From: a virus
Length of the DNA: 64,000 bases
Virus record (IMG/VR): IMGVR_UViG_3300020599_000003
Span: 96,001-160,000 of that record
Reading direction: 5' to 3' (one strand)
Under the pieces are notes generated by a model. It had not been told where the DNA came from and ran no database searches. It was given only the letters and a program-made list of their open reading frames with translations. Of this stretch, positions 1 to 64,000 are shown piece after piece. How positions within the stretch are numbered: position 1 is the first letter of the stretch; each line of letters opens with the position of its first letter. Both the position numbers and the translations under genes were made by a program.

Positions 1-1115
1 GGATCTTCCGGCTCGGTGCGCTCGAACATGTCAGGCAGACCGTTGATGTTGATCCACTGCCAGCTATGGCTGCGCAGCCCGTCGCGGAACTGCGCATCGC
101 TGATGAAGCTGAGCGCCTTCGGCCGCTTCGGGTTGAAGAACAGGTAGCCGTTGAGGCGCTCGCCTTCCTGGTTCACGTACAGGATCGGAACGGGTTCGGC
201 CTTCACGTTGCTGATACTGTAGTACTTCTTGGTCAGGCCCTCCTTGGCCTCTTCCTTGCGGGTTTCAGCAGCTTCCTTCTGAGCGCGCTCCTGCGGAGTC
301 ATGTACTCCACATTGTCGGTCGTGTCGTAGCGTTTAGGCTCCAGGCCGACCTTGCGCATCCATCCTGCCCACAGTGGGCCGTGTCCCTTATTGGCAGTCT
401 CGCGGACCTTGTCGATCTCGGACACAGCCTGATGGCACATCTCGTGGAGGAAGACTTCAGCGAACACGTCGAAGCGTGCGTTGAACAGGCGCGGCGAGAT
501 CATCAGCTCGCGGATGTTGTTGATGCCACCGTGCCGCCACAGGCCGCGCTTGCGCATCTGGATGCCCATGTCCCTGAGGAAGCCGAGGGTAGGCTCCTCC
601 ATCTGGTTCTGGAACTTGTGCTGGTTCCAGTAGTGCCAGATCTTCTTCATGAAGTCGTGGCAGGCCGTGCGGGGATTGCCGAGGGCTTGGATCTTCTTGT
701 ACAGATCGATCAGCTGATCGCTGGCCCAGGTCTTCTTGTCGACGTCGGGATTGTACGGCGGAGTGTCGACCGGAGGCAGGGGCTTCGGCGGCGTGCGCTT
801 CTCCACCTTCTCGATGTTCTGGATCAGCACGCGCTTGCGACCTTCGTTGACGTAGATCGCGCCGAGGTTGGGCACGACCCATTGGATGCGCTTGGCGACC
901 TTCTTGCCAGCGCCGAACGTTTTGTCCAGGATGAACTTGTTGTAATCCGTGTACTGGAGGCGGATCCAGTTGTCTTCCGGGTGGTCCTCGAACTTCAGGC
1001 CCGAGAAGCCGAGGGTGTGGAGGTAGCTAGTGGCCTTGTCCACATCGGCTTGCGATGCGACGATGGTCCGTCCAGGGAATGCGAACAGGTTATTTCCTAC
1101 ACAGATGTAGCACAT
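1..1115 (-). CDS. SprT-like zinc metalloprotease (C-terminus runs off the window)
   Basis: Hand-translated; absent from the ORF track because it has no stop in the window. ATG at 1115 after GAGGA, open to base 1. Reads MCYICVGNNL...EVFLHEMCHQAVSEIDKVRETANKGHGPLWAGWMRKVG, i.e. HExxH plus HG..W, the SprT signature. Confidence 0.8.
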   Translation of the reverse strand, partial: MCYICVGNNLFAFPGRTIVASQADVDKATSYLHTLGFSGLKFEDHPEDNWIRLQYTDYNKFILDKTFGAGKKVAKRIQWVVPNLGAIYVNEGRKRVLIQNIEKVEKRTPPKPLPPVDTPPYNPDVDKKTWASDQLIDLYKKIQALGNPRTACHDFMKKIWHYWNQHKFQNQMEEPTLGFLRDMGIQMRKRGLWRHGGINNIRELMISPRLFNARFDVFAEVFLHEMCHQAVSEIDKVRETANKGHGPLWAGWMRKVGLEPKRYDTTDNVEYMTPQERAQKEAAETRKEEAKEGLTKKYYSISNVKAEPVPILYVNQEGERLNGYLFFNPKRPKALSFISDAQFRDGLRSHSWQWININGLPDMFERTEPED

Positions 1116-1219
1116 GAGATGTGTGATCCTCAGAATGCGCGACCGTCGCGGCGGTCAAATGAACAGGCACCGAGACGGATGGGGGCCTCCATCCCAGTCG
1201 TCTTCCACACCACGGAAGT

Positions 1220-1891
1220 TCAGCTTCTCGCGGTCTTCTTAGGCATGGTGTTCGTGGGAGATATCTTGAACCGCTTCATGAACTTCTCGAGGGTCCACCC
1301 CTTGCCGAGCAACACGAGACGTACCTCGTAGGAGTTAAGCTGCTGCTTGGTGAGACCCTCACCATGACCCAAGAACTCCGCAGGCTGATTGACGGGAACC
1401 CTGATTAGGAACCATGGGTAGGTGCGGCCGAGCTTCTCCCACATCATGTTGGCCCCAGGTGACTGGGTGCCTGACGACATGAAGCACATGCCGTGGTTGA
1501 GCGCCCACTTGTAGATAGCAGAAGCGTACCCCTTACCCTGTGCCCGTTCTGCAAATGTAGCGTGCGGCGTTAGTAGATTCTGGTAGCGCACTCTGCCAAC
1601 CCCAATAGCTTGGCGCTCGAACCTCACATAACCGACCGTATACTCTTCCTTTGATACAGGGTCAACTTCACGGACCAGGATGAGAGAGGTGGTCTTGGTG
1701 ATCGGATGTTGGAAGGTGACCAAGATCACGCCAGGAATGGCGGTGGTGATGCGCTTGATGGGCTTCTTCTCCTGCTCGGCGCGCCGGAGCATCTTGTCAC
1801 CAGCCCACAGATCTGCATATACGTCACGACTGCTCATGCCGAAGTCGAGATCCATGGCTCGGACCGTCTGTGCTGCGATTGCTTTGAACAT
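1220..1891 (-). CDS. GNAT-fold acetyltransferase-like protein
   Basis: ORF 1220..2056; likely start MFKAIAAQ at 1891 (AGGA upstream). Acetyl-CoA-binding motif FAERAQGKGYASAIY, followed by QSPGANMMWEKL. Confidence 0.6.
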   Translation of the reverse strand: MFKAIAAQTVRAMDLDFGMSSRDVYADLWAGDKMLRRAEQEKKPIKRITTAIPGVILVTFQHPITKTTSLILVREVDPVSKEEYTVGYVRFERQAIGVGRVRYQNLLTPHATFAERAQGKGYASAIYKWALNHGMCFMSSGTQSPGANMMWEKLGRTYPWFLIRVPVNQPAEFLGHGEGLTKQQLNSYEVRLVLLGKGWTLEKFMKRFKISPTNTMPKKTARS

Positions 1892-1893
1892 GG

Positions 1894-3123
1894 TTAGGTC
1901 CTGAAACGCCCGTAGGAGTTGTCGTGTACGCCAGTCGTGGTTTGGTACTTGGTTGGGGTGCGGCCTCGCTTCGGCAAGAGGTGATAGAGCTCCTGAGGCT
2001 GCGAGACGCGTACCGTGGCTTCCCAACCCAAGTTGAGAGCCTGAAGGGTAGACCACGGAGTAACGGCACCGACCACGAGGACACGCCCAGTCTTGGACTC
2101 GGTGATCACGTCCTGCTTGAACAGCCGAGGTACATTGGGAGAGAGCAGGACCTGGAAGGGGTCAGTACTGTCCAGCTTGCTGAGGTCAGCAGATTGGCCC
2201 ATCTTCGGGAGCTCGATGTACGCGGATTCGTGCGACAGGTTGGCCTGGAACTCGAAGTGCGTGAAGTGCGTCGGCTTGTCGAAGTCGATGGTGACCGTGA
2301 CCGTCTTGCCAGCGAAGCCAGCAATCAGGTGGTTCGTGATCGGCTGCCCATCGAAGCGGATGGTGGTGGGGACGATGAGGTCCATGTTGAACAGGCGGCA
2401 AGCATCGACACCGATGATCCCCGCGGGGATGAGGAGTTGGAACTCCAGGTGTGTGCCAACAGCCTTCCAGGGCCGTGCCGAAGCATCGATCTGGCCGTCG
2501 CGCTGGCCGATGTTCATCATGCCAACGTGGATCACCTTGCGGTAGCCGTACATCGGGCTGAAGCCACCAACGAATGCAGTACCGAAGCAGACAGGGCAGG
2601 CGATGTCCGTGATGCCGAGCGAGGACGTGTCGAATTCACCAACGAGAGCGTCGAGATCCAACTCCCGCTCAGGACCGTCGTCCTTGAACGATTCCTCGCT
2701 GAACAGCGGGATCACCAGACCGTCCGTGTTGAAGTTGGTGCTGGGCATGTTCCCTGAGTCGAATCCAGATTCCTGCCACTTCGATACAGGTGCATTTGGG
2801 CTGGTGATGGTCGGAGGTTGCCGCTGAGCATAGGGCTTGATGGAGGAGGGTGCACCGAGCATCATCTCGGTGATAGCCCCTTCGCTGAGCTTGCCGTCCT
2901 TGCCCATACGCCCCGCAAGATTGAGGCGAGAAGCGCCGCAGGTACATTTCATGCCCTGCTCGAGACGGTTGTAGACGACCCCTTGAGCACCCTGCACCAT
3001 GAAGGCCCCCATGTATCTCGTTTGAAATACCGGGGTTATTTCTTGGACTGCTTTCTGTGCGACGCTAACAGACCTGCTATTGGCGGGCAGTATTTTATTG
3101 TTCGACCGGCTTTTTACTGGCAT
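1894..3123 (-). CDS. Putative virion structural (neck/head-completion-like) protein with CxC and CPVCFGT Cys motifs
   Basis: 413-aa ORF; GGAG RBS precedes MPVKSRS at 3123. Lies at the end of the structural module. Function inferred from context only. Confidence 0.4.
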   Translation of the reverse strand: MPVKSRSNNKILPANSRSVSVAQKAVQEITPVFQTRYMGAFMVQGAQGVVYNRLEQGMKCTCGASRLNLAGRMGKDGKLSEGAITEMMLGAPSSIKPYAQRQPPTITSPNAPVSKWQESGFDSGNMPSTNFNTDGLVIPLFSEESFKDDGPERELDLDALVGEFDTSSLGITDIACPVCFGTAFVGGFSPMYGYRKVIHVGMMNIGQRDGQIDASARPWKAVGTHLEFQLLIPAGIIGVDACRLFNMDLIVPTTIRFDGQPITNHLIAGFAGKTVTVTIDFDKPTHFTHFEFQANLSHESAYIELPKMGQSADLSKLDSTDPFQVLLSPNVPRLFKQDVITESKTGRVLVVGAVTPWSTLQALNLGWEATVRVSQPQELYHLLPKRGRTPTKYQTTTGVHDNSYGRFRT

Positions 3124-3124
3124 A

Positions 3125-3510
3125 CTAATCTCCAAGTACCTTTAGGTAGGGCCTTCCTGGACAGTATATCCCGTAGTTGGTGTTCCGAATAGCGCCCAGG
3201 TTCTTGATCCGCAGGTGTTCACATGAAAGGGCATCTATCTCGCGCACATCGTCTAGGACTCGGACGATGATCGGCTGAAGACCCATGCGCGGTAGCTTAC
3301 GGATAGTCGTGCACTTGCGGTTGCGACCGCCAACCTTCGCCTCCAATACGTGGTCTCCGGAGCGATTGCCCTCCCCTTTCCTACATAGAAGGGCTGGTAC
3401 TCGAACTTGATGAACTCCCCAGTACCGGCAATCTCGTACTCGAAGGCCCCTACCTTACGTGGATCGAGCAGGACATACACGGAGAACTCGAGTACCTCGC
3501 TGTACGTCAC
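3125..3510 (-). pseudogene. Frameshifted GIY-YIG homing endonuclease remnant
   Basis: ORF 3253..3510 gives VYVLLDPRK...PFYVGKG. The continuation GNRSGDHVLEAK...IRKL...IVRVLDDVREIDALSCEHLRIKNLG is in the frame of ORF 3125..3346. One base is missing in AAGGGGAGGGC (~3370-3380). Confidence 0.7.
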
Positions 3511-3623
3511 GTTCGAGTAGTAGCCTCCATCCGACCCGCCACATGATTAATGCGAGATGGTATGCAGGCGGGGATGGATTTGGAGCGGACAGGCACGCCG
3601 GTATCCTGTGTGGTGCGATACCA

Positions 3624-3630
3624 TAAAATT
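3624..3630 (-). promoter_or_regulatory. AATTTTA motif (putative phage promoter)
   Basis: CCATAAAATTG on +, intergenic. The same core recurs at six other gene-upstream positions. Confidence 0.5.
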
Positions 3631-3645
3631 GCGGGCAAGACGCAC

Positions 3646-3678
3646 AAAAGCCCTCCCAAGCTTGTGGCGGGGAGGGCT
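3646..3678 (-). terminator. Intrinsic terminator
   Basis: Stem AGCCCTCCC/GGGAGGGCT followed by TTTT on the minus strand, just after the stop at 3684. Confidence 0.75.
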
Positions 3679-3683
3679 GATGG

Positions 3684-4256
3684 TCAGGCTTCGGTGTCGG
3701 TCGTGGCGTCGAGGTTCACGATCGGATTGGTGTTGCGTAGAAGGCCAGCCACTTCCAGATAGGTCGGGAGCTCAGCAGCCGAGGTGGCAGCGAAGATCTG
3801 GTTGCGGAGCTTCTGAGCATGCGCCCCCACACGGGCAACCTCTGCATCATAGGCTTCCCGCTTCTCGACCACCTTGAGAGCGAGGTCCTCGACAGGTTCA
3901 CCGGTCGCAGCCTCGATGGCCTTCAGGTAAGGACCAGCTTCACCACCGTCGAGGACTACCTTCGCTTCCGCGTACTGCGCATCGAAGGTAGCTCGCTCGG
4001 CCGGCGAGTAGTCCCCGAGAGTGGGCGCGCGCCAATCGTTCAGGGCAGTGAGAGCCGCATCGCGGGACTGCTCGAACGGCACGTCCTCGGACTGGAGGTC
4101 GGGAACCACGCGCCAGCCCATACCGTCATGCCATGCGATGCTGCCGACCTGGACTTCAGGCGGCGGGTACAGCGAGCCGTTGCTGAGGGGCTTGTCCGAC
4201 TCGCGGGTCTGCCCGGTAGCGAAGCCCTTCTTGTCGTAGGTGTAGTAGATTGCCAT
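3684..4256 (-). CDS. Tail fibre assembly chaperone (Tfa-like)
   Basis: Starts MAIYYTYD, overlapping the fibre stop (TAATG). PPP..AWHDGMGWRVVPD pattern; directly follows the fibre gene. Confidence 0.6.
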   Translation of the reverse strand: MAIYYTYDKKGFATGQTRESDKPLSNGSLYPPPEVQVGSIAWHDGMGWRVVPDLQSEDVPFEQSRDAALTALNDWRAPTLGDYSPAERATFDAQYAEAKVVLDGGEAGPYLKAIEAATGEPVEDLALKVVEKREAYDAEVARVGAHAQKLRNQIFAATSAAELPTYLEVAGLLRNTNPIVNLDATTDTEA

Positions 4257-5857
4257 TAGACGATATCCCATTCGGTGACCCAGATCGGGCAGTTCTCACT
4301 CTTGCCAGTGTGGGCGAAGATGATAGGCGTGCCAGGAGGGACGGTGTAGGAGATGAAGCCGCCACCTTCACCGTCATCGCGACCAAGGAGTTGGCCATTG
4401 GCGTAGATGGAGATATGGGACTCACTCCGGGTGTTGCTGAGTGAGAGGGCGCTCCACCGCGTGGTCGTGTACGAGAGCGAGTTGTTGTTCACCGAACCCA
4501 GCGAGCGGGTGATAGTTGAGCTAGTCTCGCCACCACCACCCATCTTGCGCCATGCAGTCCAGACGAGGGACTGGGTGCCTACGCGCCACCACGCCTGATT
4601 GTTGGGGTCGGTCTTGTTCTCGTTTCCGGGCGACTCCGGGAACACCTGCTGGATGATGAAGCCCTCGTAGGCGCTGATGCGCACACGCCCGCCGGTCGTG
4701 GTGCCGGGCGGCAGATTCTGCGGACGGCTGTTGCTGAAGAACGAATACTCCCCACTAGGGATGGCGTCCGTCCAGCCGGTGCCTTGGTTGAGGTTGTCAG
4801 CACTAGTCAGGATGCGTCCCGTACCGGGGGCACCGTGCAGCAGGCCAGTGACGCTCATGACGCCAGCGCGGTCCGTGATGATGCCACGGTTGGGGCGCAT
4901 CAGGCCGATGGTGTCCGCACCAGCGAGGTTGGCTTCCATCGCATCACAGACATACAGGTCAAGCGGCGAGCCGACGACAGCAGGAGTGGTCATGGGGTCG
5001 GGCTTCAGCGTGAAGACCACGTTGCTGCCGCTCAGCGCAGCGGATGCCACGGCGCGGTACAGGCCCACGCTCGGGAAGCCAATGACTACGCCTCCCACGA
5101 CGTTGGCCTTCGAGATGATACCCCAGTCAGCCACGTCAGCGAACGGGATGGTGACGGTGGATGCAGTGGCTGCCACAACGGAGGAGTCGCACGCCAGATG
5201 GTAGGTGCCTTGCGGAGACCACTCCTGGCCGAGACCCAGCGAGGAGGGGCGCGCCGGAGTCAGGGCAGTGGAACGTCCGTAGGTATCCGGCTCCTGCACG
5301 ACGATCAGGTCGATCTCCGGATTCGCCATCGTGTTCTGCGGGTAGACATCAGACCACTTGTTGACGACCCAAATGGTCTGGAGCTCGCCATTGTTGATCT
5401 GGAAGATCGCAGTGGACTGCTCCAGGTCGATCAGGCAGTTGAAGGTGTACGTGGAGGCCACGTTGGTGACCAGCGAGGAGGTCTTCAGTTGCGGCGAGGG
5501 GAACACCAGATGCGCGAACAGGACGTCCTGGTCGGGATCGTCGGGGGCGTCGTTGCTGGGGATGTACAGACCAAGCTCACCGAATTGCCACGGCCCTTCG
5601 ATGGCCGGGATCGTGCACATCACGTTGATGGTCTTCGGCGGTATATTGCGGTACGCCGTGACCGGAGCCGAGTACAGGATGTTGCCCGTCAGCTCCTGGT
5701 CGGTACGCGAAGCCTTGAAGCCGTAGCCGTCGGCGATCTTGAACTGGCGGATGTTGATCCAGGGGCCGGTGGGGGTAGCAACCGACGCGGCAGCAAGGCC
5801 GACGTCTGTGACTACGGCACTCAGGTCGAACAGGGGGTTGATATTGGGATCAGCCAT
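4256..5857 (-). CDS. Tail fibre protein
   Basis: 533 aa; baseplate-attachment-like N-terminus (INIRQFKIADG...FGELGLY), fibre-like repeats and a beta-rich C-terminus; sits between wedge and chaperone genes. Confidence 0.7.
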   Translation of the reverse strand: MADPNINPLFDLSAVVTDVGLAAASVATPTGPWINIRQFKIADGYGFKASRTDQELTGNILYSAPVTAYRNIPPKTINVMCTIPAIEGPWQFGELGLYIPSNDAPDDPDQDVLFAHLVFPSPQLKTSSLVTNVASTYTFNCLIDLEQSTAIFQINNGELQTIWVVNKWSDVYPQNTMANPEIDLIVVQEPDTYGRSTALTPARPSSLGLGQEWSPQGTYHLACDSSVVAATASTVTIPFADVADWGIISKANVVGGVVIGFPSVGLYRAVASAALSGSNVVFTLKPDPMTTPAVVGSPLDLYVCDAMEANLAGADTIGLMRPNRGIITDRAGVMSVTGLLHGAPGTGRILTSADNLNQGTGWTDAIPSGEYSFFSNSRPQNLPPGTTTGGRVRISAYEGFIIQQVFPESPGNENKTDPNNQAWWRVGTQSLVWTAWRKMGGGGETSSTITRSLGSVNNNSLSYTTTRWSALSLSNTRSESHISIYANGQLLGRDDGEGGGFISYTVPPGTPIIFAHTGKSENCPIWVTEWDIV

Positions 5858-5867
5858 CTAATGCTCT

Positions 5868-6656
5868 TCAGGTTGAGGTTTTGGTGAACACGCCATAGGC
5901 CGCACCATTGATGTGGACGCCCAGCGCCACGATCTCGGTGTTCTCGTCCCCCGGGAAGGCCACCACAGGGATATCGAAATTGAAGTCGATAGAGTTCACA
6001 ACGAGGTTGTAGTTGGCGATCTCGTAGAAGAAGGTCACCAAGTCAGTCGTCTCGATCGGAAGCCCACCCTTCGCCGTGAGCGTGACGTGCGTGGTCGGGA
6101 ACCACGTACCACCCTCCCAGATGGGAGTGCCGGGCGGCGTACCGTCAGGGTTCTCCGGCGTGAAGTTCAAGTACTTCGTGTCGTTCGGGTTTGCCGGGTC
6201 GTACTCCGCCCAGAGGTTCTGCATCGTGATGCCAGTCCCGAGGCAGAAGTTGATGAACTCCAGGAATCCGTAGGTGCCGCGCTCCCACCAGTAGTAGCCG
6301 AGGAAGCGACTGATGGTCGTCAGCGATTCCGTCGTGATGGAGCCTGCACTACTGAGGTACATGCCCAGACTATTGTCTTGCTGGGTGACCAGGGAGCGCT
6401 CCAGCGTGTCCCAGACTGAGGCATCCACCATGCTCCCGTTGAGGACGAGGGCCTCTACATCGGGGTTGGAGTGCCAGCCGGAGCGGAGCTCGCGGATGAT
6501 CGCTACCTTCTGGTCTACCTCGGTTGCGTAGACGTGGTCGATGATGTCCCCGTACTGCTGGAAGTAATCAGCCGTCAGGTATGGCGGTAGTAGAACCTTC
6601 CGGGGGATTTTGTAGCCCAATCGCTTGAGCTGCTGTATTCCTGAGGGATCAGGCAT
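5868..6656 (-). CDS. Baseplate wedge protein (gp7/gpI-like)
   Basis: 262 aa between the baseplate-J-like and fibre genes; YWWERGT..FLEFINFCLG segment typical of this position. Confidence 0.5.
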   Translation of the reverse strand: MPDPSGIQQLKRLGYKIPRKVLLPPYLTADYFQQYGDIIDHVYATEVDQKVAIIRELRSGWHSNPDVEALVLNGSMVDASVWDTLERSLVTQQDNSLGMYLSSAGSITTESLTTISRFLGYYWWERGTYGFLEFINFCLGTGITMQNLWAEYDPANPNDTKYLNFTPENPDGTPPGTPIWEGGTWFPTTHVTLTAKGGLPIETTDLVTFFYEIANYNLVVNSIDFNFDIPVVAFPGDENTEIVALGVHINGAAYGVFTKTST

Positions 6657-7062
6657 GGTGCTGGGACTCGTAGGTGAAACGGAGGACGTCGTACACGGGT
6701 CCGTAAGGCCCGTGGCTGAAGTCGGACTCGATGGACAGGAGCTTCATGGGCAGCGTGATGCTGCCGACGTTGACGACCCCGAAGTCGTACCACAGCTTCA
6801 GGCCACCGTTCTCCTTCAGCGCAGCCACGACGTCGTCCCACTTGGTGATCGGATGCTCTTCCTTCACGCCAGAGAGGTCTCGTTTGCGTTGGAAGATGTG
6901 CACGTCGATGATGAGAGACCCATTGCGGCTGCTCTGCCACACAGAGTGCACCCGGCCAGAGGCGGGGCCAACATCGAGCTTGATAGAGCTAGAGGGGAAC
7001 AAGTCACCCAGGCTCACGGTAGTCACGGAGGGTGTGCTCACGGTAGTCACGGAGGGTGTCAT
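6649..7062 (-). CDS. Hypothetical protein with N-terminal TPSVTTVS duplication
   Basis: 137-aa ORF with AGGAG RBS, packed between baseplate genes. Confidence 0.6.
   Translation of the reverse strand: MTPSVTTVSTPSVTTVSLGDLFPSSSIKLDVGPASGRVHSVWQSSRNGSLIIDVHIFQRKRDLSGVKEEHPITKWDDVVAALKENGGLKLWYDFGVVNVGSITLPMKLLSIESDFSHGPYGPVYDVLRFTYESQHHA
7012..7059. repeat. Perfect 24-bp tandem duplication
   Basis: GCTCACGGTAGTCACGGAGGGTGT at 7012-7035 and 7036-7059; in frame within the 6649..7062 gene. Confidence 0.95.
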
Positions 7063-7069
7063 ATTGCTC

Positions 7070-8842
7070 CTAGGTGCCGTGTGATAACGACGGCAGACGG
7101 GTTGACGGGAGGACGCGCAACGTCAGGCTGTTCAGCGAGTTGTACCGGATGGGCCACTCGTTGGCAGTCTGCGGCAGGCCACCCGGATCAGGGGTGAGCG
7201 AGCCGTCGTCCGTCCAGGTAGTGGCAGTTCCGGGCAAAGTGGTGATCAGGCCCAGCTCAGTATTCTTGCGTCCATAGACGCGGATGCTGGCGGCGTTCTT
7301 GATGAGCGGCCAAGTGAACTGAATGGCGGAGCCATTGGACGTGACCTGCGGGAAGACCCACGCGTCCGGTGTGCCAACGTCCCCGTTGGTATTGGTCACC
7401 GCGAAGGAGTATGCGTACTGACGCTGCGTGAGGGTTCCCTGACCTGGCAGGACGGTGGCCGTGGCGTTGGCTGCGTGCGGCGAGCCGACCAGCATCGGGT
7501 AGGAGCTGTTGTCCACGGAGTACGCAAACTGCCCCTTGCAGGCTTCCTTGACCACGGCCACGATGTCGGACTCGTAGAAGTCCGTACCGAGCAGACCCCG
7601 GCGCGGTGAGAACCACGCAGTGATAGCGTCGGTGACATCCTTCCTGATTTGAGTAGGCGAGGCTGTGTTGCTAACGTACACGTCGATGTTGATGTCACGA
7701 GGGATCGGGATAGGATCCTGCCAGAAGAAGCGCGGCGCGTACATGGTGACCTTCTGCATGTACTTGATGAAGTCGTCCTTCTGAGCCTGCGTCCAAGGTG
7801 ACGATGTGAGGGCCGACACCCGGATCACGTTCATCCACTCCTTGGAGCCTGGGTTGATATCGCGCTGCGCCTGCGTGATGGCGTCCACGATACCTGGATA
7901 GTCCAGCACCGCCGTCTTGTATTGGTTGCCAGTAGTCGAGGAGTTGTAGTCTCCGAACGCACCGGCGATCACGTACTTGTAATCCGACGCAGGGCGCTCG
8001 TTGGAGCCCCCAGTCGGGTTGGAGATGGCCGTGCCGCTGACGGTGGGGAAGCCTGCGAAGGACACCCGGCTCCCAGTCAAGGACAGCGTGTTGGACGCCG
8101 CACCGTCGGTGACGGCATAAATCATCGTGACGGTATCATTTACCCCCGGCACGGAGCCGTAAGCAAATCGGCTGGAGTCGCTGAGGTCGGGAGTGGTACT
8201 CGCCACGCGTCCGAAGACGGCTTGCGCCCTACCGATCCTGTCGGTAAGGTCAGCATAGCCGGGTTGGTTGCGGAAGTTCCACAACGCTGCGTTTCGAGCC
8301 TGCGGGATCGCGACATTGTTGATCATCACGACGACGTCCATGTCGGAGACCACGAAGTCTGTCTCGGGAGTCTCCAGCACCTGGAAGTCTGTGCCCAGGC
8401 CCGAGGTCGTTAGCGCCTTGATCTCACCTTGGAACAGAGTGGCCTCGGTCGGCACGCCAGCGGGGATCTGGATGACCTCACGATTGAACCACAGACCACC
8501 AATGGATGCTTGCGAGAAGGCCGGGATGAACACGTCGACCGCGCTGTTAAGAATGACGCGGATCGCCGCAGGCAGCTTACGCGAAGTACGCACACCCTGG
8601 AAGCCGATGTTGGCACGGATAGCCTCGTCAGACTGAGCGGTCTCCGAGAAGCAGTCCTGCACATTGCGCATCACCTGCATCTGCAGATAGGTGCCGACAG
8701 CGGCTGCGAAGTCGATCAGAGTCTTGCTGGTCTGGATGTCCAGAGTACCTTTCCAGGCGCTCTGGGTCACTGCGTATTCGGATAGCTGCGACACGAACTG
8801 ATCGAAGTCATATGTCATGTCTGACAGAGTAAGGACGCTCAT
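7070..8842 (-). CDS. Baseplate wedge protein (gp6/baseplate J-like)
   Basis: 590 aa; SETAQSDEAIR, TGGSNERPASDYK and YKTAVLDYPGIVDA motifs resemble baseplate-J; follows the gp25-like gene. Confidence 0.75.
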   Translation of the reverse strand: MSVLTLSDMTYDFDQFVSQLSEYAVTQSAWKGTLDIQTSKTLIDFAAAVGTYLQMQVMRNVQDCFSETAQSDEAIRANIGFQGVRTSRKLPAAIRVILNSAVDVFIPAFSQASIGGLWFNREVIQIPAGVPTEATLFQGEIKALTTSGLGTDFQVLETPETDFVVSDMDVVVMINNVAIPQARNAALWNFRNQPGYADLTDRIGRAQAVFGRVASTTPDLSDSSRFAYGSVPGVNDTVTMIYAVTDGAASNTLSLTGSRVSFAGFPTVSGTAISNPTGGSNERPASDYKYVIAGAFGDYNSSTTGNQYKTAVLDYPGIVDAITQAQRDINPGSKEWMNVIRVSALTSSPWTQAQKDDFIKYMQKVTMYAPRFFWQDPIPIPRDINIDVYVSNTASPTQIRKDVTDAITAWFSPRRGLLGTDFYESDIVAVVKEACKGQFAYSVDNSSYPMLVGSPHAANATATVLPGQGTLTQRQYAYSFAVTNTNGDVGTPDAWVFPQVTSNGSAIQFTWPLIKNAASIRVYGRKNTELGLITTLPGTATTWTDDGSLTPDPGGLPQTANEWPIRYNSLNSLTLRVLPSTRLPSLSHGT

Positions 8843-8845
8843 GTC

Positions 8846-9268
8846 TTATATCCTGCTTTGGGTGGGGAGGTTGAAGTTGATTCCGGCCCCGCGCCCTGTG
8901 ATCTTGTCGATTAGGGCGAGCCGCACGCGGTAGCCCGGTAGGCTCCAGTCGATCAGGAAGCTGGAGTTCTGCTCATCCACAGTCACGCGAGGTTCCCACT
9001 GCTTGATGGCTGCGAAGGTGGCGTTCTTGACCTCGATCACAGACGTGTCGTCCATAGGCTCTTGCAGAAGCCAGTACAGGTTGGAGCCGAAGCGAGCGTT
9101 GAAGATGCGGCCTCGCGCCCCTACAGGGCAGCGAAACAGGTTGAACAGCGCGCACCATTTGACGCTCGCCAGATCCGGTATTAGCTCCGGCATGTCATTC
9201 TGGAAGATACGCGGATTTACGTCCACGTACGAACTGTAAGTCAAATTATAGGGCTGAATCGGCGGCAT
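8846..9268 (-). CDS. Baseplate gp25-like protein
   Basis: 140 aa; GARGRIFNARFGSNLYWLLQEP and AIKQWEPRV, the gp25/gpW signature. Confidence 0.8.
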   Translation of the reverse strand: MPPIQPYNLTYSSYVDVNPRIFQNDMPELIPDLASVKWCALFNLFRCPVGARGRIFNARFGSNLYWLLQEPMDDTSVIEVKNATFAAIKQWEPRVTVDEQNSSFLIDWSLPGYRVRLALIDKITGRGAGINFNLPTQSRI

Positions 9269-9290
9269 GATGACCTCGTATGTATGCGGA

Positions 9291-9297
9291 TAAAATT
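9291..9297 (-). promoter_or_regulatory. AATTTTA motif (putative phage promoter)
   Basis: GATAAAATTC in the 36-bp gap upstream of the gp25-like gene. Confidence 0.45.
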
Positions 9298-9304
9298 CAG
9301 CGAG

Positions 9305-9592
9305 CTACCCCGCGAACACGTTGCTGCTACCGACAGCCGCCACTGATCCACAGGATATGGGGTCTCCGATGCGGGCGATACCCTTCCCTCCCACAAACAC
9401 GGTTGTGGAGGCCCCAGACAGAACGCCGTCGTGACTGCTGTCCCCGCAGCTATGCGTGAGCCAGTGGCCTCCAAGGCAGTGGGCGAGTCTGCCATTGACG
9501 TAGACGTTCACGGGGTTTCCGGAGTCGTTGGCGCGGGGTGGAAAACATCCGTGGCCAGATCCGCTGTCATTGATGCGTACGACACTCGGCAT
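9305..9592 (-). CDS. PAAR-domain spike tip protein (gp5.4-like)
   Basis: 95 aa; SGHGCFPP, YVNGRLAH, HSCG..H, VFVGGKGIARIGD and GSSNVFAG motifs. Confidence 0.9.
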   Translation of the reverse strand: MPSVVRINDSGSGHGCFPPRANDSGNPVNVYVNGRLAHCLGGHWLTHSCGDSSHDGVLSGASTTVFVGGKGIARIGDPISCGSVAAVGSSNVFAG

Positions 9593-9595
9593 GGG

Positions 9596-10111
9596 TCAAG
9601 TCCTTATCGGTGGTCGGTTGTTGCGTCGAGCGTTCACGGCAGCTACGAGCTGATCTCGACCAGTAGAGTAGTTCTTGAAGACCTGGAAGGTATATGTCTT
9701 GACCTCCGACCCGCCAGTGTAGATTGCCGTCACGTCGATTGACGTGATGCGATTGTTCACAGGGTCGGGGTAGTAGGCCACGACATCCGTGGAGTCGGGA
9801 GGGAGATCATCGAAGCTGTTGATCTCAGTGTCAGGGGCATTGTATGTCTGCTGATAGAACAGACGTTCGGAGAACATGCCTCGGAAGTTGATGAACGTGA
9901 TGGTGAGCGTACCCACACCACCGACAATGGACTTGTCGATAGTGTAGTTGGGGGGCCAGTACTCACCGAGAGTCCAGGTCAAGTCCGTGACGGACAAAGG
10001 AGAGTTGTCAGCAGGATCACCCGCCACCGATATCGTGAAGATCTGGTTGCCTTGGTGATCCTGGTAGATGGCGTCTGGCGGTGACGGCTCGGGGATCCAG
10101 ATGAGCGGCAT
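9596..10111 (-). CDS. Hypothetical baseplate-associated protein
   Basis: 171-aa ORF with GGAG RBS between the spike and PAAR genes. Confidence 0.6.
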   Translation of the reverse strand: MPLIWIPEPSPPDAIYQDHQGNQIFTISVAGDPADNSPLSVTDLTWTLGEYWPPNYTIDKSIVGGVGTLTITFINFRGMFSERLFYQQTYNAPDTEINSFDDLPPDSTDVVAYYPDPVNNRITSIDVTAIYTGGSEVKTYTFQVFKNYSTGRDQLVAAVNARRNNRPPIRT

Positions 10112-10123
10112 ATCTGGCTCCGC

Positions 10124-10705
10124 TTAGTTCAGGTCGATACGCTCAGCGTTGACGCTGAAGTTGCCACCGACTTGGAAGGATGCATCCCCAGTGACCTCGT
10201 GGTGGTAGTTACCCTCGGTCCGGACGTGGAGATTACCCTTCACAGTGATGGTCAGGTTGCCGCTGGCATCTATGTGGAACGAAGTGCCCGAAGCGTGTTG
10301 GAACAGATAGTCCTTCGTCCGGGAGTTGACAATGAGCTTGGTGCCGGAAGGGTCCGAGTAGCCCCAGGAGTCGACGTCCGCGAAGTCCGGGTTGGCACAG
10401 TTTATGCAGAAGATGCCTGCATCGTAGAAGCCGTAGTCCGTGTCGTCGTCTTGCAGATCGACCCGCACCTGGGAGCCCAGGGGCGGGACGCCATACACAC
10501 CGAAGCCTTGTCCCTGCCCGAATGGGGCGAGGCGCGCGGGGGCGACCCATGGCAACGTCTCGACGGGACCTTCCATCTTGCCAGGGATAGTGACCTTGAT
10601 GCGGTTCAGTTTCTGAGGGTCGTCACGAAAAACCACCGTGCCGATGTAGTACTCTGGTGGGTTCAGTGATTCGTTGACCGAGTCGTTGAGGGTAGCATCC
10701 AGCAT
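10124..10705 (-). CDS. Baseplate central spike (gp5/gpV OB-fold)
   Basis: YIGTVVFRDDPQKLNRIKV..P..LPW, VPPLGSQV, and C-terminal beta-helix repeats. Confidence 0.85.
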   Translation of the reverse strand: MLDATLNDSVNESLNPPEYYIGTVVFRDDPQKLNRIKVTIPGKMEGPVETLPWVAPARLAPFGQGQGFGVYGVPPLGSQVRVDLQDDDTDYGFYDAGIFCINCANPDFADVDSWGYSDPSGTKLIVNSRTKDYLFQHASGTSFHIDASGNLTITVKGNLHVRTEGNYHHEVTGDASFQVGGNFSVNAERIDLN

Positions 10706-11824
10706 CTATTTCTCCGAGCTATTGACGCCGTGGCGTTCGCACTGGATCTTGTCCAGGAAGTACGTACCCTTGATGAGGATGGACCGGGCAGTCACGAGGT
10801 ACAAGCCTGAGTTCTGCACATCAGCCTCTCCTGTGCGCACGCTGTACATGTTGCAGTTCAGCCAAGACAGCAGCGGAAAGGGGAGCGGCAGATAGTCGCT
10901 AGACAGATGCAGCTTCTGGTTGAACATCTGCGCGTAGCGAGCATTCTGATACTTCGCACGCTCCTTGGTCTCGCTGCTGTTGCCAACATCAATGCGACTG
11001 TGACGAGGCTTGCCTGTCAGGATGATCTTCTTGATGTCGGCATTGTAGTTTGGGTCGGTCACGTTGGGTGTGAACGTCAGGGTATCGACCCGGTCCGCCT
11101 TGATGAGGGACTGACGATACATCGTGGACTGGTAGCCTATGTTCTGGTTGGTGTAACCAGAGATAGACTCCGCATCGTAATGCGTGGCGAAGGCGCACCC
11201 GTCCTGGAATTGTCCGTTCACGACGGTTATCAAGGGTGCCTGTGGAGTGTTGACGTCCTTGTAGATCAGCCGGTTGGACAGATCGTAGGCAAGGGTCATG
11301 CGGGACGTGTCGGTCTTGAAGCCGTGCTGCGCCACGTAGCGTGCGAAGTCTGAGTATCGACGGTTCTGTTGATTCCAACTCTGTCTATCCGCCGTCTGCT
11401 CTCCGCTGTACTCGATACCGCACAGCTCTGCGATCCTCTGTAGTACGTCATTGGTCGTGCCGACGTAGTGCTGGAGACTGGTGCCCGCCCACCACAGTGG
11501 TGAGTCCAGATAACCCTCGATGATCCAAGTGTTACCTCCAGAAGAGTCGGGGGCCTTGGTGTGGTTGAAGAGTCGGAACGTGTATGTGGCGGGATCGTCC
11601 GTACCTGCCGCAATCTTGACCTGGATGCGCGTAGCGTCCTTCACCATCGGGACTGCATCGAGCACTCCCCAAGCATCGGAAATCTGCAGGACCATGACTG
11701 GCAGCTTCATGCCGAGCGTGGAGCCGATGTGTAGCTTCAGTACGGACATGTAGCCCGATATAGGGAGTTCAAACCCCTCGACATAAATAGATAGATTGAT
11801 TTGGTTATCGAGCTGAAATCCCAT
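10706..11824 (-). CDS. Baseplate hub protein (gp27/gpD-like)
   Basis: 372 aa directly upstream of the spike gene; ends with SGLYLVT, typical of hub proteins. Confidence 0.65.
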   Translation of the reverse strand: MGFQLDNQINLSIYVEGFELPISGYMSVLKLHIGSTLGMKLPVMVLQISDAWGVLDAVPMVKDATRIQVKIAAGTDDPATYTFRLFNHTKAPDSSGGNTWIIEGYLDSPLWWAGTSLQHYVGTTNDVLQRIAELCGIEYSGEQTADRQSWNQQNRRYSDFARYVAQHGFKTDTSRMTLAYDLSNRLIYKDVNTPQAPLITVVNGQFQDGCAFATHYDAESISGYTNQNIGYQSTMYRQSLIKADRVDTLTFTPNVTDPNYNADIKKIILTGKPRHSRIDVGNSSETKERAKYQNARYAQMFNQKLHLSSDYLPLPFPLLSWLNCNMYSVRTGEADVQNSGLYLVTARSILIKGTYFLDKIQCERHGVNSSEK

Positions 11825-13034
11825 CCTGTATCCCCAGTAATTTCTGCTCTCCGCTCAGGCGAGCGTGAATATAAGATTGAGGTAGCCGCATCCTATAGAG
11901 TTCGGCGCCATCCTGATCGAAGAAAATCACACCAGCTGAACGAAGGGAGAATGTGAAGTTGACCCCCTTAGGTCCCGGTACTCGGAGGCGGGAAACGGCT
12001 TTGAGGTGAGGATTTCTCCGCCGTCCGTATACTCGCGTATCAAGTTCGAGGGAATATGTATCGTTACCGCAATGATAATGCTCCTTCGGTAAAGAACCGT
12101 TCAGCATAGGAACGTCCTTGTACACTTGTTCCCCAGAACAATACCTGCAACGGAATAAAGAAGTCTGAGTACCAACATACCGCTCCACGAGAACGAAGAG
12201 TGGATTGTGCCACGCTAGGCGTGCGTTAAACACAGAATCAGGGAGGGTCCGTGCCGCCCTGATTTTAGATCGAGTCTCATCAGAGACAACCCTACCGGTC
12301 TGCGCCCTAGACATGTTGGCCTTAGCTTCAGCGGAACGCTTCTGACCCCGGTTCGAAGCGGATATCTTACACCTCGTTTCATCAGAGTTGACCTTCCCAG
12401 AATGTTTAGCCGATACCTTAGCACGCGAAGCCTTAGACCATTTGCGCTGCCGATTTGCCTCACCTATCTTTATCTTAGATGCAGATGAATGACTCAACCC
12501 GGTATGGGAGATGGACATAAGCCTCCGGGTTGCGTCTGAAGGGACGTACCCACTCGCTCCATCCCCTCCATTGGTCTGGTTAGCCAAACAGCCAGTCCCC
12601 AAATCTTCGCGGCCGAAGTGATTGATTAGGAACATCTCCAGAGCCAGGGAGGTTTCCTCATCCAGACGATCGTATAGAATGTCTATGTACAGGGTACGAG
12701 ACTCGCGGAGCGCCTTCTTGATTATGTGATTCTTGTGAGAAGATTCCCTTAATCTACTGTCGTCAAAATGAACCTCTGGGCGCTTCTTAAGGCCCTTACC
12801 TATATAGTAGGACGGATGATCGCGACCGTCTGCATCCAAACTATAGACCAAATACTTCCTAGTGGTGTCGAGCTTTCTATTATTCCTCACTGCTTGCGCT
12901 CGGACTAGTTCTAAGAACGGTGCAAGTTTCCATCTTGGGGGCATTTTCTGCAGCCGGAGTCTCTTCACAAGGGTTCCGCGCAGTGAATCAGCATGCGAAT
13001 TGACAACCACATCGAATTCTTCGAGGATCATCAT
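11805..13034 (-). mobile_element. Free-standing GIY-YIG homing endonuclease with NUMOD3-like repeats
   Basis: YLVYSL...YYIGKG, HKNHIIKK, LEMFLINHFGR..GTGCLANQTNGGDG, then repeated S.ETR.KIS motifs. More AT-rich than its neighbours; overlaps the hub start by 20 bp. Confidence 0.85.
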
Positions 13035-13207
13035 TTCGCACGCTGCTTGAGATATGCTTCGAGGGCTATGGAAACGAGCTTACTGAGCGACACAACCCTA
13101 CCACTCTCTTCAGTTAATCTCAAAGCTTCGCGACGGGCTTTAGCTTGTAGGGTGCGGCTGAGGGTGATAGAGGTGATGGCATAGCCACTCTTGGTCTTAG
13201 CGGGCAT
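13031..13207 (-). CDS. Ribbon-helix-helix DNA-binding protein (58 aa)
   Basis: Hand-translated, below the ORF-track cut-off: MPAKTKSGYAITSITLSRTLQAKARREALRLTEESGRVVSLSKLVSIALEAYLKQRAK. Its TGA overlaps the endonuclease ATG. Confidence 0.7.
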   Translation of the reverse strand: MPAKTKSGYAITSITLSRTLQAKARREALRLTEESGRVVSLSKLVSIALEAYLKQRAK

Positions 13208-13237
13208 AGCGTGTACCTTAGTAGGTTAGTAACGCTA

Positions 13238-13244
13238 TAAAATT
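13238..13244 (-). promoter_or_regulatory. AATTTTA motif upstream of the RHH-endonuclease cassette
   Basis: GGTTAGTAACGCTATAAAATTGGG on +, similar to the copies at 28.7 and 59.1 kb. Confidence 0.6.
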
Positions 13245-13341
13245 GGGCGCTGCGCCCACCCGTCGATGGGTAGCTCGAATCCCTCAACGTAGATGCCTAG
13301 GTTGATCTGATTACCCAATTGGTAAGGCATGGGTCAACCTC

Positions 13342-13683
13342 TTAGATGTTAATGGTGCGTTGTCGCGTGCTGCTCGCGGGAGTCTTCTGCGAGGCGATGT
13401 ACGCGTCTAGCGATTGCTTGGTGAACAGGTTGAGGGTGGCACCTGGATAGAGATCGGTGATCGGATCGATGATGCCATTATATGCCATGATGATATGGAA
13501 GGCGTTCTCATCGTTGTAGTAGCGATACGCGATGCCAGGGAGGTTCGCCAAATCAGCCTGCGTCAGTGTGATCCGTCGCATGAACTGGAGATTGTAGCGA
13601 ACATTGGAGTACAAGGTCGCGAAGGGCGACCGAGCAGTACCAGTGCTGTCTATTGGGGTGTTTTCGCTCCAACTATACGCCAT
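13342..13683 (-). CDS. Baseplate wedge gp53/LysM-like protein
   Basis: 113 aa; LPGIAYRYY...FHIIMAYNGIIDPITDLYPGATL pattern. Confidence 0.7.
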   Translation of the reverse strand: MAYSWSENTPIDSTGTARSPFATLYSNVRYNLQFMRRITLTQADLANLPGIAYRYYNDENAFHIIMAYNGIIDPITDLYPGATLNLFTKQSLDAYIASQKTPASSTRQRTINI

Positions 13684-13686
13684 GAC

Positions 13687-14712
13687 TTAGGTCCCCGCGA
13701 AGTAGTTCTGGAATTCGTTGGACTGATCGTCCACGTACAGCGGCGGGGGAAGGTCCGTGGCTTGGATGGAGCCTCCTGACCCCGGGAAAGCTTCCGGTGT
13801 GTACTCCGACTCGTAGTTCGGGTCGATGGTCTGCGTGGTGTCTGCCGTCCCGTAGACGTTATCGACGAGGTCTTCAGGTCGGATGTGGAAGATCTTCCCC
13901 AGATCCTCACGAGTGATGAGGAACATCGGCCGGAAGCGGAAGTCCACTTCGCAATACTGCATATATCCTCGGCTATCAGGCTGAGTATACACCGTCTTGC
14001 TGACGCTAAGCGGCACGATGTTGTCAAAGGTGATCTGCGTGCCGATGTCGATGGAAACCTGACTCGCCATCATGCTCTCGAGCCATGCACGAGTGCCGAA
14101 CGCAGCCGGCTCCGGGTCCTGTTGCGACGCGTTGACCGAGCCGCGAGTACCGGATTGGTTCTGGGCCGGATTGGTCTGGCTCTTCATCGTGGTCTGCGAT
14201 GCGAAGCCCTTCGGCTGGTTGAGAACCCCAGTCTGCTGAGCTTCGGGGCTGGTCGTGGACTGACCATTCATGTACCGGTCCACGTTCTCCTTGATGTATC
14301 CCAGCACCTTCTGGAAATCGATGCCACCCACCGGCGCAGTGAGCATACCGACCTTGTTGGTGCCTGCCGCGCAGAGCGACTCCAGTTGGTAGACCGGCAG
14401 CGTGACATCACGGTACGCATCCGTCTCCGCCTGGAAGACGAACTTGAGCGTGATGTCGTCGCTGGAGGTACCTGACCAGACCTGTGCAGTCATGGCTTGC
14501 CAGAGAGGCTTGGTGCCGAAGACGTTAAGTGCCTTGAGGAAGCCGCCCCCGAACAGATTGCCGAAGGCGGGCTCGTACTCAGCCGAGCTGTCGTACATGA
14601 ACTGCTCGGACAGATTGGCGTAGATGGCGAGATTCTTCGTGCCGCTACCATCCTTCACTATTTTTCTTATAACTGCGGTATACGCAGGATTGAATGTGTT
14701 TGGGGAGGCCAT
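13687..14712 (-). CDS. Tail tube initiator (gp48/gp54-like)
   Basis: 341 aa; QVWSGTS..DITLKFVF and a late CEVDFRF segment; adjacent to the gp53-like gene. Confidence 0.5.
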   Translation of the reverse strand: MASPNTFNPAYTAVIRKIVKDGSGTKNLAIYANLSEQFMYDSSAEYEPAFGNLFGGGFLKALNVFGTKPLWQAMTAQVWSGTSSDDITLKFVFQAETDAYRDVTLPVYQLESLCAAGTNKVGMLTAPVGGIDFQKVLGYIKENVDRYMNGQSTTSPEAQQTGVLNQPKGFASQTTMKSQTNPAQNQSGTRGSVNASQQDPEPAAFGTRAWLESMMASQVSIDIGTQITFDNIVPLSVSKTVYTQPDSRGYMQYCEVDFRFRPMFLITREDLGKIFHIRPEDLVDNVYGTADTTQTIDPNYESEYTPEAFPGSGGSIQATDLPPPLYVDDQSNEFQNYFAGT

Positions 14713-14715
14713 AGA

Positions 14716-15327
14716 TTACTTGTTCTCGGGGATGTTGTCGAGATTGTCCACCAGAGTGTCCATTTCTACCTTGACCAGATCCTCGCGCTCCAGGTAGGCG
14801 TTCACGCGCTCGATACGATCGTCCAGACCATTGGTGCCGCCGTTGATCGCTCTGGTCACACCGAGCGTGTCCCCGGCGCGAGCCATCTCGGGTATGCGAG
14901 GACGTTCCACTCGCCAGTACCAGAGAGCAGCCTGCACAGCGATGTCCGGTTGGGCCAGGAGGTCCGGGTTGTTGATGAGATCCAGACCCAGGAACTTGCC
15001 ACACTTCTCGTAGTTGGCGCGGCCCGTCATCTGGATGAAGCCCCGTCCACGGAACTTGTAGCCGTCGCCGACTTCGCTGTTGCCGAGGTTGAACGCGACG
15101 TAGTTGATGTCACCCGGCTTCAGGCCTGGACCCCACGGAGCTTTGAAGTCGCGCTCGTATTTGAGCTGTTGCTTGGTAGGACCCCAGATCTCATACAGGT
15201 AGACACCTTCCATGGATTCGTGCGCGAGCTGGCCCAGGAACTGAGCACGCTCTTTGGGGTCGAACATGCCCCCTTTGTTCATGCCGTCAACGAGGACGGC
15301 TTCAAAATTGAATTTCGGCTTTGCCAT
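14716..15327 (-). CDS. Glycoside hydrolase family 19 endolysin/lysozyme
   Basis: QFLGQLAHES, YKFRGRGFIQMTGRANY, AALWYW and TRAINGGTNGLDDR motifs. Confidence 0.9.
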   Translation of the reverse strand: MAKPKFNFEAVLVDGMNKGGMFDPKERAQFLGQLAHESMEGVYLYEIWGPTKQQLKYERDFKAPWGPGLKPGDINYVAFNLGNSEVGDGYKFRGRGFIQMTGRANYEKCGKFLGLDLINNPDLLAQPDIAVQAALWYWRVERPRIPEMARAGDTLGVTRAINGGTNGLDDRIERVNAYLEREDLVKVEMDTLVDNLDNIPENK

Positions 15328-15340
15328 TGCTAGATCCTTC

Positions 15341-16666
15341 TTAGCGATTGGCGTCTACAACGACGCCGTTGGGTAAGCGGATGGGGTTCGGGGCTTGCTG
15401 AGGCTGCGCTTGAGGCTGAGGAGGAGGGTAGGCGGTAGCGTCCACTATAGGCTTCTGCACCTGCGCGTCGACCGCCTGTTGAGTTGCTTCTGCTACTGTC
15501 GGGGTTGCAGGTGGAGTTGCAGTGGTTGCTCCCCCATAGATGGCGGCATAACCAGCGGACCACGCCTCGAGCTTGGCCTTCGTGAGCCCCACGTACTCGC
15601 TGACGTACTCAGACTTACCATACAGGTTGTTCCGGACGTTCTTGCGAAGACCATCGGGCAGCTCGTCAATGCGCAATCCAGCGTTCGCGGCGTCGATGAG
15701 TGTCTTCACTGCGCCGGGACCTTGTTGGTGAGCGAGATACAGATTGGTGATGGTCGGGGCCACGCCCTTCGCCTTGAGGAACTTCACGTTGTCGAGGTAC
15801 AGACGAGCACCAGCATCCAGGTTGGCAGCTTCATCCATTTCCCGGCCCGCAATGCCGTACATCTCGGCAGTGGACGGGATGAACTGGAGCAGACCCTTCG
15901 CACTCTTCTCACCACGAGAGACGTTCTTGCCTCCGGATTCGATGGCGATATAGGTGAGAAAGTCCGCACGATCGATGCCGTAGCGGTCAGCGGTCTTGAT
16001 GCCGAGTGCCACGACGTGTTCAGGGAGCTTGGGACCCGAACCCATCTTGGCGGAAGAGACGGAGCCTCGGTAGTCCGTGCCAGTGCGACGAGCTTCGGAG
16101 AGGCCCAGATCCTGCGCGGTAGTCTCCACCGTGCGGAACTCGAACTCTCCTGCGTCTTCGAGACCAGCTTCCCTGTTCTTGATCGTGCGATACGCTAGAT
16201 AGGTCCCTACACCCGCAATTATGGCCCCAGACAGGATGGGGTTGGCTGCGATGAACGGCATGAGCAGCCGTATGACACTACGGAATCCGAACCAGACAAT
16301 CTTGACCATCGTCCGCACGAGGGCGGAGGTGATGCCCACTAGAGCGCGGATGACGCCTCGGCCTGCGTATATCAGGGCTTGGCCCATCGCACGGCCCAAG
16401 CCACCGACTTTGTCGAAGACCTCCACGGCTGTATCGAACCAACCTCCGTCCTCTTCGGCTACCGTAGCTAGGGCTTCTTGGCGAGCAATCATCACGCGAG
16501 CCAGAGCCTCGTTAGGGTTGTCTGAGAAGTCGTTGCGCTGTTCCGGGTGCTGGAACGCCCGACGGATGGACCGCTGAATGTTCTCGGGGGAGAGGGTCTC
16601 CTCGAAGAGTCCACTCCCAGGAGTCCCACCGAGCAGGAAGCCCGAGGCTACTGTCAGTGTGGTCAT
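15341..16666 (-). CDS. Tail-associated lytic transglycosylase (SLT domain)
   Basis: IAIESGG (catalytic ES), AKGLLQFIPSTA, NLDAGARLY, YLAHQQGPG; hydrophobic N-terminal half. Confidence 0.85.
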   Translation of the reverse strand: MTTLTVASGFLLGGTPGSGLFEETLSPENIQRSIRRAFQHPEQRNDFSDNPNEALARVMIARQEALATVAEEDGGWFDTAVEVFDKVGGLGRAMGQALIYAGRGVIRALVGITSALVRTMVKIVWFGFRSVIRLLMPFIAANPILSGAIIAGVGTYLAYRTIKNREAGLEDAGEFEFRTVETTAQDLGLSEARRTGTDYRGSVSSAKMGSGPKLPEHVVALGIKTADRYGIDRADFLTYIAIESGGKNVSRGEKSAKGLLQFIPSTAEMYGIAGREMDEAANLDAGARLYLDNVKFLKAKGVAPTITNLYLAHQQGPGAVKTLIDAANAGLRIDELPDGLRKNVRNNLYGKSEYVSEYVGLTKAKLEAWSAGYAAIYGGATTATPPATPTVAEATQQAVDAQVQKPIVDATAYPPPQPQAQPQQAPNPIRLPNGVVVDANR

Positions 16667-16673
16667 AGTGTTC

Positions 16674-18182
16674 CTATCGGATCATGTTGGACAGGGGGAG
16701 CAACGAGCTCCCTGAGTTGGGGACATAACCCTCACCCCCTCCAGCGGGAGGTAGCACTCGCTTCAACTCGGCATTGGCTATAGTGTTGCCTACACCGACA
16801 CGGTCATTCAGCTTGTCGCGACTGGCGGCCAGGATGATCTCAGGCTGCTTGATTTCCGCAGCGCTCATCTCGTTCTGGCCCTTCATGGCCGAGGTCGACG
16901 CGATGGTCGTGCTGGCGCTTGCAGGAGGAGTGGATGCCGACGTGTAGCCACCCCCTCCGCTGCCGGAAAGCGTAGCTTCGTCAGCCGCAGCTTGGCGGCG
17001 GGCCGCTTCAATCTTCTGCGCACGACGAGCGGCGCGCTCGCCCTGCTTACCGGCACGAGCAGCTTCCACATCCATCTGGTTGGCAGTGACTGCTCGCCAG
17101 ACGGCAGTGCCTTTGTCGCTCTCGCGGATGGCGTCAGCCTGCTTCTTCAGCTCTTCCGCCTTGGCGTTGAACTGGTCGGCTTCCTTCTCAGCCTTCTCCT
17201 GAGCTTCCCTTCGGTCGGCTTCCTGCTGGACGGGGTCCACGTCCTTGAACCCGAAGAGATCCTTCAAGTAGTTTGTGAACTCGTCAGCTTCCTTCTTGAT
17301 GAAGTCCCACGCCTGCCCCAGGAGCTTCTGGGCGTTATCAATCGTGAAGAAGTTGCCAATCTCGGCCAGCTTATCGTCGATCCACTTGCGGAAGACCGGG
17401 CTGAAGATGTAGGCCAGGCCGCCCAGCTTGGCGAGCTCGGTCAGGAGGTTCTTGCCTGCGCCCTTGGCCTTGCCGACGAAGTCGTCCTTGTACTCGTTAA
17501 ACTTGCGCCACCACTGAGTGGCCCAATTCTCGGTAGCCTCACGGTCTTCCTGCCTGCGAGCAGCTTCAGCAGCCTTCCCCTTCGGTGAGTCTGGGGAGGA
17601 CAGGATCTCGTCCAGAGAGGCTCCCCCATCTTCATAGGGGCCCTGACCCTCCTCAATCTCACGCAACACGTCTTCGACAGTCTTGCCGACAGCAGGCTTC
17701 TCCTTGGGAGTAGCCTTCTCTTTGACCTGGCCCTTGAGACGCCGGATCAGTTCGTCATACTGGGACTTGGCCGTGTCTACGGCCTCAGTGTACTGCTCTT
17801 CGCTGAACTGAGCCAGTGAGTCGTTGGCCGAGTCCACGAGTTCTTCGATGGCCTGGAGCAGATCAGAACTACGCTCCTGGTAGACTGCCGCAGTCACGTC
17901 CTTGACGAGCTGCTCGGTCTCCGCGTCGGTGAGCTCCTTGCCGCCCCTGGAACGCTTCTTGACCTCCGCGGCGATGCGCTTGTCTGCGGTAGTCTCGATG
18001 ATGTCAACCCCGCGCTTGAACACGTCGCCGGCGAGCTTACTGTATTGGTTGATCAGCTTCAATAGCCGATCCGTATCTGCCTTGGTAGCCGTTCCCTTCA
18101 AGACCTTGTCGATGGTCCCCGACTCGGCCTTAGAGAGTTCAGCCCACTTTGCAGCGGCTTTCGTGGCTGTATCTACCGCCAT
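16674..18182 (-). CDS. Tape-measure-like helical tail protein
   Basis: ORF 16674..18227; likely start MAVDTAT at 18182. Ala/Lys/Glu-rich helical composition; lies between the hub-assembly and SLT genes. Confidence 0.5.
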   Translation of the reverse strand: MAVDTATKAAAKWAELSKAESGTIDKVLKGTATKADTDRLLKLINQYSKLAGDVFKRGVDIIETTADKRIAAEVKKRSRGGKELTDAETEQLVKDVTAAVYQERSSDLLQAIEELVDSANDSLAQFSEEQYTEAVDTAKSQYDELIRRLKGQVKEKATPKEKPAVGKTVEDVLREIEEGQGPYEDGGASLDEILSSPDSPKGKAAEAARRQEDREATENWATQWWRKFNEYKDDFVGKAKGAGKNLLTELAKLGGLAYIFSPVFRKWIDDKLAEIGNFFTIDNAQKLLGQAWDFIKKEADEFTNYLKDLFGFKDVDPVQQEADRREAQEKAEKEADQFNAKAEELKKQADAIRESDKGTAVWRAVTANQMDVEAARAGKQGERAARRAQKIEAARRQAAADEATLSGSGGGGYTSASTPPASASTTIASTSAMKGQNEMSAAEIKQPEIILAASRDKLNDRVGVGNTIANAELKRVLPPAGGGEGYVPNSGSSLLPLSNMIR

Positions 18183-18284
18183 ATTGGGATACCCCTGGTA
18201 TGCCCCGCAAGACCCTCCGAAGCTCATGTAGGGAGCGCTTTCGGAGGGTTTTCGGAGCGGTTTTGAGAGGGTTTACGGGCCGCC

Positions 18285-18446
18285 CTATAGAGGCACCATG
18301 CCGTCCTCGATGGCCTTCTTACGGAGGTCACGCAAGGACTCAGCACGATTGGACATCCAGAACAGCTCGACTATAGGCATGGTGTCAGGCGGTTGCGACT
18401 TGAACTCCAGCATGTACAATGCTTTGCGTTCGAACAGAAGATCCAT
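18285..18446 (-). CDS. Small hub assembly protein (gp51-like)
   Basis: MDLLFERKALYMLEFKSQPPDTMPIVELFWM..., 53 aa, starting 5 bp after the gp26-like stop. Confidence 0.5.
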   Translation of the reverse strand: MDLLFERKALYMLEFKSQPPDTMPIVELFWMSNRAESLRDLRKKAIEDGMVPL

Positions 18447-18450
18447 CCGG

Positions 18451-19590
18451 TCAAATGGGAAGAAACGAGCGGGCATCGAGCGTGATCTTGGATCGACGCT
18501 GATGCCCACACTCCGGACAAGTCACCAGAACATATTCGTCAGGGCCGTAGGACGTCGCGGCCTTTTCGAACTCCCCAATCTTCAGCAGCTCATCGTAGTC
18601 CAGGGTTTCCATGAACTCGATACGCCGAGCGAGCGGAGCGTCGGGCTCCCCTTTGATGCGGATGAGCGAGGCAGCACGACACATGTACTTCAGATCGGCG
18701 TTGTCCTCGTAATCCGGCTGGGCCAGAGCTTCCATGACGTCGATCATGAGAGCGGGCTTCAGTTCGAAATGCTCGAACTGGTACTGCGACATGTCGGGGG
18801 CGCTCCCCAAGTACTTCGTGTGGATGTTGGAGCGCGTGACCTGCATGGTGATCTGCAGCGACTCCGGAGCCTTTTTGCCTTGCTCGACTGCGAGCAGGTG
18901 TTCAGGGTTGTTGCACTTCGTCCGGTGCGTGAGGCTGGTCTTGATCTGGTTCAGGCGCAGGAAATACAGCACCCAATAGAAGTCAGGGATAGTCAGGTGG
19001 AAGGCCAGCGGCTTCTCCTGCCAGTTCGGATGCGACGTACCCAGAACATCGGACACGGCTTCCAGCAGATAGGCGTAGGACTGCGAGACATACGCCTCGT
19101 GCAGCTTGGCGAAGTGCGGGAGGCGGAACTTGCCGACGTACAACTCCTTGAACTCGTAGAATACGTAGCCGGACGGCAACTCCGCGATGGCGGTATCCGT
19201 ATCCTTGCGAGGTGTGTAGGTCGGTGGATCGAGAGGGACCGTGGGGCCTTCCGGGTGGACGATCTCCGTGGTCAGGGGCTTGATCTCCTGGGCTTCCTTC
19301 ATCCTTGCCGCGATGTGCGCCTGCAAGGCGGGGCTGATCTTGGGGAAGGGGCGTCCGGTGGCAGGATTGATCTCAGGCTGTTCGGCTTGAGAGGGTTCTT
19401 GAGAGGGTTCTTGAGGAGGTTCCTGCGTGGAGGCTCCAGGAGTCAGTCGTTGAGGTTGGCGCAGCGTCTGAGGTTCAGGCTCCGGCTGCTGGGGAGCACT
19501 CTCCTTCTGCCGGGTGAGAATGTTGTCAAGGTTGCGCTGGCGCGAGGCTGCGATGCCTTCTTGCGACAGATCGAACACTTGTCGGGTCAT
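18451..19590 (-). CDS. Baseplate hub assembly protein (gp26-like)
   Basis: 379 aa; LPSGYVFY, CNNPEH and C-terminal CPECGH motifs; low-complexity Q/E/P-rich N-terminus. Confidence 0.6.
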   Translation of the reverse strand: MTRQVFDLSQEGIAASRQRNLDNILTRQKESAPQQPEPEPQTLRQPQRLTPGASTQEPPQEPSQEPSQAEQPEINPATGRPFPKISPALQAHIAARMKEAQEIKPLTTEIVHPEGPTVPLDPPTYTPRKDTDTAIAELPSGYVFYEFKELYVGKFRLPHFAKLHEAYVSQSYAYLLEAVSDVLGTSHPNWQEKPLAFHLTIPDFYWVLYFLRLNQIKTSLTHRTKCNNPEHLLAVEQGKKAPESLQITMQVTRSNIHTKYLGSAPDMSQYQFEHFELKPALMIDVMEALAQPDYEDNADLKYMCRAASLIRIKGEPDAPLARRIEFMETLDYDELLKIGEFEKAATSYGPDEYVLVTCPECGHQRRSKITLDARSFLPI

Positions 19591-19629
19591 AGTCTTCTCG
19601 TAGTGTAGTTGATGGAACCTGACTAATAG

Positions 19630-20505
19630 TCAGAGCGGGATCCCCTGGTCTTGAGCGCCCGCGTCGATCAGGCCCGGAGCACCAGAGATGGTAACAAACA
19701 CGTCGTCGACACTGATGTCCACCGCATAGTTGACGAGGGTGTCCTTGGACGAGTCCAGAGAAATTTCAGCCACGTTTGTGATCCAGCACCCCGTGTAAGT
19801 AATGTACGCGACCTTGGAGAGGTCAGGGGCCAGGATGACGGCTGTGATGGGGCGCTTGATTTGAGCAGGCGCAGCCCACATGCCACCCCTCACGTTGGAG
19901 TTAGGGGGTGAAAATGGCACTAGCGGCGAGTTGTGCCATGCGTTCAGGTAGCGGAACGAGAGGCCCTGCGAATCCCCGTAGACCGTGAGCCGCATGTTGC
20001 CGACATCGTAACCTGCCGGATATTTCGCCTTCCGGCCGTTGCGGAAGATGGTGCGGGCCTCGTACTGGCGGAGTGGTAGAGTGGCCTCCAGGACGTATTC
20101 GTACCCGAGGCCAGTAGCACCAGACACTAGGCTGGAGGCTGAGCGGGTGAGCCCCTGAGTAACGTTTGCCGCCACGCTGGAGGCGAAGCCTGCGTTTGCC
20201 CCTAGGCCAGAGGCGAGGTCTCCAGCAGCGCCCCCGATTGCTCCCGCGACGCCACCGACTGCGCTCCCGATCATCCCGGTTCCGGACGAGATGCCGAAGT
20301 CATACCCCGGCAACTCGATGTACCACGTATGAGACAGAATCGGATCGGGGAGCTTGGTCGCGTCCTTGAAGGGATTGTAGGGGTTGAAGACGAGGTCGTT
20401 GAGAGAGGGGGCGCCGCCAGTGGTTAGATTCACGGCTGCACCAGCGACGTTGATGCCGGGGATCTTGCTGCTCAACCCCAAGGCTGTGTTCACGTCGAAT
20501 CTCAT
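19630..20505 (-). CDS. Tail tube-like protein (gp19/gp54 family)
   Basis: Likely start MRFDVNT at 20505 (GGAG RBS). YTGCWITNVAEISLDSS tube-type motif; Gly/Ala-rich insertion. Confidence 0.6.
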   Translation of the reverse strand: MRFDVNTALGLSSKIPGINVAGAAVNLTTGGAPSLNDLVFNPYNPFKDATKLPDPILSHTWYIELPGYDFGISSGTGMIGSAVGGVAGAIGGAAGDLASGLGANAGFASSVAANVTQGLTRSASSLVSGATGLGYEYVLEATLPLRQYEARTIFRNGRKAKYPAGYDVGNMRLTVYGDSQGLSFRYLNAWHNSPLVPFSPPNSNVRGGMWAAPAQIKRPITAVILAPDLSKVAYITYTGCWITNVAEISLDSSKDTLVNYAVDISVDDVFVTISGAPGLIDAGAQDQGIPL

Positions 20506-20678
20506 ACTGTACTCCAAGAAAAGAAGCAGGCCCAACCGACGTGCGACGGGATAAGGACCTGCCGAAAGCCGTGTAGAGGAGCATCCCGCCGAAGACTCCA
20601 ACGGCGCACGATGAGTAGTATCCTAGTAGGACTAGATTGTAATCCACTCAGTGACGTGGACGCATAGAGTCCATGCGA

Positions 20679-21131
20679 TCAAGTTCCGAAAAGAATCGCA
20701 ATCCCGCTCGGGCTGGTCGGAGCGAACGGGTTCGGGTTAGGTCTGTCGATTAGGTGCATCATCGTCGCGTCGCGCCCCTGCTCGCGGGGTGCTTCAGGGT
20801 TCATGTGCTTGCCGATGTCCACCGACTTGGTGATAGGGTCAGGCTTGCGCATGTTGATGACGATCTCCTGAGTGTCATCAGCGTCGGGCACATATTCAGG
20901 CTTGAGGTTGGTCTGATATATGAGCCACGTATTCGACATCTCCGGATCGTCCACGCGCTGGATACCGAGGTTGTCCAGCACGAAGTTGATCTGCTGGTCC
21001 GGGCAGGCTACCACGAGCTTGATTCTGCGAGTGGCACACCAGCCCTGGATGGAGATCAGATCTCGGTAGATCCGAGCCTTCACGGCGTCATTGAAGACGT
21101 CGTAGGCAATACCAAGGATTTCGGGTTTCAC
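20679..21131 (-). CDS. Hypothetical protein
   Basis: 150-aa ORF; GTG start overlaps the upstream TGA. Confidence 0.6.
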   Translation of the reverse strand: MKPEILGIAYDVFNDAVKARIYRDLISIQGWCATRRIKLVVACPDQQINFVLDNLGIQRVDDPEMSNTWLIYQTNLKPEYVPDADDTQEIVINMRKPDPITKSVDIGKHMNPEAPREQGRDATMMHLIDRPNPNPFAPTSPSGIAILFGT

Positions 21132-21391
21132 AGCTTCCTCCGCAAGCGAGAGGTGAGGGTGGAGTAGTCCTGGTCGTCAAGTTCGATAGCCTGCGCATTG
21201 ATGACGACAGTGTTCTGCAAGGCCGACACGAGGACCGAAGACCCCGTGCGCAGGATATGCCCCCGCACTCGAATCTCCGGCCCTTGGTAGAAGTAGGGAA
21301 CCGGAGCAGTCATTGCCAAGCGAGCACGTATCTGATTCAGAGTGGAGTCGTCGTGGTGGCTGGTCTTCAAGTGGTACATAGATCCTGTCAT
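21128..21391 (-). CDS. Hypothetical protein
   Basis: 87-aa ORF coupled to the portal stop (ATGA overlap). Confidence 0.55.
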   Translation of the reverse strand: MTGSMYHLKTSHHDDSTLNQIRARLAMTAPVPYFYQGPEIRVRGHILRTGSSVLVSALQNTVVINAQAIELDDQDYSTLTSRLRRKL

Positions 21392-23262
21392 CCGAGTTTG
21401 TGCTTGACTGCCCCCAACCTGGAGCTATTGCGCTTCATCAGGTCCAGTCGGTAGTTGGGGTCCTTGCTGGCAGTAGCAGCGATCTTCGCGATGTCCGCAT
21501 TGACCTTATGGCGCTTCTCTGCCTGAAGCATGGAAGGTACTGCTTTCCGCTTCCCGGTCCGAGTGTAGTCGTAATGTTCAGTGGGAACGCCGGGGAAACG
21601 AGCGAGCAGCGGAACCTTCGGCACATACTGGTCGTACTGCGACAGGGGGATGGTCGGCATGCGACGGTAGGAGGCTTCGGCGTGGTAATCGCCTTCGTCA
21701 GCGACGTCGTCGTAATCGCTGACCCCGAGGGAGACTTCGGAGTCGGTCTCGTGCGAGGTGTCCTTGCCAGTGATCTGTTCAATCTTCCGGCGAAGCAGGA
21801 CATCTTCATCCATATCGCGCAACAGGGCTTCCGGATCGATCTTCGCAGCGGCCATGTAGCGCAGCAGCGGGATGGGTACACCGTGCTCGGACGCCTTCTC
21901 CAGCATCTCGAACGTGTTAAACTCGTCCAGGGCTTGGAGGTCCTTCTTCCAGTGGACGCGAGGCATGATCAGGTTGGCCCGATCGTTCGCGTTGTAGAAA
22001 TAGTCCTCGAAGGTCTTGCTGCGCGTGAGGGTCGGGTCCTTGAAGAAGCCATTGATGATGGCAACCATCGGGAAGATGCGCTGGTAGAACACACGATGGG
22101 TGAGCTTCTCCCGGAATTCGTTCAGGCCCTCCAGGAACATGGAGTAGGACGATTCGTGCGCCTGGAAGGTCACACCGTCTGCGCCGAGGAACGCCTCAGA
22201 CACCCCGAGGGAGCGGAGCTTGTACTGGACGAGGGAGTCCATCACATCAGTCCACTTCCAGAAGTCACCACCCGGACGCAGGTCCGTAGCCTGGACAGAG
22301 TTGCGCGTCGTAACCCACCCACCAATGGGGTCCAGCTCGGCTGCCATGAACTGCTCAACGAGGGCGGCAAGCTCCTGGCCTGTGGGAGTCCAGTCGCTGT
22401 CGCCTGCCGTGACGTGTGTCATGGCACGCTGACGACGTTGCGCTTCTGTGAGAGTGCCACGGAACATGGCCTTCTCGAACAGATAGATGGGCAACAGGCG
22501 ATGCAAGAAGGATACGTACGGACGATCCGTCATCGGGCCACGCGGGATGAACAGCGTGGTTGCCGGGTTCAGATCGAAGCGCCCCGTGTTCAGCAAGTCC
22601 CGGAACGCCGCAGGCAGAGAGTTGATGTAGCGGAGGTTGTACTCGGAGTTGTTGTGCAGGAACTGACTGATCGCGTTCGACACCGTGACCTGGATGTTCG
22701 GGTCCTTGTTGAAGAACGGAGTGGTGCGCACCGAGCATTGCAAGGCATCGTGGATCATCGTGTCCGAGAAGCGCTTCTTGTACGCATCGTAGATCACCGT
22801 GCCACAGAAGAAGCCGTCCACAAGATGGGACCAGCCGATCTTCTGGAACATGCCCCGGAGGTTGAGCTGCGACACGGCATCCGTGTACACCCGCTTACGA
22901 TCCGGGTCGATGCCGTTCAGGTCGAAGTCCGAGAACGGGAGGTTCAGCATGAGGTCCACGACCGAGCCGCCGACGCTGTCGTACAGGTAGATGTCGCGCC
23001 AGAAGAAGTTCAGCGCGGCAGGGTCCGACAGATAGGGCTCAGCCGGGAGGATCCCTGTGAAGTAATACTGATACTGCGACGGCCACAGAGTGTTGACCAT
23101 CAGGTTCGCGCCGTTGCCCAGACCATTCAGGTTGCCGTTGCTCGGGGCCGCATCAGCAGTGAGCTGGTGCGGAGGTTTGGGCCGGAAGGTCGGCGACGAG
23201 ACAGGCTGTCCTCGCGAGGCTTGGTTGGAGGCTATAGCCCGGATGATGTGATCTTTCGACAT
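21388..23262 (-). CDS. Portal protein
   Basis: 624 aa; IYLYDSVGGSVVDLMLNLPFSDF, HLVDGFFCG, FLHRLLPIYLFEK, LRSLGVSEAFL; terminase 8 kb away. Confidence 0.8.
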   Translation of the reverse strand: MSKDHIIRAIASNQASRGQPVSSPTFRPKPPHQLTADAAPSNGNLNGLGNGANLMVNTLWPSQYQYYFTGILPAEPYLSDPAALNFFWRDIYLYDSVGGSVVDLMLNLPFSDFDLNGIDPDRKRVYTDAVSQLNLRGMFQKIGWSHLVDGFFCGTVIYDAYKKRFSDTMIHDALQCSVRTTPFFNKDPNIQVTVSNAISQFLHNNSEYNLRYINSLPAAFRDLLNTGRFDLNPATTLFIPRGPMTDRPYVSFLHRLLPIYLFEKAMFRGTLTEAQRRQRAMTHVTAGDSDWTPTGQELAALVEQFMAAELDPIGGWVTTRNSVQATDLRPGGDFWKWTDVMDSLVQYKLRSLGVSEAFLGADGVTFQAHESSYSMFLEGLNEFREKLTHRVFYQRIFPMVAIINGFFKDPTLTRSKTFEDYFYNANDRANLIMPRVHWKKDLQALDEFNTFEMLEKASEHGVPIPLLRYMAAAKIDPEALLRDMDEDVLLRRKIEQITGKDTSHETDSEVSLGVSDYDDVADEGDYHAEASYRRMPTIPLSQYDQYVPKVPLLARFPGVPTEHYDYTRTGKRKAVPSMLQAEKRHKVNADIAKIAATASKDPNYRLDLMKRNSSRLGAVKHKLG

Positions 23263-23267
23263 AGGTC

Positions 23268-23762
23268 TTATAGTCCCGTGGGGCCGTAGAACAGTTGGTC
23301 CTTGAAGGACAGGATCTGACCGCCGAAGCGCTCAGTGGCCTCCTCGGCCCATTCCTTGTGCGTTGCACCCTTCACCATGTTGATGTGGGCATTGTATTCG
23401 AGGAAGCCGTGCTTCCAACCATTGGTGGCGAGGTTACGATGCTGGACCACAGCCTTGGGGAAGTGTAGGATGCACACGATGATATCGCGGCCCTTGTGGT
23501 CGGTCCAGCATTCGAAGTGCCGGATGCGGGCGTACGGAGGGATGTCGCACTCCTCCCACGGACGCCCGGTGGTATTGCTGAACATCACCGTGCAATGCCA
23601 CTCCATGGGAGGGACGAGCTGATCGCGTTCCGGATAGGTGGCAGCAACCTCGATGAGATCGAACATCGCCTCAGGCGTGAGGTGGTAGCAGAAGTATCCG
23701 CCCTCGCGGCCGAGCACGTCGTTGGCGTTGCGGAGCTGATTGTATTCGAGGCTGATAGCCAT
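23268..23762 (-). CDS. 2H phosphoesterase, T4 57B/Acb1-like
   Basis: 164 aa; WHCTVMFS (HxT) and WKHGFLEYNAHINM (second His motif, HxN variant). Confidence 0.65.
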   Translation of the reverse strand: MAISLEYNQLRNANDVLGREGGYFCYHLTPEAMFDLIEVAATYPERDQLVPPMEWHCTVMFSNTTGRPWEECDIPPYARIRHFECWTDHKGRDIIVCILHFPKAVVQHRNLATNGWKHGFLEYNAHINMVKGATHKEWAEEATERFGGQILSFKDQLFYGPTGL

Positions 23763-23771
23763 TGGTGTTCC

Positions 23772-24641
23772 TTAGCCGGACATGAACTTGACGAGATCCG
23801 TGGAGATCGTCGTGTAGACAGATTGTACCGACGAGGCGAGGCGATTGCGGGTTTCGCGAGTCAGGTCAGAAACCTTGTCCTGGGGGGCTGTAGACAGATC
23901 GACATCCAACGTCATGAACTCACGCACCAGCGCCTCAGCCAGAGTCTTGAACGCAGGCTGGATGACGCGCTCAACCAGATGCTGAGCAAGCTGACCGCGA
24001 TCGGACTGAGCACGCGCAGAGTTGAGCGTCTCCAGGATCATGGACATCATGCTGTTGATCTGGTATACACCGTGCCGACCGCCTGAGTCGCGTACAGCCT
24101 GTTCAGCGAACGGGATCAGGTCGGTGAGCGTCTGCAGGATGGCCTTGTGTACCGTGTTGGTGGCGCTCTCGAAGTTGCCGTCTTCAAGCAACTTCTGGAT
24201 GGTCTCAACGTTCTTACCGACGATGGAGTTGCTGAGCGTCTCATCGTCGGTGAGGCTGATTCCCTGCCGATTGCGGATCCGGTCCAGATTGCGAGCAACC
24301 TTGGCAACCTTCTTGATGGCCTTCTTGACCGCACGGGGATTCGTCAATGCAGTAGAAGCTGATTTCTTGACCGCCTTCTTGACAGGATGCTGCTGACGGG
24401 GCATGGGCGCTGAGTCAACCTCACCGATGTCGTGAGCGCGGCTGTAGGCAACCTTCTTGACCACCTTCTTCACAGGGCGACTGAATTCGCCAGACAGGTG
24501 TGGAGGGGGCGGGCGCTTTACAGGACGTGGCCCACCTGAAGGAGGGCGTGGGCCTGGGGGGCGAGGACCACCGCTAGAGACACGCCCGTTCTGCACGGGG
24601 CGGCGGGGCTGCCCCTCTCGGTACAGATTGATCGTGGTCAT
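23772..24641 (-). CDS. Hypothetical protein with Pro-rich and KKAVKK-type basic N-terminus
   Basis: 289-aa ORF; helical C-terminal half. Confidence 0.65.
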   Translation of the reverse strand: MTTINLYREGQPRRPVQNGRVSSGGPRPPGPRPPSGGPRPVKRPPPPHLSGEFSRPVKKVVKKVAYSRAHDIGEVDSAPMPRQQHPVKKAVKKSASTALTNPRAVKKAIKKVAKVARNLDRIRNRQGISLTDDETLSNSIVGKNVETIQKLLEDGNFESATNTVHKAILQTLTDLIPFAEQAVRDSGGRHGVYQINSMMSMILETLNSARAQSDRGQLAQHLVERVIQPAFKTLAEALVREFMTLDVDLSTAPQDKVSDLTRETRNRLASSVQSVYTTISTDLVKFMSG

Positions 24642-24647
24642 GAGAGC

Positions 24648-25022
24648 TTAGTACTGATCCCACTGCTGGAAGGTAGGTTCCGGGTATGACGCAGGGGCCG
24701 GCGGAGGCATGTTCGGCATCGTGGCAACGTTCTGCCGGGGTTGCTGAGCCGTCAGCTCGGCCAGCTTCTCGTTGGTGAGGGGCAAGCACACCCGGGATTC
24801 GGGATGCACGGCGACGAACGAAGGATCCATCGAACCATCAGCGTTGCGATAGAAGATGCGGACGATCTTCATGGGCTGACGGGTGACAGGGCAGAGCAGG
24901 TTGTTCACCGTGTCCGCAGACATGTCCACCCCAGCGGACACCGGCTTCGGCTCCGGGCGCTTGCGTGCGGTGAGCGTGTTCTTCGAGGAGTCCCAAGCTT
25001 TGGGTACGCGCAGAGTGGTCAT
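24648..25022 (-). CDS. Hypothetical protein
   Basis: Likely start MTTLRVPK at 25022, overlapping the RuvC stop (ATGA); CPVTRQPM motif. Confidence 0.6.
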   Translation of the reverse strand: MTTLRVPKAWDSSKNTLTARKRPEPKPVSAGVDMSADTVNNLLCPVTRQPMKIVRIFYRNADGSMDPSFVAVHPESRVCLPLTNEKLAELTAQQPRQNVATMPNMPPPAPASYPEPTFQQWDQY

Positions 25023-25576
25023 TTTCGGGCCTTCCGTTTGTGTAGAGGTTCTTGCGAGGTTGCTTCTGTCTGACGGATGATGTCGTCGATGTCGTACTGG
25101 ATCTTGGTGTTCAGACCCTTCTCCAAGCCGTAACATCCTTGGAAGACAGCATCGATCTGGTGCGGGGTCGTCATACATCGCTTGTAGACACCATCCAGCT
25201 TCTCCGTTTGCTTCTGGAGTGGGACCTTCCACGAGGCAGCGGTGATGACCTTCATCGGCATATCGATGAAGTGGATGCACAAGGCCCCTAGCATGATGCC
25301 AACCATCTCGACAGTCGTACCCATCAGGCCGCGAGACTGGAAGCGCTCAGCGATGATGGCTGAAGGGTTGTATTCGTTGACCCATTCCTCGACTTCAACT
25401 AGGAACTGCGACACACCGTCGCGGAAGCGGTCCTTGATGTTGTCGAGAGGGCATTCGAGGATGCCATTGGCTATGACTAGGGGCTTGTTGGATCCTCGGG
25501 GGAGCTCGACAATACCGATGCCGAAGTTGGTCTTCCCAGGGTCCAGCCCGAGTATGCGTCGGGTGGATGTTGCCAT
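25019..25576 (-). CDS. ruvC: RuvC-like Holliday junction resolvase
   Basis: RILGLDPGKTNFGIG, IIAERFQ, ASWK and HQIDAV carry the catalytic acidic residues; start MATSTRR at 25576. Confidence 0.85.
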   Translation of the reverse strand: MATSTRRILGLDPGKTNFGIGIVELPRGSNKPLVIANGILECPLDNIKDRFRDGVSQFLVEVEEWVNEYNPSAIIAERFQSRGLMGTTVEMVGIMLGALCIHFIDMPMKVITAASWKVPLQKQTEKLDGVYKRCMTTPHQIDAVFQGCYGLEKGLNTKIQYDIDDIIRQTEATSQEPLHKRKARK

Positions 25577-25617
25577 GATCTGGTGGTCGTGAAGCGTTGT
25601 ATGCGCGGGGCGCATCA

Positions 25618-25624
25618 TAAAATT
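25618..25624 (-). promoter_or_regulatory. AATTTTA motif (putative phage promoter)
   Basis: CATAAAATTGGG on +, 42 bp upstream of the ruvC start. Confidence 0.55.
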
Positions 25625-25649
25625 GGGCACAGGATCATAGGCACCAACG

Positions 25650-25687
25650 AAAAAGCCTCCCCACAGATCGCTCCATGGAGAGGCTTT
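25650..25687 (-). terminator. Intrinsic terminator
   Basis: AAAGCCTC/GAGGCTTT stem with TTTTT on the minus strand, right after the stop at 25693. Confidence 0.65.
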
Positions 25688-25692
25688 GGGCA

Positions 25693-25863
25693 CTATTCAT
25701 CGTCGCGTTCAATCTTACGCACGACGCTTTCCATGCGCTTCTTACCGATCTTGAAGAGCTTCTTGCGAGCCTTTGCTGGCGGAGCACAGCAGGCACACCT
25801 AAGACCACCGGGACCTACCTGGAAGCCTTTGTACTTGGAAAAGAATCGCTTGTTCTGGATCAT
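25693..25863 (-). CDS. Small basic Cys-motif protein (56 aa)
   Basis: Hand-translated: MIQNKRFFSKYKGFQVGPGGLRCACCAPPAKARKKLFKIGKKRMESVVRKIERDDE; AGGAG RBS; terminator follows. Confidence 0.7.
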   Translation of the reverse strand: MIQNKRFFSKYKGFQVGPGGLRCACCAPPAKARKKLFKIGKKRMESVVRKIERDDE

Positions 25864-25932
25864 GGGTATCTCCTATTAGGATATACGCATGAGTGCCTCC
25901 TTGTAGATAAGTGTGCGTAGGACTGGTGTTGA

Positions 25933-26346
25933 TCAGATGGGCGTGACCCGTTCACCAGCCTTGATGGTGACCACTTCGGTTGCCATGACGTGGAGGGCAC
26001 TGATCTTCGCGTCGCCCTTGGACAGATTGACCGACGGCGGCAGAAGCAGAGCCTTGCCCTGGAAGTTCTTGACGTAGTGGCGACCAGCCAGCTTGAACAC
26101 GGAGTTCTTCGGGACGTCGCTGAACTTCACCACCGACGACGCGCCCAGCTTGGCGACCTCGGAGTCGAGGTCGAACTTGCTGCCTTTGAACACGGCGTTG
26201 CTCTTGCGGGCGGCTGCGGATTTCTTGGTCACGACTTCAGCCGCCTTGGCAACGGTGCGTTTGACATTGACCTTCTTCACGACAGGCTTCTTGGCTTCGG
26301 TCTTGGTAGCCTCGGTGGGGGTCTTCTTGGTTTTGGTTTGCGGCAT
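25933..26346 (-). CDS. Lys/Ala-rich histone-like protein
   Basis: 137 aa; N-terminal 55 residues dominated by K/A/V/T. Confidence 0.6.
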   Translation of the reverse strand: MPQTKTKKTPTEATKTEAKKPVVKKVNVKRTVAKAAEVVTKKSAAARKSNAVFKGSKFDLDSEVAKLGASSVVKFSDVPKNSVFKLAGRHYVKNFQGKALLLPPSVNLSKGDAKISALHVMATEVVTIKAGERVTPI

Positions 26347-26377
26347 GTTTGTGATGCTCGTGTGCTTGTGGTTGAGG

Positions 26378-27145
26378 TTACTTGGTCTTGACCCGGTTCA
26401 GCGTGCGCCGCACCGATTCGAGGGTCTTGGGCTTGTTGGCGAGAGCGCCGGACGCGACCCAAAACTCGATTTCCTTGCGCTTGAATCGCTTGCCATTGGT
26501 GCGCAAGCTGTTCAGCGTTTGGACATCGTTCTTGTTGGCGACGCCGATCATCCAGGAGTTGAACTCGCTGGACACTTCGGCAGCATCCGTTGAGGGGTGG
26601 GCCGCCGTGGTCTGCTTGATGGTGCCGGTCCGGCTGGCAATGTAGTCGTCGGACAGATCGGGAGCGCGCTTGATGCGACCTACGTCTTCCGCAGCCAGTT
26701 CCGCGAAGGTCTTGGCTTCGCTGGCATTGCGCTGGCCGTCCATCAGCACCTTCACAGGCGCGTCTTCCAGCGAACGTGCCGACGCGGCTTGCGTGATCTT
26801 GGCTTCACGTTCAGCGATCTCGGCGCGCTCTTCGTCGGCACCCTCGTAGTTGTTCAGGAGTTCGGCGTACTCAGGCGTGATGAACTTGATCAGCTTGTCG
26901 TCGGCGTAGCGACGGAGCAGCGGAGTCTCCAGCAGGTGACGGCGAGGGACGCGATTGGTCAAGCAGTACGGGAGCCACGTAGCCGGTAGCTTGATGTGTT
27001 CGGCCGGGGCATTGGGGATCGGTACGGCCAGGATCAGCTCGCCGATCTGCTTGGTGCGCGGATGGTCGCCGGACGTGTTGATGACCCAGATGGGTTCCTG
27101 GGGATCCTGGCGTTCGACTTCGTTAATAGTCAGCTCTTTTTTCAT
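26378..27145 (-). CDS. Hypothetical protein
   Basis: Likely start MKKELTINE at 27145 (AGAGGA upstream); 255 aa. Confidence 0.65.
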   Translation of the reverse strand: MKKELTINEVERQDPQEPIWVINTSGDHPRTKQIGELILAVPIPNAPAEHIKLPATWLPYCLTNRVPRRHLLETPLLRRYADDKLIKFITPEYAELLNNYEGADEERAEIAEREAKITQAASARSLEDAPVKVLMDGQRNASEAKTFAELAAEDVGRIKRAPDLSDDYIASRTGTIKQTTAAHPSTDAAEVSSEFNSWMIGVANKNDVQTLNSLRTNGKRFKRKEIEFWVASGALANKPKTLESVRRTLNRVKTK

Positions 27146-27161
27146 AGGTGTGAGGGTCCTC

Positions 27162-27500
27162 TTATTGATTCGTGTAGAGAGTGGTAGTTCCGTCGGATAC
27201 GACAACGAAAGAGCCAGCCGGGAGTATGTTGTTTTGGTCGTACCAGACATCGCTCGCCCAGAAAGTGCCGAGCACTCCCTGACTGAACAGTTCGTACCGT
27301 ACAACTGGATCATATGCCTTTGCGAACCAGTGGTTATCGTCTTTCTGGATGTTCTCCAGGAGAACGCTGCTCAAGATGACGGTGGAACTCGGTCGGATAT
27401 TCAGAGCGATGAAGGACTTGACGTCGTTGAAGTCGCACACGGCATGTTGGTCTTGACTGGCGATGGCCGCTTCGATTTGCTCCTTCGTGAGAATGGTCAT
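27162..27500 (-). CDS. Hypothetical protein, possibly a capsid P-domain-like fragment
   Basis: 112 aa; AGAGG RBS; DPVVRYELFSQGVLGTFWASDV..ILPAGSFVVV segment. Confidence 0.55.
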   Translation of the reverse strand: MTILTKEQIEAAIASQDQHAVCDFNDVKSFIALNIRPSSTVILSSVLLENIQKDDNHWFAKAYDPVVRYELFSQGVLGTFWASDVWYDQNNILPAGSFVVVSDGTTTLYTNQ

Positions 27501-27796
27501 AGGTTGGATACCTCTTTAAACTTGGATTTGATGGAGTCTGTGATGCGGATGACGACTGCCTCAGAAGGGGGACGCTCCCCAACCAAAGCAGCGATGGTCT
27601 GTGCTGACGGTGGATTGCCGTCGAAGGCGCTGGAGTACTTGCATACTCCAGTCTTCCGGTGCTTCCACGTGCAAGACCCTGAAGGCAGGGGGCATACCGG
27701 CGTGATGAGCTTAGCGTTGATGACGACGCACTTGGTATGGTCCTCACCTTCCGAGGCGGCGGAGACAAGTCCGGCCGCTAGGTTGGCTTGGTTCAT
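27497..27796 (-). CDS. Hypothetical Cys/His-motif protein
   Basis: Likely start MNQANLAAG at 27796; CPLPSGSCTWKHRKTGVCKY. Confidence 0.55.
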   Translation of the reverse strand: MNQANLAAGLVSAASEGEDHTKCVVINAKLITPVCPLPSGSCTWKHRKTGVCKYSSAFDGNPPSAQTIAALVGERPPSEAVVIRITDSIKSKFKEVSNL

Positions 27797-27816
27797 AGAA
27801 TACTTTACTACATTCG

Positions 27817-28521
27817 TTATGTGGAGATCTCTCGCTTGCGAGCTGCTCTGGCATCCAGCATGCGCTGTCGGTATTCGGGATCTTGCCAACGCTTTCTGAT
27901 GAAGTCACTAAAAGCTTTGCGGCGATCAGGATCATCCCAGTCCTTCTTCCTCTGTGCGGAAAGTGCCGCCCGATGTGACGGATCCTGACCGAGCTTCTTC
28001 ATTGACTGGCTCAACGTCTTGCGGTACTCTGGGTCCTGAGCAGCCTCTCTTCGCTTGGATGTCAGACGTGCCCTGTAAGAAGGGTCTTGCCAGAGCTTCT
28101 TGTTGGCGTCGCTGCGTTCCCTTCGTAGTTCTGGATCGGACCATTCAGACTTCCGTACTTCGGACATCTTCTTCCGCGTCGATTCGGAATGACGGAATCC
28201 AGACACCCCTTCGCCTCCAACTGTCAAGTTCGTCAGGCATCCTGTACCATCAACTTCTCTGCCATAGTAGGCAATCCATTCACATTCTAGTTTGAATGCC
28301 TGAGCTTCAGTAAGACTTTCGGCGAGTATCTTGATGCGGATGCGCTTGCCTTCCGCCAGATCCTTCTTGATGATGTTGTTCTTATGCGTGTTGGCACGCA
28401 ACTTGCTTTCTAGGAAGTGCTTCTCTGCGCGGTAGCCTTGGCCCTTACCTATATAGAACGGCTTCTTCTTACGCTCGCGTTACAGGGCGTACACATAGAA
28501 GATTTGCCGATTGGTGCTCAC
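27817..28521 (-). pseudogene. GIY-YIG homing endonuclease with a premature TAA
   Basis: GTG at 28521 reads VSTNRQIFYVYAL*RERKKKPFYIGKG. The TAA at 28480-28482 replaces the Tyr seen in the paralogue at 58205..59071 (YVYGLYRERKQKPFYIGKG). The rest is open to 27817. Confidence 0.85.
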
Positions 28522-28688
28522 TTCGCACCCCGCTTCTTGAGCGACTGGCGGACTGCATCGCAGATGAGCTTGCTGACGGATACGTGAGGACTACCATCAG
28601 CAGAGCTTTTCAACGAGATCATCTTGAGTTGGTTCAGGAGCTTACGCTCGATACTCAAGGAGGTGACGGTGAGTTCAGGCTTCTTCAT
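28518..28688 (-). CDS. Ribbon-helix-helix DNA-binding protein (56 aa)
   Basis: Hand-translated: MKKPELTVTSLSIERKLLNQLKMISLKSSADGSPHVSVSKLICDAVRQSLKKRGAK; TGA overlaps the endonuclease GTG. Confidence 0.7.
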   Translation of the reverse strand: MKKPELTVTSLSIERKLLNQLKMISLKSSADGSPHVSVSKLICDAVRQSLKKRGAK

Positions 28689-28701
28689 GGCGCTAGTACC
28701 T

Positions 28702-28728
28702 AGTGGTTAGTAGTGCCATAAAATTGGG
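28702..28728 (-). promoter_or_regulatory. 27-bp promoter/leader element identical to 59090-59116
   Basis: AGTGGTTAGTAGTGCCATAAAATTGGG on +, exact copy at both endonuclease loci. Confidence 0.75.
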
Positions 28729-28738
28729 CCTGGTGTGG

Positions 28739-29725
28739 TCAGGCTGCCTTGAGGACAGACTCTCTCAAGCGTAGCAGGGATCCAACCTTATCTACTTCCA
28801 TGCCTGCTGCTATAAAATGCGCTTCGAGAAATTCAGGTATGGATATGCGGATGGCCTCGCCTTGAGCGTGGTCCACATTCATGATCGCCTTGAGGTCCTC
28901 CTTGGTGCGGAAGGAGTTCGTCTGGCGGGTAGTTAGGTGCGCCCAGTCTTCCTGAGTGACGTCAGCACCATCGCTGATGATCAGACGATACAGGATGTGC
29001 GGGCTGGCATCGGCGTTGTCGAGGTCTTCCTTCGACTTGACGATCAACGTGCGGAGCAAAACTGCTGGATCGTGACGTCGTAGTTGGACATTGTAGTCGC
29101 GAGGCGAGTTGAACCGCACGTGAGCGAAGGACTTGTCCTCGCTTTCTCCGTAGCGTGTCTGGTACAGAGTGCCTGGGAAGTACGTGTTGCGCACCCGCTG
29201 AGCCTTGTGGATGTGGCCGATGATGGCGACAGCCTTGGACTCGTCGTCGGACTTGACGGGACGCCCGTTATCGTTGACTGCTCCGGCGACATCGACGTGC
29301 GCAATGTTGAGCGCGTGAGGGTCGAAGCTACGATGCGGGAATGGTAGGAACTGCACCTTGCACCCGTCAATCAGCTTCTTCGTAGGCTTCGTGTAGACTG
29401 AGACGTTGGAGCGACGTGCCTGCATCAGCAACTGAAGGCTGTGACCTGCGGCAGGGTCGTCCCCATACATGTCGTGGTTCCCGAGGATGAAGTGGAAATG
29501 CAGCGAAGGGAACTCATCAAGCAGGCCCAGGAGGGCGATGTGCGACTCGTAGGACATGCGTGGCTTGCTGCATGTGTCACCGAGCATGAAGACGTGCTGG
29601 ATGCCGCGCTCGACTGCATAGTTGCACGGACCTCGTAGTTCATTGGTCACGAAGCTGGGACCATCCTCGACGAGGTTGAAGATGTTCCCATCGTAGTGGG
29701 CATCGCCTAATGCAATGGCTTCCAC
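28739..29725 (-). CDS. Mre11/SbcD/gp47-like metallophosphoesterase nuclease
   Basis: IALGDAH, FMLGDTC, ILGNHD, IAHVDV and IIGHIH motifs. True start is probably the GTG at 29725; the ORF-track extension to 29815 belongs to the upstream pseudogene. Confidence 0.85.
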   Translation of the reverse strand: MEAIALGDAHYDGNIFNLVEDGPSFVTNELRGPCNYAVERGIQHVFMLGDTCSKPRMSYESHIALLGLLDEFPSLHFHFILGNHDMYGDDPAAGHSLQLLMQARRSNVSVYTKPTKKLIDGCKVQFLPFPHRSFDPHALNIAHVDVAGAVNDNGRPVKSDDESKAVAIIGHIHKAQRVRNTYFPGTLYQTRYGESEDKSFAHVRFNSPRDYNVQLRRHDPAVLLRTLIVKSKEDLDNADASPHILYRLIISDGADVTQEDWAHLTTRQTNSFRTKEDLKAIMNVDHAQGEAIRISIPEFLEAHFIAAGMEVDKVGSLLRLRESVLKAA

Positions 29726-29748
29726 GTTGCTACCTGTTAGATGAGGCG

Positions 29749-29993
29749 CTACCAAAGAGTACAGCGCCGGGTTGGGGTTGGGGAAGAGGACCACGCTGAT
29801 GATCGGGAAGTCCATCTCTTCGTTCGACTAGAGCTTCTCACCGTCGACTAGGACGGAACCTTGATCCAACCAGCGTTGGAGCTCACTGCGGCTGGCGGGG
29901 CTTGACCTCGCGCTTCTCCGCCTTGGTGTCCACTTCGATAGTGATGAAGTTGCAGACCTTGTGGAGGTCTGCCAGCCAGTCACGCGCTTTCAT
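29749..29993 (-). pseudogene. Disrupted S4-like small protein
   Basis: Removing two extra C bases gives MKARDWLADLHKVCNFITIEVDTKAEKREVKPASRSELQRWLDQGSVLVDGEKL*SNEEMDFPIISVVLFPNPNRRCTLW, with an internal TAG at 29828-29830. Confidence 0.55.
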
Positions 29994-30189
29994 GCTCACG
30001 CTCCGGTAGTGATTGTGGCTTGCCGAACACTTGCTCCATCTCGGCGGATGATCTTATGATGCGAGGGCTACGTGGTAGCGTACTCACGTCGGCCTCTCGG
30101 GCCACCACATATGATGGAACATATTTACGCCGCTTGATGCGGCGAGCAATGAGCGAGATGAACTCAGCTATCAGGCGAAAGAGGTCCAT
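29980..30189 (-). CDS. Hypothetical protein
   Basis: 69 aa; strong TAAGGAGG RBS. Confidence 0.65.
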   Translation of the reverse strand: MDLFRLIAEFISLIARRIKRRKYVPSYVVAREADVSTLPRSPRIIRSSAEMEQVFGKPQSLPEREHESA

Positions 30190-30200
30190 TCTTGGCCTCC

Positions 30201-30472
30201 TTAGTTTGAGGGACTATCACAGATGACGATGTCGCAAACATCCCGACGCAGATCACGGCCGTAGTACTCGCCAGCGAGGAGCTCGCGTTCGTCGAAGATG
30301 CTGGCACGGTGCCAGAGCCCCCATCCACCACATCGGGTGCAGATGACCGTACCGTGGCCGAAGGTGGACTTGCGCGGAATGTCTGCAAGGTCGCGCAGAT
30401 GGCGACGCAGGGGCTGTCGGGGCGTTCCATTAGCGGCGACGCTGAGTCCGCCACCATTCGCAGGTCTTCCAT
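30201..30472 (-). pseudogene. Probably frameshifted small CxxC protein
   Basis: ATG frame (MEDLRMV...) lacks one C at the CCCC run (30419-30422) to join ...IPRKSTFGHGTVICTRCGGWGLWHR..., whose TAA at 30201 abuts the next RBS. Confidence 0.4.
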
Positions 30473-30473
30473 G

Positions 30474-31280
30474 CTAGGCTCGTTTCTTTTCGTTGAAGTA
30501 TTCTTCGGATGCGGTGATCCAATCGCGCACGAACTTGGACCGCACGATATCCTCTTTCTGGAAGTCCACGTACGTCATGCCGCCGATGCGTTGCATGATG
30601 TTAATGAAGTCTTGCAGGCCCGAGGTCTCCTTGCTGCGCGTGGAGAGGTCACACTGGCGGGTGTCACCGGATACGATGATGCGTGAGTTCTTACCTACCC
30701 GGGTCATGACCGAGTTGATCTCGTGGAACGTCATGTTCTGGGCTTCGTCCACCACGATGATGGCATTGTTCCAGGTGACGCCACGCAGGAAGGATGTGGA
30801 CTTGAATACTACCTTCTTGGCCTCCTTCATGTCACTGTAGGTAGCCTCGCGACCGAAGATAGCAGCCATCGCTTCCTGATAGGGTTGCTCGTACTCGGCC
30901 AGCTTCTCGTCGACAGTGCCCGGGGTGAAACCGAGCTCACGCCCCTGGACGGCACTGCGCACAATGACGATGTGGTCCTGCTCGGCCTCCTTATCGAAGA
31001 CGGACTGGCACGCAAAGTACGAGCTGAGGAAAGTCTTGCCCGTACCAGCATGACCAGTCAGGGTGAGCGACTGGCCGGAAGCCCATGCATCCCGGGCCGC
31101 GTGCTGACGATCATTGGCGGGGCGCAGCGCACACATGTCGAGCAGCGTCCAGCGCTTCCGCTTGTCGGGTCCACGCTGACGAGCAGTTTGATCCTCAACC
31201 ACCGCTTCGAGTTCATCGTTGAGGAGCGCGGCACGTTTGCGAGCTCGTTTGGCTACTGCTGCGGACTGAGACTTTGCCAT
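30474..31280 (-). CDS. phoH: PhoH family ATPase
   Basis: GHAGTGKT, GFTPGTVDEK, SFLRGVTW, IVDEAQN, RVGKNSRIIVSGDTRQCD and DIVRS motifs. Confidence 0.95.
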   Translation of the reverse strand: MAKSQSAAVAKRARKRAALLNDELEAVVEDQTARQRGPDKRKRWTLLDMCALRPANDRQHAARDAWASGQSLTLTGHAGTGKTFLSSYFACQSVFDKEAEQDHIVIVRSAVQGRELGFTPGTVDEKLAEYEQPYQEAMAAIFGREATYSDMKEAKKVVFKSTSFLRGVTWNNAIIVVDEAQNMTFHEINSVMTRVGKNSRIIVSGDTRQCDLSTRSKETSGLQDFINIMQRIGGMTYVDFQKEDIVRSKFVRDWITASEEYFNEKKRA

Positions 31281-31338
31281 TGGATGCTTCCGTTAGAGGT
31301 TTGCAGGAGGGGCGATGGCGAAGGATCGAAAGTCCGTG

Positions 31339-31611
31339 TTACCTTCGCGGTTGGTGTGGAACTCCCCATAGATCACCTCTGCCCTCCGGACATTCAGGAG
31401 CCTTGAAGCCAAGAGGTTCTTTCTCGCCGCGCTGACCAGGACCCCAATCCAGGGCATCATACTTGCCGGTCAGGACGCCCCACGCAGCCTTCAAGCGCCA
31501 GATGAAGGGTCCACCTCCCGGGCGGCAGGGCACGTAGGTCTTGGCAGAGGGATTGCCGAGGTCTGTGGAAATTTCCCAGTCTTGGATTTCTTTGACGGTG
31601 AACTTGGGCAT
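31339..31611 (-). CDS. Hypothetical phage protein
   Basis: 90 aa coupled to the terminase stop (TAATG); WRLKAAWGVLTGKYDALDW. Confidence 0.65.
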   Translation of the reverse strand: MPKFTVKEIQDWEISTDLGNPSAKTYVPCRPGGGPFIWRLKAAWGVLTGKYDALDWGPGQRGEKEPLGFKAPECPEGRGDLWGVPHQPRR

Positions 31612-33752
31612 TACGCTCTCCTGAAGCGTGATAGAGGACTGCCAAAGCCTGACCGCCCGACGAAGATGCCGACGGGGTGGCCTGAGGAAGCGTCATTCGC
31701 ATACACACACGCAGCCTTCTTCACGATGTCATACGTTGTGCGGAAAGTCACGGCCCATACACCTAGGACCACGGCGCGGAACACGTCGTCCGTGTAGTCC
31801 ACAGCTTTCTCAGGACACGCACCTCCACCACCTTGCTGCACGGTGAGGAACTGATGGAGCAGATGATGGACAGGCTTGTTGAGGAAGTACGTGCGGTAGT
31901 CGTCAATGTCCGCCTTCTTGATCTCGGTCGCTTCCTCAATGGAGAGCTCCGGCAAGATCAGGTTGGCATTCCATAACGTCTGCAGGAAGTTGTCGAAGTC
32001 CGATCGCTTGAGCGTCTGCTGGCGCACCTGCATGCCCGGGATGTCGTCTCTGATACGCGAGAGTAGGTCCAGCGAGTTCCAACGGTCGGCCACCAGGAGC
32101 TGCCCGTTCATCGACTTGGTGAACGGGAGCAGCACGTTCTTGTAGACGCGGTTGAAGTTAATGGTCTTGCCACCACGCGGGATGAGCTCGAGGACGGCAG
32201 GCACGGTGACCTTGTACTCGTTGTCCGGATCCAAACCTACAGCAGCAATGCCGAAGCTGTTGTTGCTGTAGCCCGCGTCTATTGAAATGGCCGTGGGAAA
32301 CTTACATTTACCCGGTACAGCGTTCTTGAGGGTTCCCCAGATCTCCTCTTCGCTGGCTTCATACTCCAGCTTGATGGCGTTCTTGGCACCACGGAACGGG
32401 TAGCGGTCCTTCGTGTAGTGAGTGTGAGGGATGAAGGTGTTGGTGGTCAGCGGAGGTTGGGCACCGAAGTCCCGCATCGCCCCAATAGGGTCGGCCAGGA
32501 ACTTACTCTTGATGAACTCAGAGTCGCGAGGAAGCGTGGGGTTGATTTCCCACGTTGCCATGTGCGAGCCTAGGTAGATCTTCTTACCTTCCTCGGTTTG
32601 CGTCAGACGATACCGACGCATCACCATGTCTTTGACGTGCTTGGGGGACGACAGGCCGAACAAGACAGGCATCGGCACGTAACTGTGACCGCGCATGATC
32701 AGCTCACGTGCTGCGGCGTTGACCGTACCGAGGCTGGACTCCAGCGAGTTGATCGCTTCCTTGGCGTTGGCGCGCTCGGAGGTCTCATCAGCATCGTCCT
32801 TGATGACATCGCTCGGCATGGCGAACAGGCCAAGTTCGTCGATTGCCGCAAAGATACGAGTGTCACCACGGAGGATGGAAGCGTTCGGGTGGCTGGGATA
32901 GATCCAGAGGTTCTTGCCGCCAGCCCATACCTTGATGAAGAGGTCCTTCTTTCGATACAGCTCAGCACCGTACTGCTTACCATAGTGATCCAGGAGCTTG
33001 AAGTACTCCGCGAACCACGGAGTCATCGTCACGTAGCTCATGAATGGGGACCACAGAAGCGACACTGCCTTGTTGAAGGTCAGCGACACCATAGTCCCGG
33101 TGAGCGGCGTGAAGGGCTGGATGCGGTGCGGGGCAAGCGTTGCCATCGGAGGCATCTTCAGGTGGCGATGGAAGATGTACGCCATAGCTGAGGAGCCGGT
33201 GAGGGACTTACCAGCCCGCTGGCCCCACATGAGGTCGAGCTCCTGATAGAGATACATCAGGCCACTCTTGACGAAGTCTGCCTTGGTGCGCTTACACTTG
33301 GGGCACTTCCCATATTCCAGGAGCGTGATGTGACCCTTGAGGTCCGCCGTGCCGTAGTCCACAGGCACACCAAGAGGGTCTAACCACTTGTGGTCCTTGG
33401 TGCAGACCGGGCAGTAGTCCCCGAACAGGCGTAGATACGTCAGCATCTGGCGAGCCCACGGAGGGTTCGCCTTACAGTAGTTTGTCGAGAAGTCGAAGTA
33501 GTTCTTCGCCAGCGGCAGGTCCCGATCATCGATCTTCAGGTCGCGCATCGCACCCGTCGCGGGGTCGATGGCTTCGTTCATCAGCTGGTGGATGTCGAAG
33601 TCCCCCGGCAAATTAGCCGCAGCCGCGAGAGCGGGATGGTCTGGTTTGACGAGATCTAGGAGCTCGGGGTCGGTATCAGCGGTCTGACTTGCCGTTCCGA
33701 ATAGTTCCGGGAACAGGAGGCTGATTTCGCGGGATAGCGTGTCCTTGTCCAT
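31611..33752 (-). CDS. terL: Terminase large subunit
   Basis: Walker A WGQRAGKS, Walker B FAAIDELG, coupling LSSP, nuclease ISIDAGYSNNSF and C-terminal TDDVFRA. Confidence 0.9.
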   Translation of the reverse strand: MDKDTLSREISLLFPELFGTASQTADTDPELLDLVKPDHPALAAAANLPGDFDIHQLMNEAIDPATGAMRDLKIDDRDLPLAKNYFDFSTNYCKANPPWARQMLTYLRLFGDYCPVCTKDHKWLDPLGVPVDYGTADLKGHITLLEYGKCPKCKRTKADFVKSGLMYLYQELDLMWGQRAGKSLTGSSAMAYIFHRHLKMPPMATLAPHRIQPFTPLTGTMVSLTFNKAVSLLWSPFMSYVTMTPWFAEYFKLLDHYGKQYGAELYRKKDLFIKVWAGGKNLWIYPSHPNASILRGDTRIFAAIDELGLFAMPSDVIKDDADETSERANAKEAINSLESSLGTVNAAARELIMRGHSYVPMPVLFGLSSPKHVKDMVMRRYRLTQTEEGKKIYLGSHMATWEINPTLPRDSEFIKSKFLADPIGAMRDFGAQPPLTTNTFIPHTHYTKDRYPFRGAKNAIKLEYEASEEEIWGTLKNAVPGKCKFPTAISIDAGYSNNSFGIAAVGLDPDNEYKVTVPAVLELIPRGGKTINFNRVYKNVLLPFTKSMNGQLLVADRWNSLDLLSRIRDDIPGMQVRQQTLKRSDFDNFLQTLWNANLILPELSIEEATEIKKADIDDYRTYFLNKPVHHLLHQFLTVQQGGGGACPEKAVDYTDDVFRAVVLGVWAVTFRTTYDIVKKAACVYANDASSGHPVGIFVGRSGFGSPLSRFRRA

Positions 33753-34344
33753 TGAGGAATACCACTTCCTTCGGCTGAACCGGAGTCTCTACCGTGAGGG
33801 CCTCGGGGTCAACCTTGAAAAACGAACCGATGAACTTCGCCATGCGGGCCTGCACGGCGCGGCGCACTAACTTGTCGAAGTGAACGTAGGGCGCACCGTC
33901 GACAGTGATGCCTAGCATCTTCTGGATGACGTCCTGTGCTTGGGCTGCGCCGGTGCTGGAGGCCAGGAGTAGTGGGTTGATCTCGTTGAGGAAGAACTCC
34001 CGCACCTTGTCGATGTTCTTGGTGACATAGTCAGGGAACTCGTCCTTATATGCATCTACCCGCCGCTGGATCACATCTTCGATAGTCTGCGATGCCCTGC
34101 GTCGTGAATTGGCGGTTGCGGCCTTGAGACGAGTCACTTCCTCTTTGGTCGATTCGGGGAGCCGATAGAAGAATCGGCTGCGGAACTTGCGAGGCGCATC
34201 GACAGCCGGTGCGGGAGTAGCGACTGGCCGCACCGGCTCAGCCATTGCACGCATGAAGTCGGCGGTGACAGCCTTACTATCCTCCGTCGACATCCCTGCG
34301 GTCAGGCTCTTCGATCGCCCCCGTGAGAGGGCGATTGTTGCCAT
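33676..34344 (-). CDS. Hypothetical protein upstream of terL (small terminase candidate)
   Basis: Helical ~222-aa ORF overlapping the terL start by 77 bp; the TerS role rests on position only. Confidence 0.45.
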   Translation of the reverse strand: MATIALSRGRSKSLTAGMSTEDSKAVTADFMRAMAEPVRPVATPAPAVDAPRKFRSRFFYRLPESTKEEVTRLKAATANSRRRASQTIEDVIQRRVDAYKDEFPDYVTKNIDKVREFFLNEINPLLLASSTGAAQAQDVIQKMLGITVDGAPYVHFDKLVRRAVQARMAKFIGSFFKVDPEALTVETPVQPKEVVFLNGQGHAIPRNQPPVPGTIRNGKSDR

Positions 34345-34346
34345 AC

Positions 34347-34595
34347 TCAACCTTCTTCGTTGTTGTCCATAGGCTCGTCGTCTTCGTAGTCCTCGTCGTC
34401 TTCGTAGTCTTCGTAGTCCTCGTCGTCTTCGACGTCGCGGCCATCATCGAAGATGGTGACCCCCCAACCGGCAGGTAGGACTAGAGTACCATCGTTAATG
34501 TCCAGGGCATCCTGGATTTCGTCGAGCAGTCGGTCCTGGTCATCTTCAGACAGTTCCTCAGCACCGACGTGTCGGGTCAGAAAGATAACGGGCAT
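34347..34595 (-). CDS. Small highly acidic protein
   Basis: 82 aa with an EDDEDYEDYEDDEDYEDDE repeat. Confidence 0.6.
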   Translation of the reverse strand: MPVIFLTRHVGAEELSEDDQDRLLDEIQDALDINDGTLVLPAGWGVTIFDDGRDVEDDEDYEDYEDDEDYEDDEPMDNNEEG

Positions 34596-34598
34596 TGT

Positions 34599-36083
34599 TT
34601 ACTCCTCTTCGTTGTGAAGTTCGGCGGTTTGGTCTTTCGGCAACTGCTTGGTACTGGCGCTTTCCAAGGCAGTGTAGAGCTCGTCACCGCGACCCGACAG
34701 GACTTGCTTCTTGCACCATTGGCGAATGGGGAAGGGCTTCCCGAGACCGTGCTTCTGGCAGATCTCAGCCGCGCAGGAGCGTGGGTCGAGAATCCAGCGC
34801 TTCAGCTCAGCCCACGTAATGGTCTTGGTGGACTTGCCGTGCTTGTCCAAATTCAGAACCATTCGATTGCGGGCATCGCGTCCACCTGCGATCAACTGTC
34901 CGGTGAGATACAGGTAGTAGATCGTATCGAATACCGGGTCGATACCCTTCGCCTTGCCGTCGCGGGAATCGTGCAGCCAGATGCGCTGCCAGATTTCACG
35001 ACCGGCAGGGGCTAGTAGCTTGTTCTTGTGAGTCTTGACGGACACATAGGAGTAGGCGTCCACGCCACCGTTCAACCCAGGTTCAACCTCGCATCCAGGC
35101 TTCTTCTTGGATGGAGTGGGCCATAGAGGGGCGGAGTTGATGGAGCGCTTGGTATGGCGGGTGCGGACGTCGCTCATGTACTTCAGGGCATTGCCACCCT
35201 TCTCGTCTTCCTTTGGGCCATACATCGCCATCGGGATTGCCGAGAGTTGATTGGTGCCCAGGACCGCAACCTTCTTCGCGGCCAGCATACCCTTGAAGCG
35301 CTTCAGACCAGCACTGAACATGCGGGCTTGCGAGGCCAGCGAATTATCGCCTTCGTCTTCATCCTTGGCGTCCGGATTGAGGCCAGCCCATGAGTCGATG
35401 AACACGATGCCTTGCAGTTTGCCGTTGGGGGCCGGGATGTAGATGCCGTCGTTGTTCTTGACAGACTTGTCGTGGTATTGAGCAAGATGGAGGTTGGCCT
35501 TCACCTTCTCGTACTTGAGATACCACTTGTCCCCGATCTTCAGCTTGTCCGGCAAGCGCAGTAGAGTCGCTGTGAGCCAGTTGAAGAATATCTTGCCACG
35601 AGTGACGGTCCGGTAGTAGACGCGACCTGCGTGCACGACCCGACCTTCGCTGTCCTTCTTGCCGAAGAGTTGCTCACGAGTCATCTTGACACCAACCCCG
35701 TTCAAGATGCTGGTGATGTACGGAACCGAGTTCTTACTCGAACCCTCGGAGTCGAAGAACGCGATGATGGGGATTTCCGCGGCGATGGCCTCGCCCATCG
35801 TGTGGAACATGTTGGTCGTCTTCGCTGTCTGCTCGAATCCAGAATTAATGTTCAGCGACGGCAAAATGCCGCCACCCAAGGCCAAGTCCATGCAGAGGGA
35901 GCCGTGCGACAAGAGCTCGGTGTCCTCCATAACGTCAGCCGAGCCAACCAGCTTCTCGACTTCGCCCAGGATGCCGCCATACAGGTTCGGTACGCTCGAA
36001 GTGGCCTGCGAGGCTGCTTTCTTAACTGCTGCCTTCTTCACGGCCTTCTTGACCGCTTTCTTCACTGCCTTCTTGACAGCCAT
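34599..36083 (-). CDS. recA: RecA/UvsX-like recombinase
   Basis: DLALGGG, Walker-A-like SGFEQTAKTT, FFDSEGS, VFIDSWAGL, ARMFSAGL, TNQL, GGNALKY; basic KKAVKK N-terminal repeats. Confidence 0.85.
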   Translation of the reverse strand: MAVKKAVKKAVKKAVKKAAVKKAASQATSSVPNLYGGILGEVEKLVGSADVMEDTELLSHGSLCMDLALGGGILPSLNINSGFEQTAKTTNMFHTMGEAIAAEIPIIAFFDSEGSSKNSVPYITSILNGVGVKMTREQLFGKKDSEGRVVHAGRVYYRTVTRGKIFFNWLTATLLRLPDKLKIGDKWYLKYEKVKANLHLAQYHDKSVKNNDGIYIPAPNGKLQGIVFIDSWAGLNPDAKDEDEGDNSLASQARMFSAGLKRFKGMLAAKKVAVLGTNQLSAIPMAMYGPKEDEKGGNALKYMSDVRTRHTKRSINSAPLWPTPSKKKPGCEVEPGLNGGVDAYSYVSVKTHKNKLLAPAGREIWQRIWLHDSRDGKAKGIDPVFDTIYYLYLTGQLIAGGRDARNRMVLNLDKHGKSTKTITWAELKRWILDPRSCAAEICQKHGLGKPFPIRQWCKKQVLSGRGDELYTALESASTKQLPKDQTAELHNEEE

Positions 36084-36101
36084 GTGTGAAATTCCTATGT
36101 G

Positions 36102-36146
36102 AAAACGAAAACGGCCCGGTACACTGGTTTAGCATACCGGGCCGTG
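36102..36146 (-). terminator. Intrinsic terminator
   Basis: ACGGCCCGGT/ACCGGGCCGT stem followed by TTTTCGTTTTC on the minus strand. Confidence 0.75.
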
Positions 36147-36148
36147 TC

Positions 36149-36154
36149 ATTTAC
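36149..36154 (-). promoter_or_regulatory. GTAAAT motif (possible second promoter class)
   Basis: Intergenic CATTTACTG on +; similar sites precede several replication-region genes. Confidence 0.35.
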
Positions 36155-36166
36155 TGCCGGGAGGGA

Positions 36167-37627
36167 TTAACCCCAATCGTCTTCGGAGGGGCGGCGCAGA
36201 GCCTTCTTGGCCGCCTTCTTCACCGGACGTTGCTGCTGTTGAGGAGGACGAGCAGCCTTCTTGACCGGACGCTGCTGTTGCTGCGGGCGCGTAGCCTTCT
36301 TCACCGGGCGGCGTTGCGGGGCCGGTTCTTCCCAACCTTCGTCGCCACCTTCGGAACCGTCTTCCCACGGGGCGTCATCTTCACCGCCGGAGCCGTCATC
36401 CCAGCCCTCGTCACCACCTTCGGTGCCATCACCTTGGTCATCGGACCAGTCCTCGGTGCCGTCGCCGGATTCATCCCAGCCACCTTCGTCTCCACCCGAC
36501 TCGTCCCAGCCACCTTCATCGCCGGAACCATCGTCGTAGCCACCGTCGCCGGATTCATCCCAGCCTTCGTCGCCACCTTCACTGGAGCCGTCATCCCAGC
36601 TTTCTTCCTGCGGTGCCGGGCGCGCAGCCTTCTTGGCCGGACGACGCTGCTGCGGAGCGGGTTCATCCCAGCCACCTTCATCGCCACTGCCGTACTCGTC
36701 CCAACCTTCGCCGCCATCGTCACCACCTTCGTCCCAGCTCTCTTCCTGCGGAGCCGGGCGGGCAGCCTTCTTGACGGCTGCCTTCTTGACGGGGCGACGG
36801 CCACGGCCCGGATTCTGGTCGTCATCGAAGCCGTCGTCACCGCCGCCAGCGTCGGCGAGGCCCATCTTTTCGGCCCAGCGGTCGTAGCTCTCGCGGATAC
36901 GGTCCTCAGGTTCCGGGCGCTCCAGGTCGGACAGGTCCCAGGTCAGATACTTCAGCTGACGCTCGCTCAGCGGCATCCGCTCACCGGGCAGGATCTGATA
37001 CTGGCTTGCCGCAGGCTTTTTCGGCGAGTGCTTGATGCGGATCGTCATACCGAACTTCGGATGCGCGATCGACATGGCCTTGGTTTCGCCAGTGTTCTTG
37101 TTGGTGACGATGTTGGTCTGGGCGATACCCTGGATCTGCTCCAGCATCGTGGAGGACAGACGCAGCACCTTGACCGGGGTCCAGGAGTCAGAGTCCTTTT
37201 CCTTGAAACCCGTTGCCAGTTCCTGCTCGGTCGGGCGCGGGATCCGCTCGGGGCGGCGTGCTTCTTCGTGCAGGATGATGGCGTTGCAGTAGCCATACTT
37301 CTGGATCTGGATCAGGCGAGCATCACGCTCGACGCCCTTCTCACCCTTACTGATCTCGAAGAACGGATCGAACACAGTGGTGTCGAACGACTGGCTTTCG
37401 GGGTCGTAGGACGGCGACGGCATGTAGAATTTGGTCGGGGAGCCGTCCTTCTTTTTGGTGGCAACCCAATAGCCCGCGTACATGAAGACGGGGCTGATGA
37501 TCCGCACTGTGACGAACTTATCGGGCGGGAACTTGAACAGGTCGACCTGCTCTCGGATCGACGGGGATTTGTCGCCACCAGTGTTGGTGCGGACTTCACT
37601 GAAGTCGTGACCACGACGCTTGCTCAT
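36167..37627 (-). CDS. Single-stranded DNA-binding protein (gp32-like) with a long repetitive tail
   Basis: Start MSKRRGH at 37627; aromatic-rich N-terminal core, then ~230 aa of acidic GWDE repeats and PVKKAARP repeats; adjacent to recA. Confidence 0.65.
   Translation of the reverse strand: MSKRRGHDFSEVRTNTGGDKSPSIREQVDLFKFPPDKFVTVRIISPVFMYAGYWVATKKKDGSPTKFYMPSPSYDPESQSFDTTVFDPFFEISKGEKGVERDARLIQIQKYGYCNAIILHEEARRPERIPRPTEQELATGFKEKDSDSWTPVKVLRLSSTMLEQIQGIAQTNIVTNKNTGETKAMSIAHPKFGMTIRIKHSPKKPAASQYQILPGERMPLSERQLKYLTWDLSDLERPEPEDRIRESYDRWAEKMGLADAGGGDDGFDDDQNPGRGRRPVKKAAVKKAARPAPQEESWDEGGDDGGEGWDEYGSGDEGGWDEPAPQQRRPAKKAARPAPQEESWDDGSSEGGDEGWDESGDGGYDDGSGDEGGWDESGGDEGGWDESGDGTEDWSDDQGDGTEGGDEGWDDGSGGEDDAPWEDGSEGGDEGWEEPAPQRRPVKKATRPQQQQRPVKKAARPPQQQQRPVKKAAKKALRRPSEDDWG
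36170..36860 (-). repeat. Coding tandem repeats in the SSB-like tail
   Basis: Repeated DEGWDE/GGWDE units, two KKAARPAPQEESWD units and several RPVKKAARP units. Confidence 0.85.
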
Positions 37628-37709
37628 AGAGGTACTCCGGTATGGTAAGGGGGTTGGTTGCGTTCTTACGGGTCGTCTCCCTAGGGTGACTATCCTGCGC
37701 ATTGGTTAT

Positions 37710-38033
37710 TTACTGCGTCTTGGCCGGTACGTGAGCGTCCAGCCATGCAGTAAGCTGGTTGAAGACCAGCGCCCCCACTTTGACCGAATCGGTCTTGCCA
37801 TCGCGTAGGAGCACGAGGGTGGGGAGGCCGCGGACGTTGAACCGCTGGAGGAGCTCCGGGGCGGTGTCAACGTTCACCTTGACGATGCGGAGGTTGTCGC
37901 CGTAATGCTCTTCAGCCCGTTCCAGGACCGGAGTGAGCATACGGCAGGGGCCGCACCAATCGGCGAAGAAGTCCACCAGGACCAGAGGGGCTTTGGTGTC
38001 TTCTTCGAAGGTTTCTTGAGTGGAGAGGATCAT
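37710..38033 (-). CDS. trxA: Thioredoxin
   Basis: VLVDFFADWCGPCRML, VKVNVD, FNVRGLPTL. Confidence 0.97.
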   Translation of the reverse strand: MILSTQETFEEDTKAPLVLVDFFADWCGPCRMLTPVLERAEEHYGDNLRIVKVNVDTAPELLQRFNVRGLPTLVLLRDGKTDSVKVGALVFNQLTAWLDAHVPAKTQ

Positions 38034-38398
38034 AGGGTCTTCGTGAGGCCATCTTCGCCGAAGCGTGACAGCGTGAGGGATACATTAGTGTTGAGTCGGC
38101 GCATGACGTTGGGGAGGTCGGCGCTCGGCTCGCTGTTCGAGGCAATCACCCCGGTGATGTCGCGAACGTACAGCAATGCCTTGCGGTACGATTCGGCTTG
38201 ATGGACGGCCCGCTCGTTGACGTGGTTCGCCATCTGGAGGGCGGTCATCTGCGGATCGAACGGACGGTCGGATTGTAGCATCTGCACCATCTGTTCCGCT
38301 TGAAGCGCGCGCTGCTTCCATGTGTCACGCTCGTCAAGGAGCATCTTAGACTCGAATGTCGCTGAGAGACCGGACAGTGTGGTGGGGATGTCAGTCAT
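38030..38398 (-). CDS. Hypothetical coiled-coil protein
   Basis: 122-aa ORF coupled to both neighbours. Confidence 0.6.
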   Translation of the reverse strand: MTDIPTTLSGLSATFESKMLLDERDTWKQRALQAEQMVQMLQSDRPFDPQMTALQMANHVNERAVHQAESYRKALLYVRDITGVIASNSEPSADLPNVMRRLNTNVSLTLSRFGEDGLTKTL

Positions 38399-39359
38399 GT
38401 GCTTTCAAGAGCTCCAGAAGTCGTAGATGGCGATAGCTGACGTGTTCAGCAATGCCGAGTGAGGCCCGCACGCAGCCGCGAGGGTCTACCTGCTTGGCAA
38501 TGTAGGATAGGGACTGCATAGCTTCCATGTCGCGGTTGGCTTGCGTGCTGTACTGTGCGAACGCCGCTTCGCCGTGGTCTTCCACCTGCTGATCGTAGCT
38601 GGTTTCGGCAGATTCAGCAAAGACTTCGTCGAGAACCTTCGATCGAGCACCTCGCAGCCAATTCGTGATGAACGTAGTCAAGACTCCGTGACGAGAGTCG
38701 CAGCGGTCAATGGCCTTGTACAGCGTGATCATGAAGACATTGACGATTTCCCCGAGCTTGCGTCGATGGCGGGCAGTGACATAAGTCTTCTGCGCACCGT
38801 TGAGGGCAAGCAAGATGTACTTCTCGACAATGGCGTTCTTGAAGGCTGAAGCCTCACCCAGCCAATGCTTGGCTTCCAGGGTAGCACCATACAGATTGCC
38901 ACACTTCTTCACCTCGAGATTCGTTTCAACTTCACGCAGACGCAGAAGACGGGTGGATATCTCCAGCGGATCTCCTGACGGAGGGGATTCGTGCAGACGT
39001 CGGTACTCGTCCGTCAGATTCACGAACACGTTGAGGAAGGCGAACAGAATCCCTCGATTCAAATGGAGTTCCTTGGCGGCTGCTACACGATCCTTAGCGA
39101 GTAGCAGGTTCATGAACGCAACTGGCAACATATGCTTGTCGTCAGAGGTCATCTTGATCGGGCGAACCGCCTGCTGACCCACAACCTTCGCCACGTAGTT
39201 CAGGAACAGGTTGGGGCAAGTGTTGATTACAGGCCCGAGGGCCAGCCACAGGAAATGATCCAACGTCTTCAGATACTGCGCAGACGTGTAATTCGCTGTG
39301 ATCTGCTCCTTCCTGTTCTTCAGAGCAGCGAAGGTGAGGTCATGTGTGTACGTTGCCAT
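38391..39359 (-). CDS. Divergent RNA polymerase sigma factor (sigma-70 region-2-like)
   Basis: EIVNVFMITLYKAIDRCDSRHGVLTTFITNWLRGA parallels region 2 (GL.KAVDKFD..RG.KFSTYATWWIR); no recognisable region-4 HTH. Confidence 0.6.
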   Translation of the reverse strand: MATYTHDLTFAALKNRKEQITANYTSAQYLKTLDHFLWLALGPVINTCPNLFLNYVAKVVGQQAVRPIKMTSDDKHMLPVAFMNLLLAKDRVAAAKELHLNRGILFAFLNVFVNLTDEYRRLHESPPSGDPLEISTRLLRLREVETNLEVKKCGNLYGATLEAKHWLGEASAFKNAIVEKYILLALNGAQKTYVTARHRRKLGEIVNVFMITLYKAIDRCDSRHGVLTTFITNWLRGARSKVLDEVFAESAETSYDQQVEDHGEAAFAQYSTQANRDMEAMQSLSYIAKQVDPRGCVRASLGIAEHVSYRHLRLLELLKAHD

Positions 39360-39363
39360 GTCC

Positions 39364-39786
39364 CTACGTCTTGGGGAGCTTGCTAGCGATCTTGAGATAT
39401 AGTGCTACTAGATGCTTGCACAAAAATGGAAGATTCTTCGGGTTCGTGATCCGTGCAGGCTGACCATTGGAGTAGTAGATATCCGCCGCACCGTGCTTAT
39501 GGTTGGCGAATTCTGCACGAAATGTATTGTCTAGGCACGAACATCCCACCTTGACGTTTAGCTTCTTGTCGATGAACACGATGGCCGAGACATACGTGTT
39601 GCGGTCCGACGCAGGTACTGGGACCAGGAAGCCATCCCGGTCGAGGCGTTTGATCGACGACGTGTGTGCGGCAACGAAGCCAGAACCGTCCGGCAGGTGG
39701 CCTGACTTCATGTCCTTGAGGCGTACAAACTGAGCGAGATACTTACGCTCGTCAGAAGTGCGACGATAGAGTTCCTGGATTTTCAT
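39364..39786 (-). CDS. SWIM-type zinc finger protein
   Basis: KVGCSCLD...NPKNLPFLCKHL (CxC...CxH). Confidence 0.7.
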   Translation of the reverse strand: MKIQELYRRTSDERKYLAQFVRLKDMKSGHLPDGSGFVAAHTSSIKRLDRDGFLVPVPASDRNTYVSAIVFIDKKLNVKVGCSCLDNTFRAEFANHKHGAADIYYSNGQPARITNPKNLPFLCKHLVALYLKIASKLPKT

Positions 39787-39813
39787 GGTGCAGCCCCGCT
39801 AGTGGTGAAGACC

Positions 39814-39820
39814 TAAAATT
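39814..39820 (-). promoter_or_regulatory. AATTTTA motif upstream of the SWIM-sigma genes
   Basis: CCTAAAATTAC on +, 28 bp upstream of ATG 39786. Confidence 0.45.
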
Positions 39821-39888
39821 ACGGTACTACGTGGATAACTAAAGTGGATCCAGGTTGGATCTCCACCCGACCGCTTACGTCTACCAGG

Positions 39889-39928
39889 AAAGCCCGGTTA
39901 GCACCATGCTGACCGGGGCTTTTCGTTT
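39889..39928. terminator. Hairpin, probable terminator
   Basis: AAAGCCCGGTTAGCA/TGCTGACCGGGGCTTT inverted repeat after the Acb2-like gene; T-tracts on both strands. Confidence 0.6.
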
Positions 39929-39959
39929 GTGGGTTGAATGCTAGAGATTCAACCGCCGT

Positions 39960-40658
39960 TTACCGCTCCACCGACACGACCATCGTCCCAAGTTTGGTGG
40001 ATAGCTCGTCCGCGCTCTCGTAGACCGTCTTGTCGAACTCCTCCATGAAGGATTCGGGGAACTGGTCTTCCGTGAGGTCGAACTGCGCGGCCACGTTGGA
40101 CAGGATGGCATTGCGGGTGAAGGTGTCGTCCAGGGCCAGCGGGTACGTAATGTCCATGCCGGACAACACTTCAACGACCGAGCAGATGGCGTCTGTGGTG
40201 ACTGCCATGTCGAGGTACTCAATGTCTTCGTCGGTCAGGTCGCGCTCACGGACGGGATCGGCGACCATCTTACCTTCCACACCGGCGTTGATGCGGGCGC
40301 GAGTGCGTTCTTGGAGCGCAGCCATGGCCTGCTCGATGTAGATCAGGGCGCGCTCGTTGTAGTCGCTCGGATACGGGCCGCCCTGGAAGCAGTCGAGGCG
40401 ATGCTTGCAGATGGCGAGCAGAGCTTCAACTGTCAGACCGTTGGGAGTGTCGTTCTCGACAGGACCTTGCTGGAAGGCGATCAGGAAGCGGTTGCCCACC
40501 AGATTGGACGGGTGAACCGACGGCACGGTGGCTTGGTATAGATGGTACGCGCCGCCGGGGCCAGGCAGGTCGATGGCCTTGATGTCGATGAACTTGTCAG
40601 CCTTGGTCAGCTGGAAGGAGTCGACGATGGGGGATGCTGCGGAGGTGTATGCGCTCAT
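39960..40658 (-). CDS. acb2: Acb2/Tad1-family anti-CBASS sponge domain fused to an acidic C-terminal domain
   Basis: Start MSAYTS at 40658; IAFQQGPV...NGLTVEALLAICKHRLDCFQGGPYPSDYNERALIYIEQAMAALQERTRARINAGVEG matches the Acb2 pattern. Confidence 0.8.
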   Translation of the reverse strand: MSAYTSAASPIVDSFQLTKADKFIDIKAIDLPGPGGAYHLYQATVPSVHPSNLVGNRFLIAFQQGPVENDTPNGLTVEALLAICKHRLDCFQGGPYPSDYNERALIYIEQAMAALQERTRARINAGVEGKMVADPVRERDLTDEDIEYLDMAVTTDAICSVVEVLSGMDITYPLALDDTFTRNAILSNVAAQFDLTEDQFPESFMEEFDKTVYESADELSTKLGTMVVSVER

Positions 40659-41146
40659 TCGGTGCGCTCCTTGGTGTGTGCGGTTTCGTCGATGGCGGGC
40701 ACATCGTTGTCGTATTCGTCGATCAGCAGATCGATCAGTTCGAGAGCATGCGACAGGTCTTGGGTGCCCTTCCACGTGCAGAGCAGGGTGATGACCGACT
40801 GCGCATTGGTGCAGGCCGGGGGACCGCTGAGCGTCGACAGGAAGCGAGTCAGCGAAGCATTGACGCGGATCTCATCTACGAGATGGTGACCCAGATTCGC
40901 GTTCTGCGTGCTGATGCGGCCTTCGTTGTAGACCTCGATCAACTTGACGACGTAGTGACGTGCCTTGCTGAGGTCCTTGAAGGCAGACTCACCCTCCTTG
41001 TTGCCGAAACGAGACAGATACTTGGTTGCTGCGCCCTCCAAGTGGCGAAGGTGGAGGTCAGTTGCCATGTCCCAGTGATTGTAATCACCGCCCTTATAGT
41101 GATCACCACCAACCTGCATTTCATTTGCTTTCATGAGAGTATCCAT
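40655..41146 (-). CDS. DUF3310/SaV-like protein (T7 gp1.7 nucleotide-kinase-like)
   Basis: QVGGDHYK, EGAATKYLSRFGNKEG, DLSKARHY. Confidence 0.8.
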   Translation of the reverse strand: MDTLMKANEMQVGGDHYKGGDYNHWDMATDLHLRHLEGAATKYLSRFGNKEGESAFKDLSKARHYVVKLIEVYNEGRISTQNANLGHHLVDEIRVNASLTRFLSTLSGPPACTNAQSVITLLCTWKGTQDLSHALELIDLLIDEYDNDVPAIDETAHTKERTE

Positions 41147-41150
41147 CTAG

Positions 41151-42200
41151 TTAAGTGTTCTTGATGTCTTTGTTGAGGCGGCGTTCCATCCACAGGCGAG
41201 CAGCAAGCAGCCAATCATTTTCGCACTGGTAAGCAGCGTTGAACGCCACCTTGGCTTCCAGGATTCGATTGTAAGCTGCGGCACGGTCTCCGCTCTTCCA
41301 GAGCGCATACGAATGGCGCATCGGCTCCGCCACGTAGCGAAACCAGGGTACGTCATTGAAGCCAATGTGCTCACACTGATCGTAGTGGCCGACCAGAGTC
41401 TGTACCGCTTCTTCGAAATTCGGATAGTCTGCGCCCAGCGGGTGGGAAACTACCGACGAGTGATAGATGTCTGCAGAGGCTGCGTACTCGCTGGTCAGTT
41501 GGTATTGACCATCGCCACCTTTCTCTACGAATCGCTTAGTGATGTCAAACTCAGTGTACAGGTGCAGATTGTTTGACACCTGATAGTAGGTACCGACAGG
41601 GAAACCCACACGGTTCGCAACGTACTCGTGCAAGAATGAGAAATGCACGACGTTCGCGCCGTAGCAGCCCCAGACGATGTCGTTACTCCGGTTATAAACC
41701 GTCATGTTCACCCGATCACGAAGGATCTCAAACAGAGCAATAAGGTTGCACGCCTTGTCCTTCGTGCTCTTGGTAAGGTCCTCATGGTCCCAGATCTGCA
41801 CAACGGCTTGGCGTGAGTTCGGGTCCTTCTTGAGGATCTGCACAACCTCGTTCAGCTGATCGTGCCCAAAGTGCTTGCGCCACCGATATCCGTAGGCAGC
41901 ATTCTGAGTCTCGCCATCATCGCTGTAGGCGAGCATCTGCTTGGCGTAGAAGCCTACAGTGGCGATGTCATTGTTGCCAGCAAGCATCCACATTGCCTCC
42001 ATCAGATGGAGGAATGGATTCGCATCACGGATGGGGTTGAACGACACACGCTGGAGGGGGTTGGTCCACACCGTCGTAACGGGCGTGGGGAATCGCAGGA
42101 CAGGCCCGTTGCGACTGTCCATTGGAATGCCGTGCAGCAGAACTTGCTGCAATGCCTGAGCTAGTCCCTGGTCTGGATTGCACGCTTCGAGAATGCGCAT
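41151..42200 (-). CDS. Thymidylate synthase homologue, probable dUMP hydroxymethylase
   Basis: SRNG, DPNSRQAV, catalytic KACN, YNRSNDIVWG.YGANVVHFSFL with Asn at the dUMP-specificity position; next to the 5-hmdU kinase. Start MRILEAC at 42200 (AGGAG). Confidence 0.8.
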   Translation of the reverse strand: MRILEACNPDQGLAQALQQVLLHGIPMDSRNGPVLRFPTPVTTVWTNPLQRVSFNPIRDANPFLHLMEAMWMLAGNNDIATVGFYAKQMLAYSDDGETQNAAYGYRWRKHFGHDQLNEVVQILKKDPNSRQAVVQIWDHEDLTKSTKDKACNLIALFEILRDRVNMTVYNRSNDIVWGCYGANVVHFSFLHEYVANRVGFPVGTYYQVSNNLHLYTEFDITKRFVEKGGDGQYQLTSEYAASADIYHSSVVSHPLGADYPNFEEAVQTLVGHYDQCEHIGFNDVPWFRYVAEPMRHSYALWKSGDRAAAYNRILEAKVAFNAAYQCENDWLLAARLWMERRLNKDIKNT

Positions 42201-42226
42201 AAGTACTCCTAGTTTGTATGAGGCAT

Positions 42227-43153
42227 TTACTGCATATCCCACAGGCTGAGCTGATTGGCGTCATCGCCGGAGGCTTTGTAGCGGTTCTTCGACCGCCCCC
42301 CAGCCAGCAGGCGAGCCATCTTGCTCGTCTCACACAGGCAGTTCTGCAGATCATGTGCTTCCAGCTTGCGGTCGGCGAAGATGGCCTTCAGCCGGGCGTC
42401 GTTGCGGAGAGCCGTGGTATATACGTGGAAGGCTTCCAGCCACGTAGAAGGCTTGATATCCTTCGGCCGAACGTTCAGGACGTAGGAAAGGCCGCGTGTG
42501 GAGCCCGGACCCTGCGGAGCCCACGTGTCTTTGTCGGACCAGGTGCCCTTGACGATGTGCCGCAGGTCAGCGACGACTTGGCCCGCTATGAACGAGCCGA
42601 GACCACGATACTGCATCAGGTTGTAGTGTGTCTGCTGCATGCTCGTGGTGTCGACCTCCTCATCGGAAATCGTGTTCCACATATCACGGAGGTTGTTCAG
42701 GACCGCTTCCCACTTCGCTACTCCACCGCCACCCCCGTTGATGATGTAGACGCCGGTGAAGATTTGTTGCTTGGCCTTCGCCATCTGCGCGAGCTTGACG
42801 TGCAGGTTCTTGTAGTGGAAGCCGTCGTAGCCCTTGGGGTACAGCAGCCCCAGCGTCTCGGGGCGATTGATGAGGCGGGCCAGCGAAGCGCCTACGGCCA
42901 TCTCGGACGGGGCGAGGCGGCGATTGGTGTAGAAGTTCTCGAGCAGCCAAATGCTGACCTTGTCATCCATGCGACGGACGTTGCACCAGCGCGTGTTCGC
43001 CATCAACTCGTTCTTGGTCCACGGGGCAGGCTTTCCCATGGCGCGGTTGCGACGAATGTTCTCGCGCTCGATGATCCACTTAACAGAGACTTCGTAGTGC
43101 GGCTTGTAGATTTGGAATTGGCTCACGTAGAGCTCCTCTGTGCGGCGCGCCAT
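42227..43153 (-). CDS. 5-hmdU DNA kinase (aGPT-Pplase1 family)
   Basis: ERENIRRNRAMG.PAPWT, RWCNVRRMDDKVSIW, GLGSFIAGQVVADL, GPGSTRGL, DLQNCLCETSK. Confidence 0.8.
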   Translation of the reverse strand: MARRTEELYVSQFQIYKPHYEVSVKWIIERENIRRNRAMGKPAPWTKNELMANTRWCNVRRMDDKVSIWLLENFYTNRRLAPSEMAVGASLARLINRPETLGLLYPKGYDGFHYKNLHVKLAQMAKAKQQIFTGVYIINGGGGGVAKWEAVLNNLRDMWNTISDEEVDTTSMQQTHYNLMQYRGLGSFIAGQVVADLRHIVKGTWSDKDTWAPQGPGSTRGLSYVLNVRPKDIKPSTWLEAFHVYTTALRNDARLKAIFADRKLEAHDLQNCLCETSKMARLLAGGRSKNRYKASGDDANQLSLWDMQ

Positions 43154-44115
43154 CCATCACGGCAGGCGTCCTGGATTGTTCGATTGGGTGCCCAGCCCCA
43201 CGCGGACATCGCGAACGACGCATCGGCGACGACATAAGCCGGATCGCCAGCGCGAGGGTCGGTCAGCACGCAGGGTACAGACACCTTATTTACTTCCTCG
43301 AAGGTGTCGATGAGCTCCAGCACGGAGGTGCCTTCGTTGGTGCCCACGTTGACCGCACCGTGCAGGCGCTCCTTGGAGGACACCAGATACTCCAGCGCGC
43401 ATACGTGAGCCTCGGCGACGTCCATAACGTGGATGTAGTCGCGGACGCACGTACCATCCTTCGTGGTGTAGCGGTCTCCGAACACCTTGAGCTCGGTGCC
43501 ACTGATCGCAGCGTTGATGATGCGCGGGAACAGGTTGCCCGGCGCACCCAGACCCTGGTCGGTGAGTAGGCCGGATTGGTGCCCACCGATGGGATTGAAG
43601 TAGCGCAGGCTGAGGCTGTTCAGGCTGGTGCAGTCGGCGAGGAACTGCTCCACCATCAGCTTGGTGCGACCATAAGGGCTGATCGGGCCGAGCGGCGAGG
43701 ATTCGCTCAGTTTGGCCTTGTATACTGGCGGCGCGTACACTGCGGCGCTGCTACTGAAGATCAGGTTCTTGATGCCGTAGCGTTCCATGGCCTCGACGAG
43801 CGCAATGGACTGGGCCACGTTGTTCTGGTAGTAGCGCACCGGCTGTTCCACCGACTCCGGCACAGACTTATATCCGGCCAGATGGATGACCGCATCGACG
43901 CCGTTCAGTGCCGGAGTATGGTAGCCACGCAACGCCCCCACAGACATCTGCAGAAAGTGTTGGGCCGACACATCCAGCTGACCCAGCGCATGTAGCGTGT
44001 TCAGGGAGCTATTCGACAAGTCGTCCATGATGACGATCTCGTGCCTGGATTCACGGAGGGCCACGCAGACATGCGAGCCTATGTAGCCCAGGCCACCAGT
44101 GACGAGAACCTTCAT
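43123..44115 (-). CDS. galE: UDP-glucose 4-epimerase
   Basis: VLVTGGLGYIGSH, FSSSAAVY, PYGRTK (YxxxK), LRYFNPIG, RDYIHVMD. Confidence 0.93.
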   Translation of the reverse strand: MKVLVTGGLGYIGSHVCVALRESRHEIVIMDDLSNSSLNTLHALGQLDVSAQHFLQMSVGALRGYHTPALNGVDAVIHLAGYKSVPESVEQPVRYYQNNVAQSIALVEAMERYGIKNLIFSSSAAVYAPPVYKAKLSESSPLGPISPYGRTKLMVEQFLADCTSLNSLSLRYFNPIGGHQSGLLTDQGLGAPGNLFPRIINAAISGTELKVFGDRYTTKDGTCVRDYIHVMDVAEAHVCALEYLVSSKERLHGAVNVGTNEGTSVLELIDTFEEVNKVSVPCVLTDPRAGDPAYVVADASFAMSAWGWAPNRTIQDACRDGWRAAQRSST

Positions 44116-45332
44116 ACCTTTCTCCAGTTCGCCAGCACCGCACGATTGATTTCAGTTGCCAGACCCTTGGCGTGCGGCTTGGGGCGCACAGCTTTCAGCT
44201 CCACACGCACCGCCATGCCGCTGGTTACGAGTTGCTTCACGCGGGACAGGATGGGCTTGGGTTCGCCACACATCTTCTTGCCGTCGTGGTACAGGATGAT
44301 TTCCTCGTTGTAGATTTCGAGGCGCGTGACGTCCGGGTGCGCTCCAGCCATCGTCTGGAACTTGCTCATGATGGCGGTAAGGTACTTCACCGCCAAGCCA
44401 GACGAGAACGCTTCGTTGGGCTTGCCGAGCTTGGTCAGCATGGAGCGCGCGCTGGCGTACCATTCAGCCCACTGGAATTTGCCCAGGTCCCAGGTGTTGA
44501 CCGGCTTCCAGGCGTGGCGGTTGATTCGACCGAGCTCGAAGCGTTTGTCCTGGTCCTTGCCCTTGGAGGTTGCGCCAGGGAACAACGTGACCAGCAGGGC
44601 GATGGCTCGATTGTTCGTGAACTCGTTGCGGTACACGTTCATGCCGCCGCTCGACTTCTTCATGTCGAACTCGGCACTGAACGCCACGTCGTAAATGCGC
44701 ACGAAGTTGGCTTCTTGCAGCGTCGTAAGGTTCGACATGAGGTCGATATACGCCACGTCTTGCAGCAGGCCGTGCCGTTCCATGAACGCGAAGTGGCGCA
44801 CGAACATGTCCGTCTTGTACCCGAAGATGCAGGCGTTCTTCGTGTTCTCGTGGACGTACAGACCCGTAGCGTGCTTACGCTCGGGCGTCATCAGGTCGTA
44901 GTTGTTGCGGCTGGCACCGGCAAAGCCAATGCCCGCGTAGTCCTTCCAGAGGGCCGGGAGCTTCTTCCAGACGGCGTTGAGTGCGGCTTGCCCAGCTTCA
45001 GTGCGCGTCGTCTTGTACTTGCCGTCGATCAATACCTGCAATGTGAGATCGTCATCGGCGAACAGGAATTGTTTGCAGCCGTTTTCCTGGAGCCACTTCG
45101 CCATCAGGTAGCGCTTCGTGATCAGCTTGAGGTCGTCGTTGAAGCTCTTGATCAGGAGCGGCTTGATGCCGTCTTCCTTGAGACGGTCCTGGAGCGCAAG
45201 GCGTTCACTGGCGCAGGTGACCACGATGGTGTTGGAGATGATCTCCGGCGTGAGGTAACGCAGCGTCTTCTGGCGGTCGATGCGCCCACGCGTGAACAGG
45301 ACGACGTAGGTTTCTTTCGGGTTCAGCCGCAT
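44112..45332 (-). CDS. TAGT/GREB1-type (base-J-like) GT-A glycosyltransferase 1
   Basis: Start MRLNPKE at 45332; VLFTRGR..RQKT and FLFADDDL; extra C-terminal domain. Confidence 0.7.
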   Translation of the reverse strand: MRLNPKETYVVLFTRGRIDRQKTLRYLTPEIISNTIVVTCASERLALQDRLKEDGIKPLLIKSFNDDLKLITKRYLMAKWLQENGCKQFLFADDDLTLQVLIDGKYKTTRTEAGQAALNAVWKKLPALWKDYAGIGFAGASRNNYDLMTPERKHATGLYVHENTKNACIFGYKTDMFVRHFAFMERHGLLQDVAYIDLMSNLTTLQEANFVRIYDVAFSAEFDMKKSSGGMNVYRNEFTNNRAIALLVTLFPGATSKGKDQDKRFELGRINRHAWKPVNTWDLGKFQWAEWYASARSMLTKLGKPNEAFSSGLAVKYLTAIMSKFQTMAGAHPDVTRLEIYNEEIILYHDGKKMCGEPKPILSRVKQLVTSGMAVRVELKAVRPKPHAKGLATEINRAVLANWRKV

Positions 45333-46138
45333 TTCGGAGGCTCCGTGGTCAGGATTTCCTCGTACAGCGTGCTGTCGTCGTGCGGCGGCTGCTGGAGGAT
45401 AGGGTTGATCTTGGGGGTCTGGATTGCGCGCACTTTCCACAGGTACGAAGCGTGGTTCAGCGGCTGCGGCTGGCGGCGCGGATACAGGTAGCCTAGGTGC
45501 GCACAGAAGTCGTAGTCGTAGGAATACAGATACTCGCACATGGTGAGGATCTTGTGCTTGTCCTCCTCGGGCAGAGCATCGTACCACGCCCGGCTGCTCT
45601 TGGAGTTGAGGTGCTTGAGCTCGAACTGGCCGTCAGCACCGAATAGAAACCGGCTGATCTTCGACTCCAGGTTCGGGTCTTCCAGCGAGTAATGGGCGTA
45701 CTCGATGGCGTATGCCTTGGAGGGGAAGAACGCAGCCTGAGGCCGGAACCACGGGAACTCCGGGAGCCACACACTCTCCGGTGTCAACATCTCCCACAGG
45801 AAGTCCACCAGCGGCAGGTTGAATCGTGTGTACCAGTCGTGCCGCTTGACCTCGAACTCGCGAATGGCGGAGAGGAAGCGGTCGAGCGGATCACGCACGA
45901 TTCCGAAGAAGCGATACTTCGACAGGCGGTGTGGGCTGAGAATGCGCGCCACCGACTGGAAGTCCAGGTGGGACATATTCTCCATGTGGTATGCACCGTC
46001 GCGGGGGTCGCGGAAGAACCCCTGGTAGCGGTAGGTGTCAGGTACACCCAGGCGCTTGAGGAGTTCGGTGCGGATGCTGGTGCCGCCCGCCTTGGGGTTG
46101 TGCAAGAAGACGATCTTGCGACCTTCATCAACGATCAT
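45323..46138 (-). CDS. PAPS-dependent sulfotransferase 1 (Sulfotransfer_2-like)
   Basis: Start MIVDEG at 46138; 5'-PSB motif FLHNPKAGGTS, 3'-PB motif GIVRDPLDRFLS, FRPQ. Confidence 0.85.
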   Translation of the reverse strand: MIVDEGRKIVFLHNPKAGGTSIRTELLKRLGVPDTYRYQGFFRDPRDGAYHMENMSHLDFQSVARILSPHRLSKYRFFGIVRDPLDRFLSAIREFEVKRHDWYTRFNLPLVDFLWEMLTPESVWLPEFPWFRPQAAFFPSKAYAIEYAHYSLEDPNLESKISRFLFGADGQFELKHLNSKSSRAWYDALPEEDKHKILTMCEYLYSYDYDFCAHLGYLYPRRQPQPLNHASYLWKVRAIQTPKINPILQQPPHDDSTLYEEILTTEPPKCG

Positions 46139-46923
46139 TGTCGCTCCAGAGCTTCGGCGCGCTTGCGCCAGTACATACACTGCTCGCCCAGGCTGAGATT
46201 GCGGGGGTCCTGTTCATGGTGGTATCCGGCAAGCGGGATCGCCATACCATCGACGATGTCCGCATGCGTGGTGGGCGGGGCCACGCTGCCGACCATCTCG
46301 TAGCCGAACAGCAGGAAGTCCCGGGCATACAGCCTATTTACCAGACCCAGCACATCCTCGTCCAACTGGTCGACAGTCAGGCGCGCGCCAACATCGTACT
46401 TGCGCTGATCCTTGGCGTGATCGAGTTCGGTACGCTGGATGCCCAGGTGCATGGTCAGCTGGGACCAATGCAGGTCCAGCTCTTCGAAGCGCCCGATGAA
46501 GTCCGCGAACTTCGTGTTATTCCAGTAGAAGAAGTAGTGCTGCGGGCAGAAGTGGGTGTACCGCCAGTCGAATCGGAGGTTGCTCACGGTCATGTGGCGG
46601 CGCGCCCATTCGTTGAAGTCGGTGTCCGGGGCCAGCTTGTGCTGGTACTTGTGTTCCGCCCACGAGCTGAACAGGCGGTCGTAGGGGTTGCGCACGAAAC
46701 CGAACTTCGTGTAACTGGCGAAGTCGCGGTCCGGCCACACGTGGGGTACGTCGCCAGCACACACATGGAACAGCTCCACCACGCGCTCCAGGGACGGGAT
46801 GTATTCCTGGTACGCCAGCCGATGCGGGTTGCTGTCGTACTGGAAGAGCTGGCGGCGGATGCTGGTGCCCGCAGCCTTGGGGTTGTGGATGAAGAGGAAC
46901 TTGTTAGTATCGGAGATGATCAC
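46135..46923 (-). CDS. PAPS-dependent sulfotransferase 2 (Sulfotransfer_2-like)
   Basis: FIHNPKAAGTS, FGFVRNPYDRLFS, HFCPQ, DFIGRFEEL, YARDFLLFGY. Confidence 0.9.
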   Translation of the reverse strand: MIISDTNKFLFIHNPKAAGTSIRRQLFQYDSNPHRLAYQEYIPSLERVVELFHVCAGDVPHVWPDRDFASYTKFGFVRNPYDRLFSSWAEHKYQHKLAPDTDFNEWARRHMTVSNLRFDWRYTHFCPQHYFFYWNNTKFADFIGRFEELDLHWSQLTMHLGIQRTELDHAKDQRKYDVGARLTVDQLDEDVLGLVNRLYARDFLLFGYEMVGSVAPPTTHADIVDGMAIPLAGYHHEQDPRNLSLGEQCMYWRKRAEALERQ

Positions 46924-46931
46924 GATGTGCC

Positions 46932-47930
46932 TTAGACGCGCTTACCGCGTACGAACTTGATGTACTTGAGATTGGCCTGATACGTCTTCGCATCGACCTT
47001 GCCGCCCGCCGCCTGCCATTCGTAGGCCACGCGGTCGCAGATGTCCGAGAACTTGTCCGTGTCCTTGTAGGTGAAGATCTTGGGCGTGCGGCTGAGGCCG
47101 TTCAGCTGGCAGAAGTCGCGGATGAAGTCACGCGTTTCCTGGACGTGGTCCTCGGTGATGCCGGTCACGATGCGCTTGTGGCGACGGAAGATGATGAAGT
47201 TGCCACGCATCTTCTCGTCGCGGGTGAAGCCTTCGATCACACCCGGGAAAAGCTGCATGCACTTCAGCGCATCGTTCGCTGTCAGGAAGTCCGTGCGGCT
47301 GTTGCCCACGCCGGATTCGCGGATAGCCTTGGACGTCGACGGAAACGTGGCAAGTCCGGTATAGACTGCAGCGGACTTGGTCGCCATGAAGTTCTGGATC
47401 GGGATGGGTTGGTCCACCGTGAACAGGATGCGATTGTGCCAGATATCGCGGGGGCGGCGCGCAGAGAAGCCTGCTGCCGCGCTGCCGAGCTCGTTCTCCA
47501 GTACCGCCCTGCCGTTGCGCGCATGTCCGAATGTGCTGAGCTGCTTGCGGCAGATGGCGACCATGTTGTAGACCTCGAACATGCGCGGGATCACGTCCAG
47601 CATGCGGTCCATGAACAGGCCCGGAGCATCCTTCGCCTTGACGTAGCGTCCGGCTTTCTGGTCCCATGCGAACATGTACTGGTCGTCGTCCAGCTGCATG
47701 TAGTGTCCCTTCAGCTTCTCGTAGAAGAAGCGCTTCTTCTTGTAGAGGCAATCCATGTACGGCTCGAAGCGGTTGATGGACCGCACCTTGTTGCCGTACC
47801 ACGCGTTCTTGTACTGCTTGTATTCCTCCGGCATGACCCACAAGTCGATGTGCTGCAGGAATTGTTCCGGCATGCTCTCGAACGCGACCATGTTGTTGGC
47901 GCGCCCGTAGGAAGTGACGACGTAGCGCAT
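46932..47930 (-). CDS. TAGT/GREB1-type GT-A glycosyltransferase 2
   Basis: MRYVVTSYGR and YMQLDDDQ (DxD). Confidence 0.65.
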   Translation of the reverse strand: MRYVVTSYGRANNMVAFESMPEQFLQHIDLWVMPEEYKQYKNAWYGNKVRSINRFEPYMDCLYKKKRFFYEKLKGHYMQLDDDQYMFAWDQKAGRYVKAKDAPGLFMDRMLDVIPRMFEVYNMVAICRKQLSTFGHARNGRAVLENELGSAAAGFSARRPRDIWHNRILFTVDQPIPIQNFMATKSAAVYTGLATFPSTSKAIRESGVGNSRTDFLTANDALKCMQLFPGVIEGFTRDEKMRGNFIIFRRHKRIVTGITEDHVQETRDFIRDFCQLNGLSRTPKIFTYKDTDKFSDICDRVAYEWQAAGGKVDAKTYQANLKYIKFVRGKRV

Positions 47931-56445: not shown

Positions 56446-56870
56446 CTTGCGAGTAGCGCCTTTGCCAGGAAGTCGTTGTACGCTGAAGCGGTCTGCTTCT
56501 GTACGCTGCATTCCTTGGCGATCACGGGGGATTCCTTGGTGAAGATGTCGATATTGGATAGTGACAAATCCTGGACTTTCTGCGTGAGAGTGATGAGATT
56601 GAACGCCTGCGTCTTCAGTTCTTTCTGGAGGTCAGCGATCTTGGCGTTGCGGATCGTAGCCTCGGTATTGAACTTGTCGATCTGCGGCTGGTACACCTTG
56701 ACAGTGGCATTGACTCCGTCCTGATACGCTGAGTTGTAGATCCATTTGTACGTGGACAGGCAGGCGACGAACAGGACGGCCAGGGCGACGAGGATTGCGT
56801 AGAATTTCCAGTTGCTGAACAACCCTTTGATGGACGCCCAGATCACTGGTAATGCTGGTAAGGGGATCAT
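56442..56870 (-). CDS. Inner-membrane spanin (Rz-like)
   Basis: N-terminal TM (FYAILVALAVLFVACL) then coiled coil; coupled to the lipoprotein gene. Confidence 0.75.
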   Translation of the reverse strand: MIPLPALPVIWASIKGLFSNWKFYAILVALAVLFVACLSTYKWIYNSAYQDGVNATVKVYQPQIDKFNTEATIRNAKIADLQKELKTQAFNLITLTQKVQDLSLSNIDIFTKESPVIAKECSVQKQTASAYNDFLAKALLAR

Positions 56871-57883
56871 GCGAGCTCCGATTGAGAGAAGTGAGTGCGT
56901 TTGAGCTTGTCGAGAATTTCCTGCGGACAATTGCCGGGGTCCCACAAGGTCTTCTTGAGCCGTGCTGCAAGGGCATCGTTGCCCGCCTTAACAGCGGCAG
57001 CGTACTTCGGCCAGGGATTACCCGCCGTGCGCCATAGTCGAATCGGGGATACCTCCATAAACTTGGAAGCGGATTCTACCACGACATCATTCGCACCGAT
57101 ACCGGCCTCATCGCCATCCATCATAGGAACTAGGTGGTCAACACCACCGGCATCCAGAAGCATCGCCTTGTTATCAGTCCAGCTATTAGTGCCGAACATA
57201 CACATGGCGGGGATGCGGTTCATGAGCAAGCGCAGTGCGTCACGCTGCCCCTCAACCACGACCATCTTGCGCGTGCCGCTCTTCTTCATCATGCGGAGTG
57301 CGAAATCGTACGGGAACAATCCGTCGACCTTGGACCAAGGTCCTCTTGCGTGGATGTACGAAGGCTTCCCCTCCTTCTTTTCCATGCGAGCGTTGGTGTA
57401 ACCGCGCAGTTCCCCGTTGATGAGGCAGGGCATGTAGATGGACTTGACACCCCACTCCTTGTGAATCATGAGCTTGCAGCCGCACGCGATCAGGAGGTTG
57501 GTGGGGATGCCGCGCCACATCTTGTTGCGTGGCAGCGGTGCGCTCCGATAATCCTCTAAGCCGGAGCGGTCGAAAATTTCGAGGGGGTTGTCGTCTGGCT
57601 CGGGCAGATTGGTCATGACCACCGAGGACTTCAGCGGCTTCATGGGGTCTCGTACGAACGGCTCAAGGCCCGTCGCTAGGGCTACGTCGTCGTATGTCCA
57701 CTTCTGCTTGCAGGCAAAGCATTCGGCGATGCCGCTGCGGTAGTAGACGCGCATGGATGGGGACGTGTCTTGATGGAACGGGCAACAGATCATTGTTGCC
57801 TTCCCATTACCCATACGCTTGCTCTGTGGTAAGAGAGACAGTTGCGCAGCTATATGTCTAGCACGGTCGTCATTGGAAAGCAT
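56867..57883 (-). CDS. dnaG: DNA primase (zinc finger + TOPRIM)
   Basis: CCPFHQDTSPS...ECFAC; VVVEGQRDA, MFGT, MDGD. Confidence 0.9.
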   Translation of the reverse strand: MLSNDDRARHIAAQLSLLPQSKRMGNGKATMICCPFHQDTSPSMRVYYRSGIAECFACKQKWTYDDVALATGLEPFVRDPMKPLKSSVVMTNLPEPDDNPLEIFDRSGLEDYRSAPLPRNKMWRGIPTNLLIACGCKLMIHKEWGVKSIYMPCLINGELRGYTNARMEKKEGKPSYIHARGPWSKVDGLFPYDFALRMMKKSGTRKMVVVEGQRDALRLLMNRIPAMCMFGTNSWTDNKAMLLDAGGVDHLVPMMDGDEAGIGANDVVVESASKFMEVSPIRLWRTAGNPWPKYAAAVKAGNDALAARLKKTLWDPGNCPQEILDKLKRTHFSQSELA

Positions 57884-57885
57884 GA

Positions 57886-58284
57886 CTAGTTCAGCGAAGA
57901 CTTAGGTGGGGTCGGGACTAGGGGTTCAGGTAGAGTGAGGCACGAGCCACCAAACTGGAACACGAACTCGTGGAGTTGGGTGGGCTTTACTGCTTCATTT
58001 ACTATAGCCTCTGTGATGGTCTGCAGGAGCGATTCGGGATCCTGGCTAAAGAACCTCACTTCGTACAGGACGTTGGTTTCGTCACTGATGGTGAGTCGGT
58101 GTTGCGTGGCAGGGACCCGCGTGCCAAGCTCCAGAACGACTTCCAGGTGAGTGTCTGGGCCGTCAATGAAGTACGTGATAGGCTCGTCGCACACCTTCTC
58201 GCAGCTAAAGCCTGCGAGCTGCCCTGCATTCAGCCATATATTTGCGATACGCGGGATCTTGCCATCGTCGTTTGGCATCTTCAC
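57886..58284 (-). CDS. Hypothetical protein
   Basis: 132-aa ORF; its start lies inside the endonuclease 3' end. Confidence 0.55.
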   Translation of the reverse strand: MKMPNDDGKIPRIANIWLNAGQLAGFSCEKVCDEPITYFIDGPDTHLEVVLELGTRVPATQHRLTISDETNVLYEVRFFSQDPESLLQTITEAIVNEAVKPTQLHEFVFQFGGSCLTLPEPLVPTPPKSSLN

Positions 58285-59071
58285 TCCTTGCTTTCAATCG
58301 TTCAGGATCTTGCCAAGCCTTCTTGAGCGCTTCAGCGTTCTTCTTCCGATGCGTCGGATCCTTCCACCGCTCTCTAGAAGCCTTGCTTACAGCCTTCAGA
58401 CGCTTTGGATCCTTCCACTGTTCCGTAGCAGATTCACTCTTACGCTTTCTTCTATCTGGGTCTTCCCAGAACTTCTTCGCAATTTCACTAGCAGCCTTGC
58501 GCAGTTCCGGATCTTGCCAGCGCTTCTTCGCAACTTCACTCATAGTTTGACTGGCTGCCCGCTTTCTCGCGGGGGTTGCCCAGCTTTTCTTATGGATTTC
58601 GCTCAGACGTTTTCGAAACTCCGGATCTTGCCATTGCGCCTTGGAAAGTTCACTGCGAATTGCCCTGAGTTGAGGGTTGCCCCAGGTTTCCCTCATCTTA
58701 CGGAGGTACTGCTCAGTAGGTATGTACCCGGATGTGCCGTCTCCTCCAAGAGTCAGGTTCGCCAAGCAGCCCGTACCGTCGACTTCTCTACCATAATATG
58801 CGATCCACTCGCATTCCAGCTTTAGAGCCTGTGCTTCGGTGAGACCTTCGTTAAGGATCTTAACGCGGATACGCTTCCCATCAGCAAGATCTTTCCGGAT
58901 GATGTTGCTCTTATGCGACTTCCCACGAAGATTGGATTCCATGAGATGTGACTCTGCCCTGCGCCCGTGGCCCTTCCCTATATAGAAGGGTTTCTGTTTC
59001 CGTTCACGATATAGACCGTAGACATAGAAGATTTTCTTACGGGACTTGGCATTGCTTCTTACAGTGCTCAT
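58205..59071 (-). mobile_element. Free-standing GIY-YIG homing endonuclease (intact)
   Basis: FYVYGL...FYIGKG, LECEWIAYYGR..GTGCLANLTLGGDG, tandem KKxWQDPE repeats; close paralogue of 27817..28521. Confidence 0.85.
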
Positions 59072-59089
59072 GGCAGCTCCGACTCAGAC

Positions 59090-59116
59090 AGTGGTTAGTA
59101 GTGCCATAAAATTGGG
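59090..59116 (-). promoter_or_regulatory. 27-bp promoter/leader element identical to 28702-28728
   Basis: AGTGGTTAGTAGTGCCATAAAATTGGG on +. Confidence 0.75.
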
Positions 59117-59208
59117 TGCATCACTTACCTTCTCGCATTCCATGCGTGGGAATAGTCCGAGTGGTACGAGCATTGGTTGTCCTTTCGGGGCTTCGGCCCC
59201 GAGTGAGA

Positions 59209-62200
59209 TTACTTCTTGTCCTTGTCGGTAGGTTCGAAGGAGTATGCAGCCGCCATCTTGAGTGCGTCGGGGACTACGTTGATGGCTTCAGGGACACCAA
59301 GCAGCGGGAATCGCTTGTGCAGGTATGCACGAGTGTTCTTGTTGATCCACGGTGCGAAGGCGCGCCTCATCGCTTCCTTCGGACTGCAGTCCAGCAGGCC
59401 CAACTTCTCGCCGTCCTTGATCGACTCGCCGATGCATTCGACCAGCGACTTCATGCTGAAGTCGAACTTGTACGAGTTGGAATCGTCCATCCCGAATTCA
59501 GCCTCGATCTCCGGCTCGATGGTGTATTCCAAGCCGAAGTACTTCTTCACACGGTCGCGCGAACCGTAGGTGGCCTCATGCATCATGATGTGGAGCAGCG
59601 GGATCACCATGTCTATTGGAACCATGAAGTAAGATGCATCATGGACGATACGCTGCACGTACAGCTTCGATGCGTGCTCCACGTCGAGATCTAGCTCCTT
59701 GGCAATAACCGGCGCTTCCATGTAGAACGTCTTGTCGATGGCCCGATTGGCTTCCGTACCCTGCTCCGATGCTACACCCTGGATAGGGGCGTTGACACCT
59801 CGACGAACCTGCTTGGCCTGCGCCTGATTCTCCTGGATGAGCGCGGCGTACAGATGGCGGATGCGGCCGAAGGGCGAATACACGTGGAGCTTCTCCACGG
59901 CCTGCTTCTTCATGCGTTCGAGCCACGCGGCACCGCGCGGGAAGGCTGCTAGAAGCTTGTCCATGATGCCCTGAGCATATTCCTCACGATCCTCGGCACG
60001 GATCTTGGCCATCATGCGCAATTGCTCGGCGACTTCCCTGTCGATCTCAGCGGCTCGCTTGGGATCAACCCCCGCCTTCTTCTCCTTGCGCAGCGCGACG
60101 ATCTTGTCCTTGATCGCTACGATGTCCGCCGCCTTGGTTTGCTCACCGAGCGAGGCAGCACCCAGGCCGTAGATGGTGCCGAACACGGCGCGCTTAACGG
60201 CGTCACGCAGCGAGTCGGACTTCTCGACGATCTTGTTGAAGAACAGCTTGACGTTCTGAATGTGAACATCCCCGTCAGTCTTGATTTTCTTCTTGACCTC
60301 ATCTGTTGGCGTAAGGATCCATTGCTGTCGTAACTTCTGCCCCTTGCGGAACGTGTCCGCAATCACCTTGTCGCCCGACACAATCGACCAGAACCGCACC
60401 TCGTGCGCGGAGAAGTCGAACTTGAGCAGGATATAACCCTTGCGCGCCACGAACGCCCGCTTGATCAGCTTGGCAGCGCGACCTCGCTGTGGAATAACTT
60501 GGAGCGAAGGTTCATACGACGCCAGACGACCAGTGGTCACACCCATGTACGAGTAGTCAGGGCGCAGCGTGTAGTCCGTAACACCGTCAATTGTGGTGCG
60601 CAGGCGCTTCAACCAGCCCCGCGCATACGTGCCGTAGAGCTTGTCGATTTCCTGGTATTCCGCGTAGGTCTCGACCTCGGCCACGCTCATCTTGTACTGT
60701 TCGATGAACACCTTGTCGATGGCAGGTTGACCTTTGTCCGTGAAATCAACTGGCTCTAGCTTGAGTTGGTCGATGAATAGCGCAATGCGGTGGGCGGGCT
60801 TGGACGGAGTGAACAACCACTTCGACGCCGAAGCCGCCGACGGAGCTTCCTTGGCCCACAGACCCATGCCCCGGAAACCTGAGTTGCCCAGCAGGGCGGC
60901 ATTGGTTGCCTGGACGCTGTCGTAGGCCCGCAGCTCCTCGTCCTTCTCGTGGATTTCGATCTTAAGCGGAGAGTTGTCGCTAACCAGATGGCGCAGGTAA
61001 TCCACGTCTATTGCTGAGCCACACTGTCGCATGCGCGAAAGCTGATGCTCGGTTTCGCCCATGATGTACCGCATGTGGCGCCGGAAATACGGCGCGTAGT
61101 TGCGATCACCGATGAGCTGGTGCGAGGCACGCAGCATCTGTGCTCTCTTGAGTAGTTGCAGGTGCAGCACGTCGGCCGCGCAATATTTCAGCAGGCCGGG
61201 GTCGTTTGGTGGCACCTGACCGCAGGTGTCCCGCTCTTCCTTACCGAACTCCGCCGTGCTGTAGAAGTCGGACCCATAGTAGTGCGAGACGTAGCTCAAG
61301 CCGCCAGACGGCGTACCAAAGACCTTGAGCTGGTTGGCGTTCTCGTCCAGCAGATGCTCGCCCGCACGAATCTCCCAGACGTAGTGGGGCACGATCTGCA
61401 CACCCAGCACCGAGCGGATGATCCGCAAGTCGAATGCACCGTTGAAGAACAGGAGCTCGGGCAGCTCGGTGTTGTCGCAGATTTGGTGGATGCGGTGATT
61501 GGGGTGATACTTCTTCTCCCCGTTGTACTTCTTGCGGTAGAAGCTGCGGTCGCCGCGGAACGCACTGCGCAGCGTGGCCGACCAGCGTTTAGTCTGCTCC
61601 GGGGTCAGCGGCGTGGACGGGTGGTTCAACGGGATGATGTACTGCGCCCCGAGTTCTTCCTCGAAACAGAACTGGATCATGTAGATCGCGTTCTTGTACA
61701 CCGAGAGGCTTCGCGTTTCCGTGTCGATTGCCACAGCCTTGGTTTTGCGCAGCTTTTCCATGACTGCGTTGAACTTGGCATCGGTGTCAACGAAGCGCGG
61801 GCGCAGGTTCCTCTTGAACTCCGGGCCAATGTCGTAGGGGTTGCGCCCAATGATCAGGTTGGCTAGGTGATGGCACCAGAAGCCGAACAGATTGCCCTTC
61901 GCACCGTCCATTTCGATAAGGCGGGCGAAGTCGAGCGTGTTGACTGTCGGGAGGGTGACTTTGCCGTAGGGCAGTTGGTGATACCAGCCGCGCTTGAGCT
62001 GACTGTCCTTCACCGTCGGGTGCATGGCTTTCATGGCCTGATCACCGGCTATCAGGACCTTGTGAGGCTTAACCTTCTGGATGATTTCATGCACGCGGCG
62101 GGCGAACCGCGCCTCTTCCTGAGCACGCAGCTCAGGTGGAAGGTGCAAGTGTTTACGAGCATTGAAGTTGACGACCGTGTAGGTCGGCGGGGTTAGGTCG

Positions 62201-62418
62201 GGATCGATGCGCCGGGCGTGCTGCCGCGCGTAAGCGACAACGGCCTTGAAGGTGGGCATCACCTCCTTGGACAGAAGCGTCTTGGCTTCGATGTCCCGGA
62301 AATCCACCGACTGCATGACGATCAGAATATGGTTGGACGTCGAGCGGTGGTCATCCTGGTAGAGCGAGAGGTCGTAGGACTCCCCGAACTCCTTGGGTTC
62401 GTACTTGAATCGTGCCAT
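59209..62418 (-). CDS. polA: Family A DNA polymerase with a 3'-5' exonuclease and a UDG-like N-terminal domain
   Basis: Exonuclease AIDTET, FNGAFDL, YCAADV; polymerase TGRLAS, FDFSAHEVR, RDAVKRAVFGTIYG, NAPIQG, VHDA. About 200 extra N-terminal residues (IQKVKPHKVLIAGDQA) resemble UDG-fold domains. Confidence 0.93.
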   Translation of the reverse strand: MARFKYEPKEFGESYDLSLYQDDHRSTSNHILIVMQSVDFRDIEAKTLLSKEVMPTFKAVVAYARQHARRIDPDLTPPTYTVVNFNARKHLHLPPELRAQEEARFARRVHEIIQKVKPHKVLIAGDQAMKAMHPTVKDSQLKRGWYHQLPYGKVTLPTVNTLDFARLIEMDGAKGNLFGFWCHHLANLIIGRNPYDIGPEFKRNLRPRFVDTDAKFNAVMEKLRKTKAVAIDTETRSLSVYKNAIYMIQFCFEEELGAQYIIPLNHPSTPLTPEQTKRWSATLRSAFRGDRSFYRKKYNGEKKYHPNHRIHQICDNTELPELLFFNGAFDLRIIRSVLGVQIVPHYVWEIRAGEHLLDENANQLKVFGTPSGGLSYVSHYYGSDFYSTAEFGKEERDTCGQVPPNDPGLLKYCAADVLHLQLLKRAQMLRASHQLIGDRNYAPYFRRHMRYIMGETEHQLSRMRQCGSAIDVDYLRHLVSDNSPLKIEIHEKDEELRAYDSVQATNAALLGNSGFRGMGLWAKEAPSAASASKWLFTPSKPAHRIALFIDQLKLEPVDFTDKGQPAIDKVFIEQYKMSVAEVETYAEYQEIDKLYGTYARGWLKRLRTTIDGVTDYTLRPDYSYMGVTTGRLASYEPSLQVIPQRGRAAKLIKRAFVARKGYILLKFDFSAHEVRFWSIVSGDKVIADTFRKGQKLRQQWILTPTDEVKKKIKTDGDVHIQNVKLFFNKIVEKSDSLRDAVKRAVFGTIYGLGAASLGEQTKAADIVAIKDKIVALRKEKKAGVDPKRAAEIDREVAEQLRMMAKIRAEDREEYAQGIMDKLLAAFPRGAAWLERMKKQAVEKLHVYSPFGRIRHLYAALIQENQAQAKQVRRGVNAPIQGVASEQGTEANRAIDKTFYMEAPVIAKELDLDVEHASKLYVQRIVHDASYFMVPIDMVIPLLHIMMHEATYGSRDRVKKYFGLEYTIEPEIEAEFGMDDSNSYKFDFSMKSLVECIGESIKDGEKLGLLDCSPKEAMRRAFAPWINKNTRAYLHKRFPLLGVPEAINVVPDALKMAAAYSFEPTDKDKK

Positions 62419-62498
62419 TGTGTGCTGTCTCTCTAGCTATGGCGTTGGAAATGCAAAAGGGCCAGGAATCACCCCGGCCCTGTACTGCTGATGCGTAT

Positions 62499-62852
62499 TT
62501 ACGCCGAAGCGCGCTGCTCAGCTCGGAGCAGCTTCAGCTCACGGGCAGCGTCGCGCAGGCGATCGAGGTTCTTGGTCGAGGCGTCATCCGCCCACGCAAG
62601 CGCAGCAGCCAGCACGTCGGATTCCGCGATCTCGATGTCTTCGGGAACTACGATTTCCAGGCTATGGATACGCACGCTGGAACGTGTGGCGAGAAGCCCC
62701 GTAAGCTCGGCTTCCTGAAAGTCCTGCTTGAGCTTGTCCAGCTGTTCCTGGGTAGGTTCCCAGTCCGGGTTGCCTGCCGTGATGTGCGTCATGGTGCGCG
62801 TCTTCGCCGCACGCAGGCTGATGGGCAGTTGGGGTTCGCTGCGCTCGCTCAT
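62499..62852 (-). CDS. Small protein containing a paralogue of a portal segment
   Basis: Start MSERSE at 62852; MTHITAGNPDWEPTQEQLDKLKQDFQEAEL..ATRSSV aligns to portal MTHVTAGDSDWTPTGQELAALVEQFMAAEL..TTRNSV. Confidence 0.7.
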   Translation of the reverse strand: MSERSEPQLPISLRAAKTRTMTHITAGNPDWEPTQEQLDKLKQDFQEAELTGLLATRSSVRIHSLEIVVPEDIEIAESDVLAAALAWADDASTKNLDRLRDAARELKLLRAEQRASA

Positions 62853-63169
62853 TCGAGTTCGTCCAGTCCTTTGTCCAACTCGTCCAACTCGTCCTGCTCG
62901 CCGCGCTCGAAGCACAGCACGTTGCTGATCGAGATCAGGTGGACGTCCTCGCTGATGCGCGTGAAGCGGTCGTAGTACACGGTGTCGCCGACCTTGACTT
63001 CGTTGTACACCGTCTTGCCATACTCGGTACGGGCACGGGCGACGGCCTTGACCACGCCGACCTTGTATTCACGGTTCGTGGTTTGTGCCAGCACGATGCC
63101 GCCGGCCGAGGTCTTCTCGTCGTCTTTCGGGGTGACCAAGACGCGGTCGCCAAATACTTGCAATGTCAC
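62849..63169 (-). CDS. groES: GroES-like co-chaperonin
   Basis: LQVFGDRVLV, KTSAGGIVL, G.VKAV, VKVGDTVYY. Confidence 0.9.
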   Translation of the reverse strand: MTLQVFGDRVLVTPKDDEKTSAGGIVLAQTTNREYKVGVVKAVARARTEYGKTVYNEVKVGDTVYYDRFTRISEDVHLISISNVLCFERGEQDELDELDKGLDELE

Positions 63170-63217
63170 GTGTATCTCCTTGGTTGCGCCGGGCCGGTAT
63201 GGCCCTAGACATGGTAT

Positions 63218-63475
63218 TTACTGCTTTGGCAGGAAGTCCAGGTTCCAGCGAATGCTGCGGCTGGCCCAGATATTGACGCGAGTTTGTAGGTTGTCGGGGC
63301 GGCAATGCACGCCAAACCCGGCGATGCGGCCCGCGCTATGCTCGTTGCGCAGGAAGCGGGTAAGGCCCGTGACGATGTCAGCGTAGGCATCGGATGGACG
63401 CTCGTTGTTTTGGACCGCCTGCGCATAGAGCGTCTGGAGCTGGCCCTGCAAAGCAGATGGGTAGTCGGCTGTCAT
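63218..63475 (-). CDS. Hypothetical protein
   Basis: 85-aa ORF coupled to the helicase stop (ATGA). Confidence 0.55.
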   Translation of the reverse strand: MTADYPSALQGQLQTLYAQAVQNNERPSDAYADIVTGLTRFLRNEHSAGRIAGFGVHCRPDNLQTRVNIWASRSIRWNLDFLPKQ

Positions 63476-64000
63476 ATGGCGAAGATCAAGTTATTTGATG
63501 GGCGTGTGCAGGCCGAGTAGCGCCAGCGCGCCGCGTTCTCGCGGGCGATGTACGACTCGTCATACACAAGAACGTTCTTGAAGGTGGAACCTTGTGCCTT
63601 GTGCGCAGTCAGGACGTGGCCGAAATCGAAGGAGGACGTGGCCGCGAGTTGCTTCCAGTGCAGCGTGTCGGGGTCGCCAGTGAAGAAATCCACCGGCACC
63701 ACGACATTGACTTCGTTGGACTCATTGCCCTGTTCACGCAAGCGCATGGAGACGACCTGTACCGTGACTTGCTCGCCTTCGGGACCAGGATCGTCCGGAC
63801 CCCAGACGGACTTGTGCTCCGTCACCTCGCCTGTGTATCGGTTGGTGCGGTAGTAGAAGCACTTGTGGGTGAAGGGGCCGGTGAGGTCCAGCACTTCCCA
63901 CATCTGCCCGTTGATGAGGCCACGTGAGCGCTCGTTCTTCAGGCAGATGAGCAGTTCACCCTTTTCGGGATAGGGGCTCTTGTACTCGAATACGTCGCGG
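63472..64000 (-). CDS. RecD/Dda-like SF1 helicase, C-terminal part (5' end outside the window)
   Basis: Frame is open to the window edge (ELLICLKNERSRGLINGQ); FGHVLTAHKAQGSTFKNV and RWRYSACTR are motifs V/VI. Confidence 0.85.
   Translation of the reverse strand, partial: RDVFEYKSPYPEKGELLICLKNERSRGLINGQMWEVLDLTGPFTHKCFYYRTNRYTGEVTEHKSVWGPDDPGPEGEQVTVQVVSMRLREQGNESNEVNVVVPVDFFTGDPDTLHWKQLAATSSFDFGHVLTAHKAQGSTFKNVLVYDESYIARENAARWRYSACTRPSNNLIFAI

Follow-up and report, generated by a model that had tools for sequence, protein, structure and literature searches.

The short gene P0001 (62499..62852, minus strand) encodes a free-standing portal clip domain followed by a C-terminal helical hairpin. 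The gene is found in the window, a 64,000-nucleotide stretch of a 177.8-kb virus record (about 178 kb) with direct terminal repeats, and the source genome is phiRSL1-like, its relatives being Ralstonia phage phiRSL1, Achromobacter phage Motura and the Burkholderia phages BcepSaruman and BCSR5. As read from the open reading frame and its translation, the 117-residue protein is composed of a short N-terminal lead, a clip-like module (residues 17-67; 62652..62804, minus strand) and the hairpin (residues 71-116; 62505..62642, minus strand). The module, delineated by BLASTP, HMM, hhalign and AlphaFold2 (AF2), spans the end of a stem helix, a strand, a helix and a further strand, and the hairpin was recognized by AF2 and a structure search. 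The assigned start codon is supported by the orthologues, which have 117-122 residues and retain the N-terminal MSER..EP lead.

Among the steps by which a phage head is assembled, the formation of the portal ring is one of the less well understood, and the clip is where the packaging motor, the neck and no fewer than two host immune sensors converge. Conserved soluble copies of the clip offer a direct experimental handle on portal ring formation, with natural GroES fusions and members in the cultured phages BcepSaruman, Motura and BCSR5.

Relationship to the portal clip

The original prediction had recognized, by hand, about 21 identities in 43 positions between the mini-protein and a segment of the portal protein encoded 40 kb away. 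By BLASTP, residues 17-61 of P0001 align significantly with residues 277-324 of the portal (22/48 identical, 46%; 65% positives; one 3-residue gap; E 9e-11), and the coordinates given earlier are exact (mini-protein residues 21-61, 62670-62792; portal residues 281-324, 22291-22422). The portal gene (P0002; 21388..23262, minus strand; 624 aa; phrog_16240, E 6.9e-154) lies 39 kb from the mini-gene, in keeping with the distance first quoted. When all six frames of the complete 177.8-kb genome were searched with the mini-protein, its own site and the portal (E 3.6e-8) were the only matches. The profile of the free-module family recovers P0001 from its own genome at E 2.9e-26, and the refined module HMM covers residues 18-67 (E 1e-22). 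Alignment of the free-module family with the portal family by hhalign gives a probability of 98.9% (E 3.5e-17) over portal residues 274-329 (22276..22443, minus strand), such that P0001 and the clip of its own phage's portal family are homologous by sequence.

P0001 is not itself a portal protein. The PHROG portal model phrog_16240 places residues 16-64 of P0001 on profile positions 288-340 of 643 (E 3.9e-5) and nowhere else, and a 117-residue chain bearing a hairpin in place of a wing, stem and crown cannot be the wing-stem-clip-crown protein of about 600 residues. Also absent is the DPxGGW loop, in which D311, G314, G315 and W316 of the portal are invariant and P312 nearly so.

The similarity noted at the DNA level amounts to about 65% identity in the core of the alignment and to 77 of 151 aligned bases (about 51%) overall, as counted by hand. 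This identity is read as that of conserved codons in GC-rich DNA rather than of a recent copy.

An AF2 model of the portal built from 55 homologues (mean pLDDT 65) matches the solved portals of T4 (gp20), G20c, lambda, T7 and HFTV1 with a Foldseek probability of 1.00. In order, the model displays a helix (252-280), a strand-helix-strand unit (281-331, with its helix at 295-309), a second helix (332-351), a loop and a very long helix (366-404), which is, in the model, the canonical succession of stem, clip, stem, tunnel loop and wing helix. Since the shared segment falls between the stem helices 252-280 and 332-351, the mini-protein would copy the clip and the final turns of the first stem helix, and the earlier suggestion that the segment is the portal clip region is borne out by this mapping and by the definition of the clip (PMC4493910). 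The assignment is one of predicted topology, as the solved portals are too distant for a residue-by-residue map; the portal family and T4 gp20 do not align significantly by hhalign, the one aligned fragment, inside the T4 clip and channel loop, serving as a hint only. The clip of T4 gp20 (residues 279-358) is composed of three strands and one helix linking the two stem helices, and it is exposed outside the capsid, where the packaging ATPase and the neck attach (PMC4493910). Like the portal clips of T4 gp20 (279-358; 3JA7/6UZC) and of YonE from SPbeta (270-325), P0001 is predicted to run from the end of the first stem helix through a strand, a helix and a strand.

The AF2 monomer model of P0001, made with four orthologues, presents these elements as a strand at 18-24, a helix at 35-51 and a strand at 62-68, with pLDDT values from below 50 to 65; such low confidence over the module would be expected if it needs a partner. 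The hairpin is modelled as helices 71-89 and 93-116, with block pLDDT values of 79-93 over residues 71-110 and lower values toward the C-terminal end. In a fold search with the P0001 model only the hairpin was matched, by generic helical-hairpin and four-helix-bundle structures (Z up to 8.2), and the predicted hairpin is probably a self-association element. The mini-protein has no match in Pfam, NCBIfam or PADLOC, the ESM Atlas gave no usable lead for it, and blastn of the mini-gene locus against cultured phages found nothing. Metagenome and genome scans for orthologue DNA turned up no relative. Searches of PDB sequences with the mini-protein family, and with the portal both as a single sequence and as a profile, returned no credible match; a CdiA-CT entry at E 0.025 was judged a chance match.

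Distribution and age of the free clip modules

The mini-gene is not unique to its isolate. Its orthologues P0003, P0004 and P0005, at 83, 65 and 50% identity, have 117-122 residues and keep both the N-terminal lead and the hairpin, and the family profile, searched against 1.8 billion cluster representatives, yielded 88 matches at E<=1e-3, nearly all of 49-280 residues. Excluding one false positive and four portal fragments leaves about 85 free-module clusters, of which about 60 are single-module and 29 two-module. The false positive, P0129, is an Ig-like repeat protein (1093 aa, nine repeats) that is unmatched by the refined module HMM, and the portal fragments are P0171, P0179, P0203 and P0205. 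The module of about 53 residues bears the signature R-x-I-x-H-I-T-A-G...W-x-P-T...F..A...A-T-R-x-G-V, which P0001 fits. The conservation sought by the original prediction is thus present among orthologues, cultured relatives and a broad family.

Known carriers among cultured phages are BcepSaruman (gp209; YP_009904142.1), Motura (gp019; YP_009903608.1) and BCSR5 (QRE00113.1), all with the same free module as P0001. Saruman gp209 and Motura gp019 bear two modules per chain, compared with the one module and hairpin of P0001, and the identity is low, at about 30%. A PHROG of unknown function, phrog_11049, is matched by the proteins from Saruman and BCSR5, and neither by Motura gp019 nor by P0001 alone. 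PaBG has no free module. Full-text searches of the literature returned no published description of stand-alone clip proteins.

Saruman gp209 (154 aa; L001:3872-4336) is labelled 'portal protein' in RefSeq, while the real portal of this phage is encoded at about 150.9 kb of the record. The label is an annotation error, which is corrected here.

A second, diverged paralogue with the module-plus-hairpin design, P0131, has 137 residues. The contig recorded for it is as long (48,779 bp) as one that carries an orthologue of the mini-gene along with an 81%-identical portal (P0216 and P0008 being listed with P0131), and a close relative may thus carry two module-plus-hairpin genes, P0131 being the second. 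In phiRSL1 itself, ORF290 (NC_010811.2 198606-199964; L028:2607-3965) encodes a 452-residue protein with a degenerate clip-like module (profile E 0.006) and an RyR domain (Pfam E 2.9e-11). It lies directly downstream of a Dda-like helicase gene, in a genome without GroES.

In a tree of 161 modules, the clips of portals cluster essentially as a single group with the free modules outside it (3 label changes, compared to 48.6 expected with shuffled labels), and P0001 groups with its orthologues and next with Saruman gp209, not with its own portal. Mean identity is 39% among free modules and 59% among portal clips, the free modules diverging faster. In a comparison of 12 genomes, similarity of a free module to the clip of its own portal exceeded that to the clips of other portals by only 2.3 points (permutation p 0.025). 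This pattern is consistent with a long shared history of modules and portals within genomes and not with recent copying. Because the free modules stand apart from the portal clips on the tree, their split from phiRSL1-type portal clips is taken to be old. The mini-gene was first described as a paralogue of a portal segment; the homology is confirmed, but it is not a recent copy of its own portal.

The portal type is the same in every module-bearing genome or contig whose sequence covers a portal gene. The converse does not hold, as 18 of 23 IMG/VR contigs with this portal type are without a free module, among them 3 of the 5 contigs with a completeness of 90% or more; many of the IMG/VR contigs are incomplete, which makes such absences soft, for modules as for GroES.

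The architectures built upon the module are varied. Of the 29 two-module proteins, 17 have a first copy limited to a strand and a helix and a complete second copy, and such a tandem comprises three strands and two helices, as many as the clip sheet formed between portal subunits. Single-module proteins often add a possible self-association element, that of P0001 being its hairpin. In other members the module is fused to unrelated small domains, namely N4 gp49-like, DUF1653 and RyR.

Coupling to the phage GroES gene

Directly upstream of the mini-gene is a phage GroES (Cpn10) gene (62849..63169, minus strand; PF00166, E 9.4e-15), and the sequence can be read directly to reveal that the TGA stop of groES overlaps the ATG of the mini-gene (ATGA). 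A terminator scan identified a terminator-like hairpin (62458..62481, minus strand) with a 10-bp stem, 7 G-C pairs and a following T run. It is located 18 nt past the mini-gene stop and ahead of the family-A DNA polymerase gene polA (59209-62418; E 1.6e-37), with an RNA fold of -28.1 kcal/mol (z -2.5). The overlap and the terminator indicate that the mini-gene closes a transcription unit containing groES, and the two neighbours are those named in the original prediction. No slippery site was seen at the junction of groES and the mini-gene. Like T4 gp31 and RB49 CocO, the GroES of the source genome is phage-encoded without a phage GroEL, none being found in that genome. T4 gp31 serves the major capsid protein.

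Between a helicase gene and groES is an 85-residue open reading frame (63218-63475, minus strand) that overlaps the helicase stop by 4 nt and is without a Pfam match.

The association of the module with GroES extends to other phages. Besides the window, four lineages have the module within 2.5 kb of GroES, a count of mutually related genomes and not of independent events. In BcepSaruman the order is module, one gene, GroES; in Motura it is module, thymidylate synthase (ThyA), GroES; and in the IMG/VR contigs G002 and G018 the module and GroES genes are 2.2 kb apart on the same strand. Gene order thus varies among lineages, and the linkage persists. The closest form of it is presented by two metagenomic proteins in which GroES and then the module make up one polypeptide, P0146 (174 aa; Cpn10 E 1.1e-11) and P0219 (186 aa), which are 57% identical over 97% of their length, both halves included. 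The reading frame of P0146 is continuous in an independent contig, and the conservation of the fusion across this divergence argues that it is not an assembly artefact. The long reading frame that surrounds GroES in contig G016 was considered as a further fusion and found not to be one.

Contigs of the fusion-bearing phage (L059, L060; JGI contigs Ga0310811_10035998 and Ga0310811_10123692) have a Motura-like neighbourhood. From the translated open reading frames, a thymidylate synthase and a DHFR-like protein are encoded upstream of the fusion, and a QueD-like protein and a possible tRNA-guanine-transglycosylase-like protein downstream; this arrangement would point to a 7-deazaguanine DNA modification cluster beside the fusion.

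Each of the two genes also occurs without the other. A free module occurs without a phage GroES in BCSR5, in G013/G017 and in six further contigs, and GroES occurs without a free module in G010 and G016. In our literature searches no clip-like partner or fusion was seen to be described for any phage GroES, and both the coupling and the fusion of clip modules to GroES may be new.

Possible roles of the free clip

The reading we favour, tentatively and at somewhat less than an even chance, is that the module is a clip-type strand-pairing unit that aids the folding or assembly of the portal together with the chaperonin. Its premise is that the clip strands of neighbouring portal subunits pair into a three-stranded sheet, such that a lone module would be an incomplete sheet in need of a partner strand. 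The partner might be another module, brought near by the hairpin in P0001 or by tandem '1.5-module' repeats elsewhere, or it might be the clip of a portal subunit not yet assembled. With the phage GroES and the host GroEL, the module would retain portal subunits or hand them over as they fold and assemble into the ring, and its role would be that of a strand-complementing assembly helper. In the chaperone-usher systems, PapD and FimC lend a subunit the edge strand that it lacks until it joins its polymer. This donor-strand complementation would provide a mechanistic analogy only, without homology and from another compartment.

Portal biogenesis or packaging is favoured over an immune decoy on account of the translational coupling to groES, the conserved GroES::module fusions and the arrangement of contig G024, where the module gene lies between the large-terminase (TerL) and portal genes. 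The significant homology to the clip, the conservation of the gene, the constancy of the portal type among module-bearing genomes and the 17 of 29 tandems with three strands in total are counted in favour of the assembly role as well. Chaperonin-aided portal assembly has a precedent in the lambda portal gpB, which requires GroES/EL (PMC3224144). Several observations count against this role. The mini-gene is located in a replication or early region, away from the head genes; P0001 is without three residues of the portal DPxGGW loop; the portal type is often found without a free module, even in the more complete contigs; the module part of the AF2 monomer is modelled with low confidence; and other members of the family are fused to unrelated small domains or, as judged by eye, bear Tat/Sec-like signal peptides or a membrane anchor. 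More than half of the module-bearing genomes are also without a phage GroES, although many of these contigs are incomplete and a host GroES is always available.

It is a more doubtful proposition that free-standing clips at large constitute a widespread and undescribed class of phage assembly factors, acting by strand complementation with unassembled portals and physically coupled to the chaperonin, in some cases as one GroES-clip polypeptide. If true, such a polypeptide would be a dedicated chaperonin adaptor for the building of portal rings; if the assembly reading is wrong, the family would point to a new kind of immune decoy or packaging regulator.

The functions first proposed for the mini-protein were those of a decoy, a packaging regulator and an exclusion factor. 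As a decoy, the free clip would bind a clip-recognising host sensor, such as an Avs4-like STAND NTPase or an SpbK-like TIR protein, without activating it and so shield the portal. The idea is legitimate, as SpbK docks on the clip of YonE and EcAvs4 engages a portal monomer at its stem, clip and wing (PMC12847820), and the family has traits typical of counter-defence: a patchy distribution, faster evolution than the portal clips, early or accessory locations and many fusions. We nonetheless consider this role unlikely. The advantage of only 2.3 points toward the clip of the resident portal argues against close mimicry of exposed residues, EcAvs4 needs the stem and wing contacts as well, PADLOC matched the mini-protein to no defence-related family, exported variants cannot meet cytoplasmic sensors, and the conserved GroES fusion has no obvious place in such a scheme.

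An account that we hold to be improbable to a like degree has the free clip resemble a docking site, binding the large terminase or the neck and adaptor proteins and thereby timing or restraining packaging or hindering competing phages. Both the packaging ATPase and the neck attach to the clip (PMC4493910), the position of the G024 module gene would suit this role, and so would early expression if the terminase is to be restrained. The helix and loop residues that would face such partners are, however, variable, with the DPxGGW loop lacking in P0001; a competitor of the resident portal would come at a cost to the phage; and the GroES fusions are left unexplained.

There is rather little likelihood that the module, having left the portal, became a generic small pairing or oligomerisation domain, an adaptor untied from the portal with roles that differ by protein. 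The fusions to Cpn10, N4 gp49-like, DUF1653 and RyR domains, and the signal peptides or membrane anchor of some members, are what such a domain would display, yet in this analysis the module was found only in phages with the same portal type, its link to GroES is repeated, and it appears once in a terminase-portal block. A decaying duplication relic without function is highly improbable, for although the gene is short, far from the structural genes and without a Pfam or NCBIfam family, its frame is intact, its length is kept in orthologues down to 50% identity within a broad family, its split from the portal clips is old, and it is translationally coupled to groES with a terminator of its own.

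Individual fusions within the family merit description. A protein of contig G002 (L056:4512-5117) combines the clip module with DUF1653 (PF07866, E 4e-5), and the C-terminal region of P0145 resembles DUF1653 by eye without a Pfam match. In the lineage of P0191, G013 and G017, an N4 gp49/Sf6 gp66-like domain (PF13876) is fused to the module. Among P0134, P0150, P0167 and L066:432-719, some start with Tat- or Sec-like signal peptides as judged by eye (e.g. RRSF and a hydrophobic stretch) and one ends in a membrane helix, which implies that exported or membrane-bound versions of the module may be made. The terminase-portal block of G024 (L063:373-10055) encodes a large terminase of 1416 residues and a portal of 1153 residues, both about twice the usual length, with a free clip module of 72 residues between them, and the double length of the two larger proteins suggests inteins or other insertions.
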